A program made the translations under genes and the position numbers. The notes below the pieces were generated by a model that saw only the letters and a list, made by a program, of their open reading frames with translations, was not told where the DNA came from and made no database searches. 64,000 nt of DNA, from contig CAZWVU010000002.1 in the NCBI GenBank assembly GCA_964637575.1, positions 18,824-82,823 on the forward strand, given 5' to 3'. Every line of letters begins with the position of its first letter. The stretch's first letter is position 1. Shown here piece by piece: positions 1 through 64,000 of this stretch. The DNA comes from an uncultured Candidatus Saccharibacteria bacterium (GTDB lineage Bacteria > Patescibacteriota > Minisyncoccia > UBA6257 > WO2-44-18).

Positions 1-1
1 C

Positions 2-520
2 GCGCGCGATCTCGGGCGGCTCACTCTCAATCCGTTCAAACATCTGGATCTTTTCGGTTCAATCATTCTTCCCCTCACGCTCTTCATTCTTTCCCACGGC
101 GCCTTTGTCATCGGCTGGGCGAAGCCCGTGCCGTATAATCCCTATCATTTAAAAAATCCCCGGCGGGCGGCGGGTCTCATCGGGCTGGCCGGCCCGTTGA
201 GCAATCTGGCGATCGCCGGCGTGTTTGGCCTGGTTATCCGCGGGTTTTCCGGCGCTTCGCCGGAACTCGGAATGGCCCTTTCCTATATTGTATTCATCAA
301 CATCCTGCTGGCGGTGTTCAACCTTGTGCCGCTGCCGCCCCTGGACGGTTCCAATATTTTTTTTGCCCTTCTGCCGCGGAGCTGGTATGGAATCCAGCAG
401 GCATTGTCCCGTTACGGTTTCTGGCTGCTGATCATTTTTATTTTCTTCGGTTTTCAGCTGATTCTTCCCATAGTTGAAACGGTATTCCGCGCCTTTACCG
501 GAATGCCGGTTGCGTTCTAG
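2..520 (+). CDS. site-2 protease (peptidase M50) family membrane protein, C-terminal part; 5' end outside window
   Basis: Frame open from window edge; translation ...NPFKHLDLFGSIILP...GWAKPVPYNPYHLKNPRRAAGLIGLAGPLSNL... resembles conserved C-terminal region of RseP/SpoIVFB-type M50 proteases; hydrophobic. Confidence 0.5.
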   Translation, partial: ARDLGRLTLNPFKHLDLFGSIILPLTLFILSHGAFVIGWAKPVPYNPYHLKNPRRAAGLIGLAGPLSNLAIAGVFGLVIRGFSGASPELGMALSYIVFINILLAVFNLVPLPPLDGSNIFFALLPRSWYGIQQALSRYGFWLLIIFIFFGFQLILPIVETVFRAFTGMPVAF

Positions 521-529
521 CGCAAGGGT

Positions 530-559
530 TTGACTTGCGCCGCGGCTTTTTGCTATAGT
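530..559 (+). promoter_or_regulatory. candidate sigma70 promoter of the str operon (TTGACT-18 nt-TATAGT)
   Basis: -35-like TTGACT at 530-535 and -10-like TATAGT at 554-559, 17 nt upstream of rpsL ATG; overlaps a short hairpin gcgcaag...cttgcgc after the upstream stop. Confidence 0.35.
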
Positions 560-576
560 GTCTTCTACATATTGTT

Positions 577-996
577 ATGCCGACGATTCGACAGCTTGTC
601 CGCAAAGGACGCAAGAAAATCAATTATAAATCGAAAGCGCCCGCGATGACGCGGTATTTTAATTTTCTGAAGAACCGCCCGATGGAAGTGGCGGCGCCTT
701 TCAAACGCGGCGTCTGCGTGAAGGTTTTCACCACGACCCCGAAGAAGCCGAACTCAGCTTTGCGCAAAGTCGCCCGTGTGCGCCTTACCAACGGCATGGA
801 AATCACTGCGTATATTCCGGGCGAGGGACATAATCTCCAGGAACACTCCATCGTGATGGTGCGGGGCGGCCGCGTGAAAGACCTTCCGGGCGTGCGGTAT
901 CATATCGTCCGCGGCGTGCTGGACACGTCCGGTGTCAATGAACGCCATCAGCAGCGGTCAAAATACGGTGCGAAGAAACAGAAAGCGGCGCAATAA
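577..996 (+). CDS. rpsL: 30S ribosomal protein S12
   Basis: Translation [14 protein letters not shown]...[68 protein letters not shown] is near-identical to universal S12. Confidence 0.97.
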
Positions 997-1002
997 ACCA
1001 CA

Positions 1003-1470
1003 ATGAGAAAGAAACAAAACTATAAGAGAGAGAAAAAGCCGGATTTGAAACATGGCAGCGTGGTCATCGGCCGGTTTATTAACTATCTGATGCAGGACGG
1101 CAAGAAAGCGACCGCCGAGAAGATCATGTACAACACCTTTGAGAAAATCCAGAAGGATACGAAGGAGGATCCGGTGAAATTATTTGAAAAAGCGATGGAG
1201 AACGCCGCCCCGGCGGTGGAAACCGCGACCCGGCGCGTCGGCGGCGCCAACTATCAGGTGCCGGTGGAAGTCCGCCCGGACCGGCGTTTTATTCTCGCCG
1301 CCCGCTGGATTATTTCCGCCGCCCGCGCGAAGAAAGGAAAGCCGATGGCCTCCAAACTCGCGGAAGAATTCATCCTGGCCTCCAAGAACGAAGGCGCTGC
1401 GATCAAAAAGAAACAGGATATGCACCGCATGGCCGAAGCGAACAGAGCATTTGCCCACTTTTCGTGGTAA
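1003..1470 (+). CDS. rpsG: 30S ribosomal protein S7
   Basis: 155 aa, typical S7 sequence and position after rpsL. Confidence 0.95.
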   Translation: MRKKQNYKREKKPDLKHGSVVIGRFINYLMQDGKKATAEKIMYNTFEKIQKDTKEDPVKLFEKAMENAAPAVETATRRVGGANYQVPVEVRPDRRFILAARWIISAARAKKGKPMASKLAEEFILASKNEGAAIKKKQDMHRMAEANRAFAHFSW

Positions 1471-1472
1471 AC

Positions 1473-1508
1473 CTATAGGACGTACAAGTCCTATAGGACG
1501 TACAAGTC
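1473..1508 (+). repeat. tandem duplication of an 18-bp hairpin (CTATAGGAC-GTACAA-GTCCTATAG type) between rpsG and fusA
   Basis: ctataggacgtacaagtc occurs twice back to back (1473-1490, 1491-1508); each unit is an imperfect palindrome TAGGAC..GTCCTA; fusA ATG follows 4 nt later. Confidence 0.8.
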
Positions 1509-1512
1509 CTAT

Positions 1513-3618
1513 ATGCCCCGATTATATCCATTAGACAGAATCCGTGACTTTGGCATTATCGCCCACATTGACGCGGGCAAGACCACTGTGTCCGAACGCG
1601 TGCTTTTTTATACCGGCGTATCCCACAAGATTGGCGAAGTACACACCGGTGACACCGTGATGGACTGGATGGAACAGGAACGTGAGCGCGGCATCACCAT
1701 CACCGCCGCTGCGACGACCGCGTTCTGGATCCCGACCTACGCGCACGGCGACAAGAACAAAGAAATCCGCTTCAACCTGATCGACACTCCCGGCCACATC
1801 GACTTTACTGTTGAAGTAAAGCGTTCTCTCCGCGTGCTCGACGGCGCGGTGGTGGTCTTTGACGGCGTATCCGGCGTGGAACCGCAATCCGAAACCAACT
1901 GGCGCTACGCCGACGACTACGGCGTGCCGCGCATCTGCTTTATCAATAAAATGGACCGTATGGGCGCCGACTTTGTCGCCGATGTGAAGTCTATCCAGGA
2001 GCGGCTCAACCCGCACGCGATTCCGGTGCAGATCCCGATGGGCGCCGAATCCAATTTCGAAGGCGTGATCGATCTGATGCGGATGAAGGCCTACTATTTT
2101 GAAGGAGAGAAGGGCGAAAAAATCATTGAAAAAGATATTCCTGAAAAATGGCACGAGGAAGCCAAAAAGTACCGCCACGCGCTGATGGAGAAAATCGTGG
2201 AGCAGGACGAAAAAGTGATGAGCGACTACCTGGATGGCAAGGAGCCGGATCTTGCCACTCTGAAGAGTTTGCTTCGCGCCGCCTGCCTGAAAGTGCAGAT
2301 CATCCCGATTTTTTGCGGTTCCGCGCTCAAGAATAAGGGTGTCCAGCTGGTGCTCGACGGTGTGGTGGACTATCTCCCGTCGCCGCTCGATATCAAACCG
2401 ACCAAAGCCATTGACGTGAATACGGGCGCCGAGCTCGGCCGCAAAGCGTCCGACGCCGAACCGTTTACCGCGCTCGCGTTCAAGATCGCGACCGATCCGT
2501 TCGTCGGTTCGCTCACATTCTTCCGCGTGTATTCCGGTGTACTGAAAAAAGGAAGCTATATTCTGAACTCGTCCAAAGGAAAGACCGAGCGGGTCAGCCG
2601 CATCGTGAAGATGCACGCCAACCAGCGCGAGGAAATCGACGAAATTTACGCGGGAGAGATTGGCGCGCTTGTCGGACTGAAGGACACCACCACCGGTGAC
2701 ACGCTTTGCGATCCTGATCATCCGGTAACACTCGAGAAGATCAAGTTTCCGGAACCGGTTATCGGCATCCGCATTGAGCCGAAAACGAAAGCCGACCAGG
2801 AAAAAATGGGACTGGCGCTCCGGCGTCTGGCCGACGAAGACCCGACTTTCCGGGTCACCGGTGACTTGGAAACAGGGGAGACGATCATTTCCGGCATGGG
2901 CGAACTGCACTTGGATATCATTGTCGACCGCATGAAACGCGAATTCGGCGTGGAGTCCAACGTCGGGCGTCCGCAGGTTGCGTATAAAGAAACAATTCAG
3001 GGTGAGGCCGAAGGCGAAGGTAAATACATCAAGCAGTCCGGCGGTAAGGGTCAGTATGGCCACGCCTGGGTGAAGATTGAACCGATGGAACGCGGCAAGG
3101 GTTTCGAATTCCTCAACGAGATCAAGGGCGGTTCGGTGCCGAAAGAATTTATTGCTCCGATTGAAAAAGGCGTGAAGGAAGCCATCACGAAGGGCGTCGT
3201 CGCCGGATATCCGATGATCGACGTGAGAGTGACGCTCTTTGACGGATCGTTCCATGAAGTGGACTCGTCCGAAGCGGCGTTTAAAATCGCCGGCTCCATG
3301 GCATTTAAAGATGCCGCCAACAAGGCGAAGCCGGTCATTCTTGAACCGATCATGAAGATCCAGGTCATTGCTCCAGCCGACTATCTCGGCGATGTAACCG
3401 GCGACTTGAGTTCCAAGCGCGGCCGTATTGAAGAGATGAGCGACCGGCTCGGCGGTCTGAAAGTAGTGGACGCGATGGTGCCGCTTTCCGAAATGTTCGG
3501 CTACGCGACCAAGCTCCGCTCCATGTCCCAGGGCCGCGGTAACTTCACGATGGAATTCGATCACTACGAGCCGGTGCCACAGAATGTTGCCGCTTTGATC
3601 AAAGAAGGGAAAAAATAA
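1513..3618 (+). CDS. fusA: translation elongation factor G
   Basis: 701 aa; [10 protein letters not shown]1 motif, DTPGHIDF, full EF-G domain order; canonical position after rpsG. Confidence 0.97.
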
Positions 3619-3620
3619 AA

Positions 3621-3649
3621 GCCGCTGGACAAATCCGGCGGTTTTTATT
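3621..3649 (+). terminator. rho-independent terminator after fusA
   Basis: hairpin gccgctgg-acaaat-ccggcgg followed by TTTTTATT. Confidence 0.6.
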
Positions 3650-3683
3650 ATTGTGAATCCAGTTTTTTTGAAAGGGGATCTGT

Positions 3684-4586
3684 ATGCTGTTCGCGAGAAT
3701 AATCCTGGCGCTGATCGCGGTGGGCGCGGGCGCTGCGGACTGGCTGCTCTGGGACGCGGTGAAGGATAACTCCGGCAATCCAACTTTGGGAAGGATGTTT
3801 ATCGTCTGGGCCAGCGCGCTGTTCGCGCTTCCGGCGATCGCCGTATTCCTTCTGTCGTTCCTGAAAGGCACCATAAAAGACGGGAAGATTCTGGTTGGCA
3901 AAGACCATTCGATAATTAAATTCGCCACGTTCTGGTGCGACAGAGAAGCAGAAAAAGATGACAGCATCCTGAAGAAGTTGAATGTCTGCGGATTGTTCTG
4001 GCTCACGTGGTTCAGTCTCTCGGTCAGCTTCGGGGTCATCGCAATGGCGGCCGGAGCGGTTTTCTGCGGCATCGCTGTTATAAAAAGTATCGCAGGCGAT
4101 GCGCCGCTTCATTTCCGAAATGGAATACAGCATCCCTGGATCGCGCTCTGCTCAATTATTGTGTGTATCGGAAGTTTTACCGGGGCATTCGTTGCAGGCG
4201 TGAAAACTCAAAGCAAGGCGGGAAAATGGTTTTTCTTTGGATTGAGCGGCGCGATCCTTGTCGGATTTGGCGGATTCTGCGCCCCAATGCTGGAATTTAC
4301 CGAGCAGATGCCTTTTTCGGAAGCGCTGTCGGCGTACTGGGCGGCATTGCAAAAGAACGGATTGATGTACGCCGGGATCATACTCGGATTTATTGTCGGG
4401 ATCGCGCTGGTGCTCGGAATGATCTTCGGCATGTTTGTCGGGATCAAGTCGCTCCGCACCACGGTCATCGGAAAAATTCTTTCTGAAGGCTGGAAGGCGT
4501 TCAAGACGAGAACGTGCCCGGTCGTTTCAGTGATCGGAATTGAGAAAGGGCCCGTAAAGGAGACCGCCAATGGAAACGCTGGCTAG
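3684..4586 (+). CDS. hypothetical polytopic membrane protein inserted between fusA and tuf
   Basis: 300-aa ORF with good RBS (aaggggatctgtATG), multiple long hydrophobic segments; no recognisable family. Confidence 0.65.
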   Translation: MLFARIILALIAVGAGAADWLLWDAVKDNSGNPTLGRMFIVWASALFALPAIAVFLLSFLKGTIKDGKILVGKDHSIIKFATFWCDREAEKDDSILKKLNVCGLFWLTWFSLSVSFGVIAMAAGAVFCGIAVIKSIAGDAPLHFRNGIQHPWIALCSIIVCIGSFTGAFVAGVKTQSKAGKWFFFGLSGAILVGFGGFCAPMLEFTEQMPFSEALSAYWAALQKNGLMYAGIILGFIVGIALVLGMIFGMFVGIKSLRTTVIGKILSEGWKAFKTRTCPVVSVIGIEKGPVKETANGNAG

Positions 4587-4830
4587 CGGATCTGATACGC
4601 GGAAGATCAAGATCCGGCTGGAGAAGCTGCTTTGGCAGATCAGGCGTGCGGAAACCAAGCAGCAAAAAACAAAAAATCGCGCGGAAAAAATTCAGCGGGA
4701 AATCGAAGCGGGGACCGTTTTGTTGGTCAATCTGGCCTGCGCCATCAAAACGACCGTCGCGGAGCTGGATGCCGCCGGCTGGAACCGCGCCGCATTTGAA
4801 AAGCGCACCGGCTTGAAGCTTCCCAGTTAG
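4570..4830 (+). CDS. hypothetical small charged coiled-coil protein
   Basis: 86 aa; AGGAG RBS 7 nt upstream; overlaps preceding membrane-protein gene by 17 nt (coupled); KR/E-rich helix-like composition. Confidence 0.5.
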   Translation: METLASGSDTRKIKIRLEKLLWQIRRAETKQQKTKNRAEKIQREIEAGTVLLVNLACAIKTTVAELDAAGWNRAAFEKRTGLKLPS

Positions 4831-4839
4831 CAAAATAAA

Positions 4840-4866
4840 ACACCCCACACTTGGGGTGTTTTCATT
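4840..4866 (+). terminator. rho-independent terminator
   Basis: acaccccacac-ttggggtgt hairpin followed by TTTCATT. Confidence 0.65.
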
Positions 4867-4943
4867 CCGCGCTGCTCAAACCAAACCACCACCTCAAAAA
4901 ATCGCGAAAGAAAGAGCTACCGCCCTGCTCCACGGGGAGCGTT

Positions 4944-5013
4944 TCGGAGCCGATTCGGCTGGCCTGACGCATGGTTGCGTCAGAGCCGTCAGACGCCTTG
5001 CGAATCGGCGAGA
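4944..5013 (+). repeat. structured repeat family 2, copy A (core), inside a ~220-bp ORF-less region upstream of the tuf promoter
   Basis: tcggagcCGATTCGGCTGGCCTGACGCATGGTTGCGTCAGAGCC...GCCTTGCGAATCGGCGAGA; near-identical core at 39887-39955; perfect 8-bp hairpin ctgacgca/tgcgtcag; GATTCG pairs with CGAATC. Confidence 0.6.
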
Positions 5014-5091
5014 ACCAGGCGACTTTTGCCGCGGGAGCAAAAGGACGCCGTGCTCCCGAGGAGCTGGGGTGGCAGCTTATCCCTCCACCCC

Positions 5092-5120
5092 TTGACACTA
5101 AAGCTACTTCTTATATACAA
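5092..5120 (+). promoter_or_regulatory. candidate promoter for tuf (TTGACA -35, TATACA/ATACAA -10)
   Basis: TTGACA at 5092-5097, A/T-rich -10 candidates 16-17 nt downstream; follows terminator and structured region, 65 nt upstream of tuf. Confidence 0.35.
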
Positions 5121-5188
5121 TCTCTGTATTGTTAATTATTAGAAAAAGTCGCGAATTTTTATTACAAAAATATAAACGTTAGAAGATT

Positions 5189-6391
5189 ATGGCAGAAAAG
5201 GAGAAATTTCAGAGGACTAAACCTCACGTAAACGTCGGAACTATCGGTCACGTCGACCACGGGAAAACCACGCTCAGCGCGGCGATTACCCATGTCGCGT
5301 CTTTGCTCGGTCGGGGTAAGGAAAAAGCGTACGCAGATATCGCCAAAGGCGGTACCGTCCGCGATGACAGCAAAATCGTCACCATCGCGGTGTCGCACTT
5401 GGAATACGAATCCGAGAAGCGCCACTATGCGCACATCGACTGCCCCGGGCACGCCGATTACATTAAAAACATGATCACGGGTGCCGCGCAGATGGACGGC
5501 GCCATTCTGGTGGTGTCCGCTGTGGACGGCCCGATGCCTCAGACCCGCGAGCACATTCTTTTGGCCCGTCAGGTCGGCGTTCCTTCCATTGTAGTGTTCC
5601 TGAACAAGGTTGACCTCGTTTCTGACAAGGAACTTGTTGACCTCGTGGAAGCCGAAGTCCGCGAACTTTTGAAGAAGTACGAGTATCCGGGCGATACGAC
5701 CCCGATTATCCGCGGTTCCGCGTTGGCGGCGCTGAATGCCAAGTCCGCCACGGATGAGGGCGCGAAGCCGATCCTTGATTTGATGAAAGCGCTGGATGAA
5801 TTCATTCCGGAACCGGTCCGCGATACCGCCAAGCCGTTCCTGATGGCGATCGAAGATATCTTCTCGATTGAAGGCCGTGGCACCGTAGTCACCGGCAAGA
5901 TTGAGCGTGGCATGTGCAAACTGAACGAAGAAGTGGAAATTATCGGTCTTCGTCCGAATATGAAGTCGGTAATCACCGGCATCGAAATGTTCAACAAACT
6001 GATGGATGAAGGACGTGCTGGCGACAATGTCGGTCTCTTGATGCGCGGTTTGAAGAAAGAAGATGTGGAGCGCGGCCAGGTAGTTGCCAAGCCGGGTTCC
6101 GTGGTTCCGCACACCGAATTCGAAGCGGAAGTCTACATTTTGAGCAAAGACGAAGGTGGCCGCCATACTCCGTTTTTCAAGGGATACAAGCCGCAGTTCT
6201 ATATCCGCACGACCGATGTTACCGGCGAGGTAACCTTGCCGGCGGGAATGGAAATGGTAATGCCGGGTGATACCATTCAGTTTGCTGTGAAACTGATCGC
6301 GCCGGTAGCGCTGGAAGATAAGCAGCGCTTCGCCATCCGCGAAGGCGGCAAGACCGTCGGTGCCGGTGTCGTTACCAAAATTACGAAATAA
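5189..6391 (+). CDS. tuf: translation elongation factor Tu
   Basis: 400 aa; [41 protein letters not shown] motifs. Confidence 0.98.
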
Positions 6392-6416
6392 TAATCTCAG
6401 AACACCGCTCTTTACT

Positions 6417-6743
6417 ATGGCCAAACAAAAGGAAGAACAGGAGAAGCTTCGCCTGCGCATCAAAGCGTATGACAGCAAGCTGATCGATAATTCCGCGAAG
6501 CAGATCGTGGACACCGCGAAGCGGCACGATGCCGAGGTAATCGGCCCGATTCCGCTTCCGACGGAGATGAAGAAGTACACGGTCAACCGTTCCACCTTCG
6601 TGCACAAGAATTCCCGGGAGCAGTTTGAACTCCGGGTGCATAAGCGTCTGATCGACATTCTTAATCCCAACCAGGGATTGATCGAGTCCCTTTCGCACCT
6701 GAATCTTCCTTCCGGTGTGGACATAGAAATCAAGATGGTCTAA
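6417..6743 (+). CDS. rpsJ: 30S ribosomal protein S10
   Basis: Start chosen at [19 protein letters not shown] (ATG 6417) just after tuf stop; S10 fold sequence; the longer 6360 ORF overlaps tuf. Confidence 0.9.
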
Positions 6744-6756
6744 CCGATGATACAGC

Positions 6757-6782
6757 AAGAGCCCCGCATCCGCGGGGCTCTT
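6757..6782 (+). promoter_or_regulatory. perfect 11-bp stem/4-nt loop hairpin between rpsJ and rplC (not followed by U-tract)
   Basis: aagagccccgc-atcc-gcggggctctt; 107-nt gap between S10 and L3 is unusually long for this operon. Confidence 0.5.
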
Positions 6783-6850
6783 GCGTTATAAGCGGCGTTT
6801 GTGTAGAATAGTAATCACTGTGTTTATTTTATTTCCACTTCAGGGAACAC

Positions 6851-7270
6851 ATGGAAAAACTTATTGGAAAAAAGTTAAAAATGGATCAGGTATTTGTGGG
6901 CGACAAAGTTTTCGGCGTAACCCCGGTAAAAATCGAAACGGGTAATTTTGAGTCCGTGAAGGCAGGCGATCTCGTCGAAGTCAGCGGCATCAACAAGGGC
7001 CGGGGATTTCAGGGCGTCGTTAAGCGTCACGGTTTTCACGGCGGACCGCGCACACACGGTCAGAAAAACCGCCATCGGGCGCCGGGTTCCATCGGCAACA
7101 CTACTCCTCAGCGCGTCATTCCCGGACGGCGCATGGCCGGTCACATGGGTATGGAGCGGATTACCAGCAAGAATATCAAGGTGGTGGAAATCAACGCGGA
7201 AAATAAAATTTTGTTTCTCAACGGCGCGGTTCCGGGATACAAAGGAAATAAAGTTGAGATTTATAAATAA
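6851..7270 (+). CDS. rplC: 50S ribosomal protein L3 (short form, 139 aa)
   Basis: N- and C-terminal L3 blocks ([10 protein letters not shown]..., [15 protein letters not shown]..., [23 protein letters not shown]) present; ~70 central residues of typical L3 absent. Confidence 0.9.
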
Positions 7271-7276
7271 ACTCCG

Positions 7277-7882
7277 ATGAAAGCCCAGGTCTACAATTTA
7301 AAAGGCGACGTGGTGGGGGATATTGAACTCTCCGACAAAATTTTCGCCCGCGAGTGGAATGCCGACCTGGTGCATCAGATCGCGCTGTCGCAGGCGGCCA
7401 ACCGCCGGCTTCCCTGGGCGCATTCTAAAAACCGCGGCGAAGTGCGCGGTGGCGGCGTGAAGCCGTGGAAACAGAAACATACCGGCCGCGCCCGTCACGG
7501 CTCCATCCGTTCTCCTATCTGGAAAGGCGGCGGTGTTACCCATGGACCGGTTGTTGAGCGCGATTACTCCAAGAAAGTGAATAAAAAAATGCTTCGGGTA
7601 GCGATCCATTCCGTGCTCTCCAAGAAATTGGCCGAGGGCCAGTTGCGGATCGTGGATTCCCTGCAAATTGAAGCTCCGAAAACGAAGCTCATGTTCAACG
7701 CGGTCAAAAGCCTTCTGCCGGCGCTGCTCGTTCCGGAAACCAAGCATTCCCAGATGGTGGGCCGCGCGTCCCGCAACATCCCGAAAGCGAAGTCACTGAA
7801 CGGCGCGTCCATTAACGTTGAGGATCTGTTGCGCTATAAAAATATCCTGCTCGAAAAAAACGCGGTGGCGGAAATTAAATAA
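7277..7882 (+). CDS. rplD: 50S ribosomal protein L4
   Basis: 201 aa; L4 sequence and position. Confidence 0.93.
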   Translation: MKAQVYNLKGDVVGDIELSDKIFAREWNADLVHQIALSQAANRRLPWAHSKNRGEVRGGGVKPWKQKHTGRARHGSIRSPIWKGGGVTHGPVVERDYSKKVNKKMLRVAIHSVLSKKLAEGQLRIVDSLQIEAPKTKLMFNAVKSLLPALLVPETKHSQMVGRASRNIPKAKSLNGASINVEDLLRYKNILLEKNAVAEIK

Positions 7883-7883
7883 T

Positions 7884-8165
7884 ATGGACAAGACCATCAT
7901 CAAGAACCCGATCATCACTGAAAAAGCCACGATGCTCAGCGCCGACCGCAAGTACGTGTTTTTGGTTGCCAACCATGCCACCAAGCCGGAAATCAAAAAA
8001 GCGCTTCAACATATCTATAAGGTGAATGTGGAAAACGTCCAGGTAGTAAATACCCGTCCGAAACCCCGGCGCATGGGCGCTCACACGAACCTGAAGCCGG
8101 GATACCGGAAGGCGATCGTCACCCTGAAAGAAGGTCAGAAATTGGATGTCCTGCCGCACGCATAA
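7884..8165 (+). CDS. rplW: 50S ribosomal protein L23
   Basis: Start at MDKTIIKNPIITEKA (ATG 7884) right after L4 stop; L23 sequence. Confidence 0.9.
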   Translation: MDKTIIKNPIITEKATMLSADRKYVFLVANHATKPEIKKALQHIYKVNVENVQVVNTRPKPRRMGAHTNLKPGYRKAIVTLKEGQKLDVLPHA

Positions 8166-8179
8166 TATCCACTAATTTT

Positions 8180-9013
8180 ATGAAGCAATTTAAACCCACA
8201 AGTCCGTCACGGCGCCAGATGACCACCGTTCCTTACCGGGAGCTGATCACGACCCGCGAGCCGCACAAGCAGCTGACGATGCGTCTCCGCACCAACGCCG
8301 GCCGCAATAACCGCGGTGTCATTACCACGCGTCATCAGGGCGGCGGCAACAAAAAAATATACCGTGTCGTGGATTTTCTTCAGAATAAAGTAGGTATTCC
8401 GGGCCGGGTGGAAACCGTTGAGTATGATCCGTACCGCAGCGCCTTCATCGCGTTAATTTCCTACAAAGACGGGGAGCGCCGCTATATTCTGGCGCCGAAG
8501 GATCTTAAAGTGGGAGACATGATCGTGACCGCGGAGCAGGCTGAACTGAAACCAGGCAACCGGCTGAAGATCAAAAATGTTCCGGTCGGCTACCAGGTCC
8601 ATAATGTGGAAATCCGCGCGGGAGGCGGCGCCCGCCTGGCCCGCTCCGCCGGCGCCTATGCCGAAGTGCTCGCCCATGAAGGCGGCCTTACCGACCTCCG
8701 TCTTGGCTCCAAAGAAATCCGCAAGGTTTCTTCCGAAGGCTGGGCTTCCATTGGACAAGTTTCCAATCCTGATTATAATCTTACGAATATCGGAAAAGCC
8801 GGCCGTTCCCGCTGGCTGGGCATCCGCCCGACTGTGCGAGGCACGGTCATGAATCCGGTAGATCATCCGTACGGTGGCGGTGAAGGCAAACAGCCGCGTG
8901 GCACCAAGCGTCCGAAGACAATGTGGGGCAAGATTACCGGCGGCCGGAAGACCCGTCACGCGAAAAAGTGGTCGTCCAAATGGATCGTCCAGCGGCGTCC
9001 GAAAGTCCGCTAA
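8180..9013 (+). CDS. rplB: 50S ribosomal protein L2
   Basis: 277 aa; ...NPVDHPYGGGEGK... hallmark. Confidence 0.97.
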   Translation: MKQFKPTSPSRRQMTTVPYRELITTREPHKQLTMRLRTNAGRNNRGVITTRHQGGGNKKIYRVVDFLQNKVGIPGRVETVEYDPYRSAFIALISYKDGERRYILAPKDLKVGDMIVTAEQAELKPGNRLKIKNVPVGYQVHNVEIRAGGGARLARSAGAYAEVLAHEGGLTDLRLGSKEIRKVSSEGWASIGQVSNPDYNLTNIGKAGRSRWLGIRPTVRGTVMNPVDHPYGGGEGKQPRGTKRPKTMWGKITGGRKTRHAKKWSSKWIVQRRPKVR

Positions 9014-9022
9014 TAAAATAAT

Positions 9023-9364
9023 ATGTCACGCTCAAGCAAAAAAGGTCCTTTCGTGGATCCAAAATTAATGAAGAAGATCTCCAGGCTGAAGACCGGCGAC
9101 AAGACGGTTATTAAGACGTGGTCGCGTGATTCGGAGATCGCGCCGGAAATGGTGGGCTTCACCATCGGGGTACACAACGGCAAATCCCACATCGAAGTGC
9201 TGATTAAGGAAGAGATGGTCGGTCACCGTCTGGGTGAGTTTTCTCCGACGCGCAAATTCGTAAAACATGGAGGTAAGATGCAGCGTGAATTGGAGGTCGC
9301 CGCGCAGGCCGCGGAAGCGCAGAAAGCCGCCGCCGCGAAAACCGCGCCTGAAGCCAAGAAATAA
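9023..9364 (+). CDS. rpsS: 30S ribosomal protein S19 with ~20-aa Ala/Lys-rich C-terminal extension
   Basis: [15 protein letters not shown]...GHRLGEF typical S19; extra tail ...[22 protein letters not shown]. Confidence 0.95.
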
Positions 9365-9375
9365 ATATATCGAGT

Positions 9376-9870
9376 ATGGCAATGCAAACCGCAAAACTTA
9401 ATTATCTGAAAATCGCCCCGCGTAAAGTACGGCTTATTGCCAATACCTTGAAGGGACTCTCGGTCAAGGAAGCGGAGGCCCAGCTGGTGCTCCGCATTCA
9501 GCGTTCCTCGGAGCCGCTGTTGAAACTGCTCCGTTCCGCGGTTGCCAATGCGAAAAATAATAAGCTGGATACCAGCAAACTTTTCATCAGCTCAATCCTC
9601 GTAAATCAGGGACCGATGCTCAAGCGGTTTATGCCGCGCGCCCAGGGCCGCGCCACTCCGATCCACAAGAAAATGAGCCACGTCGTCCTGACACTGTCCG
9701 AACAGGAACACGCATTCGTTGACCGCTTCGTGATCAATCCTCCCGCGAAAAAAGTGAAAGAAACCAAAGAACGGGCCAAACCGAAGGCCGAAGAAGTTAA
9801 GAAGGAAACCGCGACCGGAACCAAGAAGCCGGGACTCTTAAAGCGGATGTTCCGCCGGACGGCTGTATAA
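9376..9870 (+). CDS. rplV: 50S ribosomal protein L22 with basic C-terminal extension
   Basis: 164 aa; L22 core then KKVKETKERAKPKAEEVKKE... tail. Confidence 0.93.
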   Translation: MAMQTAKLNYLKIAPRKVRLIANTLKGLSVKEAEAQLVLRIQRSSEPLLKLLRSAVANAKNNKLDTSKLFISSILVNQGPMLKRFMPRAQGRATPIHKKMSHVVLTLSEQEHAFVDRFVINPPAKKVKETKERAKPKAEEVKKETATGTKKPGLLKRMFRRTAV

Positions 9871-9879
9871 CACACCAAT

Positions 9880-10578
9880 ATGGGAAATAAAACACGACCA
9901 TTTTCATACCGACTCGGCATTATCCACAACTGGAACTCCCGCTGGATGCCGAAAAATCTTAAATTCAAATCCCATCTTGAGGAGGATGTTTTGATCCGTG
10001 ACATCGTGAATGAAAAAATCGGCCTGGCCGGCATCGTCCGGATCGAGATCGAACGTTCCGCCGACAATTCCTTCCGCGTGAGCATCAAGGCCGCCCGTCC
10101 GGGTTTGGTGATCGGCCGTGGAGGCAAGGGCATCGAAGATCTGACCGCCGCGGTCCGCGCTCAATTAGAGAAACTGTTCCACAAGCGCAGCGGTACCACG
10201 AAGCCTGCAAAATTCGGCTTGAGCATCAATGTTGAAGAGCTGAAGCGGACGGACATTTCGGCCCAGTATGTCGCGCAATCCATTGCCTGGGATCTGGAGA
10301 AGCGTCTCCCGTTCCGCCGCACGATAAAGAGATACATTGAAAGCTCCCTTCAGAACCGCGAGGTGCAGGGCGTGAAAATCAAGCTTTCCGGCCGCTTGGA
10401 CGGCAATGAAATCGCCCGCCGCGAATGGCTTGCGAAAGGGAAACTCCCGCTGCAGACGCTCCGCGCCAACATTGATTACGGGGAAGCCACATCCTTTAAC
10501 AGCTACGGCACCGTCGGCGTGAAGGTCTGGCTTTACAAAGGCGAGGTGTTCGACAAGGACAATAAAAAGTCTGTATAA
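9880..10578 (+). CDS. rpsC: 30S ribosomal protein S3
   Basis: 232 aa; KH-domain S3 sequence, position. Confidence 0.95.
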   Translation: MGNKTRPFSYRLGIIHNWNSRWMPKNLKFKSHLEEDVLIRDIVNEKIGLAGIVRIEIERSADNSFRVSIKAARPGLVIGRGGKGIEDLTAAVRAQLEKLFHKRSGTTKPAKFGLSINVEELKRTDISAQYVAQSIAWDLEKRLPFRRTIKRYIESSLQNREVQGVKIKLSGRLDGNEIARREWLAKGKLPLQTLRANIDYGEATSFNSYGTVGVKVWLYKGEVFDKDNKKSV

Positions 10579-10583
10579 CAACC

Positions 10584-11003
10584 ATGCTTGTACCCAAAAA
10601 AGTAAAACACCGGAAATGGATGAAGGGCCGCTCCCGCTGGAGTCCCACTGAAACCCGCGGCACGAAATTGTCGTTCGGCAGTTTTGGTTTGAAGGCGGAG
10701 AGTATGGCCTGGGTAAATTCCCGTCAGATTGAAGCCGCCCGGCGCACCATCAGCAATTTCATTAAGCGCGAGGGAAAAGTCTGGATCCGCATCTTTCCCG
10801 ACAAACCGATTACGAAACGTCCGCCGGAACTTACAATGGGCGGCGGCAAGGGATCGGTGGATCACTACGTTTTTGCGGTAAAGCCGGGACGGGTTCTTTT
10901 TGAAATGGACGGAGTAAAGCCGGAAGTCGCCAAGCAGGCGCTCCGTCTGGCCGGGTTCAAACTGCCGTGCCGCACAAGAATAGTTGAAAAAGCAGCCCAC
11001 TAA
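10584..11003 (+). CDS. rplP: 50S ribosomal protein L16
   Basis: 139 aa; [16 protein letters not shown]... L16. Confidence 0.95.
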
Positions 11004-11004
11004 T

Positions 11005-11202
11005 ATGAAGAAAAAAGAACTGGAACAATTAAAAAGCAAACCGAAAGCGGAATGGGAAAAGAGTCTTGCGGAAAGCCGGGAGAAGCTTTGGGCCTTGCGC
11101 ACTGACCTCGCCGCGGGTAAGGTAAAGAACGTTAAAGAAATCAAGGAGGTCAGAAAAATGATTGCCCGCCTTCTCACCTTCATTAATCACACCAATGGAT
11201 AA
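11005..11202 (+). CDS. rpmC: 50S ribosomal protein L29
   Basis: Start at MKKKELEQLKSK (ATG 11005) directly after L16 stop; short helical L29. Confidence 0.85.
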   Translation: MKKKELEQLKSKPKAEWEKSLAESREKLWALRTDLAAGKVKNVKEIKEVRKMIARLLTFINHTNG

Positions 11203-11452
11203 GCAAATCGCCCAGGTTAAAAAGCGCACCCTTCAGGGAACCGTCGTTTCCGACAAAATGCAAAAGACGGTGGTGGTTTCGGTTACTCACGAAAAGAAAC
11301 ATCCCAAATACCTTAAGTATTACAAAGTTACCAACCGCTTTAAGGCCCATGATGAAAACAAGGAATATAAAGTGGGAGATAAAGTAACTATCGAAGAAAC
11401 CCGGCCGATGTCGAAAGACAAGCGGTGGAAAGTGATCGCTAAAATTTCGTAA
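11195..11452 (+). CDS. rpsQ: 30S ribosomal protein S17
   Basis: Start MDKQIAQVKKRTLQGTVVSDKM (ATG 11195, 8-nt overlap with L29); S17 sequence. Confidence 0.88.
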   Translation: MDKQIAQVKKRTLQGTVVSDKMQKTVVVSVTHEKKHPKYLKYYKVTNRFKAHDENKEYKVGDKVTIEETRPMSKDKRWKVIAKIS

Positions 11453-11461
11453 ACCAATTAT

Positions 11462-11830
11462 ATGATCCAGGAACGAGCCATCTTAAAAGTTGCCGACAAC
11501 ACCGGAGCCAAAACGGTCCGCTGTTTCCGCGTGCTCGGCGGCAGCCGCCGGCGCTACGCGGAAGTGGGGGATGTGATCATTGCCTCCGTGCAGACTGCCG
11601 AGCCGCGCAAGGCGATTAAGAAAAAAGACGTGGTCAAGGCGGTAATTGTCCGCCAGCGCAAAGCCATGCGCCGCGCCGACGGTTCATATATCCGTTTTGA
11701 CGACAACGCCGTGGTCATTATTGATGACAAGAAGGAGCCGAAAGGCACCCGCCTGTTCGGACCGCTGCCCCGCGAAGTCAAAGAGCGGGGATATGACTCC
11801 ATCGCTTCGATGGCCGAAGAAATTCTCTAA
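11462..11830 (+). CDS. rplN: 50S ribosomal protein L14
   Basis: 122 aa; [17 protein letters not shown]... L14. Confidence 0.96.
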
Positions 11831-11838
11831 CCATTACA

Positions 11839-12150
11839 ATGAAAATCCATAAAGGAGACACGGTGCAATTATTGAGCGGACGCGATGCCGGAAAGAACGG
11901 CAAAGTTTTGCGTATCGACGGCAAAAGCGGCATGGTGGTAGTCGAAGGACTCCAGCTCGTAAAGCGGCATGCGAAGCCGAAAAAGCAGGGCGAAAAGGGC
12001 CAGGTCATTTCGGTCCCTTCCTCTTTTAATGCTTCTAAAGTTATGCTACTCTGCCCTAGCTGCAAACAGCCGACGCGGGTGGGATACCGTTTCGATAAAA
12101 ATGGCGAAGCCAAAATCCGCTACTGCAAAAAGTGCAACAGCGCGATCTAA
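11839..12150 (+). CDS. rplX: 50S ribosomal protein L24, variant with C-terminal CxxC...CxxC (putative Zn-ribbon)
   Basis: MKIHKGDTVQLLSGRDAGKNGKV KOW region; tail MLLCPSCKQPTRVGYRFDKNGEAKIRYCKKCNSAI has CPSC and CKKC where canonical L24 has none. Confidence 0.9.
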   Translation: MKIHKGDTVQLLSGRDAGKNGKVLRIDGKSGMVVVEGLQLVKRHAKPKKQGEKGQVISVPSSFNASKVMLLCPSCKQPTRVGYRFDKNGEAKIRYCKKCNSAI

Positions 12151-12154
12151 AATA

Positions 12155-12664
12155 ATGGAGAAGAACGTCTATAAAAATTTCGAAAAAGTGGTGGTGAACA
12201 GCGGACTCGGCAAGATTTCCCAATTGCCGAATTTTGGCGATAAAGTGCTGCCGGTGATCGAAAAAGATTTTGCGAGCATTACCGGGCAGAAACCTTCCGA
12301 GCGTCCGGCCACCAAGTCAATTTCCGGATTCAAGCTCCGGCAGGGACAGGTCATAGGTCTGAAGGCAACGCTCCGCCACAAGCGGATGGAGCAGTTTCTG
12401 GAGAAGGTGATGAAAATCGTCCTGCCGCGCGTCCGCGACTTCCGCGGCCTGCCGCAGCGCAACGTGGATACTCATGGCAGTCTGAATTTCGGAATCAAAG
12501 ATGCTTCAGTATTCCCGGAGCTCGTGCAGGATGCCACCAAAGTCAGCTTTGGCGTGGAGATCACCGTGGTTCCGAAAGTGAGCAAAGACCGCGTTCAGAT
12601 GCTGGAGATATATAAGGGGATCGGCGTGCCCTTCAGCAAAGAAGAAATCAAGAAGAAAAAATAA
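12155..12664 (+). CDS. rplE: 50S ribosomal protein L5
   Basis: Start [20 protein letters not shown] (ATG 12155) 4 nt after L24 stop; the longer 11969 ORF runs inside rplX. Confidence 0.92.
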
Positions 12665-12666
12665 TT

Positions 12667-12852
12667 ATGGCCAAGAAATCAGTTGTCGCCCGAGCGTTAA
12701 AAAAGCCCAAGTTCTCAACCCGGATTGTCCGGCGCTGTTTTCGCTGCGGCCGTCGCCACGGATATATGCGGACATTCGGCGTATGCCGCATCTGTTTCCG
12801 GGAACTTGCGGGCCGCGGTGAAATTCCGGGTGTAAAAAAATCTTCCTGGTAA
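12667..12852 (+). CDS. rpsN: 30S ribosomal protein S14, zinc-binding type Z (61 aa)
   Basis: [24 protein letters not shown]: four Cys, short-form S14. Confidence 0.95.
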
Positions 12853-12859
12853 TACCAAT

Positions 12860-13243
12860 ATGGTCTACGATCTCTTAACAAAAATTAAAAACGCCCAGAA
12901 GGCCCGGAAAGAATCACTGAAAGCGCCTTACTCCAACCTCGACTATGCCGTCGCAGAAGTTTTGGCGAAAAATAATTACGTTGAAAGCGTGGCGAAAAAA
13001 GGACGTATGCCCAAGAGAATCATGGAAATCAAACTGAAATACGGAGCTGATAGCCGGGGCGCCATCAACGGAGTCCGGATTTTAAGCACCCCGTCCCGCC
13101 GGCTGTACACCGGTTACGAAAAAATCCACCCCGTGAAGCAGGGTTACGGACTGGTCGTGCTCTCCACCTCAAAAGGATTAATGAGCGGCCAGGAAGCGCG
13201 CAAGTCAAAAATGGGAGGCCAGCTTTTATTCGAAATTTGGTAA
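12860..13243 (+). CDS. rpsH: 30S ribosomal protein S8
   Basis: 127 aa S8 sequence, position. Confidence 0.95.
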   Translation: MVYDLLTKIKNAQKARKESLKAPYSNLDYAVAEVLAKNNYVESVAKKGRMPKRIMEIKLKYGADSRGAINGVRILSTPSRRLYTGYEKIHPVKQGYGLVVLSTSKGLMSGQEARKSKMGGQLLFEIW

Positions 13244-13252
13244 ATAAAAAAC

Positions 13253-13804
13253 ATGTCTAAACTCGCAAAGAAACCGTTGATAATTCCCGAAGGCGTCACC
13301 GTGAAAATGGCTGATGGCATGTTGGAATTTTCCGGAAAGGAGGGCAAGCTGACGCTCAAGGTACTGCCGTTTATCAATATTGAAATTGCCAATGGCCAGA
13401 TGACCTTCAAAACTGCGGAGCAGACAAAACAGGGCCGCGCCAATCTCGGCACTATGGCATCTCTTTGCAAAAACGCGGTTGCCGGCGTGAGTGGAGGCTA
13501 CATGAAAGTGCTGGAAATCGACGGCATCGGTTACAAGGCTGCGATGGAAAAAAACGATATCGTATTCAACGTGGGATTGACCCATCCGGTTCGCTTTACT
13601 CCGCCGGGAGGCGTAAAAGTGGTGCTGGAAAAGAACATGATCAAAGTTTCCGGCGTGGACAAGTTCCTTGTAGGCGAGGTGGCAGCGAAGATCCGCAAAG
13701 TTTCTCCTCCGGAGCCATATAAAGGAAAGGGGATCCACTATCAGGGTGAGGTCATCCGCCGCAAGGCCGGCAAAAAAGTCGCGGGCGCCGGTGCCGCTGC
13801 ATAA
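13253..13804 (+). CDS. rplF: 50S ribosomal protein L6
   Basis: 183 aa L6. Confidence 0.95.
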
Positions 13805-13812
13805 CCACTGCC

Positions 13813-14166
13813 ATGAATAAAATCGCAAAACTCAATTTGAACAGAAATATGCGACAGCGCCGCGTGCGGGCGAAGATTTTCGGTACCACGGGAAAGCCGC
13901 GTCTGGCCATCTTCCGGAGTAATAAATACACCTACGTCCAGCTTATTGATGACACAAAAGGACAGACGCTTGCTTCCGCCTCCACGCTTGAACTGAACAA
14001 GAAAGGCAAGAAGACCGAGCTTGCCAAAGAACTGGGCACTCTGATTGCCGAAAAAGCCAAGAAGGCCGGTGTGAAAATGGCGGTATTCAATCGTTCGAGC
14101 TATAAATATCACGGCCGTGTCAAAGCAGTTGCCGAAGCTGCGCGTGAAGCCGGTCTGAAAATATAA
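13813..14166 (+). CDS. rplR: 50S ribosomal protein L18
   Basis: 117 aa L18. Confidence 0.93.
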
Positions 14167-14169
14167 ACC

Positions 14170-14772
14170 ATGGAACAAACTACCCCAACAACTCAACAGA
14201 CTGAACAAAAACCCGCGGGAGCTGCCCCGGCAGCCGGCGGACGGCCAGGTTTCGGCCGGCCGGGAGCCGGAGGAAGACCCGGTTTTGGCGGGCGCCCGGG
14301 CGGTCCGCGGCGTTTTGGCGCGAAGCCGAAGGAGGTTTTGCCGATGGGACTGAAAGATAAAATGCTGGATCTGCGCCGCGTTACCCGCGTGGTTGCCGGC
14401 GGCAAGCGTTTCCGTTTCCGCGCGACGATCGTGCTCGGCAATGAAAAGGGCAAGCTGGGCATCGGCGTGGCCAAAGGATTGGACGTGCAGGCTGCGATCG
14501 CCAAGGCGAAGAACGCCGCGCTGAAGAACCTGATCGACATCAAACTCAAGGGCCGGACGATCCCGCACGAAGTGGAAGCGAAGTTCAGCGCCGCGCATGT
14601 CCGCATCAAGCCGGCGAGCGAAGGGCACGGTTTGAAGGCCGGCGGCGCGGTCCGTGTGGTCCTTTCCATGGCGGGCGTGAAGGATGTTACCGCCAAGTGC
14701 CTCGGCCGCACACCGAATAAACTGACCAACGCGCTCGCGACTGTGGAAGCGTTAAAAAACCTTAAGGTGTAG
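14170..14772 (+). CDS. rpsE: 30S ribosomal protein S5 with ~55-aa Gly/Arg/Pro-rich N-terminal low-complexity extension
   Basis: ...GGRPGFGRPGAGGRPGFGGRPGGPRRFG... (in-frame nucleotide repeats) then canonical S5 dsRBD and C-terminal domain. Confidence 0.93.
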   Translation: MEQTTPTTQQTEQKPAGAAPAAGGRPGFGRPGAGGRPGFGGRPGGPRRFGAKPKEVLPMGLKDKMLDLRRVTRVVAGGKRFRFRATIVLGNEKGKLGIGVAKGLDVQAAIAKAKNAALKNLIDIKLKGRTIPHEVEAKFSAAHVRIKPASEGHGLKAGGAVRVVLSMAGVKDVTAKCLGRTPNKLTNALATVEALKNLKV

Positions 14773-14782
14773 AATTAAAACC

Positions 14783-15178
14783 ATGCAATTACACGAACTC
14801 AAACCAGCCCATCCCTTAAAGGACAAGAAGCCGCGCGTCGGCCGCAGCGGCAAGCGTGGCACGACTTCCGGCAAGGGGCAAAAAGGACAAAAAGCGCGCG
14901 CGGGCCGCAAGATGCGTCCGGCAGAGCGTGATTTTTATATGCGCCTTCCGAAATTGCGCGGCGTGAAGAATAAGCCGAAGGAAGCTCCGTTAGAGGTTAT
15001 CAGCGTTGGCAATCTGGATCATTTCGCGAAGGACGGCGTGGTCAGCGAAAAAATACTTGGCCGCAAAGTGAAGGTTCTCGGTGACGGTGAAATCAAAACG
15101 AAAATTACCGTGGAAGGTCTTCCTGTTTCCGAGTCGGCGAAACAAAAAATAGAAGCCGCGGGCGGAAATGTTAAGTAA
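14783..15178 (+). CDS. rplO: 50S ribosomal protein L15 (follows S5 directly; no L30 gene)
   Basis: 131 aa L15; only 10 nt separate it from rpsE so rpmD is absent at its usual locus. Confidence 0.93.
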   Translation: MQLHELKPAHPLKDKKPRVGRSGKRGTTSGKGQKGQKARAGRKMRPAERDFYMRLPKLRGVKNKPKEAPLEVISVGNLDHFAKDGVVSEKILGRKVKVLGDGEIKTKITVEGLPVSESAKQKIEAAGGNVK

Positions 15179-16442
15179 ACTTCTTCAGGTTTTCCGGGTT
15201 CCGGATCTCCGTAAAAAAGTGCTGTACGTGATTTTGGGTTTGGTCGCGTTCCGGATCCTCGGAACCATCCCGATTCCGGGAATTGACTCCGCCCGTCTGG
15301 CCCAATTTTTGAACTCCAACCAGATTTTCGGCTTTTTGAATATTTTTTCCGGCGGCGGGCTTTCCCGGCTTTCCATCGTCATGCTTGGCGTCGGCCCGTA
15401 TATCACCTCGACGATTATCATGCAGCTCCTGACCATGATTTTCCCGAATCTCAAGCAGATGTATTACGAGGAAGGCGCTGCGGGAAAGGCGAAGTTCAAC
15501 CGGTATTCCCGGTTTATTACGGTGCCGTTGGCAGTCTTACAGGCCTATGGATTCCTTAATCTTTTGAAAAGCCAGGGCGTTATCGGCTCGCTGAGTTCAC
15601 TGGCACTTCTGCAGAACGTGCTGGTCATCACCACCGGCAGCTTGATTTTGATGTGGATCGGCGAGTTGATCACCGAGCAAAAGATTGGCAATGGCATTTC
15701 GCTGATTATATTCGCGGGCATCGTGGATCGCATTCCGATCGCGGTACGCACCGCGGTAGCCTCATTCGACCCGTCCAATCTCCCAACCTATATCGCGTTC
15801 GTCATTTTGAGCGTGTTGATTATCGCCGGCGTGGTGGTGGTCAACCAGGGTGAGCGGAAAGTGCCGATTGCATACTCCCGCCGCATCCGCGGCAATAAGG
15901 TCTACGGCGGCGTGGCGAGTTATCTGCCGATGAAAATCAACCAGGCGGGTGTGATCCCGATTATTTTCGCGATCTCTATCCTGCTCTTCCCGCAGTTCTT
16001 CGGCCAGATTCTCGCGATCTTTTCACCGGCGCTTTCCGTGAAAATTCAGACCGCGGTCAACGGATTTTTGAGCAACCAGCTTATCTACAGCGGACTCTAC
16101 TTCGTGCTCGTGGTCGCATTTACCTATTTCTATACCGCGATTACCTTTGATCCGAATGAAATCGCCAAGAACCTCCAGCAGAGCGGGGGATTCGTGCCGG
16201 GCATCCGGCCGGGAGAATCCACCGGCGACTTTATCGGCAAGCTGACCAAGCGCATCACGCTCTTCGGAGCGCTCTTTCTCGGCATCATCGCAGTTCTGCC
16301 GAATCTGGTTCAGTTACTTACCGGTATCCAGGCGCTCACTATCGGCGGCACGGCGCTCCTGATTGTCGTCTCCGTGGCACTGGAAACGATCAGCCAACTT
16401 GACTCGGAATTGACTCTTAGGCAGTACGAAGGTTTGCAGTAA
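15168..16442 (+). CDS. secY: preprotein translocase subunit SecY
   Basis: 424 aa, 10 TM pattern, SecY sequence; overlaps rplO end. Confidence 0.96.
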   Translation: MLSKLLQVFRVPDLRKKVLYVILGLVAFRILGTIPIPGIDSARLAQFLNSNQIFGFLNIFSGGGLSRLSIVMLGVGPYITSTIIMQLLTMIFPNLKQMYYEEGAAGKAKFNRYSRFITVPLAVLQAYGFLNLLKSQGVIGSLSSLALLQNVLVITTGSLILMWIGELITEQKIGNGISLIIFAGIVDRIPIAVRTAVASFDPSNLPTYIAFVILSVLIIAGVVVVNQGERKVPIAYSRRIRGNKVYGGVASYLPMKINQAGVIPIIFAISILLFPQFFGQILAIFSPALSVKIQTAVNGFLSNQLIYSGLYFVLVVAFTYFYTAITFDPNEIAKNLQQSGGFVPGIRPGESTGDFIGKLTKRITLFGALFLGIIAVLPNLVQLLTGIQALTIGGTALLIVVSVALETISQLDSELTLRQYEGLQ

Positions 16443-16564
16443 GTTGGTTTTGTGTCGGTTGCGCTTTTGACCAGCTCCTCCTTCTCCTCGGCAGGACGTC
16501 GGGCTACAATCCTGCCTGTGGGAAAGAGGAGCTGGCCTTAACTTAACCCTTTCACAAAACCAAC
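16443..16564 (+). repeat. structured repeat family 1, copy 1 (core 16471-16535), nested in a 12-bp outer inverted repeat
   Basis: GTTGGTTTTGTG...CCAGCTCCTC-CTTCTCCTCGGCAGGACGTCGGGCTACAATCCTGCCTGTGGGAAAGA-GAGGAGCTGG...CACAAAACCAAC; begins 1 nt after secY stop. Confidence 0.8.
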
Positions 16565-16585
16565 CGTGTTTGATTAGTTTTTATG

Positions 16586-16626
16586 AAAATCAAAACACTC
16601 CGATTTTGTCGGAGTGTTTTGATTTT
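16586..16626. terminator. 18-bp perfect-stem hairpin, bidirectional terminator between secY(+) and a minus-strand small gene
   Basis: AAAATCAAAACACTCCGA-ttttg-TCGGAGTGTTTTGATTTT; A/T runs on both sides. Confidence 0.7.
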
Positions 16627-16790
16627 CAGATTTCCAGCTTTTTGCGGGTGACAAGCTGGCCATCGTTCAATTGGACAATCAACTCGTAACCCGCGTCCTT
16701 AAATTCTACGCACGTGATGTACAACTCCAGGGCTTTCTTGATGTCCTCTGCGTGGCTCTTGCTCCCCATAAGCTTTTGGAGTTTTTGCAT
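16626..16790 (-). CDS. hypothetical small protein (54 aa) antisense-inserted between secY and adk
   Basis: MQKLQKLMGSKSHAEDIKKALELYITCVEFKDAGYELIVQLNDGQLVTRKKLEI; start chosen at internal ATG preceded by GGAGGAAA RBS (ORF track gives longer 16626..16883 version). Confidence 0.4.
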   Translation of the reverse strand: MQKLQKLMGSKSHAEDIKKALELYITCVEFKDAGYELIVQLNDGQLVTRKKLEI

Positions 16791-16957
16791 TTTCCTCCAC
16801 GCTGGTTCTGCAAAATCCAACTCGATCCTGTGGCAGTTTGACCTTGGGCGTGGCGTGCGTGCGCGGTCGGTTTCCATATGCATCCCTTCTTGAGAACTGC
16901 TGATACATTATCATAATGTTCACAGGAGTCAAATTACTGAAGTTTTTATCAGTTGTG

Positions 16958-16966
16958 TGCTAGAAT
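16958..16966 (+). promoter_or_regulatory. extended -10 promoter (TGcTAGAAT) 7 nt upstream of adk ATG; candidate leaderless transcript
   Basis: tgtgcTAGAATttttgttATG; no SD between -10 and start codon. Confidence 0.45.
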
Positions 16967-16973
16967 TTTTGTT

Positions 16974-17666
16974 ATGGCGAAAAAAGCGGTGATTATTTAC
17001 GGTCCGCCGGGGGCGGGGAAGGGGACGCAGGCGAATCTATTGGCCTGGACGAAAGGGTTCGTTCATTTTGATACGGGAAAATTCCTGGATATTCTGGTGC
17101 ACGACAAAGATAAACAAAGCGATCCAGCGATCGCTGAAGCGCGGCGGCAGATGGATTCCGGCGAATTGGTGACCCCGGAATTCGTGCTGAAGATCACCGC
17201 GGAGGAGGCAAAGAAAATTGGCGAATCCAATTTCAGCATCGTCTTCAGCGGTTCACCACGGACAATGTTTGAAGCGTGGGGCGACGATAACAATAAAGGC
17301 CTGATCGCGGTACTGGAAGAAACCTACGGCAAAGAAAATATCTATCCTGCACATCTGGTGATCGATCCAAAAAAAGCGATTAAGCGCAACGCGAACCGAA
17401 AGATCTGCTCGATCTGCTACACGGCAATCCTGTACAATGAAGAAAAAGGACACCTCCATACGACCTGCCCGCTCTGCGGCGGCGCGCTCCGGACCCGCAG
17501 CGTTGATAATCCGGCCGTGTTTGAGACACGCATTAAGGAATATGAAGAGCGTACCGCGCCAATTCTGGCCGAGCTCAAAAAACATGGCTACAAGGTGTAT
17601 GAAGTGGACGGCAATCCATTGCCGTTTGACGTTTTTGCCGATTTGAAACAAAAGCTGGGTTTGTAA
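16974..17666 (+). CDS. adk: adenylate kinase (Zn-binding lid, CxxC...CxxC)
   Basis: MAKKAVIIYGPPGAGKGTQ P-loop; lid CSICYTAIL...CPLCGG; start at 16974 rather than 16953. Confidence 0.92.
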   Translation: MAKKAVIIYGPPGAGKGTQANLLAWTKGFVHFDTGKFLDILVHDKDKQSDPAIAEARRQMDSGELVTPEFVLKITAEEAKKIGESNFSIVFSGSPRTMFEAWGDDNNKGLIAVLEETYGKENIYPAHLVIDPKKAIKRNANRKICSICYTAILYNEEKGHLHTTCPLCGGALRTRSVDNPAVFETRIKEYEERTAPILAELKKHGYKVYEVDGNPLPFDVFADLKQKLGL

Positions 17667-17680
17667 TACACTTACAAACC

Positions 17681-18436
17681 ATGATTAAACAGCCAGCAGA
17701 TATAGAAAAGATCCGTAAGGCCGGAAAAATTTTGGCGGGCGTCGCTAAGACCATTCTTGCCAATGCCCGGGAAGGCGTCCGCTTGAGCGAGTTGGATGCC
17801 ATGGCTAAGAATCTCATTAAAAAAGCCGGAGGCACGCCGGCATTTTTAGGATATCGGCCTTATGGCGCCGACCGGCCATATCCGGCTTCAATCTGCACCT
17901 CTTTAAATGACGTGGTAGTGCATGGCGTGCCGACGCGTTACGTTTTAAAATCCGGCGATCTTTTGAAATTGGATTTCGGCGTGATCTATGAGGGCTGGTA
18001 TGCCGATGCGGCCTGGACAATTGGTATTGGTGCGATCAGCGATGAAGCGCAAAAGCTTATCAAGGTCACCGAGCAGGCGCTTTTTGACGGCATTAAGCAG
18101 ATGAAATCCGGCTGTCATCTCGGCGACATCGGCTGGGCGATCAGCAAGACAGTCCATAAATACGGCTTCAATGTAGTGGATGGATTAACCGGCCATGGCG
18201 TCGGTCGGGAACTTCACGAGGATCCGAGCGTATTTAACGAGGGTAAAAAGGGGAGTGGTATTGCGCTGCGGCCAGGCATGGTTCTTGCGATTGAGCCGAT
18301 GGTGAGCGCCGGTTCGCCGCGCATCGTCCAATTGGATGACGAAAGTTACGCCACTGAAGATAAAAGTTTATCCGCGCACTTTGAACACACAGTAGTCATA
18401 ACTGATAAGGGACCGGAGATACTCACGTTGATTTAG
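17681..18436 (+). CDS. map: type I methionine aminopeptidase
   Basis: 251 aa; typical MetAP metal-ligand pattern (D..D..H..E..E) and position after adk. Confidence 0.92.
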   Translation: MIKQPADIEKIRKAGKILAGVAKTILANAREGVRLSELDAMAKNLIKKAGGTPAFLGYRPYGADRPYPASICTSLNDVVVHGVPTRYVLKSGDLLKLDFGVIYEGWYADAAWTIGIGAISDEAQKLIKVTEQALFDGIKQMKSGCHLGDIGWAISKTVHKYGFNVVDGLTGHGVGRELHEDPSVFNEGKKGSGIALRPGMVLAIEPMVSAGSPRIVQLDDESYATEDKSLSAHFEHTVVITDKGPEILTLI

Positions 18437-18545
18437 CCAGCACCGCCCAATGGTGGCTTTCATTTTGCGACACTAGAGCTGCGCGCTGTATGACAAGGCA
18501 GGATTTCCACAGCCCTGTTCTTTATTTATTTTTTAATTTGATATA

Positions 18546-18986
18546 ATGAAAACTATGCCAAACAAATCTAAAAAATTATGGGTCTGGATAGTAGTGGTCG
18601 CAGTTATTCTTATCGCGGTGGGCGCATTTTTGTGGCGGAACGGGTGGAAGCTGCCGACGTGGAGCGCGGGTGGTAATTACCAAGCCATTTTCTTGAGCAA
18701 CGGCCAGGTATACTTTGGTAAGGCGGCGCATCTCCGGGAGCAATATGTTACCCTTACCGACGTCTACTACTTGCAAGTAAATCAGGTTTTACAGCCTGTC
18801 CAGGGTAAGAAAGAGCCCCAGCCGACACAGGCCATCAGCCTGGCGAAGCTTGGCGCCAGCGAAATCCATAAGCCGACTGACGAGATGATGATCAACCGGG
18901 ACCAGATCTTATTCATCGAAACCATGAGCGATGATTCCCAGGTAGTGAAGGCGATCACTTCATATAAAGAAAGCCTGAAGAAATAA
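18546..18986 (+). CDS. hypothetical N-terminally membrane-anchored protein
   Basis: 146 aa; KKLWVWIVVVAVILIAVGAFLW signal-anchor then soluble domain; no family recognised. Confidence 0.55.
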   Translation: MKTMPNKSKKLWVWIVVVAVILIAVGAFLWRNGWKLPTWSAGGNYQAIFLSNGQVYFGKAAHLREQYVTLTDVYYLQVNQVLQPVQGKKEPQPTQAISLAKLGASEIHKPTDEMMINRDQILFIETMSDDSQVVKAITSYKESLKK

Positions 18987-18999
18987 CAGTAAACCAGTA

Positions 19000-19023
19000 A
19001 AACCCGCAAAGTGCGGGTTTTTG
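19000..19023 (+). terminator. rho-independent terminator
   Basis: aacccgcaaagtgcgggtt + TTTTT. Confidence 0.7.
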
Positions 19024-19189
19024 GTTAGGACCGTACACACACGAGACCAGGTGGACGAGCTTTTGCGATAGCCGCTTTAGCTGACGTTGCAAAAGCTCGT
19101 CAATATTTCCCGGGCAGGTTTCCCTGAATACCTGTCGCTAAATATACCTTGTGCGACAGAAGATAGAGTTCGACCGACCACTCCCCTCT

Positions 19190-19217
19190 AATAAAAAACC
19201 ACCGCGTTTGGCGGTGG
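19190..19217 (-). terminator. rho-independent terminator for the minus-strand two-gene operon
   Basis: ccaccgc-gtttg-gcggtgg with T-run on minus strand (AAAAAA on plus at 19192-19198). Confidence 0.65.
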
Positions 19218-19225
19218 CGTTTTGT

Positions 19226-19654
19226 TTACTTAAGCCCCTTTAGAATCTTCTTTGCGGCCTTGTTTTGTTCACGATCGTACTTATTTGCTTCCTTTTGCCG
19301 CCGGCGCTCTTCCTGGCGCCGCTTTTTATTTTCCGCCTCCTCTTCGGCTTTCCGCTTTTTGTCGCATAGGATGTCGTATAACTTTCTCCCGCCGCCGAGC
19401 TGTACAGATTCTCCGTTCCTGTACACCTTCACGTAGTAGTCCTTCACCCACGGTGACATCTCGTACATCCGCAGGAGATCGTCCTCTCGCTCGGTATAGC
19501 CGATAACAAAAGTTATCTTCTGCCCCCTGGTCGTCTTTTCAAGCTCCCAGTCCCCGCTCCTGAGCTGCTTCCATCCCCCAAGGCCGGCCGGTTTCGTCAC
19601 CAGCGCCTCAACCTTACTCGCCAATTTCTGAAGGTTTGTCGACTTCTCAGTCAT
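19226..19654 (-). CDS. hypothetical protein with ~100-aa N-terminal domain and Lys/Arg/Glu-rich C-terminal tail
   Basis: 142 aa; AAGGAGAG RBS; tail DKKRKAEEEAENKKRRQEERRRQKEANKYDREQNKAAKK. Confidence 0.6.
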   Translation of the reverse strand: MTEKSTNLQKLASKVEALVTKPAGLGGWKQLRSGDWELEKTTRGQKITFVIGYTEREDDLLRMYEMSPWVKDYYVKVYRNGESVQLGGGRKLYDILCDKKRKAEEEAENKKRRQEERRRQKEANKYDREQNKAAKKILKGLK

Positions 19655-19679
19655 TGCGCTCTCCTTTCAAAAATGCGGC

Positions 19680-20099
19680 TCAGATCGATGAAAGAATTCT
19701 CTTCAGAGTTTCCAAGAGCGAAAATTCCTTTTGGGGGTTCGGGATCATCTGCTTTTTGATTTTTTCCAGCCGAGGCTGGTCAATTGCCTCAAAGAGCTCC
19801 CCTGCCCGGTACGTAGTTTCAAAGACCAGTGGCCCGGCGCACACGCCATACCGAAGCATCGATTCAGATATGGTGCTCGCGTCGCACACATTGATCCGGT
19901 ATGTGAAGTGCTTTTCTGTTCCGATCCATTTTTCAAATTCCTGCCAGACGGTCACGCCGAAACGCTGTCCGCCGGCGTTGAAAGTGCTCATGAAGCAGAT
20001 GCCAACTCCGCCTCCGAACGTCCACTTCGTGCGCCTTCGCCGCGCAATGATACGGTCAACGATCTGCTTCTGCAGGGCCTCCTCGCATCCGGTCGTCAT
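19680..20099 (-). CDS. hypothetical protein (139 aa), first gene of minus-strand pair divergent from murC
   Basis: AAGGAAG RBS; no family recognised (TFGGGVGICFMSTFNAGG..., HFTY). Confidence 0.6.
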   Translation of the reverse strand: MTTGCEEALQKQIVDRIIARRRRTKWTFGGGVGICFMSTFNAGGQRFGVTVWQEFEKWIGTEKHFTYRINVCDASTISESMLRYGVCAGPLVFETTYRAGELFEAIDQPRLEKIKKQMIPNPQKEFSLLETLKRILSSI

Positions 20100-20137
20100 T
20101 CTTTCTTCCTTAAAGAGCTGGTAGAATAGTAAGCAAT

Positions 20138-21394
20138 ATGAAGCGTCGGGTCAACCAGGTGTATTTCATCGGCATTGGCGGGATCGGGATGTCCGCGCTG
20201 GCGCGGTACTTTTTATCCGAGGGTTGGAAGGTTTCCGGATCCGATATTGCCCGCTCCTCTACCACTGACGAACTCAAAAAAGAAGGCGTGGCGATTTACA
20301 TTGGCAAACAATCTGCAAACAATCTCCGGAGGAGCCATCCGTCGCTGGTGGTCTATAATAATGCGATCCAGAAAGATAATCCGGAGTTTACCGAAGCGAA
20401 AAAACTTGGCGTCGCGCTCCGCTCCTACCCGGAAGTTGTCGGCGAGCTGACCAAGAAGTATAAAACGATCGCGCTTGCCGGTTCACACGGTAAAAGCACC
20501 ACCACGGCCATGACCGCACTTATTTTAATGGAGGCCGGTTATGACCCAACCGTCATCATTGGCACAAAACTCAAAGAACTCGGCGGCAAGAACTTCCGGA
20601 GGGGTCGGCTGGGTTGGCTGGTCCTGGAAGCTGACGAATGGAAGGCGGCATTCCTTAACTACTCTCCTTATGTTGCGACCATCACCAATATCGATAAAGA
20701 GCACCTGGATTTTTATAAGAATTTCGCCAACGTCAAAAAAACTTTTGAGGAATTCAAAGCGCGGTGCGAGAAGGTTGTGGAACGGCCGAACAATCCGAAA
20801 CTGGCCGCCGAGATCCGGCGCATCTTGAAAATCCCCGGCGACCATAACGTTCTGAATGCGCTCAATGCCTACGCAGTGGCCGAATACGTCGGCATTTCGA
20901 AGCCGGTCATCTTAAAAGCGCTTTCAAAATATCAGGGCGCCTGGCGGCGGATGGAATACCGGGGCAAATTGAACATTAAAAATGTGAACCTTGAAATTGA
21001 CGTATTCGATGACTACGCCCACCATCCTTCCGAGGTCAGAGCCACGCTCGCCGCATTCAAACAGAAATGGCCCCGGCATCCGCTGATCTGCATATTTCAG
21101 GCACATCAGGCGCACCGACTCAAAGCGCTCTTTAAAGAGTTCAAGGACGCATTCCGGTCTGCCGATAAGGTCATTCTCTTTCCTACGTATATTGTTGCCG
21201 GCCGGGAACGGGAGTTGGATGCCACAAAGAATTCCGAAACGCTCTCAAACATTATCGGCGCGGACTATCTTCGCAATCCAAAGGATCTAAAAAAAGTAGT
21301 GGCCACGGCGATTGAAAGTTTCGGCAACCGGCCGGCAATTATCGTGATGATGGGCGCCGGGGACATTGTGAACTATACTGAATCATTACTCTAA
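20138..21394 (+). CDS. murC: UDP-N-acetylmuramate--L-alanine ligase
   Basis: YFIGIGGIGMSALA N-terminal Rossmann motif, GSHGKSTTT, Mur ligase middle/C-terminal domains. Confidence 0.93.
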   Translation: MKRRVNQVYFIGIGGIGMSALARYFLSEGWKVSGSDIARSSTTDELKKEGVAIYIGKQSANNLRRSHPSLVVYNNAIQKDNPEFTEAKKLGVALRSYPEVVGELTKKYKTIALAGSHGKSTTTAMTALILMEAGYDPTVIIGTKLKELGGKNFRRGRLGWLVLEADEWKAAFLNYSPYVATITNIDKEHLDFYKNFANVKKTFEEFKARCEKVVERPNNPKLAAEIRRILKIPGDHNVLNALNAYAVAEYVGISKPVILKALSKYQGAWRRMEYRGKLNIKNVNLEIDVFDDYAHHPSEVRATLAAFKQKWPRHPLICIFQAHQAHRLKALFKEFKDAFRSADKVILFPTYIVAGRERELDATKNSETLSNIIGADYLRNPKDLKKVVATAIESFGNRPAIIVMMGAGDIVNYTESLL

Positions 21395-22176
21395 TGTTTG
21401 ATTTTAAGAACGCCGAAGAGTTCATTGAAAAGTGCGGCTATGTCATTGACGGCATTTGGTATCCGCGCGTCACAAAAATCGTGGAAATAAAGTCCAAGCC
21501 GGCGCTCTACCGCTACTATGGCGACGCGCCAAGCTATGCCAAGGCGCAGGCAATGACCGAGCAGTCCGCCAAAGAAGGCACGATGGTACACGAAGCGGTT
21601 GAGGCAATCCTGGTCGGCAAGGATCCCGTGGTGGATCCCCTGATCGCTCCCGCTGTGGAAGCCTTCCGGAAATTCCTTGAAACTAACAGCGTAGTGGTGG
21701 AACCCGCCCATGTGGAAAAACGCATCTGGAATCCGGTGCACCGCTACGCCGGCACCATCGACACACTGGCGCTCATTGACGGCAAATTCGGCGTCCTGGA
21801 TATCAAGACTTCCGCCGGCATTTACCGCGACTATAATCTTCAGCTTTCCGCGTATATGGACGCGTTGACGCGCGATCCGGTGATGGCCGGGCTTTCCACC
21901 CGCTGGATTCTCCGGATAGACCAGAACCAGACCTGCGTGCGCTGCGCGGCTACCATGCGCAGCAAAGGCGGCCGGGAAAAGATCAAGCGTCCGTATCGCA
22001 GCAATGGAACGAAAGTGTGTCCCGAAGACGGGCACGAATGGGGGCCGATGAAAGGAATCATTGAGATAAAAGAGTTCCCCTACTGGCAGCAGGACTTTGA
22101 GGCCTTTCTTGGCGCTAAAAAACTCTGGGAATGGGAGCAGGAGTATTGGCTTAAGAAGATAGGCTATCTAAAATAG
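21394..22176 (+). CDS. PD-(D/E)XK nuclease superfamily protein, Cas4/RecB-nuclease-like with CxxC...C Cys cluster
   Basis: ATG overlaps murC stop (taATGt); motifs GTIDTLALIDG, LDIKTS (D-x-K), YNLQLSAYM (QxxxY); Cys at 14 and CVRC...VCPEDGH. Confidence 0.65.
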   Translation: MFDFKNAEEFIEKCGYVIDGIWYPRVTKIVEIKSKPALYRYYGDAPSYAKAQAMTEQSAKEGTMVHEAVEAILVGKDPVVDPLIAPAVEAFRKFLETNSVVVEPAHVEKRIWNPVHRYAGTIDTLALIDGKFGVLDIKTSAGIYRDYNLQLSAYMDALTRDPVMAGLSTRWILRIDQNQTCVRCAATMRSKGGREKIKRPYRSNGTKVCPEDGHEWGPMKGIIEIKEFPYWQQDFEAFLGAKKLWEWEQEYWLKKIGYLK

Positions 22177-22185
22177 TTCGGGCGT

Positions 22186-22212
22186 TGGAATAAAAAACCG
22201 CCAGCAATGGCG
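22186..22212. terminator. bidirectional terminator between convergent genes
   Basis: aaccgccagcaatggcggtt flanked by A-run/T-run. Confidence 0.6.
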
Positions 22213-22213
22213 G

Positions 22214-22639
22214 TTATGCGCTTTGTTTTTCTCCAAGCGTCGGGGCGATTTCTTCCACCCAGCGGGTAATGGCCTTCCGTTCGCCAAGCGAACCGATGGA
22301 TCCCCAGGACTTGCGCCATTCCGGCTCGATCCCTTTTTCCACGAACATACGGGAAAGAACGTTCAGGCGGTCAATCAGCGCGTCGTGCGCAATCTTGCGC
22401 AAATGATCTGATTCTTCAGCTTCCTGCGGGCCCAGACGCTCACCTTCCGGTTTCTGCCGGTGCGCCTGCGACTGTACTCTTTCGAAATAGTTTTTCACCG
22501 ACTGCAGCATGTCGTTATACGCTTCCTGCAGCTGCGGGTCGCTTTTGACTCCTTTTTCAATTCTGTCCAGAATCCGGAACGCTTCGGAACGCTCTTCTTC
22601 TTCGCGCTTTTCCATCATCCTCTCCATCATTAGCGACAT
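22214..22639 (-). CDS. hypothetical acidic helical protein, last gene of ATPase operon
   Basis: 141 aa, highly charged; 35 nt downstream of the ATPase gene. Confidence 0.55.
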   Translation of the reverse strand: MSLMMERMMEKREEEERSEAFRILDRIEKGVKSDPQLQEAYNDMLQSVKNYFERVQSQAHRQKPEGERLGPQEAEESDHLRKIAHDALIDRLNVLSRMFVEKGIEPEWRKSWGSIGSLGERKAITRWVEEIAPTLGEKQSA

Positions 22640-22674
22640 GGGATAGATTAATAAAAACTTATTGTTTAGTCAAG

Positions 22675-25014
22675 TTAGCCGCGGAGGCGCTTGAGAATAT
22701 CCGCCTCGACTTCCTGGCGGTTGCGGCCATAGATCTGCCGGGACTGCTCTTTTAATTTCGATGCGAGTCCCTCGATAAACCGCGGCGAGCGCAATATCAA
22801 TTTCATGTTAAATGGCCGCGAAGTCTGGCCGTTGATCAGCAACTTCACTAGCGCGTTCAGATTGTCGATATTCACGAGATCATTCTCGGTGAACACCGGC
22901 TCAAACTGTTTGATAAGAAATTTCGCATCGTCGGCGCCCACCCGGAAGACGACCTGTGAGCCGACGTTACCGAAGACCGCGTCGCGGATTTTTTCAGCAA
23001 GTTGGGCGATGAACTGATGCGCCACCACCAGATTGAGCCGGTATTTGCGCGCCTCGGAAAGGATCGTCGCAATCGAATCGGTCGTGAAATTCTGGAACTC
23101 ATCGATGTATAGATTAAAATCCTTGCGCTGTTCCTGGGGGACGTCCACCCGTGACAGCGCGGCAAGCAAAACTTTCCCTACTACTACCATCCCGAGAAGT
23201 CCCGCATTGATATCCCCTATTTTGCCCTTGGAAAGGTTTACCAAAAGAATTTTCCCCTCGTCCATGATAGTCCGGAAATTCAACGAGGAGATAGGTTGGC
23301 CGATAATCGGGCGCATGTAATCGTTGGCGATAAAGTTGTTGAACTTGGAGGTGATGTACGGCGTCATATTGGCGAGCGAAGCGTCACCGCCGGCTTTGGC
23401 TGCCTCCTTGCTCCAAAAGTCGATCACGGTCGGGTTGGTCGCCTTTTCCAGCAAGCGCTTCCGGAATTCTGGATCGGTAAAGATTCGCGGCACCTCCATG
23501 AGCGTGGCGCGTTCGCCGGCATCATCCATTAACAGCAAAAGCGCGTTCCGCATGTACTGCTCAAACATCGGCCCCATGGTTTCGGCCGTAAAAAGTTTAT
23601 TAAAAATGCTTTGCATTTCGTTCACGATGAACGTCTTCTGTTCCGGCCGGGCTGGATCGTATTCCAGCATGTTCAGCCCGAACGGTTTCTCGATGTCTCC
23701 CGGGTCAAACACGATCACATCCTTGAACCGGTCCGCGGGAATATTGCCCAGCACCTCCTCGATGAGCTCTCCATGCGGATCCACTACCGCCGCGCCTTTA
23801 CCGCTTTTAATATCCGAAATAACCATATTGGAAAGCAAGGTGGATTTACCGGTGCCGGTCTGTCCGACTATATACACATGCCTCCGGCGGTCGTCGTCGG
23901 TAATATACACCGGCTTGGTTTCGCCGCGGAATGAGCTCTCTCCTATCAGGGTGCCGCTTGCCGGTAACACCGTCGGCGGCGGGGCTTCATGGGCCTTCAC
24001 CCATTTGATTTTGGGTATTTCCGTGCCGGCGGTGGGAAGATGCCAGATTCCGGCAAGCTCGTCAGCTCCGAGAATCATGGATTGCGCCGGGTCGAACTCC
24101 CGGAATACATACTGAAAGATCAGCTTTTGCGGGTTCTTCGCCTCCACCACCTTGAATTCATTATGGCCGGGTGCGGTGAACTGATTGAAGGAGCCGGTGA
24201 GATTATACAACAATTCTTCCGCGCGGTACGGCGACACAGCTGAGCTCACGAGACGGATATTCACATCAAATAACGGCTTGGAAGCTTTCTGGGTGAGAAG
24301 TTTGGCCGCCTCTTCATCAACGATCACCGGCTCCATGGATTCTCCCGGCTTAGGCTTTTTCGGCGAGAACTGCTTTCCTGCCAGCGCGTCCATCAGCTTC
24401 GCGCCGCGCTTCAGATTATAGATAATCTTCGCGATGTTTTTCCCCGTTGAAGGCTGGGCCGGTTTCGCAGTGATCTGCAACGAGAGTCCTTCACCCGTTT
24501 GCTCCACTTTAGAGAAGTTGTTAAGGATCGGCAGAAAGGTGTCTATGCCCGCCTCGATGCATGACCGCACCGGCAGGGCGTAATGCAGTTTTTGTTTTAA
24601 AAACGCCGCCCGCGACGCTCCTTCCGAATTGAATATGGTGTAGTCCTCGGCCGGCGTTACCTGCGCGTCGTGCCACAATCCCTGGATCTGCCGCGCCGCA
24701 AAATCGAGCGCGGTTTCCGGGACCGCCAGGTAAAAATGAATGTCCTCGCCAACGTTATGCACCGAGACTTCCAGTGAAAAGGGAATTTTCAGATTGGAAA
24801 GCAGGCCAAAAAGCTGGCTTGAAAAATTAATCTCTTCCAGTGGTTTTTGCTCGGCGGCCGGTTTTTGGGAAAGACGGATGGAAAGGAGCTTCAGTTTCAA
24901 GAGATTCGCAAACCGCCGGCGGCTTCGGCTGACCGCAATAACAATACTCGCGACCGCCACCACTATCAACACCGGAACTCCGAATGAAACGGCAAGCGCA
25001 ATGATATTCTGCAT
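22675..25014 (-). CDS. membrane-anchored FtsK/HerA-superfamily ATPase, type IV coupling protein (VirD4/TraG/TraD)-like
   Basis: 779 aa; one N-terminal TM (positive residues after it); Walker A YIVGQTGTGKSTLL; Walker B NLYIDEFQNF; ARKYRLNLVVAHQFIAQL resembles coupling-protein QxxxQL block. Confidence 0.7.
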   Translation of the reverse strand: MQNIIALAVSFGVPVLIVVAVASIVIAVSRSRRRFANLLKLKLLSIRLSQKPAAEQKPLEEINFSSQLFGLLSNLKIPFSLEVSVHNVGEDIHFYLAVPETALDFAARQIQGLWHDAQVTPAEDYTIFNSEGASRAAFLKQKLHYALPVRSCIEAGIDTFLPILNNFSKVEQTGEGLSLQITAKPAQPSTGKNIAKIIYNLKRGAKLMDALAGKQFSPKKPKPGESMEPVIVDEEAAKLLTQKASKPLFDVNIRLVSSAVSPYRAEELLYNLTGSFNQFTAPGHNEFKVVEAKNPQKLIFQYVFREFDPAQSMILGADELAGIWHLPTAGTEIPKIKWVKAHEAPPPTVLPASGTLIGESSFRGETKPVYITDDDRRRHVYIVGQTGTGKSTLLSNMVISDIKSGKGAAVVDPHGELIEEVLGNIPADRFKDVIVFDPGDIEKPFGLNMLEYDPARPEQKTFIVNEMQSIFNKLFTAETMGPMFEQYMRNALLLLMDDAGERATLMEVPRIFTDPEFRKRLLEKATNPTVIDFWSKEAAKAGGDASLANMTPYITSKFNNFIANDYMRPIIGQPISSLNFRTIMDEGKILLVNLSKGKIGDINAGLLGMVVVGKVLLAALSRVDVPQEQRKDFNLYIDEFQNFTTDSIATILSEARKYRLNLVVAHQFIAQLAEKIRDAVFGNVGSQVVFRVGADDAKFLIKQFEPVFTENDLVNIDNLNALVKLLINGQTSRPFNMKLILRSPRFIEGLASKLKEQSRQIYGRNRQEVEADILKRLRG

Positions 25015-25398
25015 TTATTGTAATAACCCTCGCGTTTTCAATTCCGCATAAAGCTTGTCGGTAAGCGCGTCATGAAAGGCGTCCATTTCTATCGGACTCA
25101 TCTTCCGTGCCTCGTCCGCCGCACGCTTGATGCCGTGATGAAGTGCGAGATCCAGAAGTTTTTCTACTTTCATTTTTATCTGGGGAGACTCCTTGGCAAA
25201 GTATCCCGGGAGATGAGAGGCGTCGTCTGACGCGGGAGCGCCCGGCGCGGGAACCGGGGCAGAAGACACGGGAAACTTCTCCTGAATCAGGGTTTTGACC
25301 GCCTGCTTCCCCTTCTCCGCCAATCCCCGCTCTTTGATTTCCAGGGAGAGGTTTTTAATCTCCTGCTCCAGTGTGGAATGCTCGAATGACTGTTTCAT
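25015..25398 (-). CDS. hypothetical protein (127 aa), first gene of ATPase operon
   Basis: MKQSFEHSTLEQEIKNLSLEIKERG...; stop abuts ATPase start; the ORF-track 5' extension to 25824 overlaps the divergent GT39 gene and is discarded. Confidence 0.5.
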   Translation of the reverse strand: MKQSFEHSTLEQEIKNLSLEIKERGLAEKGKQAVKTLIQEKFPVSSAPVPAPGAPASDDASHLPGYFAKESPQIKMKVEKLLDLALHHGIKRAADEARKMSPIEMDAFHDALTDKLYAELKTRGLLQ

Positions 25399-25413
25399 AA
25401 TATACTGTATGCA

Positions 25414-26898
25414 ATGGCTAAAAAATATTTCAGCGGTGTCAATTACTGGCTGCTGATTATCATAATTATAGCAACCTTCCTCCGCTTCTACCAAATAACG
25501 GTTATTCCGCCTGGTTTGTACCCGGATGAAGCAATGAATGGGAATAATGCGCTGGAGGCGTTGAGCACAAGAGATTTCAAGGTTTTTTACCCGGAAAATA
25601 ACGGTCGCGAGGGACTTTTGATCAATATGCAGGCAATCCTGATGGGCGCTTTGCACCGGCTTAACCTGGTCAGCCCCGTGAATCAGCCGTGGGTACTGCG
25701 CCTGCCCAGCGCCTTTTTCGGCGTGCTTACTATAGTGGGCCTCTATTTTCTGACGCGGGAACTTTCCGGAAGTAAAAAACTGGCGCTGTTCGCCGCGTTT
25801 CTTATGGCGACGGGATTCTGGCATATTAATTTTTCCCGCATCGGCTTCCGGGCGATCCTCTCGCCGTTTTTCCTTGTCTGGACGGTGTATCTCTTGTTGC
25901 TTTCATACCAGAAACTTTCCGAAGGCAGGCGAAGACTTGGAGTCGCGCTTCCGCTTCTCGCGGGCGCGCTCTATGGCCTCGGCTTCTATACCTATATTGC
26001 CTACAGGGCGACGCCAATCCTTCTCGCGATCTTCATTCTGGCCTGGCTGAAAAAATTCCGCGGCACCAAAGAAAAATTGCGAGATTTTTGGCATGCGACC
26101 GGTCACTTTCTCTTTGCCGCCATCCTGGTAGCGCTTCCCATCGGCATATACTTCCTTCATCACCCCTCCGACTTCTTCGGACGTAGCAGTGAAATTTCCA
26201 TCTTTAATTCCGCCACCCCGCTTCAGGATCTGGGACTGAACATCCTGAAAACGCTTGGGCAGTTCAATATTTCCGGCGATGGAAATTGGCGGCACAATAT
26301 CGCCGGCCAACCCCTCCTTTTTTGGCCGGTAGGAATTATGTTTCTTGTGGGATTCGCGGTGGCTATTAAAAGATTCCGCTTCCCGGTATGGTGGTTTCTT
26401 ATTGCCGGCCTGCCCGTCGTAATTTCCGACGAAGGGATTCCTCACGCGCTCCGCTCTATTCTCATGGCGCCGGCGGTGTATATGCTTGCCGCAATTGGCG
26501 GACTCTGGCTCTACGAACTGATGCGCGCGAGCAAAATCTTCAGAAGCCCCATGATGCTGATAATGTTTGTTGCCGCCCTTCTCGGCCTGCTGACCCTTGA
26601 GGCGTATGCCAGCTACTTCATTATCTGGGGACACAACAAAGAAGTGCAGGGCGCTTTCGCGCAGAATTACGTGGATATCGCCCGGGATCTCAACGCTATT
26701 CCCCACGCGGTTCCGAAGTACGTCATGGTGCAGGCCGGCGGCGTGGCCGTGCGCGGCATCCCCGTGCCCGCGCAGACCGTAATGTTTCTCACCAATACCT
26801 TCCTCCCCGCCAACCAGCAGGCCAAGAATATTCATTACGTTTTGCCGACTGATTCCATACTCATTCCGCCGCGTTCCTACGTTGCAGTCATCAAATAA
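25414..26898 (+). CDS. GT-C glycosyltransferase, family 39 (PMT/ArnT-like)
   Basis: 494 aa; many TM segments; N-terminal loop ...IPPGLYPDEAMNGNNA... (DE motif) typical of ArnT/PMT. Confidence 0.7.
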   Translation: MAKKYFSGVNYWLLIIIIIATFLRFYQITVIPPGLYPDEAMNGNNALEALSTRDFKVFYPENNGREGLLINMQAILMGALHRLNLVSPVNQPWVLRLPSAFFGVLTIVGLYFLTRELSGSKKLALFAAFLMATGFWHINFSRIGFRAILSPFFLVWTVYLLLLSYQKLSEGRRRLGVALPLLAGALYGLGFYTYIAYRATPILLAIFILAWLKKFRGTKEKLRDFWHATGHFLFAAILVALPIGIYFLHHPSDFFGRSSEISIFNSATPLQDLGLNILKTLGQFNISGDGNWRHNIAGQPLLFWPVGIMFLVGFAVAIKRFRFPVWWFLIAGLPVVISDEGIPHALRSILMAPAVYMLAAIGGLWLYELMRASKIFRSPMMLIMFVAALLGLLTLEAYASYFIIWGHNKEVQGAFAQNYVDIARDLNAIPHAVPKYVMVQAGGVAVRGIPVPAQTVMFLTNTFLPANQQAKNIHYVLPTDSILIPPRSYVAVIK

Positions 26899-26936
26899 CC
26901 TGATAAGATAAGTTTAGCACTTAAGGAGAAGACTGG

Positions 26937-27341
26937 ATGAACGAACATCTGGCGTGGCAGCTTGCGATCACGCGTCCGTTGATCATGTTGGCCGCGGTGG
27001 TTCTCGCCGGACTTTTACTGAACGGCGTAGCCGGGGTCTGGAAAAAAGACGCCGCGCAATATCAGAGCAAGGCCTGGTGGTCGGTTGTCTTCGTGCTTTT
27101 GGCGGGCGGACATATCGCCGCTTTCATGCATCACCACGATTTCCCGGACTGGGCGCTTAATGCAGCCTGGGGTTTCTGGGTGGGTATCATGAGCACCGGA
27201 CTCCTCTATATCGGCGCGTACCACTTCCTTCACGTGAAGCTTGTCCGCGCATATACGCTTCTCGCCTCCGTTCTCTTCGCTGTCGTCGCCAACGCAACGC
27301 CGCTGGAGAACATGATGATCGAGTGGATCAAGAAGCTTTAA
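26937..27341 (+). CDS. hypothetical membrane protein (4 TM, His-rich loop)
   Basis: 134 aa; RBS aaggagaag; hydrophobic segments. Confidence 0.5.
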   Translation: MNEHLAWQLAITRPLIMLAAVVLAGLLLNGVAGVWKKDAAQYQSKAWWSVVFVLLAGGHIAAFMHHHDFPDWALNAAWGFWVGIMSTGLLYIGAYHFLHVKLVRAYTLLASVLFAVVANATPLENMMIEWIKKL

Positions 27342-27349
27342 AAATAAAA

Positions 27350-27378
27350 CCCCCGATTTTCGTCGGGGGATTTTTTAT
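27350..27378. terminator. bidirectional rho-independent terminator
   Basis: cccccga-ttttcg-tcggggg + ATTTTTTAT; minus-strand transporter gene ends at 27375. Confidence 0.7.
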
Positions 27379-28592
27379 ATGCTGAAATCTTCCAATGATT
27401 TTTGGAGCGATCCCAGTATTGCAAAACAGATGAACGCTGCTAGGAGCGCCTGAAGAATCGGAATGCCGAAAGGGATGAACGCGACGCTGCAGCCGACCAG
27501 CCAGGCGCACAGCGCGGGGATGCACACCCGCAGCCTGGAAAAATCAGCTTTCACAAAGTACTGATTGGCCAGCACCACGCCGATGATCGGCGAGAAAACC
27601 GTACCGAGGATCATCAGCCAGCTGTCCAGCTTGCCGACAATGCCGAGCATGGCCAGGAAAACCGATACCATCCCAAAGCCAATGGTGTAGGGTTTCCGTT
27701 TTATCTCCAGCGTCTGTTCCGTATCTTTGGGCAGAGCGGAAATAGCGGCGAAACCGGTACCCACCGGGAAGACCGCCTGGGCGCCGCAGAGATTGTCCAC
27801 GGTCAAAAGTGCATAGACCAGCACCGGGCCGCTCATCAGTTTCAGCGTCGCCAGCACATCGTAACTCTTGCCGGCGATCGCGAAGGCGGCTCCGAATCCG
27901 CCGACCAGAATGGCCGTCGGCACCATTCCCCAGAACGCGGCGAGGAACACTTTTTTCTTACTGCCGAGATCGTGGAGAAAGTCCGGGATCACCACCGCAG
28001 CGGAGATGAACGAGGCGATCAGTAGGTGTATGCCGGCGGGAAACCCGCCGCCCGCTTCGCTCTCCGGCTGATACGCCAGAAGACGCAGCGTGCCGACCTT
28101 TTTGAAGATCGCGCTCGCTCCCCAGAGCAGGAACAGGAGCATCGCCGGGATGGACACCCAGCTTAACTTCGCCATCCGTTTCAATCCACCTACCGCGAAC
28201 CACATGGTCAGGAGGCCATAGACGGCCAGCGTGACGTGGAAGGACGATGTGCCCTTCCGGAATCCGAGTACGGTCGCGAGCGCCGTGCCGCCGATCTCCA
28301 CCACCACCGCGTACCAGCCGATCTGTGAAAGCGTCGGCAGGAGCAGGATAAATTTCCCGCCGCCCGAACCGAATGCCTCACCAAACAAGACATCTTTTGG
28401 CTTTCCGCCGCCGGCGTAGAACGCGAAGATGATAGCAAATATGACATTCGCCACCGCGATCGCTCCCAGCGCTTCCGGGAACGTCAGCGTCTTCGTGAGC
28501 AATCCGCCGATGTAAAGATACCAGGCCGAGAAGATCCAAAACGAAAGCAAAACCGCCCTGCTCATCCAGCTTTTCATCCTTTGTCCTTTCAA
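27375..28592 (-). CDS. membrane transporter, purine-cytosine permease (NCS1)-like
   Basis: 405 aa, ~12 TM; overall resemblance to CodB-type permeases; family assignment is tentative. Confidence 0.45.
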   Translation of the reverse strand: MKGQRMKSWMSRAVLLSFWIFSAWYLYIGGLLTKTLTFPEALGAIAVANVIFAIIFAFYAGGGKPKDVLFGEAFGSGGGKFILLLPTLSQIGWYAVVVEIGGTALATVLGFRKGTSSFHVTLAVYGLLTMWFAVGGLKRMAKLSWVSIPAMLLFLLWGASAIFKKVGTLRLLAYQPESEAGGGFPAGIHLLIASFISAAVVIPDFLHDLGSKKKVFLAAFWGMVPTAILVGGFGAAFAIAGKSYDVLATLKLMSGPVLVYALLTVDNLCGAQAVFPVGTGFAAISALPKDTEQTLEIKRKPYTIGFGMVSVFLAMLGIVGKLDSWLMILGTVFSPIIGVVLANQYFVKADFSRLRVCIPALCAWLVGCSVAFIPFGIPILQALLAAFICFAILGSLQKSLEDFSI

Positions 28593-28651
28593 AGCGAACT
28601 GCCTCCAAAATACCCCTTTTAAATAGCCCGGTCAATTGCTATCATCTTGTT

Positions 28652-29080
28652 ATGATTCGAATTGCGAAAGCGAAAGTTTCCGAATCACAGGAAGTCCGGC
28701 TGCTTGAAAAAAGAGTGTGGCGCGAAGAGGTCACGAATAAATATGACATTCCGATGCTTGTCCGTTTTGGCTACGCGTACGTGGCAAAAGATAACGGCAC
28801 AATTATCGGCGCCATATTGGGATTCGCGGCACAAAATCAGGAAGTGTACATTTGCGATCTGGTGATCGATCCGAACTACCGGCGAATGGGCGTCGGCGAG
28901 AAGCTTTATAAAAAGTTTCTGGCGCGCACCAAAGGAAGAAACATCGTTTCATTCATTGACCCGGATAATACCGCATCTATTGCGCTCAACCTGAAGCTTG
29001 GCGCGAAAATTGTCCGCAAAATAAAAAATCCCTACGATCTTGGCAGGGGTTACCAATTATTCGTCAGGTTAAAAAACTAA
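28652..29080 (+). CDS. GNAT family N-acetyltransferase
   Basis: 142 aa; acetyl-CoA motif ...YRRMGVGEKLYKKFL... Confidence 0.75.
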   Translation: MIRIAKAKVSESQEVRLLEKRVWREEVTNKYDIPMLVRFGYAYVAKDNGTIIGAILGFAAQNQEVYICDLVIDPNYRRMGVGEKLYKKFLARTKGRNIVSFIDPDNTASIALNLKLGAKIVRKIKNPYDLGRGYQLFVRLKN

Positions 29081-29106
29081 CCGCCGCTGCCGGCGGTTTT
29101 TATTTA
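29081..29106 (+). terminator. rho-independent terminator
   Basis: ccgccg-ctgc-cggcgg + TTTTTA. Confidence 0.65.
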
Positions 29107-29183
29107 TATGATGGAAAATGCGAGGTTGCGTGTTTTGAGGGAATATCTCGGAGCTTTCTTCTTTTAAAAATAAGAGCGAAGTT

Positions 29184-29243
29184 TTCTGCTTCTTCCCGCA
29201 GACAGGATTGTAGCCCGACGTCCTGTCGAGGAGAAGAACAGAA
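29184..29243 (-). repeat. structured repeat family 1, copy 2 (reverse orientation)
   Basis: reverse complement reads TTCTGTTCTTC-TCCTCGACAGGACGTCGGGCTACAATCCTGTCTGCGGGAAG-AAGCAGAA; between convergent GNAT and ychF genes. Confidence 0.8.
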
Positions 29244-29256
29244 GACGAGCGAATCC

Positions 29257-30267
29257 TTATCCGTGGCGGATCTCCATAACATCACCGTCGGCGACAACAT
29301 AATCCTTGCCTTCCAGGCGGAGCCAACCCTTCTGTTTGGCGGCGGACCAGGAGCCGGCCTCAAGTAACTTCTGCCAGTTGATGACTTCGGCGCGGATGAA
29401 CTTCTTTTCAAAATCGGTGTGAATAGCTCCGGCGGCCTGCGGCGCTTTGGAACCCTGCTTGATCGTCCAGGCGCGCGTCTCGTCCTCGCCCGTCGTGAAG
29501 AAACTGATCAAACCTAAAATTTCGTAGGCCTTTTTTACCAGCTCCGGCACATTTTCTGAAGCAGAAAGATCCGCCACCACATAATCCGCGCCGATCTCGG
29601 CAATTTTCTTTTTCAGCACATCGGAAACATCGGCGGGAGTACCGTTCAGGAAATATACCTGCTTCTTACTCATCAGCAGATTCATCTCGCGGATCTTCGG
29701 ATTATCAAGAGCCGCGGCGAACGCCGGCGCGTTGATCGGTTTGCCGGCTTCCAGTACCGGCTTGAGTACCTTAATCGCCTCCATCGCTTTGACGGCGTCC
29801 TTAATGCCGGACTTCGCCTCCCCTTCCAGTTTTTTTGCCGTACGCTCCACGCTTTCCAGATCTTTCAAGGCAAGTTCCATATTGATGATGTCCATATCGC
29901 GGACCGGATCCACGGAATTTTCCACGTGAATAATCTCTTCGCCGCCGAAGACTCTTAGCACCATCACCACCGCGTCAGTCTCGCGGATGTGGGTAAGAAA
30001 CTGGTTGCCAAGTCCCTCGCCTTTGTTGGCACCCTTTACCAGGCCGGCGATATCGTAAAACTCCACGATCGCGGGGATCACTTTTTTGGACTTGGACATC
30101 GCCGCCAGCTTGTCCAGCCGCTCGTCGGGTACGCTGACCACGCCCACGTTCGGATCGATCGTCGCAAACGGATAATTGGCAATATTCACGTCGTTTTTCG
30201 TGAGCGCTTTGAACAGCGTGGATTTGCCGACGTTGGGCAGACCGACGATCCCGATGGAGAGTTTCAT
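29257..30267 (-). CDS. ychF: ribosome-binding ATPase YchF (Obg-like GTPase family)
   Basis: MKLSIGIVGLPNVGKSTLFKALT, NYPFATIDPNVG, TGS C-terminal domain; start at internal ATG 30267. Confidence 0.9.
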   Translation of the reverse strand: MKLSIGIVGLPNVGKSTLFKALTKNDVNIANYPFATIDPNVGVVSVPDERLDKLAAMSKSKKVIPAIVEFYDIAGLVKGANKGEGLGNQFLTHIRETDAVVMVLRVFGGEEIIHVENSVDPVRDMDIINMELALKDLESVERTAKKLEGEAKSGIKDAVKAMEAIKVLKPVLEAGKPINAPAFAAALDNPKIREMNLLMSKKQVYFLNGTPADVSDVLKKKIAEIGADYVVADLSASENVPELVKKAYEILGLISFFTTGEDETRAWTIKQGSKAPQAAGAIHTDFEKKFIRAEVINWQKLLEAGSWSAAKQKGWLRLEGKDYVVADGDVMEIRHG

Positions 30268-30310
30268 ATTGAACCAATCATAAATAAAAAAGGCGCTTTT
30301 GGAAAGCGCC

Positions 30311-30469
30311 CTACTGCGCATACTCCACGGCTGCGCTCAAGTGATGCTGGTGCAACAGATGGACGAATCCCAATGTAATTATCGCAACCAGCGCGACCAC
30401 CAGAGCGAATGCCGTGATTACCAAGATGACCTTCCCGGCCAGGTAGCACCACTCAAGCATCGGATTCAT
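30311..30469 (-). CDS. possible small hydrophobic peptide (52 aa) upstream of ychF
   Basis: Own translation: MNPMLEWCYLAGKVILVITAFALVVALVAIITLGFVHLLHQHHLSAAVEYAQ; below the 60-aa cutoff of the ORF track; no clear RBS. Confidence 0.2.
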   Translation of the reverse strand: MNPMLEWCYLAGKVILVITAFALVVALVAIITLGFVHLLHQHHLSAAVEYAQ

Positions 30470-30543
30470 ATACCGCCCTCAGAACTTGTTAAATCCTATA
30501 TTTTTTAACATAATTTGTCCAGGACATTAAAAGGAGAACTGGG

Positions 30544-31680
30544 ATGGAAATACACAGAATCGCGCTCGCGGGCAGTGACTGCAGCGGGAAATCCTCGGCG
30601 GAACCGTTCCTGCGCGAAGCGCTGAAAAAGCTTGGCTACTACGTAGTATTCGTGCCGGAAGGCGCCACGCGGGTCATTCTTCAGTACGGCTTGAACCCCG
30701 GAGAAATGCGGCGGCTGGATCCGGCGCGCTATTACCAATTTCAGAAACTGATCGTGCAGACTCATCTCCGCGAGGAGCAGCTGGCGATCGAACACGCCCA
30801 GCGCTTCGCGGACTGCGACAAGATTGTCGTCATCTACGACCGCGGCGTGATGGACGCCAAAGCCTACATGGACACGGAAGATTTCCACCGGCTGGTGCAT
30901 GAGCTCGGGCACACCGTCATGGGAGTACGCGACGGACTCTACGACCTCGTCTGCCATCTGGTGACTGCCGCGGATGGAGCGTTGGAGGCCTATGAAAAGG
31001 CCGTCCGGAATAATCCGGCAAGGAGAGGACGTTCGGCGGCTGACGCGATTCAGATCGACCGGCTGATCAAACATGCCTGGCTCGGCCATCCGCACTACCG
31101 CATCATCGATAACTCCAGCGATTTTGACGGCAAGATGCAACGTCTGCTTGAGGTAATAAAGAAAGAACTGGGTGTCCCGGAGCGGATTGAAATGGAACGG
31201 AAATTTCTTGTACATGCCCCGCCGGATATTTCCCGCGTTCCCGTGCCGCGCGTTCCGATCGGCATCTTTCAGTCGTATATTCTCGGTGAAGAGCGGATGC
31301 GGGCGCGTATGTGCAGTCAGGACGGGGAGGGAATGCTCTACTACCAGACACGCAAGATTCCCACCGCCTCCCCCATTTCCGCGGTGGAGCTGGAGGACCG
31401 GATTACCGCCGGGGAATACTGGCGGCTGATCCGGAACCGCGACCCGGAACTGGAAGAAATCTGCAAAACGCGCCATTATTTCATCCACGAAAACCAGTAC
31501 TTTGAACTCGACGAATTCCTGTATCCCGAGCGGCTGAAGGGACTCTGGATTCTGGAAATTGAACTCACCAACGAAACCGACCCGGTAATACTCCCCGGCT
31601 GGCTCGGCCCGATGACCGAAGTTTCCACCGATAAGCGGTACAAGAACCGCGTGCTCGCGAGAAAACCGAACACCGCCTAA
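30544..31680 (+). CDS. fusion protein: N-terminal P-loop NTPase/kinase domain + C-terminal CYTH (triphosphate tunnel metalloenzyme) domain
   Basis: IALAGSDCSGKSS Walker A; C-terminal half opens ...RIEMERKFLV... (ExExK CYTH signature); RBS aaggagaactggg. Confidence 0.65.
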   Translation: MEIHRIALAGSDCSGKSSAEPFLREALKKLGYYVVFVPEGATRVILQYGLNPGEMRRLDPARYYQFQKLIVQTHLREEQLAIEHAQRFADCDKIVVIYDRGVMDAKAYMDTEDFHRLVHELGHTVMGVRDGLYDLVCHLVTAADGALEAYEKAVRNNPARRGRSAADAIQIDRLIKHAWLGHPHYRIIDNSSDFDGKMQRLLEVIKKELGVPERIEMERKFLVHAPPDISRVPVPRVPIGIFQSYILGEERMRARMCSQDGEGMLYYQTRKIPTASPISAVELEDRITAGEYWRLIRNRDPELEEICKTRHYFIHENQYFELDEFLYPERLKGLWILEIELTNETDPVILPGWLGPMTEVSTDKRYKNRVLARKPNTA

Positions 31681-31693
31681 GGCGGTGTTTTTT
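31670..31693 (+). terminator. rho-independent terminator (stop codon in loop) followed by conserved promoter-like motif
   Basis: caccgcc-taa-ggcggtg + TTTTTT; then ...ttttttAGTACTCTAAGCTCGG. Confidence 0.65.
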
Positions 31694-31752
31694 AGTTGCC
31701 AAAACCGCAATTTTTTAGTACTCTAAGCTCGGTTCGTTAAGAAAGGATTGCT

Positions 31753-33039
31753 ATGAAGCAGGCAGTGCTCGTCGATGGCGTGCGGACGCCGTTTATCAAA
31801 GCGGGTTCGTCCACAAAGCTGAGAGCGAAATGGTTTGGCTCTCTTCCCGTGCTCGAGCTGATGGAGCGTTATGACGCGCTCCGCACCAGCATTGATTCGG
31901 TGGTCGGCGCCAACATCGGCAACCAGATACTTCCGCCCGACGGCTCCAACATTGCGCGCATCATCGCGATTTGTTGCAACATTCCCCAGGAAGTGGATGC
32001 GCGGACGCTCAATATCAACTGCGGGAGCGGCCTTGAGGCCGTGATCGACGCCGCGATGCGCGTGGAGGTCGGCATGGCGAAGTGCGTGCTCGTGACCGCG
32101 GTGGAAGTGATGTCCGATTACACGGCCGCGTACGGACGCGAACAGCGGCAAAAGTTTGCCGAACTGAACACGCTCGCCCGCGCAAAGACGCCAATGTGGA
32201 GGAAAGGTCCCGGACTCGCCCTGAAAGCCGCGGGCGTCCGGGCAATGAAGCACGATCCGCAGTGGCTGATCAAGCTCGGCCTGACCGACCCGATGTCCGG
32301 CCTCGGCATGGACAAGATCGCCGACGCCATCGCCAAAGAATTCCAGATTTCCCGCAAGGAACTGGATCTCTACGCGCTGGAATCCCAGCGGCGGGCAACC
32401 CAAGCCCAAAAGTCGGGACGTTTGGCGAAAGAGATGCTGCATGCAAGCATCTGCACGGAACTGCACCTGCCGGAGCATGACAATGGCATCCGCGATGGCC
32501 AGACGCTGGAACAGCTCGCGAAACTCCGGCCGCTCAATGAAGGCGGTGTGACCACTCCCGGAAATTCTTCACAGGTTTCCGACGGCGCGGTCGCGCTCAT
32601 CATCGCGGATGAAGAGTTCGCCAAAGCCCAGGGATGGCCGGCGCTTGCCCGGGTAGGTTCGGCGCGGTCGGCCGTGGCCGGATGCGAGCCGTCCATGATG
32701 GGACTTGGTCCCGTCGCGGCGATCAAGAAATTGCTCTGCAAATTCGGCCGGACACCCCTGACTGCCTTTGACGTCATTGAAACCAATGAAGCATTCGCGT
32801 CAGTCGTGCTCGCTCAGAGCCGGCTTTTGGAAAAAGAAGGGATCGGTCCCCTCCCGATGGAGCAGACCAACGTCAACGGCGGCGCCATCGCCATCGGCCA
32901 CCCGGTCGGTGCCAGCGGCGCCCGCCTGGCGCTTACGGCGGCGCGGGAGCTCAAGGAGCGCAATAAGAAGTTCGCACTTGTGACGCTCTGCGTCGGCGGC
33001 GGCCAGGGCGTCGCCGCGATCCTCGAAAACGTCAGTTAA
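31753..33039 (+). CDS. acetyl-CoA C-acyltransferase (thiolase)
   Basis: 428 aa; NINCGSGLEAV (active-site Cys region), C-terminal GHPVGASGARL / LCVGGGQG thiolase signatures. Confidence 0.88.
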   Translation: MKQAVLVDGVRTPFIKAGSSTKLRAKWFGSLPVLELMERYDALRTSIDSVVGANIGNQILPPDGSNIARIIAICCNIPQEVDARTLNINCGSGLEAVIDAAMRVEVGMAKCVLVTAVEVMSDYTAAYGREQRQKFAELNTLARAKTPMWRKGPGLALKAAGVRAMKHDPQWLIKLGLTDPMSGLGMDKIADAIAKEFQISRKELDLYALESQRRATQAQKSGRLAKEMLHASICTELHLPEHDNGIRDGQTLEQLAKLRPLNEGGVTTPGNSSQVSDGAVALIIADEEFAKAQGWPALARVGSARSAVAGCEPSMMGLGPVAAIKKLLCKFGRTPLTAFDVIETNEAFASVVLAQSRLLEKEGIGPLPMEQTNVNGGAIAIGHPVGASGARLALTAARELKERNKKFALVTLCVGGGQGVAAILENVS

Positions 33040-33051
33040 ATTCATCCAAAA

Positions 33052-33077
33052 CCAGTGGACAACCCACTGGTTTTTTT
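33052..33077 (+). terminator. rho-independent terminator after thiolase
   Basis: ccagtgg-acaa-cccactgg + TTTTTTT. Confidence 0.7.
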
Positions 33078-33092
33078 GTACTATATCGGCGG
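33071..33092 (+). promoter_or_regulatory. conserved promoter/operator-like motif TTTTTTTGTACTATATCGGCGG
   Basis: Near-identical motif at 35229-35250 (TTTTTTTGTACTATAGCGTCGG), related one at 31688-31709; each directly after a terminator and ~30-45 nt before a beta-oxidation gene. Confidence 0.5.
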
Positions 33093-33110
33093 TACATTCA
33101 GAGGAGATTT

Positions 33111-35199
33111 TATGAAATTCTGGAAGGCGGAGATCGACAACGCGGAGCACGCGGTGCTCACGCTGGACCTCGGTCCGGAGGAAAAGCAGAACAAGCTGCG
33201 GGTGGGAGCGATCGAGGAGCTTGATGAATTTCTCAAGTCCAACATCCTGAATTCGCTCGTGATCTGCTCGGCCAAGCCGGACAGTTTCTGTGCCGGCGCC
33301 GACATCGAGGAAATCCGGGAAGCATTCCGGCACCCCGAAGAAGTCAACGCGCTTTTTGCCCGGATTGACAGTATCGCCGATCGTCTTCTCAACGCCCCGT
33401 TCCCTTCTGTCGCCGCGATCAGCGGTGCCACATTGGGAGGCGGCCTTGAACTGGCGATGATGTGCACCGAGCGGATCGCCGTGGATACGCCGAAGACGGT
33501 TTTCGGCCTGCCCGAGACGTCGCTCGGCATCATTCCCGGATTCGGCGGCACGCAAACCTTGCCCCGGATCGTGGGGCTGCGGAAAGCTGCGGAAATTATT
33601 CTCGGCGGGGCTTTCAAAAAGCTTTCGGCCAAGGATGCATTGAAATGCGGCCTGATCTCAAAGATCGTCAACTTCCCCAGCACGTTGCTGGAAAGCGCCA
33701 GGGAACGCGTCCGGCATCTCGGATCGTCCGGGTATCGAAATGGCGCAAGACATACCCCCGGCATTGAAAAGATTCCCTTCTTCGGCCGCCGGATGATTCT
33801 GAAAGGTGCCAAAACGCAGACGCTCCGCCTGACAAAAGGCGTCTATCCGGCGCCGTTGAAAGCGATTGAGGCGATGCGCAAAAGTGCCTGCAGTTTCAGT
33901 ACTGGACTGGCCAACGAACACCGGCTTTTCAAGGAATGCCTGAGAACGGATGAGGCGAAAAGCCTGATCAGTCTCTACTTCCTTCGGGAAGAAGCGCGGT
34001 CAAAGAAATGGGTGGATGCACCGCCGCAGGCTCCGCCGAAACGGCTGGGCGTGATCGGCGCCGGAAACAAAGGTCAGGGCATGGGCAAAGGAATCGCCTA
34101 TGCCGCAATCTCGGCCGGCATCCCGACCCTCCTTCACGACGTGAGCCCTGACAATCTCCATGATGCCGTCGTGCTTATTGGAAAATCGTTGATGGCCGAA
34201 GTGAAGAAGGGCAAACTGACGGCAGATCAGGCGAATGCGCGGCTCGGACTCCTCTCCTGGAGCTATGGCACGCGCTACGAAAGTTTCCCCGGCTGCGATT
34301 TCGTGATCGAGGCGATCACCGAAAACCTGCAGTGGAAACATGATCTGCTCGGAACGCTCGGGCTTATGCTTCCGGAGTCAACGGTGGTTGTCACCAACAC
34401 CTCTTCCCTGCTTCCGAGCGAAGTGGGCAAGTCGTTCCCGTGGAAAGAGAGTTTCGCGGCGATGCATTTCTTCAATCCGGCAGAGAAGATGGAGCTGGTG
34501 GAAATCGCCGGCACGCCGGACACGAAACCGGAGACGATCGCAAGAGCGCTGACGCTTACCAGAATGCTCGGCAAGACCCCGGTCGTCCTGGACAAGGAAT
34601 GCGCGGGACTCGTGGTCAACCGGATCCTGCTCCGCGGCGTCGGCCGTGCATTCACGGAAACCTTCCGCCACGGCGTGAATCCCTGGCTGATCGACGAAGC
34701 ACTGGAACATACCGGCTGCGCGATGGGCCCGTTCAAAACATCGGACCAGGTCGGATTCGACACGGCCGCCCACGTCCTGAAGATCATGTCCGAATGCTAT
34801 CCGGCAAACTATCCGGAAACGATCAAGGACCTGAACCTGGCCGGCAATAAAAACGTGCTGGGCAAAAAGACCGGCCGCGGGTTCTACTTTTGGAAGGACG
34901 ACAAAGTCCTCAAACCGAACGCCGACATTTTCTCCGACCTCCAGATACCCTTCGACCGGCAGAACATCGAGGCCACTGCTGCGTTTGCCGCAACCGAAGT
35001 GATGGTTGAAATGCGGCGGGAAGCGCTCGACCTGATCAGCGAAGGCGTCCTGAAATCCGGCGATATGATCGATCTCGCGATGATCCTCGGCGCCGGCATC
35101 TGTCCGAACCACCGCGGCATCCTCGGCCTGCGGGAAAAAGTGGAACTGCCGAAGCTCTCCGAATCCGAGGAGCTCGACCTCCGCAAGCTCTCACCATAA
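33111..35199 (+). CDS. bifunctional enoyl-CoA hydratase / 3-hydroxyacyl-CoA dehydrogenase (FadB/FadJ-like)
   Basis: Crotonase motifs (CAGADI, GGGLELAM, GLPETSLGIIPGFGGTQ) then NAD-binding GVIGAGNKGQGMG; start at MKFWKAE (ATG 33111, RBS ggagga). Confidence 0.85.
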
Positions 35200-35207
35200 A
35201 ACCCAAA

Positions 35208-35235
35208 CCGCACTTTACATAAGTGCGGTTTTTTT
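35208..35235 (+). terminator. rho-independent terminator after fadB-like gene
   Basis: ccgcactt-tacat-aagtgcgg + TTTTTTT, immediately followed by GTACTATAGCGTCGG motif. Confidence 0.7.
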
Positions 35236-35281
35236 GTACTATAGCGTCGGAACTTTCACATCTCATTTTTGGAGGAAATGT

Positions 35282-37363
35282 ATGGGACTCGATGTCGGAA
35301 AGCAGTTGGGTGCCGGCGCCGCGATTGCCGAGGAAACCCGTGGTAATGAGCGGTTGTCCGGTCTGATGGCCAAACTCTTCAAGGGAAAACTGGATATGAA
35401 CCAGCTTTTCCGATGGAAAGAAAGGGAACGACCGGAAAATCCGAATGTCGCGAAGATGTGCGCGAAGCTCGCGCAGTTTCTGATCCACGATGTGGACGCG
35501 GAATTGATCGAGCGGACGCACGCGATTCCACCCCCGGTGGTGAAGTGGCTCTGTGACAACAACTATTTCGGCCTCAAAATTCCGGAAGAGTACGGCGGCA
35601 TGGGATTCGCCCAGTCGGAGTATATGAAAGTGCTCCAGCTCGCCGCTACCTACTCGGGAGCCATCGTGGCGCTCCTTTCGGCGTCGAATACGATCGGCGC
35701 CGGCTGGCCGGTGATGGCCTATGGATCGCCGAAACAAAAAAATAAGTGGCTGCCCATGCTCGCGAAGTGTCCGTCGGCGTTCGCCTTTACCGAGGAGAAG
35801 GCCGGCTCGGATCCTTCTGCGATGGAGACGGTGGCAATCCGGGTCTACGAGGATCCAAAAGCCCCTGAGCCGTATGAGTGGGAAATGGAAAGGCCAAGGG
35901 CCATTGGCTATCGCCTTTACGGCCGGAAGTGGTGGACCACCAACGGTCCTTCCAGCGCCGCCGCCTTCATCTCGCCGGTGATCATTGTGATCGCGAAGAT
36001 CGTGAACGAACCGGACGAGCTGAAGATGAACGCCGGAAACAAGGATTACAAACCCTGCTTCGGCGCCTTCATCGTCCCGACCAATGCCGAAGGAATCAAG
36101 ATTGTTCAACGCTGCGAGTTCGCCGGGCTTCATGGCATCTACAATGGCATCACTGATTTCGAGAACTGCTACGTTCCGCGTGAGCAGCTGCTCGGCAAGA
36201 AGGTGGTGCGGCTTCATGAAGATGCCAGCGCATACCTAAACGCCCGGCAAAAGTTGGGTTACGAGCCCGATGCCGACGATGAAGTCGAAATGTTCTGCGA
36301 AGAAGGTTCGGGCTTCAAGATCGCGCTGGAAGCGCTGAACAGCGGGCGGATCACGCTCGCCGGTTCCTGCGTGGCGATGGCGAAGAACTGCGTCTCCGCC
36401 GGCAAGTGGTGGGGCAACACGCGATTCCAGTGGGGCAAACTCATCGGTCAGCATGAGGCGGTCGGCAGCGGCATTCTCGTGAATGACCTCGCCACCACCT
36501 TCGCGCTGGAAGCGATGATCTGGTACGCCGCTCTGCAAGCGGATGAGCACCGTGATTGCCGCATGGAAGCCGCCACCTGCAAGGTCCTGGCGTCCGAACG
36601 CGCCTATCAAATCGCCGACAATTTCCTGCAGATGCGCGGCGGACGCGGCTACGAAACCGCCGCATCGCTGGCACAGCGCGGCGAAGCGCCGCTGCCGGCG
36701 GAACGCTGGTGGCGCGACGCGCGCATCAACCGCATCTTTGAGGGAGAGTCCGGCACCCTGCTCCGCATGTTCGTCGTCCGCGAAGGGCTGAACGACTATA
36801 TGGAGCGCGGCAAGATCTTTTTTGAAAAGGATCACCGCTGGCAGAAATTGAAAACGGCCGCCGGATTCGGCATGGACCTCATGTCCAACCGGATCCCGGG
36901 TTCACTGGGCGCCATGCCTCATGTGCACACCCTGCTCAAGCCGCACCTCCGGTTCATTGAGAAGAGCGCCCGCCGGCTCGCCAACGCGATCATTCTCGCG
37001 TCGGGAAAGCACCGGCACAAGCTGCCCAACAAACAGCTGACGCTCCGCCGGATCTTCGAGATCGCCGCCGAGCTGTACGCCATGGCAACCGCCTGCTCGT
37101 ACGTCGCCTGGCTGAAGGAACACTTCGACCACGTGAACGAACACAATGCGGGGCTTTGGAATAACCGCTTCGCGCAGCTCGCGAATCTCTATTGCCTGGA
37201 AGCCCGGAAACGGGTTGAGCAGGAATTCGCGGCGCTTGCCTCCAACAGTGATGCCGAAGCCCGCGGGGTCGCGAAGGACCTTCTCGGGGGCGGCATGGAC
37301 GCCTGGGTCAAGGACAATATCGTTCCGACCGTGGACACCCTCGGCCTCGAAAGGAAAGAGTAA
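35282..37363 (+). CDS. acyl-CoA dehydrogenase (long form)
   Basis: 693 aa; ACAD N/middle/C domains (…GMGFAQSEYMKV…FAFTEEKAGSDPSAM…FEGESGTLLR…); start at MGLDVGKQ (ATG 35282, RBS ggagga). Confidence 0.85.
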   Translation: MGLDVGKQLGAGAAIAEETRGNERLSGLMAKLFKGKLDMNQLFRWKERERPENPNVAKMCAKLAQFLIHDVDAELIERTHAIPPPVVKWLCDNNYFGLKIPEEYGGMGFAQSEYMKVLQLAATYSGAIVALLSASNTIGAGWPVMAYGSPKQKNKWLPMLAKCPSAFAFTEEKAGSDPSAMETVAIRVYEDPKAPEPYEWEMERPRAIGYRLYGRKWWTTNGPSSAAAFISPVIIVIAKIVNEPDELKMNAGNKDYKPCFGAFIVPTNAEGIKIVQRCEFAGLHGIYNGITDFENCYVPREQLLGKKVVRLHEDASAYLNARQKLGYEPDADDEVEMFCEEGSGFKIALEALNSGRITLAGSCVAMAKNCVSAGKWWGNTRFQWGKLIGQHEAVGSGILVNDLATTFALEAMIWYAALQADEHRDCRMEAATCKVLASERAYQIADNFLQMRGGRGYETAASLAQRGEAPLPAERWWRDARINRIFEGESGTLLRMFVVREGLNDYMERGKIFFEKDHRWQKLKTAAGFGMDLMSNRIPGSLGAMPHVHTLLKPHLRFIEKSARRLANAIILASGKHRHKLPNKQLTLRRIFEIAAELYAMATACSYVAWLKEHFDHVNEHNAGLWNNRFAQLANLYCLEARKRVEQEFAALASNSDAEARGVAKDLLGGGMDAWVKDNIVPTVDTLGLERKE

Positions 37364-37370
37364 TACCCAA

Positions 37371-37398
37371 AGGACTGGTTAAAACCAGTCCTTTTTTA
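37371..37398. terminator. bidirectional terminator
   Basis: aggactggtt-aaa-accagtcct + TTTTTT; minus gene 37379..37741 ends within it. Confidence 0.65.
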
Positions 37399-37741
37399 AT
37401 TGTTCAAGAATATCATCCGGAATTGGTATCTGCTTGCCCGGTTTCGATTTTCCCGGATAGCGCCAGGCGGAGATCATGATCTTTTTCGGTCCGCCGAAGC
37501 GCGGCGTAATGCGGGCGCCCTCTTCCGTGGTTGCGTACATTACCCATATTTCTTCTTTACGTTTCGGCGTATCGTTCCGCTTCATCGCCGCGAGCGTGCT
37601 CGGCGCGACGCCCTCCTCTTTCCGGTCGGGAGTCTTCAGGATTGTCTTAATTTTCTGTTCGGAAATACGGTAAAACAGCATTTTGTTCTTAATGTGCGAC
37701 GTCCAGCGGTACTGGGAATCATTTTTAGGGAATTTGATCAC
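37379..37741 (-). CDS. hypothetical protein (120 aa)
   Basis: ORF with basic composition, no family recognised. Confidence 0.45.
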   Translation of the reverse strand: MIKFPKNDSQYRWTSHIKNKMLFYRISEQKIKTILKTPDRKEEGVAPSTLAAMKRNDTPKRKEEIWVMYATTEEGARITPRFGGPKKIMISAWRYPGKSKPGKQIPIPDDILEQLKKDWF

Positions 37742-37762
37742 GATTGAAGTATACTATAAATA

Positions 37763-39667
37763 ATGCAATTTCTGGTGCGTTTTTTTAATCGCCTTCGGCA
37801 TGTTCTTATCTGGGGAATTCTCGGAATTATAGCACTTGCATCGGCGCTTTTTATGTTTACCGCGTCGCACGGCGACGCGCCGATCGTTGACGAACAGCCG
37901 CATATTGCCGCGGGATACAGTTATCTCCGTTATTTTGATGCCCGGCTCAATCCGGAGCATCCTCCGCTGGTGAAAATGCTTGCCGGATTTCCCCTCCTTT
38001 TTCAGGGACTGAATTTCCCGGTTGCCGGCGATGCCTGGCGGAATGGAATCAATGAACAGTGGACGCTCGGTTCGGATTTCCTCTATGACAGCGGCAATAA
38101 CCCGGATGCAGTGGTTGGTTGGGCACGCCTCGGTCCGATGCTGCTGACGCTGATCCTTATCATCGCCGTCTACGCCTGGTCGAAAGAACTGCTGGGCCGC
38201 TGGTGGGCCCTGCTTCCTTCATTTCTGATTGCCTTCTCGCCCACGTTTCTCGCCCACGGGCATTATGTCACGACCGATGTCGGCGCCACCCTCGGGATCT
38301 TTCTCGCGACCGCCGCCTTCCTGAATTTCCTTTTCAGTCCTTCGCGAAAGCATCTGATCTGGGCCGGCCTTGCCTTCGGTCTGGCGCAATTGGTGAAATT
38401 TTCGGCCTTTCTCCTCGTTCCTTATTTCATACTCCTGATGACGGTTTTTTATGCAGTAAGCGTGGCGCGCGACTGGAAGATGACCGATCCACAGCGCGGA
38501 CGCCTCCGCCGCTTTGCCATGCGCTTCTGGAAATACTTCCGTTCGCTTTTTATTATATTCCTGATCGGATTCGCGATGGTCTATATTGTCTACTTTTTCC
38601 TCGTCTGGAATTATCCGCGTGACAAACAGGTTGCCGACACCGGCGCCATTCTGGCATCTTTCAGCCCGCGCACCTTGCCCGCGGTCACCCTCTGGCTCGC
38701 CAATGTTCCGGTGCTCAGGCCGATCGCGCAGTATCTGCTGGGGCTTTTGATGGTTTTGCAGCGTTCCAGCGGCGGGAACACGATTTATTTCCTCGGCAAT
38801 GTCTCCGGCGGCGGATCGCCGCTGTATTTTCCGCTGGTGTTTCTCATGAAAGAACCGGTCGCGTCATTGATTATGATCTTCTTTGCGATCGGTTATTCAA
38901 TCTACGGATTGGTCCGCAGTTCCGCTTCGGCGATCGCGCGCCGCTCATTCCGGATTGCCGAATACCTCACCACAAACTTCGCCGAATTCGCCCTCCTGCT
39001 CTTCGTGGGTATCTATTGGACGTCGAGCGTTTCCAGCCACCTGAACATCGGCATCCGGCATATCCTCCCCACGCTGCCATTCATCTACATTCTCACGGCG
39101 GGCGCGATCAAACGCTGGTTCAGCATCAAAAATCTGGATGCGGTACAGAATTTTGCCCTGAAAATTTTTATTGTCTACCGGGAACTGATCAGCGTTTCTC
39201 TGAAATCGGCGGCGCTGGTCGTTTTGATTGTCTGGTATGTGCTTTCCGCGTGCGTCACGGCGCCTTATTTCCTTTCTTATTTTAACTTCCTCGCGGGGGG
39301 CACACACTACGGGTACCAGTATGTCACCGACTCCAACTACGACTGGGGGCAGGATTTGAGACGGCTGGCCTCATGGGCTGATCAGAATCTTCCGCCCGGA
39401 GAAAAAATCGCCGTGGATTACTTTGGCGGCGGCCGGCCGGGTTATCATCTCGGCAACCGCGAGGTGGACTGGTGGTCGTCAAAAGGCAGTCCGGCGAATG
39501 AAAATATCCGGTGGCTTGCCGTTTCTATCAACACTATCCAGCAGGCCAAGGGCACGCTCGCACCCGACCAGCCCCGAAAACCCGAAGACGAATACCGCTG
39601 GCTCACCGACCCGTATCATCCTTTCGCCCGCGCCGGCACCTCCATCTTTATTTATAAACTTCAGTAA
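37763..39667 (+). CDS. GT-C glycosyltransferase, family 39 (PMT/ArnT-like), second paralog
   Basis: 634 aa, polytopic; ...GDAPIVDEQPHIAAGYSYL...EHPPLVKMLAG... characteristic first periplasmic loop of PMT_2/ArnT enzymes. Confidence 0.7.
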   Translation: MQFLVRFFNRLRHVLIWGILGIIALASALFMFTASHGDAPIVDEQPHIAAGYSYLRYFDARLNPEHPPLVKMLAGFPLLFQGLNFPVAGDAWRNGINEQWTLGSDFLYDSGNNPDAVVGWARLGPMLLTLILIIAVYAWSKELLGRWWALLPSFLIAFSPTFLAHGHYVTTDVGATLGIFLATAAFLNFLFSPSRKHLIWAGLAFGLAQLVKFSAFLLVPYFILLMTVFYAVSVARDWKMTDPQRGRLRRFAMRFWKYFRSLFIIFLIGFAMVYIVYFFLVWNYPRDKQVADTGAILASFSPRTLPAVTLWLANVPVLRPIAQYLLGLLMVLQRSSGGNTIYFLGNVSGGGSPLYFPLVFLMKEPVASLIMIFFAIGYSIYGLVRSSASAIARRSFRIAEYLTTNFAEFALLLFVGIYWTSSVSSHLNIGIRHILPTLPFIYILTAGAIKRWFSIKNLDAVQNFALKIFIVYRELISVSLKSAALVVLIVWYVLSACVTAPYFLSYFNFLAGGTHYGYQYVTDSNYDWGQDLRRLASWADQNLPPGEKIAVDYFGGGRPGYHLGNREVDWWSSKGSPANENIRWLAVSINTIQQAKGTLAPDQPRKPEDEYRWLTDPYHPFARAGTSIFIYKLQ

Positions 39668-39862
39668 TTTTCCCGCCCTCTCCCCGAAGCTCTTCTCTTA
39701 CCCGCTCGCTACCGGCCTCGCTCGCTTACGCGATTTTTCCACATACGGATATATAACTAAAGGTTAATGATCCCGAAAAAATCGCTGCTCGCTTCTGGGT
39801 AACGCTCGGGGATGCGTTCAGAGCTTCGGGGAGGGGCTGACGCTCCATGCTACTGAGGCTAT

Positions 39863-40015
39863 CCAGGAAATTCCGTAGGGAATATCTCGGAGCTGATGCG
39901 GCTGGCCTGACACATGGTTGCGTCAGAGCCAAGGGTGCCTTGCGCATCGGCGAGAGCTAAGTGGTGCGCGAGGCCGCTGAAGCCGAGCGACACCCGGTTC
40001 CCGGGAATTTCCTGG
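39863..40015 (+). repeat. structured repeat family 2, copy B, bounded by 12-bp inverted repeat CCAGGAAATTCC / GGAATTTCCTGG
   Basis: Core 39887-39955 tcggagcTGATGCGGCTGGCCTGACACATGGTTGCGTCAGAGCC...GCCTTGCGCATCGGCGAGA matches 4944-5013 with compensatory change (GATTCG/CGAATC vs GATGCG/CGCATC); lies in 364-bp gap between convergent genes. Confidence 0.65.
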
Positions 40016-40031
40016 GTGGCCTGCAGGTAAG

Positions 40032-40763
40032 CTATTTCAGATATATCCGGTTCTCCACGGTGAAGTCGGCGTATGAAGAGGCGCTGATTTTCCCGCTCGC
40101 GATGAGATTAGCAAGCGAAGAAAATACCTTTTTGTTCGGAATAAATCGGACGCTGAACATAAGCTGGGCGCCGCGCGCCGGCGTTATCACAATCTCCTGA
40201 AAGGTATCCTTGTACGCATAGTCGCTCAATGTCAGTGGCACGCCGGCCAGGCCATCCAATAGCGCGGCCACTGCGGCAAAACGGTCCGGAGGCAGTACTT
40301 CCCGGCCAATCATGGGCGTAAATTGCCGGCTGTCATTGATTTTCACGATCGTGGACCCTTCGGTGTCCGGCGCCTCGGCGACCGCCAAGCCCTGGCGGTT
40401 CACCCAGAAACAGTCTTTGGCGCACCAAATCGCGAAACGGTCGGCGTTCGGTCCTGTCAGCGTCAGGATTCCTTTTCCGTAGTTTTTTTCAACAGTAACA
40501 CCGCGTATTTCATCCGGCCAGGAAAGAAAGTTGCTCAAGCCCAAAAGACGCGCTTCCGGATTTGCCAGTACTAACGGCCGGAGATCTTCCAGAGTAACCA
40601 CGCCCGAAACCGCAATGGACTTTATCTTCAAAAATGAAAGATGCAGCACGCCGTACAGCGCCCCGGCGGCGGCAAAAATAATTACCGCGATGAGACCATA
40701 GAATCTCATCCGAACATGCTGCTGATAGCGCCGCTTTTCCGATTTGGATAACAGTTGCTTCAT
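40032..40763 (-). CDS. cell division protein FtsQ/DivIB-like (POTRA domain)
   Basis: 243 aa; N-terminal TM then ...FLKIKSIAVSGVVTLEDL... POTRA-like start; directly downstream of alr. Confidence 0.5.
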   Translation of the reverse strand: MKQLLSKSEKRRYQQHVRMRFYGLIAVIIFAAAGALYGVLHLSFLKIKSIAVSGVVTLEDLRPLVLANPEARLLGLSNFLSWPDEIRGVTVEKNYGKGILTLTGPNADRFAIWCAKDCFWVNRQGLAVAEAPDTEGSTIVKINDSRQFTPMIGREVLPPDRFAAVAALLDGLAGVPLTLSDYAYKDTFQEIVITPARGAQLMFSVRFIPNKKVFSSLANLIASGKISASSYADFTVENRIYLK

Positions 40764-41884
40764 TACGCTACAATCCTTTCAATTAAAGGATTGATTCTTG
40801 TGATGATCTCGTAATGGCTGGCACCCAGCTTGCGGGCGAGATCGTATGCGCTTACTTCTTCATTTCCCTGACGGCCGATCAGCGTCGCTTTCATTCCCCG
40901 CCCTGTTTTCACCCCGGCAACGTCCGCCACGATCATGTCCATGGAAACGCGCCCGAAAACGCGGCATTTTTTACCGCCGATCAGCACCTCGCCGATACTG
41001 GAAAGCGCCCTCGGATACCCATGCCAATATCCGATCGGAAGCACCGCGATTTTTCCGGGCTTTTCCATCCGCTCGGTCAGGTCATACCCCACATAGTCGC
41101 CCGGCCCGATTTTTTTGACCTCACTTACCAGCGTATGCCAGGAAAGCGCCGGCTTCAGCCGGATCTTCGGCAGTTGCATCATCAGCTCCCCGGACGGCCA
41201 GAGGCCGTAGAGTCCGATGCCGATCCGCACCGCGTCCAGATGGTATTTCTGGTTCATCAGGGTGCCGCCGCTCGCCGCCGCGTGCCTCACAAGATTTTTA
41301 TAGCCGGCGGCCTCGATATGCTTTACCGCCTTCTGAAATTCTTTGAACTGCATGTCGGTGATTGTCGGATAATTAAGTTCTTTGGCCGACGCGAAATGGG
41401 TATAGATGCCTTTCAATGCATGTGAAATTTTAAATTTAGAATTTGAAATTATCCGGATTGCTTTTGGCAATTCGGAATAATAAAATCCCTGCCGGTGCAT
41501 GCCCGTATCCATCTTCAGGTGGAATTCCGGTTTATATTTTGACGCGGCCAGTTCCGCAAGCCCTTCAAGGCTGGAAACGGTAATGGTGATTTTATTTTTC
41601 GCAGCCGTTTCCAGAAAATTCCTGAACGTCGAGCCAAGAACGAGTACCGGCTTTTTAATCCCTTCTTTGCGGAGTTTTTCGCCCTCCACCACGCTGTCCA
41701 CGCAAAAACCGTCCACGCCGAACTGGTCGGCGAGACGGGAAAAGGAAGCCAGCCCGTGTCCGTAGGCGTTGGATTTTACCACTGCGAACAGTTTCGTCTT
41801 CGGGGCGAGTAGCTGGCGGAATGTTTTTATATTATGCTGAACTGCCGCCTTGCTGACGTTTACAAATACTTTATTTTGCGCCAT
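40763..41884 (-). CDS. alr: alanine racemase
   Basis: 373 aa; PLP-lysine motif AVVKSNAYGHG. Confidence 0.92.
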   Translation of the reverse strand: MAQNKVFVNVSKAAVQHNIKTFRQLLAPKTKLFAVVKSNAYGHGLASFSRLADQFGVDGFCVDSVVEGEKLRKEGIKKPVLVLGSTFRNFLETAAKNKITITVSSLEGLAELAASKYKPEFHLKMDTGMHRQGFYYSELPKAIRIISNSKFKISHALKGIYTHFASAKELNYPTITDMQFKEFQKAVKHIEAAGYKNLVRHAAASGGTLMNQKYHLDAVRIGIGLYGLWPSGELMMQLPKIRLKPALSWHTLVSEVKKIGPGDYVGYDLTERMEKPGKIAVLPIGYWHGYPRALSSIGEVLIGGKKCRVFGRVSMDMIVADVAGVKTGRGMKATLIGRQGNEEVSAYDLARKLGASHYEIITRINPLIERIVA

Positions 41885-41942
41885 AGTGGTGCTAAGTTCC
41901 TTTATTTAAACACAAAAACAGGCTTTTGAGAAGGAGGCGCAC

Positions 41943-42467
41943 ATGACTCTTCAAGAGTCACGGGAGCGGCTCCGCAGGCTGCACCCGATCGTGAAAGGAA
42001 TCATATTCACCCTGCTGGCCGGCATTACGTTCTTCATCGAAATCTGGCTGGTCAGGAACATGCGCGATTTTCACCGGGAAGCGATCCGTGCCTATGCCGC
42101 CTATGATCTCGACAGAATTGGCGGAGTCGTCAATCTCGTGATCCAGGCGCCTTTTCAGGAAGAGCTGATATATCGCGGACCGGTGTGGCTTCTGGCTGTT
42201 CTGACAGGCTGGGCTATCAGGAAACATCCCGGAAAAAAATCTGTGGAATACGCGGCCCATGCGCTCTGCGCCTTGCTGCTTCTTCCACTCAACTACGTCT
42301 GGGCGTTCAGCCATTGCCGCTACTCTTACACCATCTTTGCCTTTGGTCTCGTCTGGGGACTCTGCGTCATCCTCACCCGCCGGCTGCATTACTCGATGAT
42401 TCTCCACGCGGGATCCAACGCCTGCGCCGTTATCGGCATCTCTGTAATTCATTATTTTTCAAGTTAA
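41943..42467 (+). CDS. CPBP family intramembrane metalloprotease (CAAX protease-like)
   Basis: 174 aa; EELIYRG (EExxxR), FSHCRY, HAGSNA motifs. Confidence 0.7.
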   Translation: MTLQESRERLRRLHPIVKGIIFTLLAGITFFIEIWLVRNMRDFHREAIRAYAAYDLDRIGGVVNLVIQAPFQEELIYRGPVWLLAVLTGWAIRKHPGKKSVEYAAHALCALLLLPLNYVWAFSHCRYSYTIFAFGLVWGLCVILTRRLHYSMILHAGSNACAVIGISVIHYFSS

Positions 42468-42508
42468 AATCGCCCTCGGCAACACCGGGACGATTTTTTT
42501 TGCGAACG

Positions 42509-43807
42509 CTAACGAGTAATTTCTTTGAGACCCGCGTACTTCTGTAAAATCTTCGGCACCTTCACCGTCCCCTTCTCGGTCTGATAATTCTCAATAATTG
42601 CGATAAGAATGCGCCCGATGGCAAAGGTCGTCGCGTCGTTCATATGCGCGAGTACCGTCGTGCCGTCTTTGCGTTTCGCCCGCGTGCCGAGCCGCCGCGC
42701 CTGGTAGTCAGTCATCAGATCGGAGGTATGCGTCTCGCGATAGCGGTTTTGTCCGGGTAGCCAGGTTTCAATATCAATTTGCCGCGCATCCGGGCCGCCC
42801 ATATCCCCGGTACAGACCGCGACCACCTGATACGGAAGTTCAAGTTTTTGCAAAAGATATTCCTGAAGCGCCACGATAAAATCCTGTTCGGTGCGGGAAT
42901 GCTCCGGCAGAGTGAATGATTCGATTTCCAGCTTGTCGAACTGATGCACCCGTAAAATACCTTTCACGTCTTTCCCATACGATCCGGACTCGCGGCGGAA
43001 GCTGGAAGAAAACCCGATATACCGCAGCGGAAACTGTTCCTCGGGAATGGTCTCATCCATATGGATCGGGCCAAGGGTATGCTCGGCGCTCCCCACCAGA
43101 TAGAGGTCATCCTTCGGGAGATAATAGCGCTCTTCTTCCTGCCCGGGATCGAGCCGCGCCATCCGGCGGAACACCTCCGGCTTGATCATGACCGGCGGAA
43201 TCACCGGCACAAATGGTGTGGAAGCGTATCCCTTGGCAACGGAACCCGCGATCTTCTTAATAAGCTTTTCATCTCCCAGCGTTTCAAACACCCACTGAAC
43301 GATTGCATACTCCAGCAAGGCCGCGCCTCCTTTAAGATACGTGAAGCGCGCCCCGGAGACTTTCGCGGCGGTTTCCGTATCAATAATCCCCAGCGCCTCG
43401 CCGAGTGTCATATGATCTTTCGGCTGAAAATCGAACGTTGTCGGCTCGCCCCATTTCCGGATCACCTTGTTGCCACTTTCATCTTTTCCAACCGGGACAT
43501 CCTCAAACGGAAGGTTGGGCAGGCGCATCCAGGCAAAACCCCGCTCTTTTTCCAGCGCCAGAAGCCGTTCTTCCAGCACCTTGATCTCCTCTTTGTTTTT
43601 CTTCGCTTCCTGAATTTCCTCCGGGCCTGGTTTCTTGGCGCTCATTTTTTTCTGCGCCGCCCGCTTCCCGTCTATCGCCTGCACCGTTTCCCGCCAGGCC
43701 TGGTCAATTTCCAAAAACTGATCCACCAGCAGCGGATCGGCGTTTTTCTTGGCGATTCCTTCTTTTACTCTTTGCGGTTCCTTGCGGATCAGTTCAACAT
43801 CAAGCAT
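42509..43807 (-). CDS. serS: seryl-tRNA synthetase
   Basis: Start at MLDVELIRKEPQRVKEGIAKK (N-terminal coiled coil), class II aaRS motifs; the 5' ORF extension to 43975 uses a GTG and lacks similarity. Confidence 0.9.
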   Translation of the reverse strand: MLDVELIRKEPQRVKEGIAKKNADPLLVDQFLEIDQAWRETVQAIDGKRAAQKKMSAKKPGPEEIQEAKKNKEEIKVLEERLLALEKERGFAWMRLPNLPFEDVPVGKDESGNKVIRKWGEPTTFDFQPKDHMTLGEALGIIDTETAAKVSGARFTYLKGGAALLEYAIVQWVFETLGDEKLIKKIAGSVAKGYASTPFVPVIPPVMIKPEVFRRMARLDPGQEEERYYLPKDDLYLVGSAEHTLGPIHMDETIPEEQFPLRYIGFSSSFRRESGSYGKDVKGILRVHQFDKLEIESFTLPEHSRTEQDFIVALQEYLLQKLELPYQVVAVCTGDMGGPDARQIDIETWLPGQNRYRETHTSDLMTDYQARRLGTRAKRKDGTTVLAHMNDATTFAIGRILIAIIENYQTEKGTVKVPKILQKYAGLKEITR

Positions 43808-43841
43808 GACCTTAATTATAAACGCACCCTTGTGGGTGCGT

Positions 43842-44111
43842 CTAGTTGAGATCGTGGGGATGATACGCGATGCCGGTCGGAATCTGAAGAAGTTCTCGGC
43901 AGTGCGGACAGTACCAGGCTTTGCCATCACCTTCAAAATAAGGGAGAAAGCAGGCGCCGCAAAAACCTTTACCACACTTCGGACAATCGAAATCGTTATT
44001 CACGACCGGCGAAGAGATCACATCCTGCCAATCCTCCGAAATAACCGTGATGGTTTTCCTGATGGCACAGTTCGGACACTTTCTCGGAACCGCAAATCTG
44101 GCTTCACGCAT
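43842..44111 (-). CDS. hypothetical Cys-rich zinc-ribbon protein (89 aa)
   Basis: MREARFAVPRKCPNC...CPKCGKGFCGAC...CPHC; start at internal ATG with AGGAG RBS 6 nt upstream. Confidence 0.5.
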   Translation of the reverse strand: MREARFAVPRKCPNCAIRKTITVISEDWQDVISSPVVNNDFDCPKCGKGFCGACFLPYFEGDGKAWYCPHCRELLQIPTGIAYHPHDLN

Positions 44112-44160
44112 GCAAACTCCTGATTGAGTATGTTCTGGCAACACTATGCCACAGGCGGGA

Positions 44161-44565
44161 CTATTTGTTAAGAAGGCTGCTTTTATAGATATGCGGCTCA
44201 AAAGATTTCAGGTGAACAATTTCCGGAACATAGCCAAGCCGATCCAGATTCTTTTCCAATGCCGCGCCAAGAATCGTCTGGTCGTAACCGATCGCGATGA
44301 CGTCCGGCCGCTCCTTCCTTACTATTTCCCAGACGCCCAGCTCTTTGTCGCCGACCAAAACTCTGTCCACGCCATCCTGCGCGCTCAACTCCTCCATTCG
44401 CTTCATCAGATTAAATTTTGGCGAGTGTCCTTTGAGTTGTTGGACGATATGGTCCCGCGCGACTACCACGGTCAAAAAATCGCCATGCGCCCTTGCTTGC
44501 TTCAGCATGGCTTTGTGGCCTTCGTGAATTCCATCAAACGTCCCGAACACTATTACCGTCCTCAT
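44161..44565 (-). CDS. cytidylyltransferase-like nucleotidyltransferase (HxGH family)
   Basis: 134 aa; VIVFGTFDGIHEGH signature of the CTP/ATP transferase fold (FAD synthase / glycerol-3-P cytidylyltransferase-like). Confidence 0.7.
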   Translation of the reverse strand: MRTVIVFGTFDGIHEGHKAMLKQARAHGDFLTVVVARDHIVQQLKGHSPKFNLMKRMEELSAQDGVDRVLVGDKELGVWEIVRKERPDVIAIGYDQTILGAALEKNLDRLGYVPEIVHLKSFEPHIYKSSLLNK

Positions 44566-44587
44566 ACATTCAATATATCAAACAAAG

Positions 44588-45925
44588 TTAGTCCTTCGGG
44601 CGGAGGGTCGGGAAAGCGATGATCTCCTTCACCGAATGCGCTTTGGTGACAAGCGCTACCAAGCGGTCAATGCCCAGACCGAGACCGGCGGCCGGCGGCA
44701 TGCCATATTCAAGCGCCTCCAGAAAATCCTCATCCATCCTGAAAGCCTCCTCATCGCCGGCTTTGCGCGCCTCCTCCTGATCCAGCATCTGCGCCCGCTG
44801 AGCCACCGGGTCATTCAGCTCGGAAAATCCTTTGATAATCTCGGCACCATCCACGATCAGCTGGAAGCTTTCGGTGAGCGATTTATTTTTCTGATCAAAT
44901 TTGGCGAGCGCGATCACCGAAGCCGGATAGTCGGTAACCAGCGTCGGCTTAATGATCTTTGGCCGGACTTCTTTCTTGAAAAACTCATCCAGCTGGGCCG
45001 GATCGATGGAATGATAATCCTTGCCGGAATATTTTTTGAACGCGTCGGCATACGTGATCCGCTCCCATGCGCCGGGGATGAGCTTCTTCAGGAGTTTTTT
45101 GGTAAATTTCATCAGACCTTCGTAATCCTGATACGCCCAGTAAAGCTCCAGCATGGTGAATTCCGGATTGTGTGCGCGGTCTATGCCTTCATTCCGGAAG
45201 TTGCGGCCGATCTCAAAGATCTTTTCCAAGCCGCCGACCAAGAGGCGCTTTAAATATAATTCCGGCGCGATGCGGAGATAGAAATCCGCATCCAGCGCGT
45301 TGTGGTGCGTCTTGAACGGCCGGGCCTTGGTCCCTCCGGGAATCGGCTGGAGCATCGGGGTTTCGATTTCCAAAAACCCCTCTTTGGTAAGCGCTTCCCG
45401 CAGATATTCCACGATCTTGGATCGCTCAATCAGTTTATTTTTTACTTCGGGATTCAGCAGAAGATCCAGATATCGTTTCCGGTAGCGTTCTTCCACATCC
45501 TGCAGGCCGTGCCAAACTGAAGGCAAAGGACGGAGCGACTTCACCACGATGCGGGCCGACCTGGCTTCAATCGTCTTCTCGCCGGCTTTGGTTTTGAAAA
45601 ATGTCCCGCCTACTTCCAGAAAATCGCCGATGTCCAGATTGTTTTTAAGCGCGGCGAAGTCGCCGAGATTATCCTTCTTCAGGAACACCTGTACTTTTCC
45701 GCTGGAATCCTGAACGTCCGCGAAACCGATGGCGCCCTGCAGACGGAGGCCCATTACCCGCCCTACCACAAAAATTTTTGACTTCTTCTTCGCCAGCGTC
45801 TGAAAACCGGCCACCGCCTCACCGATTGAATGAGTTCTTTTTACCCGCGCTGGATATGGTTCATAACCAAGCTTTTCCAGCTCGCCTTTTTTCTTAAGAC
45901 GTTCTTTGAGGATGTCCTCGAGCAT
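44588..45925 (-). CDS. lysS: lysyl-tRNA synthetase (class II)
   Basis: 445 aa; OB-fold N-domain, ...FRNEGIDRAHNPEFTMLELYWAY... motif 2 region. Confidence 0.93.
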   Translation of the reverse strand: MLEDILKERLKKKGELEKLGYEPYPARVKRTHSIGEAVAGFQTLAKKKSKIFVVGRVMGLRLQGAIGFADVQDSSGKVQVFLKKDNLGDFAALKNNLDIGDFLEVGGTFFKTKAGEKTIEARSARIVVKSLRPLPSVWHGLQDVEERYRKRYLDLLLNPEVKNKLIERSKIVEYLREALTKEGFLEIETPMLQPIPGGTKARPFKTHHNALDADFYLRIAPELYLKRLLVGGLEKIFEIGRNFRNEGIDRAHNPEFTMLELYWAYQDYEGLMKFTKKLLKKLIPGAWERITYADAFKKYSGKDYHSIDPAQLDEFFKKEVRPKIIKPTLVTDYPASVIALAKFDQKNKSLTESFQLIVDGAEIIKGFSELNDPVAQRAQMLDQEEARKAGDEEAFRMDEDFLEALEYGMPPAAGLGLGIDRLVALVTKAHSVKEIIAFPTLRPKD

Positions 45926-46377
45926 TATTTGACGCTCAAAAGTTTATAGGTCGTCTGGCCCGCCGGAGTTTTTACCTGGACCATGTCGCCCACGGTCTTG
46001 CCCAGAAATGCCTTTCCAAGCGGAGATTCGTTGGAGATTTTGCCGGCAATCGGATCGGCTTCGTTCGGACCGACAATGCTGTAGGCCATTTTTTTGCCGT
46101 CCCGCTCCACCTCGATCGTCGAACCAATCTGCACTTTGCTGCCATTGGAATGTCTGATGACGGACGCGTTCTTGATCATGTCTTCAAGTTCGACAATCCG
46201 GGTTTCCACCTGGGTCTGCTCTTCCCTAGCTTCCATGTACTCGGCATTTTCGGAAAGATCGCCGAGTTCTTTCGCCCGCTTCAGACGTTCAGCGACTTCG
46301 GCGCGTCGGACGGTTTTTAATTCTTCAAGTTCTTTGCGTAATTCCTCAAGACGCTCGGGGGTTAAGTAATGTTCCAT
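45925..46377 (-). CDS. greA: transcription elongation factor GreA
   Basis: 150 aa; N-terminal coiled coil with acidic tip ...LSENAEY..., C-terminal FKBP-like domain. Confidence 0.9.
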   Translation of the reverse strand: MEHYLTPERLEELRKELEELKTVRRAEVAERLKRAKELGDLSENAEYMEAREEQTQVETRIVELEDMIKNASVIRHSNGSKVQIGSTIEVERDGKKMAYSIVGPNEADPIAGKISNESPLGKAFLGKTVGDMVQVKTPAGQTTYKLLSVK

Positions 46378-46409
46378 AATTTTAAAATTCTATCAGATCA
46401 AGGAGTTGA

Positions 46410-47138
46410 TTACAACTTGTATTCTTTCCGCCAAAGCCACCAGCGGATTTTCACCGTTTCGGCAAGCACCTGCAGATACGCCCTGGAGGATACGTGCGTG
46501 CGGGCATCGTTTACCCAGTGCACCGGCATTTCTTTCACTTCATAGCCAAGCGCCCGGGCGAGCGCCAGCGCTTCGATATCAAAGCCCCACCGGTTGATTT
46601 TTACCAGAGGAAACACGCGCTCGGCGGCCTCTTCCGAAAAACATTTAAAACCGCACTGGCTGTCTTTGATGCCCCGTAACGCCATAAGTTGTATGAAAAT
46701 ATTTCCCGCCCGTCCCATTATGCGCTTCTGGATCGGCTGGGGTGGATTCATTTTCGCGCCCTTCACGTACCGCGATCCGATCACCACTTCGTATCCCTGA
46801 TCGAGATAGGGCATCATTTTATTGAATTCGACGATCGTGGTGGAATTATCCGCGTCCATAAACACCCGCCAGTTGCCCTTGGCGGCGAGCATTCCCTGCC
46901 GCACCACCGCGCCTTTGCCGCGGTTTTCTTTATTATCGATCAGTTTCAGATTTTCAATCAGCGGCCGGAAACGGTTGACAATCTCAGCGGTGGCGTCGGT
47001 CGAGCCGTCGTTCACGACGATAATTTCATAGGAATACTCCTGCTGGGAAAGATGCTTGTCCACGTCGATCAGAGTCAACGGAAGACGCTTGGCTTCGTTA
47101 TAGGCGGGTATTATTACGGAGAGATACGGCTTGGCCAT
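46410..47138 (-). CDS. family 2 glycosyltransferase, polyprenyl-phosphate sugar synthase (DPM1/GtrB-like)
   Basis: 242 aa; LSVIIPAYNEAKRL, VVNDGSTD, DADNS motifs. Confidence 0.8.
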   Translation of the reverse strand: MAKPYLSVIIPAYNEAKRLPLTLIDVDKHLSQQEYSYEIIVVNDGSTDATAEIVNRFRPLIENLKLIDNKENRGKGAVVRQGMLAAKGNWRVFMDADNSTTIVEFNKMMPYLDQGYEVVIGSRYVKGAKMNPPQPIQKRIMGRAGNIFIQLMALRGIKDSQCGFKCFSEEAAERVFPLVKINRWGFDIEALALARALGYEVKEMPVHWVNDARTHVSSRAYLQVLAETVKIRWWLWRKEYKL

Positions 47139-47176
47139 CTATTAAAAGTATAGCATTTGATTCCTTTTCTTTTTTA

Positions 47177-47243
47177 GCCAGTGCCTTCTTCTCCTCGCCA
47201 GGACGTCGGGCTACAATCCTGTCTGCGGGAAGAAGGCACTGGC
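47177..47243 (+). repeat. structured repeat family 1, copy 3
   Basis: GCCAGTGCCTTCTTC-TCCTCGCCAGGACGTCGGGCTACAATCCTGTCTGCGG-GAAGAAGGCACTGGC (15-bp perfect outer stem). Confidence 0.8.
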
Positions 47244-47566
47244 TTCACGACAAGACTATTTTGCAAACGTAATCTTGGGAGGTTACGGGTTGAAGCAGCG
47301 CGGTTGGTATTTAAAAAAGCCCCGGCAGGGTGTTCCGGACACCGCAGGGATTTCCCCGCGCAGCCCAGAACCCCAACCGGAGCGTAATATGTTTTTTACT
47401 ACTTTTAATCGTACCACAAAAAATCCCCTCCGCGGGCTACGAAGCCGCACGGAGGGTGTGAACGAGGTCTTGAAAAACTATCCCGAAGTAAGAGCCGAAA
47501 GCGCTTGTTCAAGGACGACCTTTGTCTCTTACTTCGGTGCGGAAAATATACCTAAATTTTTTATTA

Positions 47567-47608
47567 TTGTCAAGGATTCTTGACAAATAACTGCACGCAA
47601 GCTATATT
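47567..47608 (+). promoter_or_regulatory. near-consensus sigma70 promoter (TTGACA-17-TATATT) overlapped by perfect palindrome TTGTCAAG-GATT-CTTGACAA
   Basis: -35 TTGACA 47580-47585 is the right half of the 8-4-8 palindrome 47567-47586; -10 TATATT 47603-47608. Confidence 0.6.
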
Positions 47609-47614
47609 GTGGAG

Positions 47615-47808
47615 GCACTTTGATCGCTGGCCGCCGGCTTCCCGCCGCTACGGCCGGATACTCTGACTGCGGTCTGACGACCGCGCTCGCGCTAAGCCCC
47701 TCGCCCTCGGCTACGCGCGCTCTACGTTCTACGGGCGTTGCCGCTTCGGGTTGTTGACCCGCTGGCGGTAAAATTTCAAGCCCCGGGTGCGCACCCGGGG
47801 CTTTTTTA
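47615..47808 (+). ncRNA. candidate small non-coding RNA (~190 nt) between promoter and terminator, no credible ORF
   Basis: GC-rich, multiple internal hairpins (gcggtc-tgac-gaccgc etc.), CCGCCGGC near 5' end pairs with GCUGGCGG near 3' end; bounded by promoter above and terminator 47780-47810; only a 48-codon TTG-initiated low-complexity ORF possible. Confidence 0.35.
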
Positions 47809-47810
47809 TT
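47780..47810 (+). terminator. rho-independent terminator
   Basis: gccccgggtgcgcacccggggc + TTTTTTATTT. Confidence 0.75.
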
Positions 47811-48135
47811 TGCTGAAGATCAAGCTCTCTAATCCATTGGCGATCGCGTGGAACATCCAGACAAAAATACTTCCCACGCCTTTGAAAAGAATAAGCAGTA
47901 CGGACCAGATCGCATCGAGGAAGGTGCTGATCGGCTTGCCGGCTCCGGGAAGATTACTGCTGATAGTCTGGCTGTTCGATCCGAAATTAAAATCCTGCAG
48001 CATATTGAAGAAATTTTTCACCGGCGCCGGAATTACCGACCGGAGCTCCTGCAAGGTTGGAAGTGCCGCAAACGCGCGTGCGCCCAAGGCGAGCGTCCCG
48101 ATTAAAATACATGCCAGAATCAGATGTCGTTTCAC
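47806..48135 (-). CDS. hypothetical small secreted/membrane protein
   Basis: 109 aa; N-terminal signal peptide LILACILIGTLALGARAFA; 21 nt downstream of the M23 peptidase gene. Confidence 0.5.
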   Translation of the reverse strand: MKRHLILACILIGTLALGARAFAALPTLQELRSVIPAPVKNFFNMLQDFNFGSNSQTISSNLPGAGKPISTFLDAIWSVLLILFKGVGSIFVWMFHAIANGLESLIFSK

Positions 48136-48156
48136 TGTTTCAGTATAGCAGGGGCG

Positions 48157-49431
48157 TTAGCGGGTCGGGAAATAATCCTCGGGATTGATCGTAACGCCGA
48201 TCGGCACGAGGCCGGACACGCCGTCGAGTTTTTCCAGCTGGACGCCTTTGCCAAGCGACTGATCATCCCAGTAAAGGCCGAAGTGCAGGTGGGCGCCGTT
48301 GCCGCTGGAGCTGCTCTTCACAAATCCGGTGTTCCCGCTGTAGCCGATCAGCTGGCCTCGTTTTACCGTATCCCCCACGCTGACAATGGTATTCTTTGAA
48401 AGATGCGCGTACAGCGTCGCGAGATTATTGCCGAGGTGGATCAGGACATATTTCCCGTATTCAATGCGGCCGTTGTTGTCCACCGCGGTAACGGTGCCGT
48501 CGGCGACGGCGTACACCGGAGTTCCGATCACCGCGCCGAAGTCCACGCCGTTATGCGGCTTGCAGTGGTAGTACAGACATGAATAAGGCGTGAGGCCATA
48601 ATGCTGGGTAATGTAGGGATTCTGAAGCGGCCAGGCGATCATCCCGGGCTGCTTGGGAGGCAGCAGCGATTGGTTGAATGATTGCCGGAGCTCGGTTTCA
48701 ATCGCGTCGATCTCGTCGTTGATCTCCAGCTGCTTTTTCTGGAGATCGCTGATCTGCTGTTCATACACGCGCTCCTGATCCTGCGTTTGCGCGAGCAGAG
48801 TCTGCCGGTCGCTTTTCTGGTCCTGAATGATCGCTTTGCGGGCCTTGAGATTCAGTGCTTCTTCGGACATTTTCTGCTTTTTGTCAGTAGTTTCCGCCAA
48901 CTTTTCATTAAGCTGGCTGTTCAGGGTTTTTAAGTTCTGGAGCTCCAGCGCCAGCCCGCTGTTCAGTGTTTTGATATTTTCTCCTTCCTGGAAACCCGCC
49001 GCCAGGCTTTTGGTTTTAAGGAGAAGCATGAGAAGGCTTTCGTGATCTTTCTGATACAACTCCCGGACAAGTTCAATGACGGCGGTTTTCTTGGTCGTGA
49101 TCGCCGCGGTGATATCGTTGATATCCAGCTGGGTGGCCTGCAGCTCCAGGCCGAGTTTATCAATGTTGATCTGGCTGGATTTAATCCCCAGGTTCAACTG
49201 ACTGATGCTGTAATCAATGCTTTTTAATTGTTGTGTAAGGGAATTTTTCTGCCCCTGCGCCGCCTCCAATTGCTTGGAAATCGTGAGGATCTGGCTGTTA
49301 ATTTCGCTCAATCCTTTCGCCTTATCCGCAATCGCCTGTTTCAGTTCTTCCGCCGTGGCGGCTGAAGCAGTGATCGGAAGCGCGCCGGCCAGAAAAATAA
49401 AAAGCAGGATGCCGACGTTAATCTTCCTCAT
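48157..49431 (-). CDS. M23 family peptidase with N-terminal coiled coil (EnvC-like)
   Basis: 424 aa; signal peptide, long coiled-coil, C-terminal HxxxD...NTGFV...GAHLHFGLY M23 motifs. Confidence 0.85.
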   Translation of the reverse strand: MRKINVGILLFIFLAGALPITASAATAEELKQAIADKAKGLSEINSQILTISKQLEAAQGQKNSLTQQLKSIDYSISQLNLGIKSSQINIDKLGLELQATQLDINDITAAITTKKTAVIELVRELYQKDHESLLMLLLKTKSLAAGFQEGENIKTLNSGLALELQNLKTLNSQLNEKLAETTDKKQKMSEEALNLKARKAIIQDQKSDRQTLLAQTQDQERVYEQQISDLQKKQLEINDEIDAIETELRQSFNQSLLPPKQPGMIAWPLQNPYITQHYGLTPYSCLYYHCKPHNGVDFGAVIGTPVYAVADGTVTAVDNNGRIEYGKYVLIHLGNNLATLYAHLSKNTIVSVGDTVKRGQLIGYSGNTGFVKSSSSGNGAHLHFGLYWDDQSLGKGVQLEKLDGVSGLVPIGVTINPEDYFPTR

Positions 49432-50827
49432 GCGTGGTGAGTTTATCTATCGCAATCTGAATGCGGCGGATCGATTCCTTTTTCCCGAGCGCATCCATGA
49501 TTTCAAACGGACCGGGCGATGCCTCCTGTCCGGACACGGCGACCCGGAGCGGCCAGAGCACGTCGCCCTTTCCCCGTGCTTCGGCAAGCGGCAGCACTAC
49601 CGCCTCGATATCCGGCTTTGAAAATACGGAATCCTTCATGGCGCCGACTTTTTTTTCTATTTCCTGCAGATTTTCCCGCGCGGACTGGCGCGTGGACTTT
49701 TTCCAGATCAGCGTCTTGGCTTCATAATCCGGAAGTTCATAAAAGAAACCTGCCAGTTCTTTGAACTCGCCCAGCCGCCGCATCCGCTCTTTCGTCAATT
49801 CCACGATTTTCAAATTTTCTTCACTGATCTTCAGGCCAAGTAATTTTGCCAGTTCTTTCGCGCCCCGCTGTTTGATGTATTGCGCGTTGAACCAGTCCAG
49901 CTTGTCGGTATCAAAGACTGCGCCGGCCTTCTGGACCCGGGCCAGATCAAATTCTTTCGCCAACTCTTCGCGCGTAAGTATCTCCCGATCGCCTTGCGGG
50001 TGCCAGCCCAGAAGGGCGGTAAAATTCACAAGTGCCTCGGATAAATAGCCCTGCTCCCGGTATTCCTGAATGGCCGTGGCGGAAAAACGCTTGGACATTT
50101 TGCTCCGGTCGGGATTCAGGATCAGCGGCAGATGAGCATACGCGGGACGCGTAAATTGGAGCGCCTCCTGAATGCAAATCTGGCGCGGCGTATTCGCGAG
50201 ATGTTCTTCGCCGCGGATTACGTGGGAGATTTTCATATCCTCATCGTCTACCACCACTGCAAAATTATAGAGGGGCGAGCGCTCGTCTTTCGCGATGACG
50301 ATATCCCCGATCAGCGTTCCGTCGAAAGAAACTTCGCCGCGGATGATGTCCTGGAAGGAGATTTTCTCCTGCGGGATGCGGAAGCGGATTACGGATGCCC
50401 CGCCGGATTTCTTTTTCGCCGCCGCCTCTTCCTGCGAACGCGCACCGCACTTCCCGCTGTAACGCGGCGCCACTCCTTCTTTCTGCTGACGCTCCCGTTC
50501 GGCATCAAGCTCTTCTTTCGTGCAGAAACAATAATATGCTTTTCCCGAGGAAAGCAGGGCCCGGAGATGTTTTTCATATACGTCGAGCCGGTCGGTCTGA
50601 CGGATCGGACCCTCATCCCAGTCGAGGCCGAGCCATTTCAGGCCTTCGATAATATTTTCTTCAAAACGTTTTTCGGATCGTTCAAGATCAGTATCTTCAA
50701 TGCGAAGAATGAATTTTCCGCCATGGTGGCGGGCGAACAGCCAGTTAAAAAGCGCCGTGCGGGCGGTGCCGACGTGGAGATACCCGGTGGGGCTGGGGGC
50801 GATGCGTACTCGTACTTCTTGTTTCAT
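49418..50827 (-). CDS. gltX: glutamyl-tRNA synthetase
   Basis: RIAPSPTGYLHVGTARTA (HIGH), KMSKR (KMSKS). Confidence 0.93.
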   Translation of the reverse strand: MKQEVRVRIAPSPTGYLHVGTARTALFNWLFARHHGGKFILRIEDTDLERSEKRFEENIIEGLKWLGLDWDEGPIRQTDRLDVYEKHLRALLSSGKAYYCFCTKEELDAERERQQKEGVAPRYSGKCGARSQEEAAAKKKSGGASVIRFRIPQEKISFQDIIRGEVSFDGTLIGDIVIAKDERSPLYNFAVVVDDEDMKISHVIRGEEHLANTPRQICIQEALQFTRPAYAHLPLILNPDRSKMSKRFSATAIQEYREQGYLSEALVNFTALLGWHPQGDREILTREELAKEFDLARVQKAGAVFDTDKLDWFNAQYIKQRGAKELAKLLGLKISEENLKIVELTKERMRRLGEFKELAGFFYELPDYEAKTLIWKKSTRQSARENLQEIEKKVGAMKDSVFSKPDIEAVVLPLAEARGKGDVLWPLRVAVSGQEASPGPFEIMDALGKKESIRRIQIAIDKLTTHEED

Positions 50828-50836
50828 AAGGGTGGC

Positions 50837-51973
50837 TTATGCCTGCCACAAGGATAATATATCCGAGGCTATTTTGTCAGCTGCCCCGGGTGTGGCGAAA
50901 TCCCCGGCGGCACCCGCCATTTTTTTCCACACCCCGGCGCTGCCGAGAATTTTTTCAATCTGGGTCAGGAAAATGCTCGGAAGGAGGTTTTCCTGCTCGA
51001 TCACGACCGCGGCGCCGGTCTCGGCATAGGCATAGGCGTTGGATTTCTGGTGGTCGGCCGCCGCTTCCGGAAACGGCACGATAATTGACGGCTTACCCTT
51101 GGCCGCTATTTCAAAAATGGCGCCGGCGCCGCCGCGCGACACGATCAGGTCCGCGGCATCCATCGCCCGGCTGACGTCATCCAGGTATTCTGAAAACACG
51201 TAATTTTTCTTGAGAATCGGTGAGAAATTTTTGGTAATAAAATCGTACTGCGCCTTATACTCCCTGAATTTTTCTTTTCCCACGGAATGGATTACCTGAA
51301 ACTTCAGAAGCAGAGATTCAAGATTACCGATGACAAAATCATTCATCCGGTTTGAACCCTGCGAGCCGGCAAGAAACAACACCACCGGCTTCTCCGGATC
51401 AAGGCCGAATGTGCGTTTGGCCTCCTCGCTGGAAACGCGCGTAAGAAATTCCTGGCGAACAGGATTGCCTACAATCACCAGCCGGCCGCCGGGTTTTTTG
51501 AAGTACGGCACCGCCGAACTGAACGCGACATCGATCACCTTCGCGAACCGCGCGGAAATAGAATTGCTCAGCCCCGGAACGGTGTCGGATTCGTGGATGG
51601 CCAGCGGTATGAAATAAAAACGGGATGCCAGCACGATCGAGAGGGCGCCGGGGCCGCCTTTGGAAAACACCACGTCGGGCATGAACCAATATAATTTCCA
51701 AAGACCCTGAAAAAAACCGGCAAAGAATTTGAAAAAATCAACAATGTTCAGCAGGGAAAAATACCGCCGCAACTTGCTGCTGGGGATGTGGGAAATCCGG
51801 ATCTCCTGCGCGGCCAGCATTCCGGCGTAGCTTCCCGGCTGGCCGAAATACCGGAAATCGGCCTGAAAACCGTTCCGAAGCGCCCATTCCCGGAGCTTTG
51901 CCGCAACCGCAAGAATCGGATATATGTGTCCGCCCGTTCCCCCGCCGGTAAATAAAATGCGAAGCTTCTTCAT
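50837..51973 (-). CDS. murG: undecaprenyl-PP-MurNAc-pentapeptide N-acetylglucosamine transferase
   Basis: Start at MKKLRILFTGGGTGGHIYP (GT28 N-terminal G-loop); 5' ORF extension discarded. Confidence 0.9.
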   Translation of the reverse strand: MKKLRILFTGGGTGGHIYPILAVAAKLREWALRNGFQADFRYFGQPGSYAGMLAAQEIRISHIPSSKLRRYFSLLNIVDFFKFFAGFFQGLWKLYWFMPDVVFSKGGPGALSIVLASRFYFIPLAIHESDTVPGLSNSISARFAKVIDVAFSSAVPYFKKPGGRLVIVGNPVRQEFLTRVSSEEAKRTFGLDPEKPVVLFLAGSQGSNRMNDFVIGNLESLLLKFQVIHSVGKEKFREYKAQYDFITKNFSPILKKNYVFSEYLDDVSRAMDAADLIVSRGGAGAIFEIAAKGKPSIIVPFPEAAADHQKSNAYAYAETGAAVVIEQENLLPSIFLTQIEKILGSAGVWKKMAGAAGDFATPGAADKIASDILSLWQA

Positions 51974-52011
51974 AACGGATAATAATGAAATTATAACACA
52001 ACAAAGCCCGA

Positions 52012-52476
52012 CTACGGTCGGGCTTGCATGGTATCGGCGCGCCATACGGTCGCCTCCATGATAACTTTTTTTGATTGCGCGAGCTCTTTGACGAGGACGC
52101 GTGCGCCGATGATGAGCGCGGGGTCCGGCCGGGGAGCAATGGCGCTGATCGCCGGTTCGTATTCCTTCCGTGCGAAAGACTTCCAGCGCTGTTCCGCATA
52201 CACCGCGAAAAAGGCGTAATGCGGTTCACCTTTCAATCCCCAGAATTTCAAGATTCTGTGTCTGCCGAAAAATGCAAACTCCTGGCCGGCGAGCACTCCT
52301 TTGCCGTCTTCGTAAATATCGATATAGCCAAGCCAGTTGGCACGGCCCTCATGTCCTTTTTGAAACGGCAGGTGGCGAAACTGATCCACGCCAATCGCCC
52401 GGAACACGGAATCGCGCCGCGCGGGCGGCCATGTAGAAAAGTCCGGAGGCGTTGTTTTCCAGTCGAACATAGCCAA
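52012..52476 (-). CDS. hypothetical protein (154 aa) inserted between ftsW and murG
   Basis: No family recognised (…LGYIDIYEDGKGVLAGQEFAFFGRHRILKFWGLKGEPHYAFFAVY…). Confidence 0.5.
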   Translation of the reverse strand: MAMFDWKTTPPDFSTWPPARRDSVFRAIGVDQFRHLPFQKGHEGRANWLGYIDIYEDGKGVLAGQEFAFFGRHRILKFWGLKGEPHYAFFAVYAEQRWKSFARKEYEPAISAIAPRPDPALIIGARVLVKELAQSKKVIMEATVWRADTMQARP

Positions 52477-52504
52477 CCTCTTACAAACTGCTTGCTTCAG
52501 TATA

Positions 52505-53587
52505 TCAGGAATATCTGGATATGTTACTAACTATGCCACCGATCGTCATAAACACGGCGAGCGCGGTGCCGCCATAGCTGATGAATGGCAGGGGCACGCC
52601 GGTCAGCGGCAGAATCCCGGAAATGGCCCCGATGTTCACGAACACCTGGAGACTGATAAGCGACCCGTATCCCACCAGAAGCAGTTTCCCGAATTTGTCG
52701 CTGGTTTTCCGTGCTAGCAGGAAAATCCGCATAACGAGGATGCCGAACAGCGTGATGAGCGATATGGATCCGATAAAGCCGAATTCCTCCGCCAGGACCG
52801 CAAAGATGGAATCGCCGATCGGCTCCGGCAACGCGCTGATTTTTGTCGTCGATTGGCCGTATCCCACTCCGGCAATGCCGCCGGCGCCGATCGCATTCAA
52901 TGCCTGATTAAGATGGTATCCGCCCGCAAGCGGATCGGCGTTGGGTTTCAGGAAATTGGTGATCCGCTGCATGCGGTACGGCGTGGCCACGATCAGCGCC
53001 GCGATGATGGCTCCCATCACCGCGCAAAAAATTCCAATATGCCAGAGCCGCGCACCGCTCACAAAATACACGATCATCGCGGACAGGAAGAGAATCACCA
53101 CGGTAGATGTCGCCGGCTGTTTGAGTAAAAGTCCGCATACCAGCAATAAAAGCGCCATCATCGGAACGGTCCCCTGCCAGAAATTATTGGTGCGGCGGCG
53201 CTGGCCGGAAAGCCAGGCGGCGAGATACAGGATCACTGTCAGCTTCGCGAATTCCGCCGGCTGGAAAGTAACCGGTCCGAGTCGCACCCAGCGCTCGGCT
53301 CCGCCCGCCTGGAATCCCAAAGGTGTAAATACCAGCGTAAGGAAGACGATGCTGATCAGGAGCAGCGGCACCGCGAATTTCTGATAGCGGCGGTAATGCA
53401 TTTTGTAGGCAATGAAAAATCCGAGGATGCCGAAACTTAACCCGTAATAAATCTGGTGTTTCAGATAATAAAAACTGTCTCCAAACTTGCTCTCGCCGAG
53501 ATTGGAAGAGGCGCTATTGAGGACGACTAGCCCCAGCAGCACCAAGAATGCCAGGCAGGCCAGTATTACATAATCGGGCTTATGCAT
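52505..53587 (-). CDS. ftsW: SEDS family protein FtsW/RodA
   Basis: 360 aa, ~10 TM, FtsW/RodA conserved periplasmic loop; dcw context with murG. Confidence 0.88.
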   Translation of the reverse strand: MHKPDYVILACLAFLVLLGLVVLNSASSNLGESKFGDSFYYLKHQIYYGLSFGILGFFIAYKMHYRRYQKFAVPLLLISIVFLTLVFTPLGFQAGGAERWVRLGPVTFQPAEFAKLTVILYLAAWLSGQRRRTNNFWQGTVPMMALLLLVCGLLLKQPATSTVVILFLSAMIVYFVSGARLWHIGIFCAVMGAIIAALIVATPYRMQRITNFLKPNADPLAGGYHLNQALNAIGAGGIAGVGYGQSTTKISALPEPIGDSIFAVLAEEFGFIGSISLITLFGILVMRIFLLARKTSDKFGKLLLVGYGSLISLQVFVNIGAISGILPLTGVPLPFISYGGTALAVFMTIGGIVSNISRYS

Positions 53588-53591
53588 TTTC

Positions 53592-55100
53592 CTAACTCTT
53601 TTTCAGAATTTTTCCCGCCATGACGGGCAGAAGCGTTCCTTCCTGTACCGCCGGTTTGCCGTTGACCAGCACATGGGCAACGGAAACCACTCCGGATTTG
53701 ATGGAAATGAGATTGCAGTCAGCGGCGTATCCCTCGGCGATCCGGCCCCGATCCTTCAGGCCGAATATCCGGGCCGGCACGTCGGTGATTTTTTCGATCG
53801 CCTGCGGCAGGGAAAGCGTTTTCGCGCGCAATACGATTTCCAGAAACTTCGGGAATGTTTTCAAAAAACGGTCGTGTTTGATTGCTTTCGCACGCCCCGG
53901 CAAACTGGCGCCGTTGGAAGCGATCAGCACCTGGTCACGTTCCAGATTCTGGGTCAGCACGTCCAGGTTGATATTGCGGTAAAACACCGTGGCGCGGAGA
54001 CCGGTTACTTTCATCACCCGGAGCAGCGCTTCGGCGGCGCTCACCTCCTGCGAGTCGGCGATCTGATGAATCGTCTTGCCAAGCAGGTACTCCCGGCCTG
54101 GCGCCTGGGAAATCCTGATGTCGTCGCCCTTATGCCGGGCCAGATCCTTCAGCAGCCGCGCTCTGGTTTCCGGATTTTCAATATAGGAACCCATGGTTTC
54201 CAGAGTGCCGACCTTCGCCCATGCCGGCAGAAGCGTATAGATAGGAACGACTGTTTCTCCGAACGGATAACAATCGACGTAGATATCGGCTTCCCGTGCC
54301 CGCTGATGGATCAGCTCCAGCGCTTTCCGGTAATCATGTTCGAAACCGATAAGGGGTTTGAAGTGACTGATCAGAGCCTGCACGCCGGTTTCTTCCGCCA
54401 GTTGGATTGTTTCCGCGACGGAAGCCGCCACCCCCTCTTCCTCATTGCGAAGATGCGTCGCGTACACGCCGCCGCGCTTCGCCACCACGGCCGCGAGTTC
54501 TTTCAGTTCCGAATACGGAATCCGACCGCCGTGCGCATACCCAAGCCCGGTGGACAATCCGAACGCTCCCTCTTTCATCGCCTGCTCAACCACGTACTTG
54601 AAACTTTGCAGCTCCGGCATAGTAAGATCGCGCGCGTCCTCCCCAACCATCGCCCGGCGGATCGTGGAATGCCCGATCAGTGTCCCGAAATTCACGCCGA
54701 GCGGCCGCCGGTCCAGCACTTTTAAAAATTCCGCCATAGTATGCCAGTTGATGTTGACCTGGCTGGTATCCGTCCACTTGCGGATCGATTCCAGACTTCC
54801 ATACAAAAGCGGCGCCAGCGACGAGCCGCAATGGCCGCCGAAAATCGTCGTGACCCCCTGCAGCAAAAAATCCTGCTGTTCCGGATCGGTAAACAGCGAA
54901 AGTTGGTGGTCGGAATCGGTATTGACGTCAATAAATCCCGGCGTGAGGTAGAGGCCGAGACCGTCAATCACCACGTCCGCTTTTTTGCCGGGAAATTTCC
55001 CGATCGCGGAAATTTTGCCGTCCGAAATCAAAACATCGGCCGCGTACGGCGTCTTTTTCCCGGTGCCATCCACAACCTTGGCTCCTTTGATAAGGACCAT
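53592..55100 (-). CDS. amidohydrolase-superfamily enzyme, D-aminoacylase (N-acyl-D-amino-acid deacylase)-like
   Basis: 502 aa; MVLIKGAKVVDGTG...GFIDVNTDSDHQ... metal-binding start typical of D-aminoacylases. Confidence 0.7.
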   Translation of the reverse strand: MVLIKGAKVVDGTGKKTPYAADVLISDGKISAIGKFPGKKADVVIDGLGLYLTPGFIDVNTDSDHQLSLFTDPEQQDFLLQGVTTIFGGHCGSSLAPLLYGSLESIRKWTDTSQVNINWHTMAEFLKVLDRRPLGVNFGTLIGHSTIRRAMVGEDARDLTMPELQSFKYVVEQAMKEGAFGLSTGLGYAHGGRIPYSELKELAAVVAKRGGVYATHLRNEEEGVAASVAETIQLAEETGVQALISHFKPLIGFEHDYRKALELIHQRAREADIYVDCYPFGETVVPIYTLLPAWAKVGTLETMGSYIENPETRARLLKDLARHKGDDIRISQAPGREYLLGKTIHQIADSQEVSAAEALLRVMKVTGLRATVFYRNINLDVLTQNLERDQVLIASNGASLPGRAKAIKHDRFLKTFPKFLEIVLRAKTLSLPQAIEKITDVPARIFGLKDRGRIAEGYAADCNLISIKSGVVSVAHVLVNGKPAVQEGTLLPVMAGKILKKS

Positions 55101-55196
55101 CTTACTAAAAGTATATCATACGGCTTGCCTGTCCCGGCCGCCGCCAACCTCTCGTCGGACTCGGACATCCGGGAATTTCCTCGGGCTGACTCGCCC

Positions 55197-55255
55197 CTGC
55201 CTCCTTCTCCTCGCCAGGACGTCGGGCTACAATCCTGCCTGCGGGAAGGAGGCAG
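55197..55255 (+). repeat. structured repeat family 1, copy 4
   Basis: CTGCCTCCTTC-TCCTCGCCAGGACGTCGGGCTACAATCCTGCCTGCGG-GAAGGAGGCAG. Confidence 0.8.
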
Positions 55256-55323
55256 GAGCTTCCAACTTTTCTAACCGCGGAATTTCTTTGGTTACCTCGC
55301 TGGATTTCTTTCTGTCATTGCGA

Positions 55324-55351
55324 TCCCTCACATAGAATCCTATGTGAGGGA
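55324..55351. other. perfect 12-bp stem hairpin (TCCCTCACATAG-aatc-CTATGTGAGGGA)
   Basis: palindrome in 327-bp intergenic region between amidohydrolase and Zn-ribbon gene. Confidence 0.6.
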
Positions 55352-55427
55352 GAAGCAATCTTACATTTAAATGTTCTTATCGGCGTCGCGTTTTTTTAAA
55401 TAAAGGAAAACCGACCATCATGGTCGG

Positions 55428-55712
55428 TTATAAGAGTTTGATTCCACAGTCGGGACAGTAGCCGTAGGGAGATGTTCCGCCGCGTTCTTTTCTCTCGAGC
55501 GCGATGATCGCCCGGAGGAAGTCATGGTGGCAGGAGTTGCAGGTGCCGCCAAAAAATTCTTGATCTTCTTCCCGGCGCTTCGCCATTTCTATAATGCTGT
55601 CAGCGTCAAGGCGAACCGGCATTTTGGCGCCGCAGGAATTGCAAAATCTCGCAATTTTTCCGAGTTTTCTCGGACATCCCGGGCACTGAATAAGTCCGGT
55701 GGCGTTACTCAT
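55428..55712 (-). CDS. hypothetical double zinc-ribbon protein (94 aa)
   Basis: CPGC...CNSC and CNSC...CPDC; start at internal ATG with AGGAG RBS. Confidence 0.5.
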   Translation of the reverse strand: MSNATGLIQCPGCPRKLGKIARFCNSCGAKMPVRLDADSIIEMAKRREEDQEFFGGTCNSCHHDFLRAIIALERKERGGTSPYGYCPDCGIKLL

Positions 55713-55811
55713 TCGCCGCTCCTTTCGGACACAAAGGGCAATCGGCGCGCGTACGTCCCGCCGGCGCTTCCAGGGGAAAATTCTGCCGGCGCACTGCGGC
55801 ATCGCGGCGCC

Positions 55812-56072
55812 TTAGAACCATCCGACATACCAATCCTCCAAGACGTGCGAGGCAATAGCCGCCGACAAGGCAAGCCAGAACAAATAGGGGCGCATGCGCA
55901 ACTCGTCCGTCTTTGTGGCCGAAAAAAAGCGTAATATGATCCAGATCGATTGCAACAGCAACCACGCCGCCGCATACGCAAGCAAGAAATGTAAAAACGG
56001 AGCGCGGAGCATGTACGACCAGTTTATGATAGGCCAATGAAGCTCGATTCCATCCAGTGCGCACATCGGCAC
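55812..56072 (-). CDS. hypothetical small membrane protein (2 TM)
   Basis: 86 aa, hydrophobic; downstream of mraY. Confidence 0.4.
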   Translation of the reverse strand: MPMCALDGIELHWPIINWSYMLRAPFLHFLLAYAAAWLLLQSIWIILRFFSATKTDELRMRPYLFWLALSAAIASHVLEDWYVGWF

Positions 56073-56105
56073 CTCGTGTTAAGCAGCTAAAAAAATAATA
56101 CGACT

Positions 56106-57149
56106 CTAGAGGTATTGGGTCAAGGCGAAAATCGCTAGTCCGAGCGCTGAAAAAATCACGGAAATAATCCAGAACCGCATCGTGACTTTCGATTCCGGCC
56201 AGCCGAGCGCTTCAAAATGATGGTGAATCGGGGTCGAAATAAAAATCTTCTTGCCGCGGAACTTTTTGCTGATGAGCTGAATGATGACTGAAAATGACTC
56301 AATTACCAGAATCGGCGCGAACAACGGCAGAAGAAGGGTGGTGTTGGTAAGCATGGAGATTACTCCCATGGTGATGCCGAGCGACATGGAGCCGGTGTCC
56401 CCCATAAAAAACCGGGCCGGATAAATGTTGAACCATAAGAAGGCCAGCATCGCCCCGATCGTCACCCCGCCGAACGTGGCGAGATGATAGCGGTGCAGGA
56501 CAAAGGCCACCACCGTAAGCGCGATGTAGGCAAAAAGCATCACGCCGCCGAGCAGCCCGTCGAGGCCGTCGGTTTCATTCGCGGAAAAGGCGCTCGCGAC
56601 GATGATGAAAATAAACAGCGGAATGTACCACCAGCCGATCGTCACGTTGCCCACGAAAGGCACGGAGAGCACGTCCCACTGAAGCCGGTAATAAAACCAG
56701 AAGGCCGCGATCACCGCAAATAAAAGATACATCACCAGCTTCTGACTTATCCGCAGTCCGCCGCCATTGGGACCGATCCGCAACACTCCCAGAAAGTCGT
56801 CGGCCAGGCCGAGCAGGGCGGCGAGCAGCATCGCCGCGAGCGGCAGATAGGTCTGGGCGCGGTCAAGAAAGCTCAGGTAGCCCCAGAACCCGTCGAAGAG
56901 CCAGCTCAAAAGTGCGAGGAGGAGCGCGATGCCGATGACCGTCGCCCAGATGATGATGCCGCCCATCGTGGGCGTGCCTTCTTTTTTCGCGTGCAACTGA
57001 GAAAACACCGGCGCCGAATCGCTGGTGCGGATCTGTTTTTTTATGCCGAACCGGAATAAAAGTTTCGTGACCAGCGGCGTAATAAAAATCGCCGTGGAAA
57101 AGGCAATAATAGAAAGCCCGATGATTCTAACGGCCTGTAAAACGATCAT
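56106..57149 (-). CDS. mraY: phospho-N-acetylmuramoyl-pentapeptide transferase
   Basis: 347 aa; DGLDGL and MGDTGSMSLG motifs. Confidence 0.93.
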   Translation of the reverse strand: MIVLQAVRIIGLSIIAFSTAIFITPLVTKLLFRFGIKKQIRTSDSAPVFSQLHAKKEGTPTMGGIIIWATVIGIALLLALLSWLFDGFWGYLSFLDRAQTYLPLAAMLLAALLGLADDFLGVLRIGPNGGGLRISQKLVMYLLFAVIAAFWFYYRLQWDVLSVPFVGNVTIGWWYIPLFIFIIVASAFSANETDGLDGLLGGVMLFAYIALTVVAFVLHRYHLATFGGVTIGAMLAFLWFNIYPARFFMGDTGSMSLGITMGVISMLTNTTLLLPLFAPILVIESFSVIIQLISKKFRGKKIFISTPIHHHFEALGWPESKVTMRFWIISVIFSALGLAIFALTQYL

Positions 57150-58017
57150 AAAGAAGCTTGGTGTCTTTGGCCCGGTCGTCGCTGCCGAGCACGATAATCA
57201 AAAGCGGCCGGTTCTGGTAACGAAATAATGATATCAGATTGCCGCTTGCCTCATCAATAAAACCGGTCTTGCCGCCGATGAAATTCTCCTGTTTCGCGAA
57301 TGGATGGATGTTGCCTTCGCGCTCGCGCGTGATCGCGAAAATGTCGGGATGATGATTGAAAATGTAGATCACCAGTTTTTCCAGATCGCTCGCCATCGAC
57401 TGATTGAGCGCGGAAAGCCCGCTCGGGTCAAAGTAGCGCGTATTGTACATGCCCAGCGACACCGCTTTCTGATTCATCATTTCAATGAATTCTTCCCGTC
57501 CCCCGTATTCCGCGAGCGCTTCGGCCGCGTCATTGCTGGAAACTTTGAGGAGCGCATGCAGCAGTTCGTCCCGGCTGTAGATTTTTCCCGCCACCAGATT
57601 TCCCGCGGCACCTTCGGTGTCCACCGCGCGCTGGCTGACCCGGATGCTGCCGTGCTCGTTGATCGTTTCCGCCGCGATCACCGCGGTCATTAATTTTGTC
57701 AGCGAGGCGACCGGCCACTGCTGATTGGGATTATTCGAAAAAAGCGTTTCGTTGTTGTCGATATAAAGAACCGCCGCGGACGACGCGGTGATTGCCGGCG
57801 GCGTTTCCGGTAAGGAAGCCTCGCCGGCCGGCTTCCCGACAACCGGCGCGATCTCCGCGAGCTGGCGGACCTGGGCGCTCGCGACAATACTCGTCTGCTC
57901 GGGCCGGTCGGTATAGACAACTTCATCGGAACTTCCTCGCCGCGCGTTGCCAATTAAAACCGAAACCAGCACGACCAGCGAAAAAACCAGGCTGTATACT
58001 TTATTCTGGTCGAACAT
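57127..58017 (-). CDS. D-alanyl-D-alanine carboxypeptidase (serine-type, PBP5/S11-like)
   Basis: 296 aa; signal peptide; SLTK (SxxK) active-site motif. Confidence 0.75.
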   Translation of the reverse strand: MFDQNKVYSLVFSLVVLVSVLIGNARRGSSDEVVYTDRPEQTSIVASAQVRQLAEIAPVVGKPAGEASLPETPPAITASSAAVLYIDNNETLFSNNPNQQWPVASLTKLMTAVIAAETINEHGSIRVSQRAVDTEGAAGNLVAGKIYSRDELLHALLKVSSNDAAEALAEYGGREEFIEMMNQKAVSLGMYNTRYFDPSGLSALNQSMASDLEKLVIYIFNHHPDIFAITREREGNIHPFAKQENFIGGKTGFIDEASGNLISLFRYQNRPLLIIVLGSDDRAKDTKLLYDRFTGR

Positions 58018-58552
58018 CGGTGGGATTCCTTAATTGCTCGATAAGCTGGCGGAATTTTTCATATTCCGGCAGGACTTCCACATTAGCGATACCGAGATGC
58101 CGGACCAGATCCATGCTGGCGGTATACACGAACGCGTTGGCCCGCTTGGAATCCTGCGTCCGCTCAACCAATCCGCGGATGAGAAGATTCCGGAGCGTGA
58201 AACTGGAATTCACGCCGCGGATATATTCGATTTCGGCGCGGGAAATCGGTCCCGCATAGGTGACGATGGCGAGCGTTTCCAGCGCCGCCGGAGTGAGCGA
58301 TTCGTGGACCTCTTCCTTAATCACGGATTCCAGCAATCCCGAAAAGTCCGGCTTCGTGGTGAGCTGGATGCGGCCCTTGTCTTCGACAAGCGCCAGCCCC
58401 CGGTCTTCGCGCTTCAGCCGCTCGGAAAGCACCTTGACCGCCTCGTGGATTTCCGTCTCCCCCGCCTGTAAGGTCTTGGCGAGCTTCTTATAATCCATCG
58501 GCTCTCCATATATATAGAGGAGCGCCTCCAGCTTTCCGATAAGGTTATCCAT
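58001..58552 (-). CDS. scpB: segregation and condensation protein B
   Basis: Start MDNLIGKLEALLYIYGEP; winged-helix ScpB sequence; overlaps scpA end. Confidence 0.85.
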   Translation of the reverse strand: MDNLIGKLEALLYIYGEPMDYKKLAKTLQAGETEIHEAVKVLSERLKREDRGLALVEDKGRIQLTTKPDFSGLLESVIKEEVHESLTPAALETLAIVTYAGPISRAEIEYIRGVNSSFTLRNLLIRGLVERTQDSKRANAFVYTASMDLVRHLGIANVEVLPEYEKFRQLIEQLRNPTDVRPE

Positions 58553-59267
58553 TGTTGGTTGTTGATTGTTCCACGGTAATGTCGCTGAACTGTTCGCCCT
58601 GATGCACATGCACCACCCGGTCTTTCAAAAGATGGAGAATGGCGAGGAAGAGCACGATCACTTCCTGACGGGATTTTTGCTGGGCCAGCGTGCGGAAACT
58701 GTGCTGGCCGGCGTCTTTAAATCTATTTAATAACTCTTCCATCTTTTCTTCAATAGAGACGACTGCCCGCTTCACTGTCTGGGTTTCCGGAATCAGCGCC
58801 TGCAGCGCCGCGGCAAGATTGTTGACCGCCCTTACCAGATCGCTCACCTTCAACTCCTTGGGCGGATAGAACACCGCCGAATCTCCCAACGAGGAAAGCA
58901 GTTGGCGGCCGTAGGAAATGCTGCTCTTATCCCAGATTTTTTTGAGATATTCGGCCGCTGTTTTGAATTCCCGGTAGATTTTCAGACGCCCCTCCAGGTC
59001 TTTGATGTCCTCCTCTTCTTCTTTCGTCAGCTCGAGCATCGGCAGAAGCACTTTTGATTTGATGAGCACGAGCTTCGCCGCCACCACAAGAAAATCTGCC
59101 ACCACTCCCGGCTCGCTCCGCTCCCCCATCTCCTTCACATACCGGAGAAAATCGCCGGTCACTTCGGCAAGACTGATCTGGGTAATTTCCAGCTTTTTCT
59201 CCTCGATCAGTTCGAGCAATTTTCCGAGTGGACCGGTAAATTTTTCTGTTTTGACTTCGTAGGCCAT
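58545..59267 (-). CDS. scpA: segregation and condensation protein A
   Basis: 240 aa; MAYEVKTEKFTGPLGKLLELIEEKKLEITQISLAEVT typical ScpA N-terminus. Confidence 0.88.
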   Translation of the reverse strand: MAYEVKTEKFTGPLGKLLELIEEKKLEITQISLAEVTGDFLRYVKEMGERSEPGVVADFLVVAAKLVLIKSKVLLPMLELTKEEEEDIKDLEGRLKIYREFKTAAEYLKKIWDKSSISYGRQLLSSLGDSAVFYPPKELKVSDLVRAVNNLAAALQALIPETQTVKRAVVSIEEKMEELLNRFKDAGQHSFRTLAQQKSRQEVIVLFLAILHLLKDRVVHVHQGEQFSDITVEQSTTNNG

Positions 59268-59268
59268 A

Positions 59269-60507
59269 TTATTGCTGCGCAGCGGGTTCCGGCTTCAGCG
59301 CGTCTTTGGTGTACACGTTGGAAGGATTCCAGATCATCCAGCCGCCGTAAAATTCCGGAGTATTCGAGGCGGCGTCATCCCACGCCTGGATTTCCGCCCG
59401 GACCTTGGCAGCATCGTACGTCGCGCCCAGACTAAAATCCTGAATCCACGGCCGGAGCTTCGCCATGGGAGTGGTGGACGCGATAATACTCAACTGTTTT
59501 TCCCGAGCCACCGCGTGATCCATTGAATACCGGATCACTTGATAAGGCGCCAGCGCCGGGTTCTGGTAACCGATAAATCCCGCCGCGTAATGCGATGGGT
59601 AGACCATCGGCGCCACCGCGTCGAAATTCGGCAGGGCGTATTCAAGTTCCTGGCCGATCCCTAACCCGTCGTGGTTCACGGTGGTAAGTCCGAAGATATC
59701 GGCAGAAATTTTCCCATCCGGAACCTGGCGGCGGAGATACGACCAGAAATCCCGGATGATGCTCACCTTCAGTGTTTTCTCGTCCCAGAGGGGAAATCTG
59801 ATATCGGTCAATTTCCCGTCGGAAGCGAACCGGACATAATCAAAATTCGCCTCATCGAATCCCCGCGCGAGAATTTCTTTCGCGACCGAAATATTGTAAT
59901 TCCAGACTTCCGGAGACGAAGGATCCATCCACATCAGTCCTTTCTGGTCTTTCCAGGTTTTGCCCGTCGAAGACGCGATCAGGGCAAGGTCCGGACGCGC
60001 GAGCGCCAGACGCGTATCCTGGAATGTGGAAATGCGGCCGATCACGTAAATATTGTTGTCATGCAGCCGCTTGATGAGCGCGTTCAATTTGGGAATGCGC
60101 AGCTCCACCGCGTTATACTTTTTCGGCAACTCCAGATCGGTGTTGTAGGCAATATAGCCGGAGTAATCTTTGACGTCGATCACGATGGCATTGAGCTCGG
60201 TATCATTGATGAGCTTGATTAAATACCCCAGTTTCTTTTCGCTGCTCACCGCCCAGCTCGTCGCGTAGATCGCCTTGATCACTGTGGGCGGGTTGGCCAG
60301 ATGCGGCTGGGGCGGAAGATCGGCATTGACGGGAAGCGCCGCCGCGACAGTATTGGTGGCGTTTCCCGCATGGTTGATGACAATCGAATTTTGCGCGAAC
60401 AAAAAAATTCCCGCGCCTACGGATGCCAGACCCAGAAATAACAAAGAAACTTTAAACCCCATTCGCTTCAATTCTTTTATGGTACGACTAATATGTGTTT
60501 TCTCCAA
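59269..60507 (-). CDS. putative secreted glycoside-hydrolase-like TIM-barrel protein (DUF4015-like)
   Basis: 412 aa; signal-anchor; resemblance to putative glycosyl hydrolase domain family is from memory only. Confidence 0.4.
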   Translation of the reverse strand: MEKTHISRTIKELKRMGFKVSLLFLGLASVGAGIFLFAQNSIVINHAGNATNTVAAALPVNADLPPQPHLANPPTVIKAIYATSWAVSSEKKLGYLIKLINDTELNAIVIDVKDYSGYIAYNTDLELPKKYNAVELRIPKLNALIKRLHDNNIYVIGRISTFQDTRLALARPDLALIASSTGKTWKDQKGLMWMDPSSPEVWNYNISVAKEILARGFDEANFDYVRFASDGKLTDIRFPLWDEKTLKVSIIRDFWSYLRRQVPDGKISADIFGLTTVNHDGLGIGQELEYALPNFDAVAPMVYPSHYAAGFIGYQNPALAPYQVIRYSMDHAVAREKQLSIIASTTPMAKLRPWIQDFSLGATYDAAKVRAEIQAWDDAASNTPEFYGGWMIWNPSNVYTKDALKPEPAAQQ

Positions 60508-60634
60508 GACATCCGGGAACGATCCATTGACTTTTAGACTTATTTATCTTAATATTCAGGCAGAACTTTTTCGCAAACTCTGGGAAGAGAGGCCAGAGAG
60601 AAAATAAAGGTGGGTAAGAGCAGAGGGTTCGCAT

Positions 60635-61120
60635 ATGAGCCGCACCGTGAGAATTCGCGCGACCAGGAAAAACGGCGAGGGATTGGACTGCGTGCTCCTG
60701 GTGTTGGAAACCGGCGAGCACAAAACGATCAATCCAAACTTCAGTTTCGACAAGGGCGCGGGCTGGGGTCTTCCCGGCGGACGAGTCCAGCCCGGAGAAG
60801 ACATCTGGAATGCCGCGATCCGGGAATTCAAGGAAGAAACGGGATTGCCAGGAGAAACGATTATTCCTCCCGACCCGGCGGCGCGCATCAAGCACACGGA
60901 AAGCCATGTCATCCTGCTTTTCGAAGCCAAGGATCCGGATGGCGCGCTTCTCCCCCAGGATCCGGCGATCGTCCGCGCGGAATGGGTTCCGCTGGCGTAT
61001 CTGATTCCCGACGAGGACGGCAGAATCCAGCCGATCCCCCACAACGGGAAAGAGTATCCGGTGTATGCGATGCACCAGCCGATGATCCTTCTCAATTTTT
61101 CAAACGTGACCCTGGTCTGA
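60635..61120 (+). CDS. NUDIX hydrolase
   Basis: Nudix box GGRVQPGEDIWNAAIREFKEETGL. Confidence 0.88.
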   Translation: MSRTVRIRATRKNGEGLDCVLLVLETGEHKTINPNFSFDKGAGWGLPGGRVQPGEDIWNAAIREFKEETGLPGETIIPPDPAARIKHTESHVILLFEAKDPDGALLPQDPAIVRAEWVPLAYLIPDEDGRIQPIPHNGKEYPVYAMHQPMILLNFSNVTLV

Positions 61121-61135
61121 CCAGGGTCTTTTTTA
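61108..61135 (+). terminator. rho-independent terminator (stop codon in loop)
   Basis: gaccctgg-tctga-ccagggtc + TTTTTT. Confidence 0.65.
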
Positions 61136-61153
61136 TGCTAGAATACTATTTAT

Positions 61154-62254
61154 ATGAGTCTGGCACTTTACCGGAAATACCGGCCGAAAAGCTTTGAAGA
61201 GCTGATCGGACAGGAAGAAATTTCCCGCGTGCTCCGCAATGCTGCCAAGCTCGGCAAGCTCGCGCACGCGTATCTCTTTTTCGGCCCACGCGGCACCGGC
61301 AAAACAACGATCGCCCGTCTGGTAGCGAAAGTCGCCAATTGCCTGAAGCCTAAGAACGGCGAGCCCTGCAATGCCTGCGCTCACTGCGAAGAAATCGACG
61401 CCGGCCGGGCGCTCGACGTGGTGGAAATCGACGCAGCCTCCAACCGCGGCATTGATGATGTCCGCGCACTCCGCGAAGGCGCCCGCGTCGCCCCGTCGTC
61501 CTATCCCTACAAGATATTTATCCTGGATGAAGCGCACATGCTTTCCCGCGACGCGGCCAACGCGCTGCTGAAGACACTGGAAGAACCGCCGGCCCACGCG
61601 ATTCTGATCCTTGCCACCACGGAACTGGAAAAAATCCCGGCCACCATCACGTCCCGCTGCCAGCGTTTCCGTTTCAAAAAAATCGCCATTGACGCCATTG
61701 TCAAAAAACTGGAGACGGTAGCCGTCGCGGAAAAAATAAAAATCAGCGGGGACGCCCTGGAATTGATCGCCGCCTCAGCCGACGGCAGCGTGCGCGACGC
61801 CGAATCGCTCCTCGGCCAGATCACCTCCCTTGCCGGCGCGGTAACTATTGAAAGCGTGGAAAAAATCATCGGCAAGGTCGGCCAGGCCCGCACCGCCGAA
61901 TTTTCCGGACTCCTGCTCGCGGGTGATCTGAGCGCATCGCTGAAATATCTTTCCGAGCTGGAAACCGGCGGCCACAATCTCGTGGATTTCAACAAAGAAC
62001 TGATCCACTACTGGCGGCGCCTGCTGTCGCTCAAATTTGATCCCACGCTGGAAAAAATTTACACCGCCGAACTCACTAAAAAGGAACTGGAGACGATGAA
62101 ACAACAGGGCGCGCTCGTGGATCCCAAAAAACATCTCAATCTCGTGAAGTCCCTCATCCGTGCGTACAGCGAAATGCGCTACTCCCCCTTCGCCATCGTT
62201 CCGCTTGAAGTGGCGATCATTGAGAATCTCCAACCCGAAGAAAAAAGGAAGTAA
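61154..62254 (+). CDS. dnaX: DNA polymerase III subunit gamma/tau (short form)
   Basis: GPRGTGKTT Walker A, CxxC..C zinc module NGEPCNACAHCEE, DEAHMLS Walker B, SRCQRF sensor. Confidence 0.92.
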   Translation: MSLALYRKYRPKSFEELIGQEEISRVLRNAAKLGKLAHAYLFFGPRGTGKTTIARLVAKVANCLKPKNGEPCNACAHCEEIDAGRALDVVEIDAASNRGIDDVRALREGARVAPSSYPYKIFILDEAHMLSRDAANALLKTLEEPPAHAILILATTELEKIPATITSRCQRFRFKKIAIDAIVKKLETVAVAEKIKISGDALELIAASADGSVRDAESLLGQITSLAGAVTIESVEKIIGKVGQARTAEFSGLLLAGDLSASLKYLSELETGGHNLVDFNKELIHYWRRLLSLKFDPTLEKIYTAELTKKELETMKQQGALVDPKKHLNLVKSLIRAYSEMRYSPFAIVPLEVAIIENLQPEEKRK

Positions 62255-63153
62255 TGGCGCTTTTCTTATTCGCACTTCTAAACCCGATTTTCCATTCCTG
62301 GGCGAATGTGGTGGATAATTATCTCAGCAACCGTCTGTTCCGCAATATCAGCTCAGTAATTTTTTACGGCATCATCATTGGCCCGTTCCTTCTGCCAGTG
62401 CTGTTTTTGTTTGAAATTCCGTCCCTGCCCCCGGTATGGATCTGGCCGGCGTTTCTCATCGTCGGCCTCACGGAGATTGGCTATCTGTTCCCTTATTACA
62501 AAGCGCTCCAATATGAGGACACCGCGGTGGTCAGTTCGCTTTTCTCTATCGGCAAAATATTTATTCCGGTACTCGCTCACTTTGTCGTCGGCGAAACACT
62601 CAGCGCCACGCGATACATCGGTTTTTTCACCATCGTCTTAAGCAGTACGCTGGTCTCGCTGAACGGCCGCCGGGGGAGGCTCCGTCTGAACAAATCGTTT
62701 TTCTATATGGTAGTCGCTTCACTCATCGGCACCGTGGACTGGGTAGCGTACAAATATCTCCTCAATACCGTCAGTTGGTCGACGGCATATATCGGCACAT
62801 CACTTGCTACCGTCATCCTTCTGCTCGTATTCGTCTTCCTTTTCTCCACCGTGAGAAAAAATATTGCCGCCGATTTCCCTGCCTTCCGGAAAAATTTCTG
62901 GTGGCTCAGCTTGGAAGATGTTCTGTCCATGGCGGGATCGGTCGTTGCTATCTACGCCCTGTCCAGGGCGCCGGTCACGCTGATCACCGGAATTGTTTCC
63001 ATCCAGCCAATCTTTGTCCTTCTCAACGCGGTTCTCTTTTCGAAACTTTCACCGAATGGTATGTTTCACGAAAAAATTGATGGCGTCAGTATTTTTAAGA
63101 AGACACTGCTCTTCGCGCTCACCGGTTTTGGTCTGTACTTAGTAATGAGATAG
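62254..63153 (+). CDS. DMT superfamily (EamA-like) membrane transporter
   Basis: 299 aa, ~10 TM in two similar halves; ATG overlaps dnaX stop. Confidence 0.5.
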   Translation: MALFLFALLNPIFHSWANVVDNYLSNRLFRNISSVIFYGIIIGPFLLPVLFLFEIPSLPPVWIWPAFLIVGLTEIGYLFPYYKALQYEDTAVVSSLFSIGKIFIPVLAHFVVGETLSATRYIGFFTIVLSSTLVSLNGRRGRLRLNKSFFYMVVASLIGTVDWVAYKYLLNTVSWSTAYIGTSLATVILLLVFVFLFSTVRKNIAADFPAFRKNFWWLSLEDVLSMAGSVVAIYALSRAPVTLITGIVSIQPIFVLLNAVLFSKLSPNGMFHEKIDGVSIFKKTLLFALTGFGLYLVMR

Positions 63154-63168
63154 TGATACTATTTTTCA

Positions 63169-64000
63169 TATGAAAACTTCAAAATATTTAGGTTCGGTCC
63201 TGCTTTCGGTCGCGTTATTGTCGTTCAACTTAGGCACTCCAATCGTCCTCGCGGATAACGGCGGTCATGCCGCAGTCTGCGCGCCGGGCAATAAAGATGA
63301 AGCGCACTGCCACGCACGCGTCGTTACCGACAAAGGCGGCGGCCCGGCGGTTTCTTCCGTGCCGAGCGGCTTTTCGCCGGCACAGCTGCATAACGCGTAC
63401 GCTTCAGCGGTCAATGCTCCGGTCAATCAGGTCATTGCCATCGTCGATGCCTATGATCACCTGAGTATTTTGAGCGATCTCAATACCTATAGTTCTACCT
63501 ATGGCATTCCGGGCTTGCCGGCCTGCTCCGGCCCCGCCGCCTCTTCCCCGACGCCCTGCTTCCAGAAAGTAAATCAACTGGGCGGCACGAGCTATCCTTC
63601 CGCCAACGCCGGCTGGGCGCTGGAAATCGCGCTGGACGTGGAAGTCGCGCACGCGATGTGCCAGAACTGCAGTATTCTTCTCGTGGAAGCAAATTCCAAC
63701 TCCTTTGGCGATCTCATGGCGGCGGAAGACCGGGCCGTGACGCTCGGAGCGAATGAAATTTCCAATTCCTACGGCGCCTCCGAGTTCTCCGGCGAAACCG
63801 GCTACGACGCGCATTTCAATCATCCGGGCGTGGCCATCACCGCGAGCTCCGGCGACAGCGGCTACGGCCCGCAGTACCCGGCGGCATCGCAATACGTGAC
63901 GGCAGTCGGCGGCACCAGCTTGTATCTCAACGCTGACAACTCTTATAACCACGAAAACGCCTGGGGCGGCGCCGGCAGCGGTTGCAGTTCGTTTGAAATC
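63169..64000 (+). CDS. secreted subtilisin-like (S8/S53) serine peptidase, N-terminal part; runs off window end
   Basis: Own translation from ATG 63169: MKTSKYLGSVLLSVALLSFNLGTPIVLA (signal) ...IAIVDAYDH...SSGDSGYG...AVGGTS; no stop before 64000. Confidence 0.5.

Follow-up and report, generated by a model that had tools for sequence, protein, structure and literature searches.

Small RNAs of the enterobacterial type that act in trans, such as RybB, OmrA/B and MicA, carry a conserved 5′ seed. Those of the DapZ and MicL type are embedded in a 3′ UTR and have their own promoter. 6S RNA (RF00013 and relatives) folds as a rod with a closing stem, a central bubble and a terminal stem. Back-to-back divergent promoters form another described arrangement, and many well-studied pairs share a regulator site.

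Within the 64-kb stretch of DNA analysed here (the window), an earlier note had singled out an orphan promoter-to-terminator unit without ORF as a candidate small RNA under operator control. We call this unit RNA-A, and RNA-B the minus-strand hairpin RNA beside it. Like RybB, OmrA/B and MicA, RNA-A is a stand-alone promoter-to-terminator unit of 100–200 nt without ORF, conserved at its extreme 5′ end and in a terminator-proximal 3′ module on either side of a variable middle, with an A/U-rich single-stranded stretch adjoining the terminator. It differs from them in having no sequence or Rfam relationship to them, in its host, which belongs to the Patescibacteria, and in being far more GC-rich and structured than typical seed sRNAs. 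With 6S RNA it shares its size in the window (∼195 nt), a strong promoter and a high degree of structure; it differs by a multi-branched fold, by members ranging from ∼125 to ∼225 nt and by the absence of any covariance-model match.

We propose, with a probability of roughly 70%, that positions 47580–47809 of the plus strand constitute an autonomous gene for a non-coding RNA of ∼195 nt, representing an undescribed family so far encountered in a narrow clade of Harrisonbacteria/Paceibacteria-like Patescibacteria. As far as sequence comparison can tell, RNA-A has the attributes of a generic stand-alone bacterial sRNA gene: its own conserved promoter and terminator, no conserved ORF, and compensatory structure on the transcribed strand. 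The candidate sRNA of the earlier note is thereby supported, by the conserved promoter, +1 motif and 3′ structure and by the lack of conservation of the ORF. The qualifier ‘orphan’ is not, since RNA-A is one of several unclassified RNA genes in a small non-coding island, and two further genomes carry homologues.

Transcription signals and predicted fold of RNA-A

All genes near the locus (LysRS, GreA, a glycosyltransferase, a 109-aa ORF, an M23 peptidase, GluRS and MurG) are on the minus strand. RNA-A lies in the 670-bp gap between the glycosyltransferase gene and the 109-aa ORF (Table 1). The textbook sigma-70 promoter and the strong intrinsic terminator read there previously are both present. 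Promoter-like sites matching 11 of 12 consensus bases are rare: four were observed in 64 kb, where 0.23 would be expected on the basis of Markov simulation, and the RNA-A locus accounts for two of them.

Table 1. Features of the RNA-A locus (positions in the window)
Feature	Positions	Strand	Remarks
Family-2 glycosyltransferase gene	46410..47138	-	PF00535; flanks the RNA island
Repeated structured (REP-like) element	47173..47246	+	interval between island and glycosyltransferase gene; outside RNA-A and island
Long hairpin plus T6 closing the RNA island	47312..47383	-	fold z = -7.0; last 14 nt (CCGGGGCTTTTTTA) identical to end of RNA-A terminator
RNA-B	47420..47538	-	hairpin stem 47483-47494 / 47526-47537; own terminator 47444-47428 plus T6
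RNA-B promoter, divergent	47545..47573	-	-35 TTGACA 47573-47568; -10 TATATT 47550-47545; 11/12 match
8-4-8 palindrome TTGTCAAG-GATT-CTTGACAA	47567..47586	.	two back-to-back -35 boxes (CTTGACAA twice), 6 bp apart
RNA-A promoter	47580..47608	+	sigma-70; -35 TTGACA 47580-47585; 17-nt spacer; -10 TATATT 47603-47608; 11/12 match
Predicted transcription start and 5′-terminal motif GCACUUUG	47615..47622	+	begins at 7th nt after -10
RNA-A, predicted transcript of ∼195 nt	47615..47809	+	limits from promoter and terminator
Hairpin H1 (GGCCG...CGGCC)	47627..47657	+	fold; hairpin starting GGyCG at equivalent place in single-sequence MFE folds of L083 and L085
Variable GC-rich central region	47658..47737	+	fold; three local hairpins in the window genome
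Conserved 3′ module: stem P3 (UUGCCGC/GCGGUAA) around hairpin Pi (CGGG-UUGUUGA-CCCG)	47738..47771	+	three-genome comparison
Terminator hairpin with GCGC loop, plus T-run	47778..47809	+	arms AAGCCCCGGGTGC/GCACCCGGGGCTT at 47778-47803, 11 pairs, then TTTTTTATTT
Gene of 109-aa small conserved, probably membrane protein	47806..48135	-	homologues 3′ of M23 peptidase gene in six genomes

The interval between these signals is GC-rich (0.69 at 47625–47774, compared to ∼0.5 in the flanks) and full of local hairpins, as had been noticed before; a 198-nt transcript has a minimum free energy (MFE) of −91.2 kcal/mol, with z = −3.6 against shuffles. The 5′-terminal octamer is unpaired or weakly paired in MFE folds. 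An end-to-end stem (CCGCCGGC/GCUGGCGG) suggested for the same interval was not borne out: the GCGG tract pairs locally with UUGCCGC at 47738–47744, and this local stem is kept in all three genomes compared. On the minus strand, where its tail is TTGAAATTTT, the terminator begins 3 nt past the end of the 109-aa gene (stop codon), and it is therefore probably bidirectional and common to both strands.

Homologues and conserved structure

A blastn and nhmmer search with RNA-A gave no match in 80 related loci fetched with the glycosyltransferase as anchor. Homologues were found through synteny with the M23 peptidase, in contigs fetched because they carry homologues of this protein (57–63% identical), and they belong to two other Patescibacteria genomes, L083 and L085/L086. 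In both, TTGACA-17-TATATT is followed by six bases and then GCACTTTG, with the same spacing as in the window. The +1 motif (GCACTTTG/GCACUUUG) is invariant in the three genomes and sequence 3′ of it diverges. Similarity returns in the 3′ module, (U)GCCGC-NN-hairpin with UUGU loop-NNN-GCGGY-AARUUU-SAG, followed by a GC hairpin whose loop is GCGC, and then a T-run. The central region between these ends is unalignable and its length goes from ∼14 nt in L083 to ∼80 nt in the window and ∼120 nt in L085. Conservation in related genomes, which the earlier note had proposed to look for, is thus seen for the promoter, the +1 motif and the structured 3′ module.

Compensatory double changes were observed at 5 of the 11 terminator pairs, where all 31 of 31 cells of the comparison are paired and the GCGC loop is invariant, and at 2 of the 6 pairs of hairpin Pi. 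These seven pairs are a qualitative result, because the covariation rests on the three clear members (a fourth, in L003, is doubtful) and is beyond statistical testing. G-U wobbles occur at two positions of the 3′ module (G47740-U47769 in the window, U-G in L085); on the opposite strand they would be A-C mismatches, which identifies the plus strand as the transcribed one. A covariance model of the 3′ module scored the three known members at 80–99 bits, with L083 and L085/L086 at 88–99 bits, and gave nothing else credible over 0.9 Mb of related DNA. RNA-A is missing at the equivalent position in the close relatives L004 and L084 and in ∼80 other related loci; it is therefore either dispensable there or located elsewhere.

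The conservation could in part reflect functions at the DNA level, for the terminator as for the promoter. A metagenome scan with the pattern TTGACA-N17-TATAWT-N6-GCACTTTG returned 72 loci, all unrelated (Firmicutes tRNA/rRNA promoters, hrcA promoters and GEMM-I-type riboswitches), and no new member of the family. In unrelated bacteria GCACTTTG at +1 is also found behind strong promoters of tRNA and rRNA genes, so that its conservation could partly be a matter of promoter function: the 5′ octamer might be maintained because it is an initial-transcribed promoter element and not because it is an RNA seed. In the same scan, CPR-like promoters were seen to drive GEMM-I-type riboswitches starting with GCACUUUG, at L101:1333–1442 (above the Rfam threshold for c-di-GMP-I-GGC) and L134:5571–5800 (below it).

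At the position of RNA-A, the unit L003:330–452(+) combines a promoter with perfect consensus (TTGACA-17-TATAAT), an RNA of ∼75 nt and a terminator. The RNA is possibly pseudoknotted, as its GCCAGC loop could base-pair with GCUGGC further downstream. This unit is recognised neither by nhmmer nor by the covariance model of the 3′ module, and may, doubtfully, be a short relative of RNA-A.

Orientation of the RNA-A cassette

In L083 and L085, RNA-A, the protein genes and RNA-B all point in one direction (likewise in L003, provided that the short analogue there is a relative). In L083 and L085 RNA-A is found directly 3′ of the M23-peptidase/small-protein operon, with its promoter adjoining the small-protein stop codon and no intervening terminator; it thus occupies the 3′ end of the operon and supplies the operon terminator, as in the DapZ/MicL type. 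The window differs in that RNA-A is inverted, independent and convergent with the operon, only the terminator hairpin being shared. The genes for the M23 peptidase, the small protein and the glycosyltransferase occupy the minus strand of the window but the plus strand of the L083 and L085 loci; RNA-A is on the plus strand in both cases, and the orientation of RNA-B is that of the protein genes in all genomes. The opposite orientation of RNA-A in the window, where relatives have it co-directional with protein genes and RNA-B, therefore indicates that the whole cassette was flipped, from promoter to terminator.

Two junctions follow from this inversion. The RNA-A terminator now lies next to the small-protein stop codon and probably also ends the small-protein operon; at the other end, the RNA-A −35 box is brought to 6 bp from that of RNA-B, which creates the 8-4-8 palindrome as a by-product. 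An assembly error does not account for the arrangement, since an independent Logan assembly (L002) shows it identically, together with an identical RNA-A sequence. No convincing flanking inverted repeats that would explain the inversion were found. A direct repeat of 9 nt, TTTTTTATT, is located in the spacer of the RNA-B promoter and probably has no connection with the inversion.

RNA-B and the RNA island

RNA-B is predicted to start at ∼47538 on the minus strand, ∼77 bp from the start of RNA-A. It comprises a hairpin of ∼60 nt, or ∼120 nt with the terminator in the window (fold z = −4.4), under its own near-consensus promoter, with equivalents in L003, L004, L084 and L085. The perfect 12-bp inverted repeat that had been reported upstream of RNA-A is real, though placed a few bases away from its actual positions (Table 1); it is the stem of this conserved hairpin RNA. 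RNA-B is kept in all five genomes readable at this spot, the window, L003:487–562 and L004:4502–4575 (both detected by nhmmer), L084:2087–2160 and L085:5934–6004; the L083 contig ends before it. In the five-genome alignment the apical core AAAGGTCG..TTGAA..GCGC (as RNA, AAAGGUCG..UUGAA..GCGC) is invariant, and six pairs of the outer stem show compensatory changes. RNA-B has no Rfam match. Its AGGUC...AAGCGC resemblance to SRP RNA was considered and rejected, as neither the helix nor the loop predicted for RNA-B agrees with domain IV.

The island is closed on its far side by a long hairpin with a T-run on the minus strand. A perfect 14-nt inverted repeat (47312–47325 / 47795–47808: TAAAAAAGCCCCGG / CCGGGGCTTTTTTA) means that the outward-facing terminators at both island ends finish identically, either through recombination or merely because they are of a common type; a similar GGGGCTTTTTATTT terminator is found at the island end in relatives.

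Relatives carry, 3′ of RNA-B, a further GC-rich region of ∼430 nt that we call RNA-C (L003:560–1040, L004:4575–4990; shorter in L084:2160–2500 and L085:6010–6170). Many compensatory changes distinguish the L003 and L004 versions, for example gaagtatccag/ctggatacttc versus gaaggattcgg/cgaattcttc, and RNA-C has no Rfam match even at permissive E-values. It is seemingly absent from the window, where the long terminator hairpin alone stands at that position.

Alternative explanations

The palindrome over the −35 box of RNA-A had been read as the operator of a dimeric HTH repressor, which would occlude the RNA-A promoter or both divergent promoters. It is indeed there and exact, and it is the single copy in the 64-kb window even when three mismatches are allowed (expected count 0.01); as it overlaps both −35 boxes, its geometry would permit co-repression of RNA-A and RNA-B. 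However, the earlier note did not include the second, minus-strand promoter, which is as strong as that of RNA-A, and the palindrome arms are merely the two −35 hexamers with one flanking base each. TTGACAA is already the usual extended −35 among the island promoters, and by our own estimate the two extra symmetric base pairs would arise by chance about once in 16. The pair of −35 hexamers on opposite strands thus explains the palindrome without a regulator, as in other back-to-back divergent promoters; unlike many well-studied pairs, this one gives no evidence of a shared regulator site. Operator control is further not supported by the homologues, none of which carries the palindrome at its RNA-A (L083, L085) or RNA-B promoter (L003, L004, L084, L085), and no regulator gene is adjacent, the neighbours being the glycosyltransferase and the small membrane protein. 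We therefore regard an operator-controlled sRNA as very improbable. The methodological caution to draw is that perfect symmetry around a −35 box need not signal an operator and can result from a pair of divergent promoters. The position of the terminator, 3 nt past a minus-strand stop codon, the inversion of the cassette here and the absence of the unit in L004 and L084 would also suit a rearrangement leftover without dedicated function, consisting of the terminator of the small-protein gene, a relic or mirror of the RNA-B promoter and a decaying GC-rich interval. This appears quite unlikely given that promoter, +1 motif and 3′ module are kept, with compensatory changes, between genomes whose M23 peptidases are just 57–63% identical, and that the inverted copy retains its 11/12 promoter and a perfect terminator.

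Another alternative is a small-protein gene. The earlier note had pointed to a TTG-initiated ORF of 48 codons; the ORF is real and its start is the TTG within the conserved GCACTTTG, but it encodes 45 aa (47620–47757). From the conserved TTG, the equivalent ORFs have 21 aa in L083 and 14 aa in L085, with unrelated sequences, and the differences in length of the central region are not multiples of three. No Shine-Dalgarno is present, because the TTG is 5 nt from the predicted transcript start, and the substitutions are compensatory for RNA stems. None of the other reading frames of RNA-A is conserved across the window, L083 and L085, and Pfam gave no match for the 45-aa ORF or for a 102-aa ORF at 47275–47583(+), which is antisense to RNA-B. 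That this ORF or another short frame is the gene product is hardly credible. A housekeeping RNA, 6S or SRP, diverged beyond the Rfam models would fit the very strong, stable-RNA-like promoter, the high GC content, the pattern of a variable interior between conserved ends that many structural RNAs show, and the poor representation of Patescibacteria RNAs in databases. We nevertheless judge it unlikely. At the gathering threshold, Rfam gave no relevant match in the window, 12 related loci and 6 further loci; at E ≤ 10 with relaxed filters over 47100–47900, there was no 6S or SRP match, be it with the 6S models (RF00013, RF01685 and others) for RNA-A or with bacterial small SRP RNA (RF00169). Neither L083 nor L085 has a 6S or SRP match, and Rfam in E-value mode returned nothing relevant for L003, L004, L083 and L084; a search for tRNA and tmRNA found none. 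The 6S-like character considered in the earlier note is hence not supported, and the comparison with Rfam models that it had proposed gave no match. The MFE and centroid structures are multi-branched local hairpins instead of the rod of 6S RNA, the L083 homologue has ∼125 nt, and the SRP domain IV motif (GNRA tetraloop, AGG/AGCA symmetric loop) is not visible by inspection in RNA-A or RNA-B. The absence of RNA-A at its position in most relatives, with no further homologue in 0.9 Mb of related DNA, also argues against a housekeeping RNA.

Possible mode of action

Under the preferred reading, an autonomous non-coding RNA gene, the near-consensus promoter would start RNA-A at GCACUUUG and the intrinsic terminator would end it, yielding what we infer to be a stable structured RNA of ∼195 nt; our best guess is that it acts in trans. 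The presumed functional parts are the 5′-terminal octamer with the first hairpin and the 3′ module, made of the GCCGC/GCGGY stem round the hairpin with the UUGU loop, the A/U-rich linker and the GC hairpin with its GCGC loop, while the GC-rich middle would be free to vary. In relatives the gene follows the M23-peptidase/small-protein operon in the same direction, the window cassette being the inverted form.

Conservation at the extreme 5′ end and next to the terminator, with a variable stretch in between, recalls base-pairing sRNAs of the seed type, and our preferred model, put forward tentatively, is that RNA-A pairs with targets via its single-stranded 5′ end. The main alternative is protein binding through the 3′ module. 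In contrast to RybB, OmrA/B and MicA, complementary target sites are not above chance in the 64 kb and short loci searched (4 CAAAGTGC sites in the window compared to 2 expected), and the DNA adjoining the homologues in L083 and L085 has no conserved site. An anti-Shine-Dalgarno role through C-rich loops (CUUCCC, CCUCGCCCUC) was dropped because these loops are not conserved in L083. It is also conceivable, though doubtful, that RNA-A is the scaffold of a ribonucleoprotein or a guide-like RNA, its ends serving as protein handles and its variable core providing specificity, within a Patescibacteria-specific island of structured RNA genes (RNA-A, RNA-B and RNA-C) without Rfam match.

Our search of the literature found no relevant work on small RNAs, regulatory or structural, of the Candidate Phyla Radiation (CPR). 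RNA-A, strongly promoted, conserved, without Rfam match and clustered with two unclassified RNAs, offers with them concrete candidates for metatranscriptomic and covariance-model surveys of reduced CPR genomes.

Flanking genes and REP-like elements

The glycosyltransferase is 73–85% identical to proteins in MAGs labelled Harrisonbacteria, Paceibacter or Parcubacteria. The 109-aa protein on the other side has no Pfam match, and a search of genome contigs with it gave nothing. At the start of the glycosyltransferase gene (47110–47140(−)), a TATACT −10 box lies ∼9–12 nt 5′ of the ATG and no Shine-Dalgarno is present, which suggests a leaderless or near-leaderless mRNA; at the equivalent start in L084 (2480–2516) the −10 box is TATAAT. 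The two 11/12 promoter-like sites of the window outside the RNA-A locus are at 5092(+) and 8752(+).

In the more distant relatives L159, L160–162, L163 and L164, the small-protein gene and the glycosyltransferase gene are not separated by any RNA island. In other related genomes, unrelated GC-rich non-coding islands with long hairpins separate the glycosyltransferase gene from the gene upstream, at about this position: L014:5240–5520 (with a 20-bp closing stem, CACCCACTCTTCCGGTTTTGT / ACAAAACCGGAAGAGGGTG), L016:5600–5740 and L017:5090–5250. Possibly this interval is a hotspot at which structured elements accumulate.

A REP-like element lies in the interval from the island to the glycosyltransferase gene (Table 1), and further copies of it occur in the window at 16466–16539(+), 55191–55262(+) and 29178–29246(−), and at L083:826–898(+). 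It consists of an invariant core of ∼45 nt (CTCCTCGCCAGGACGTCGGGCTACAATCCTGYCTGYGGGA) inside an outer stem of 8–12 bp, whose sequence is wholly different between copies with complementarity kept. It matched no Rfam family, and viral contigs contained no exact copy of it. Matches between this element and the RNA-A core are of 8–13 nt at most and, being so short, were treated as chance. The Logan contigs L001 and L002 both end inside the copy at 47173–47246. L083 has this core unchanged, with an M23 peptidase of just 63% identity.
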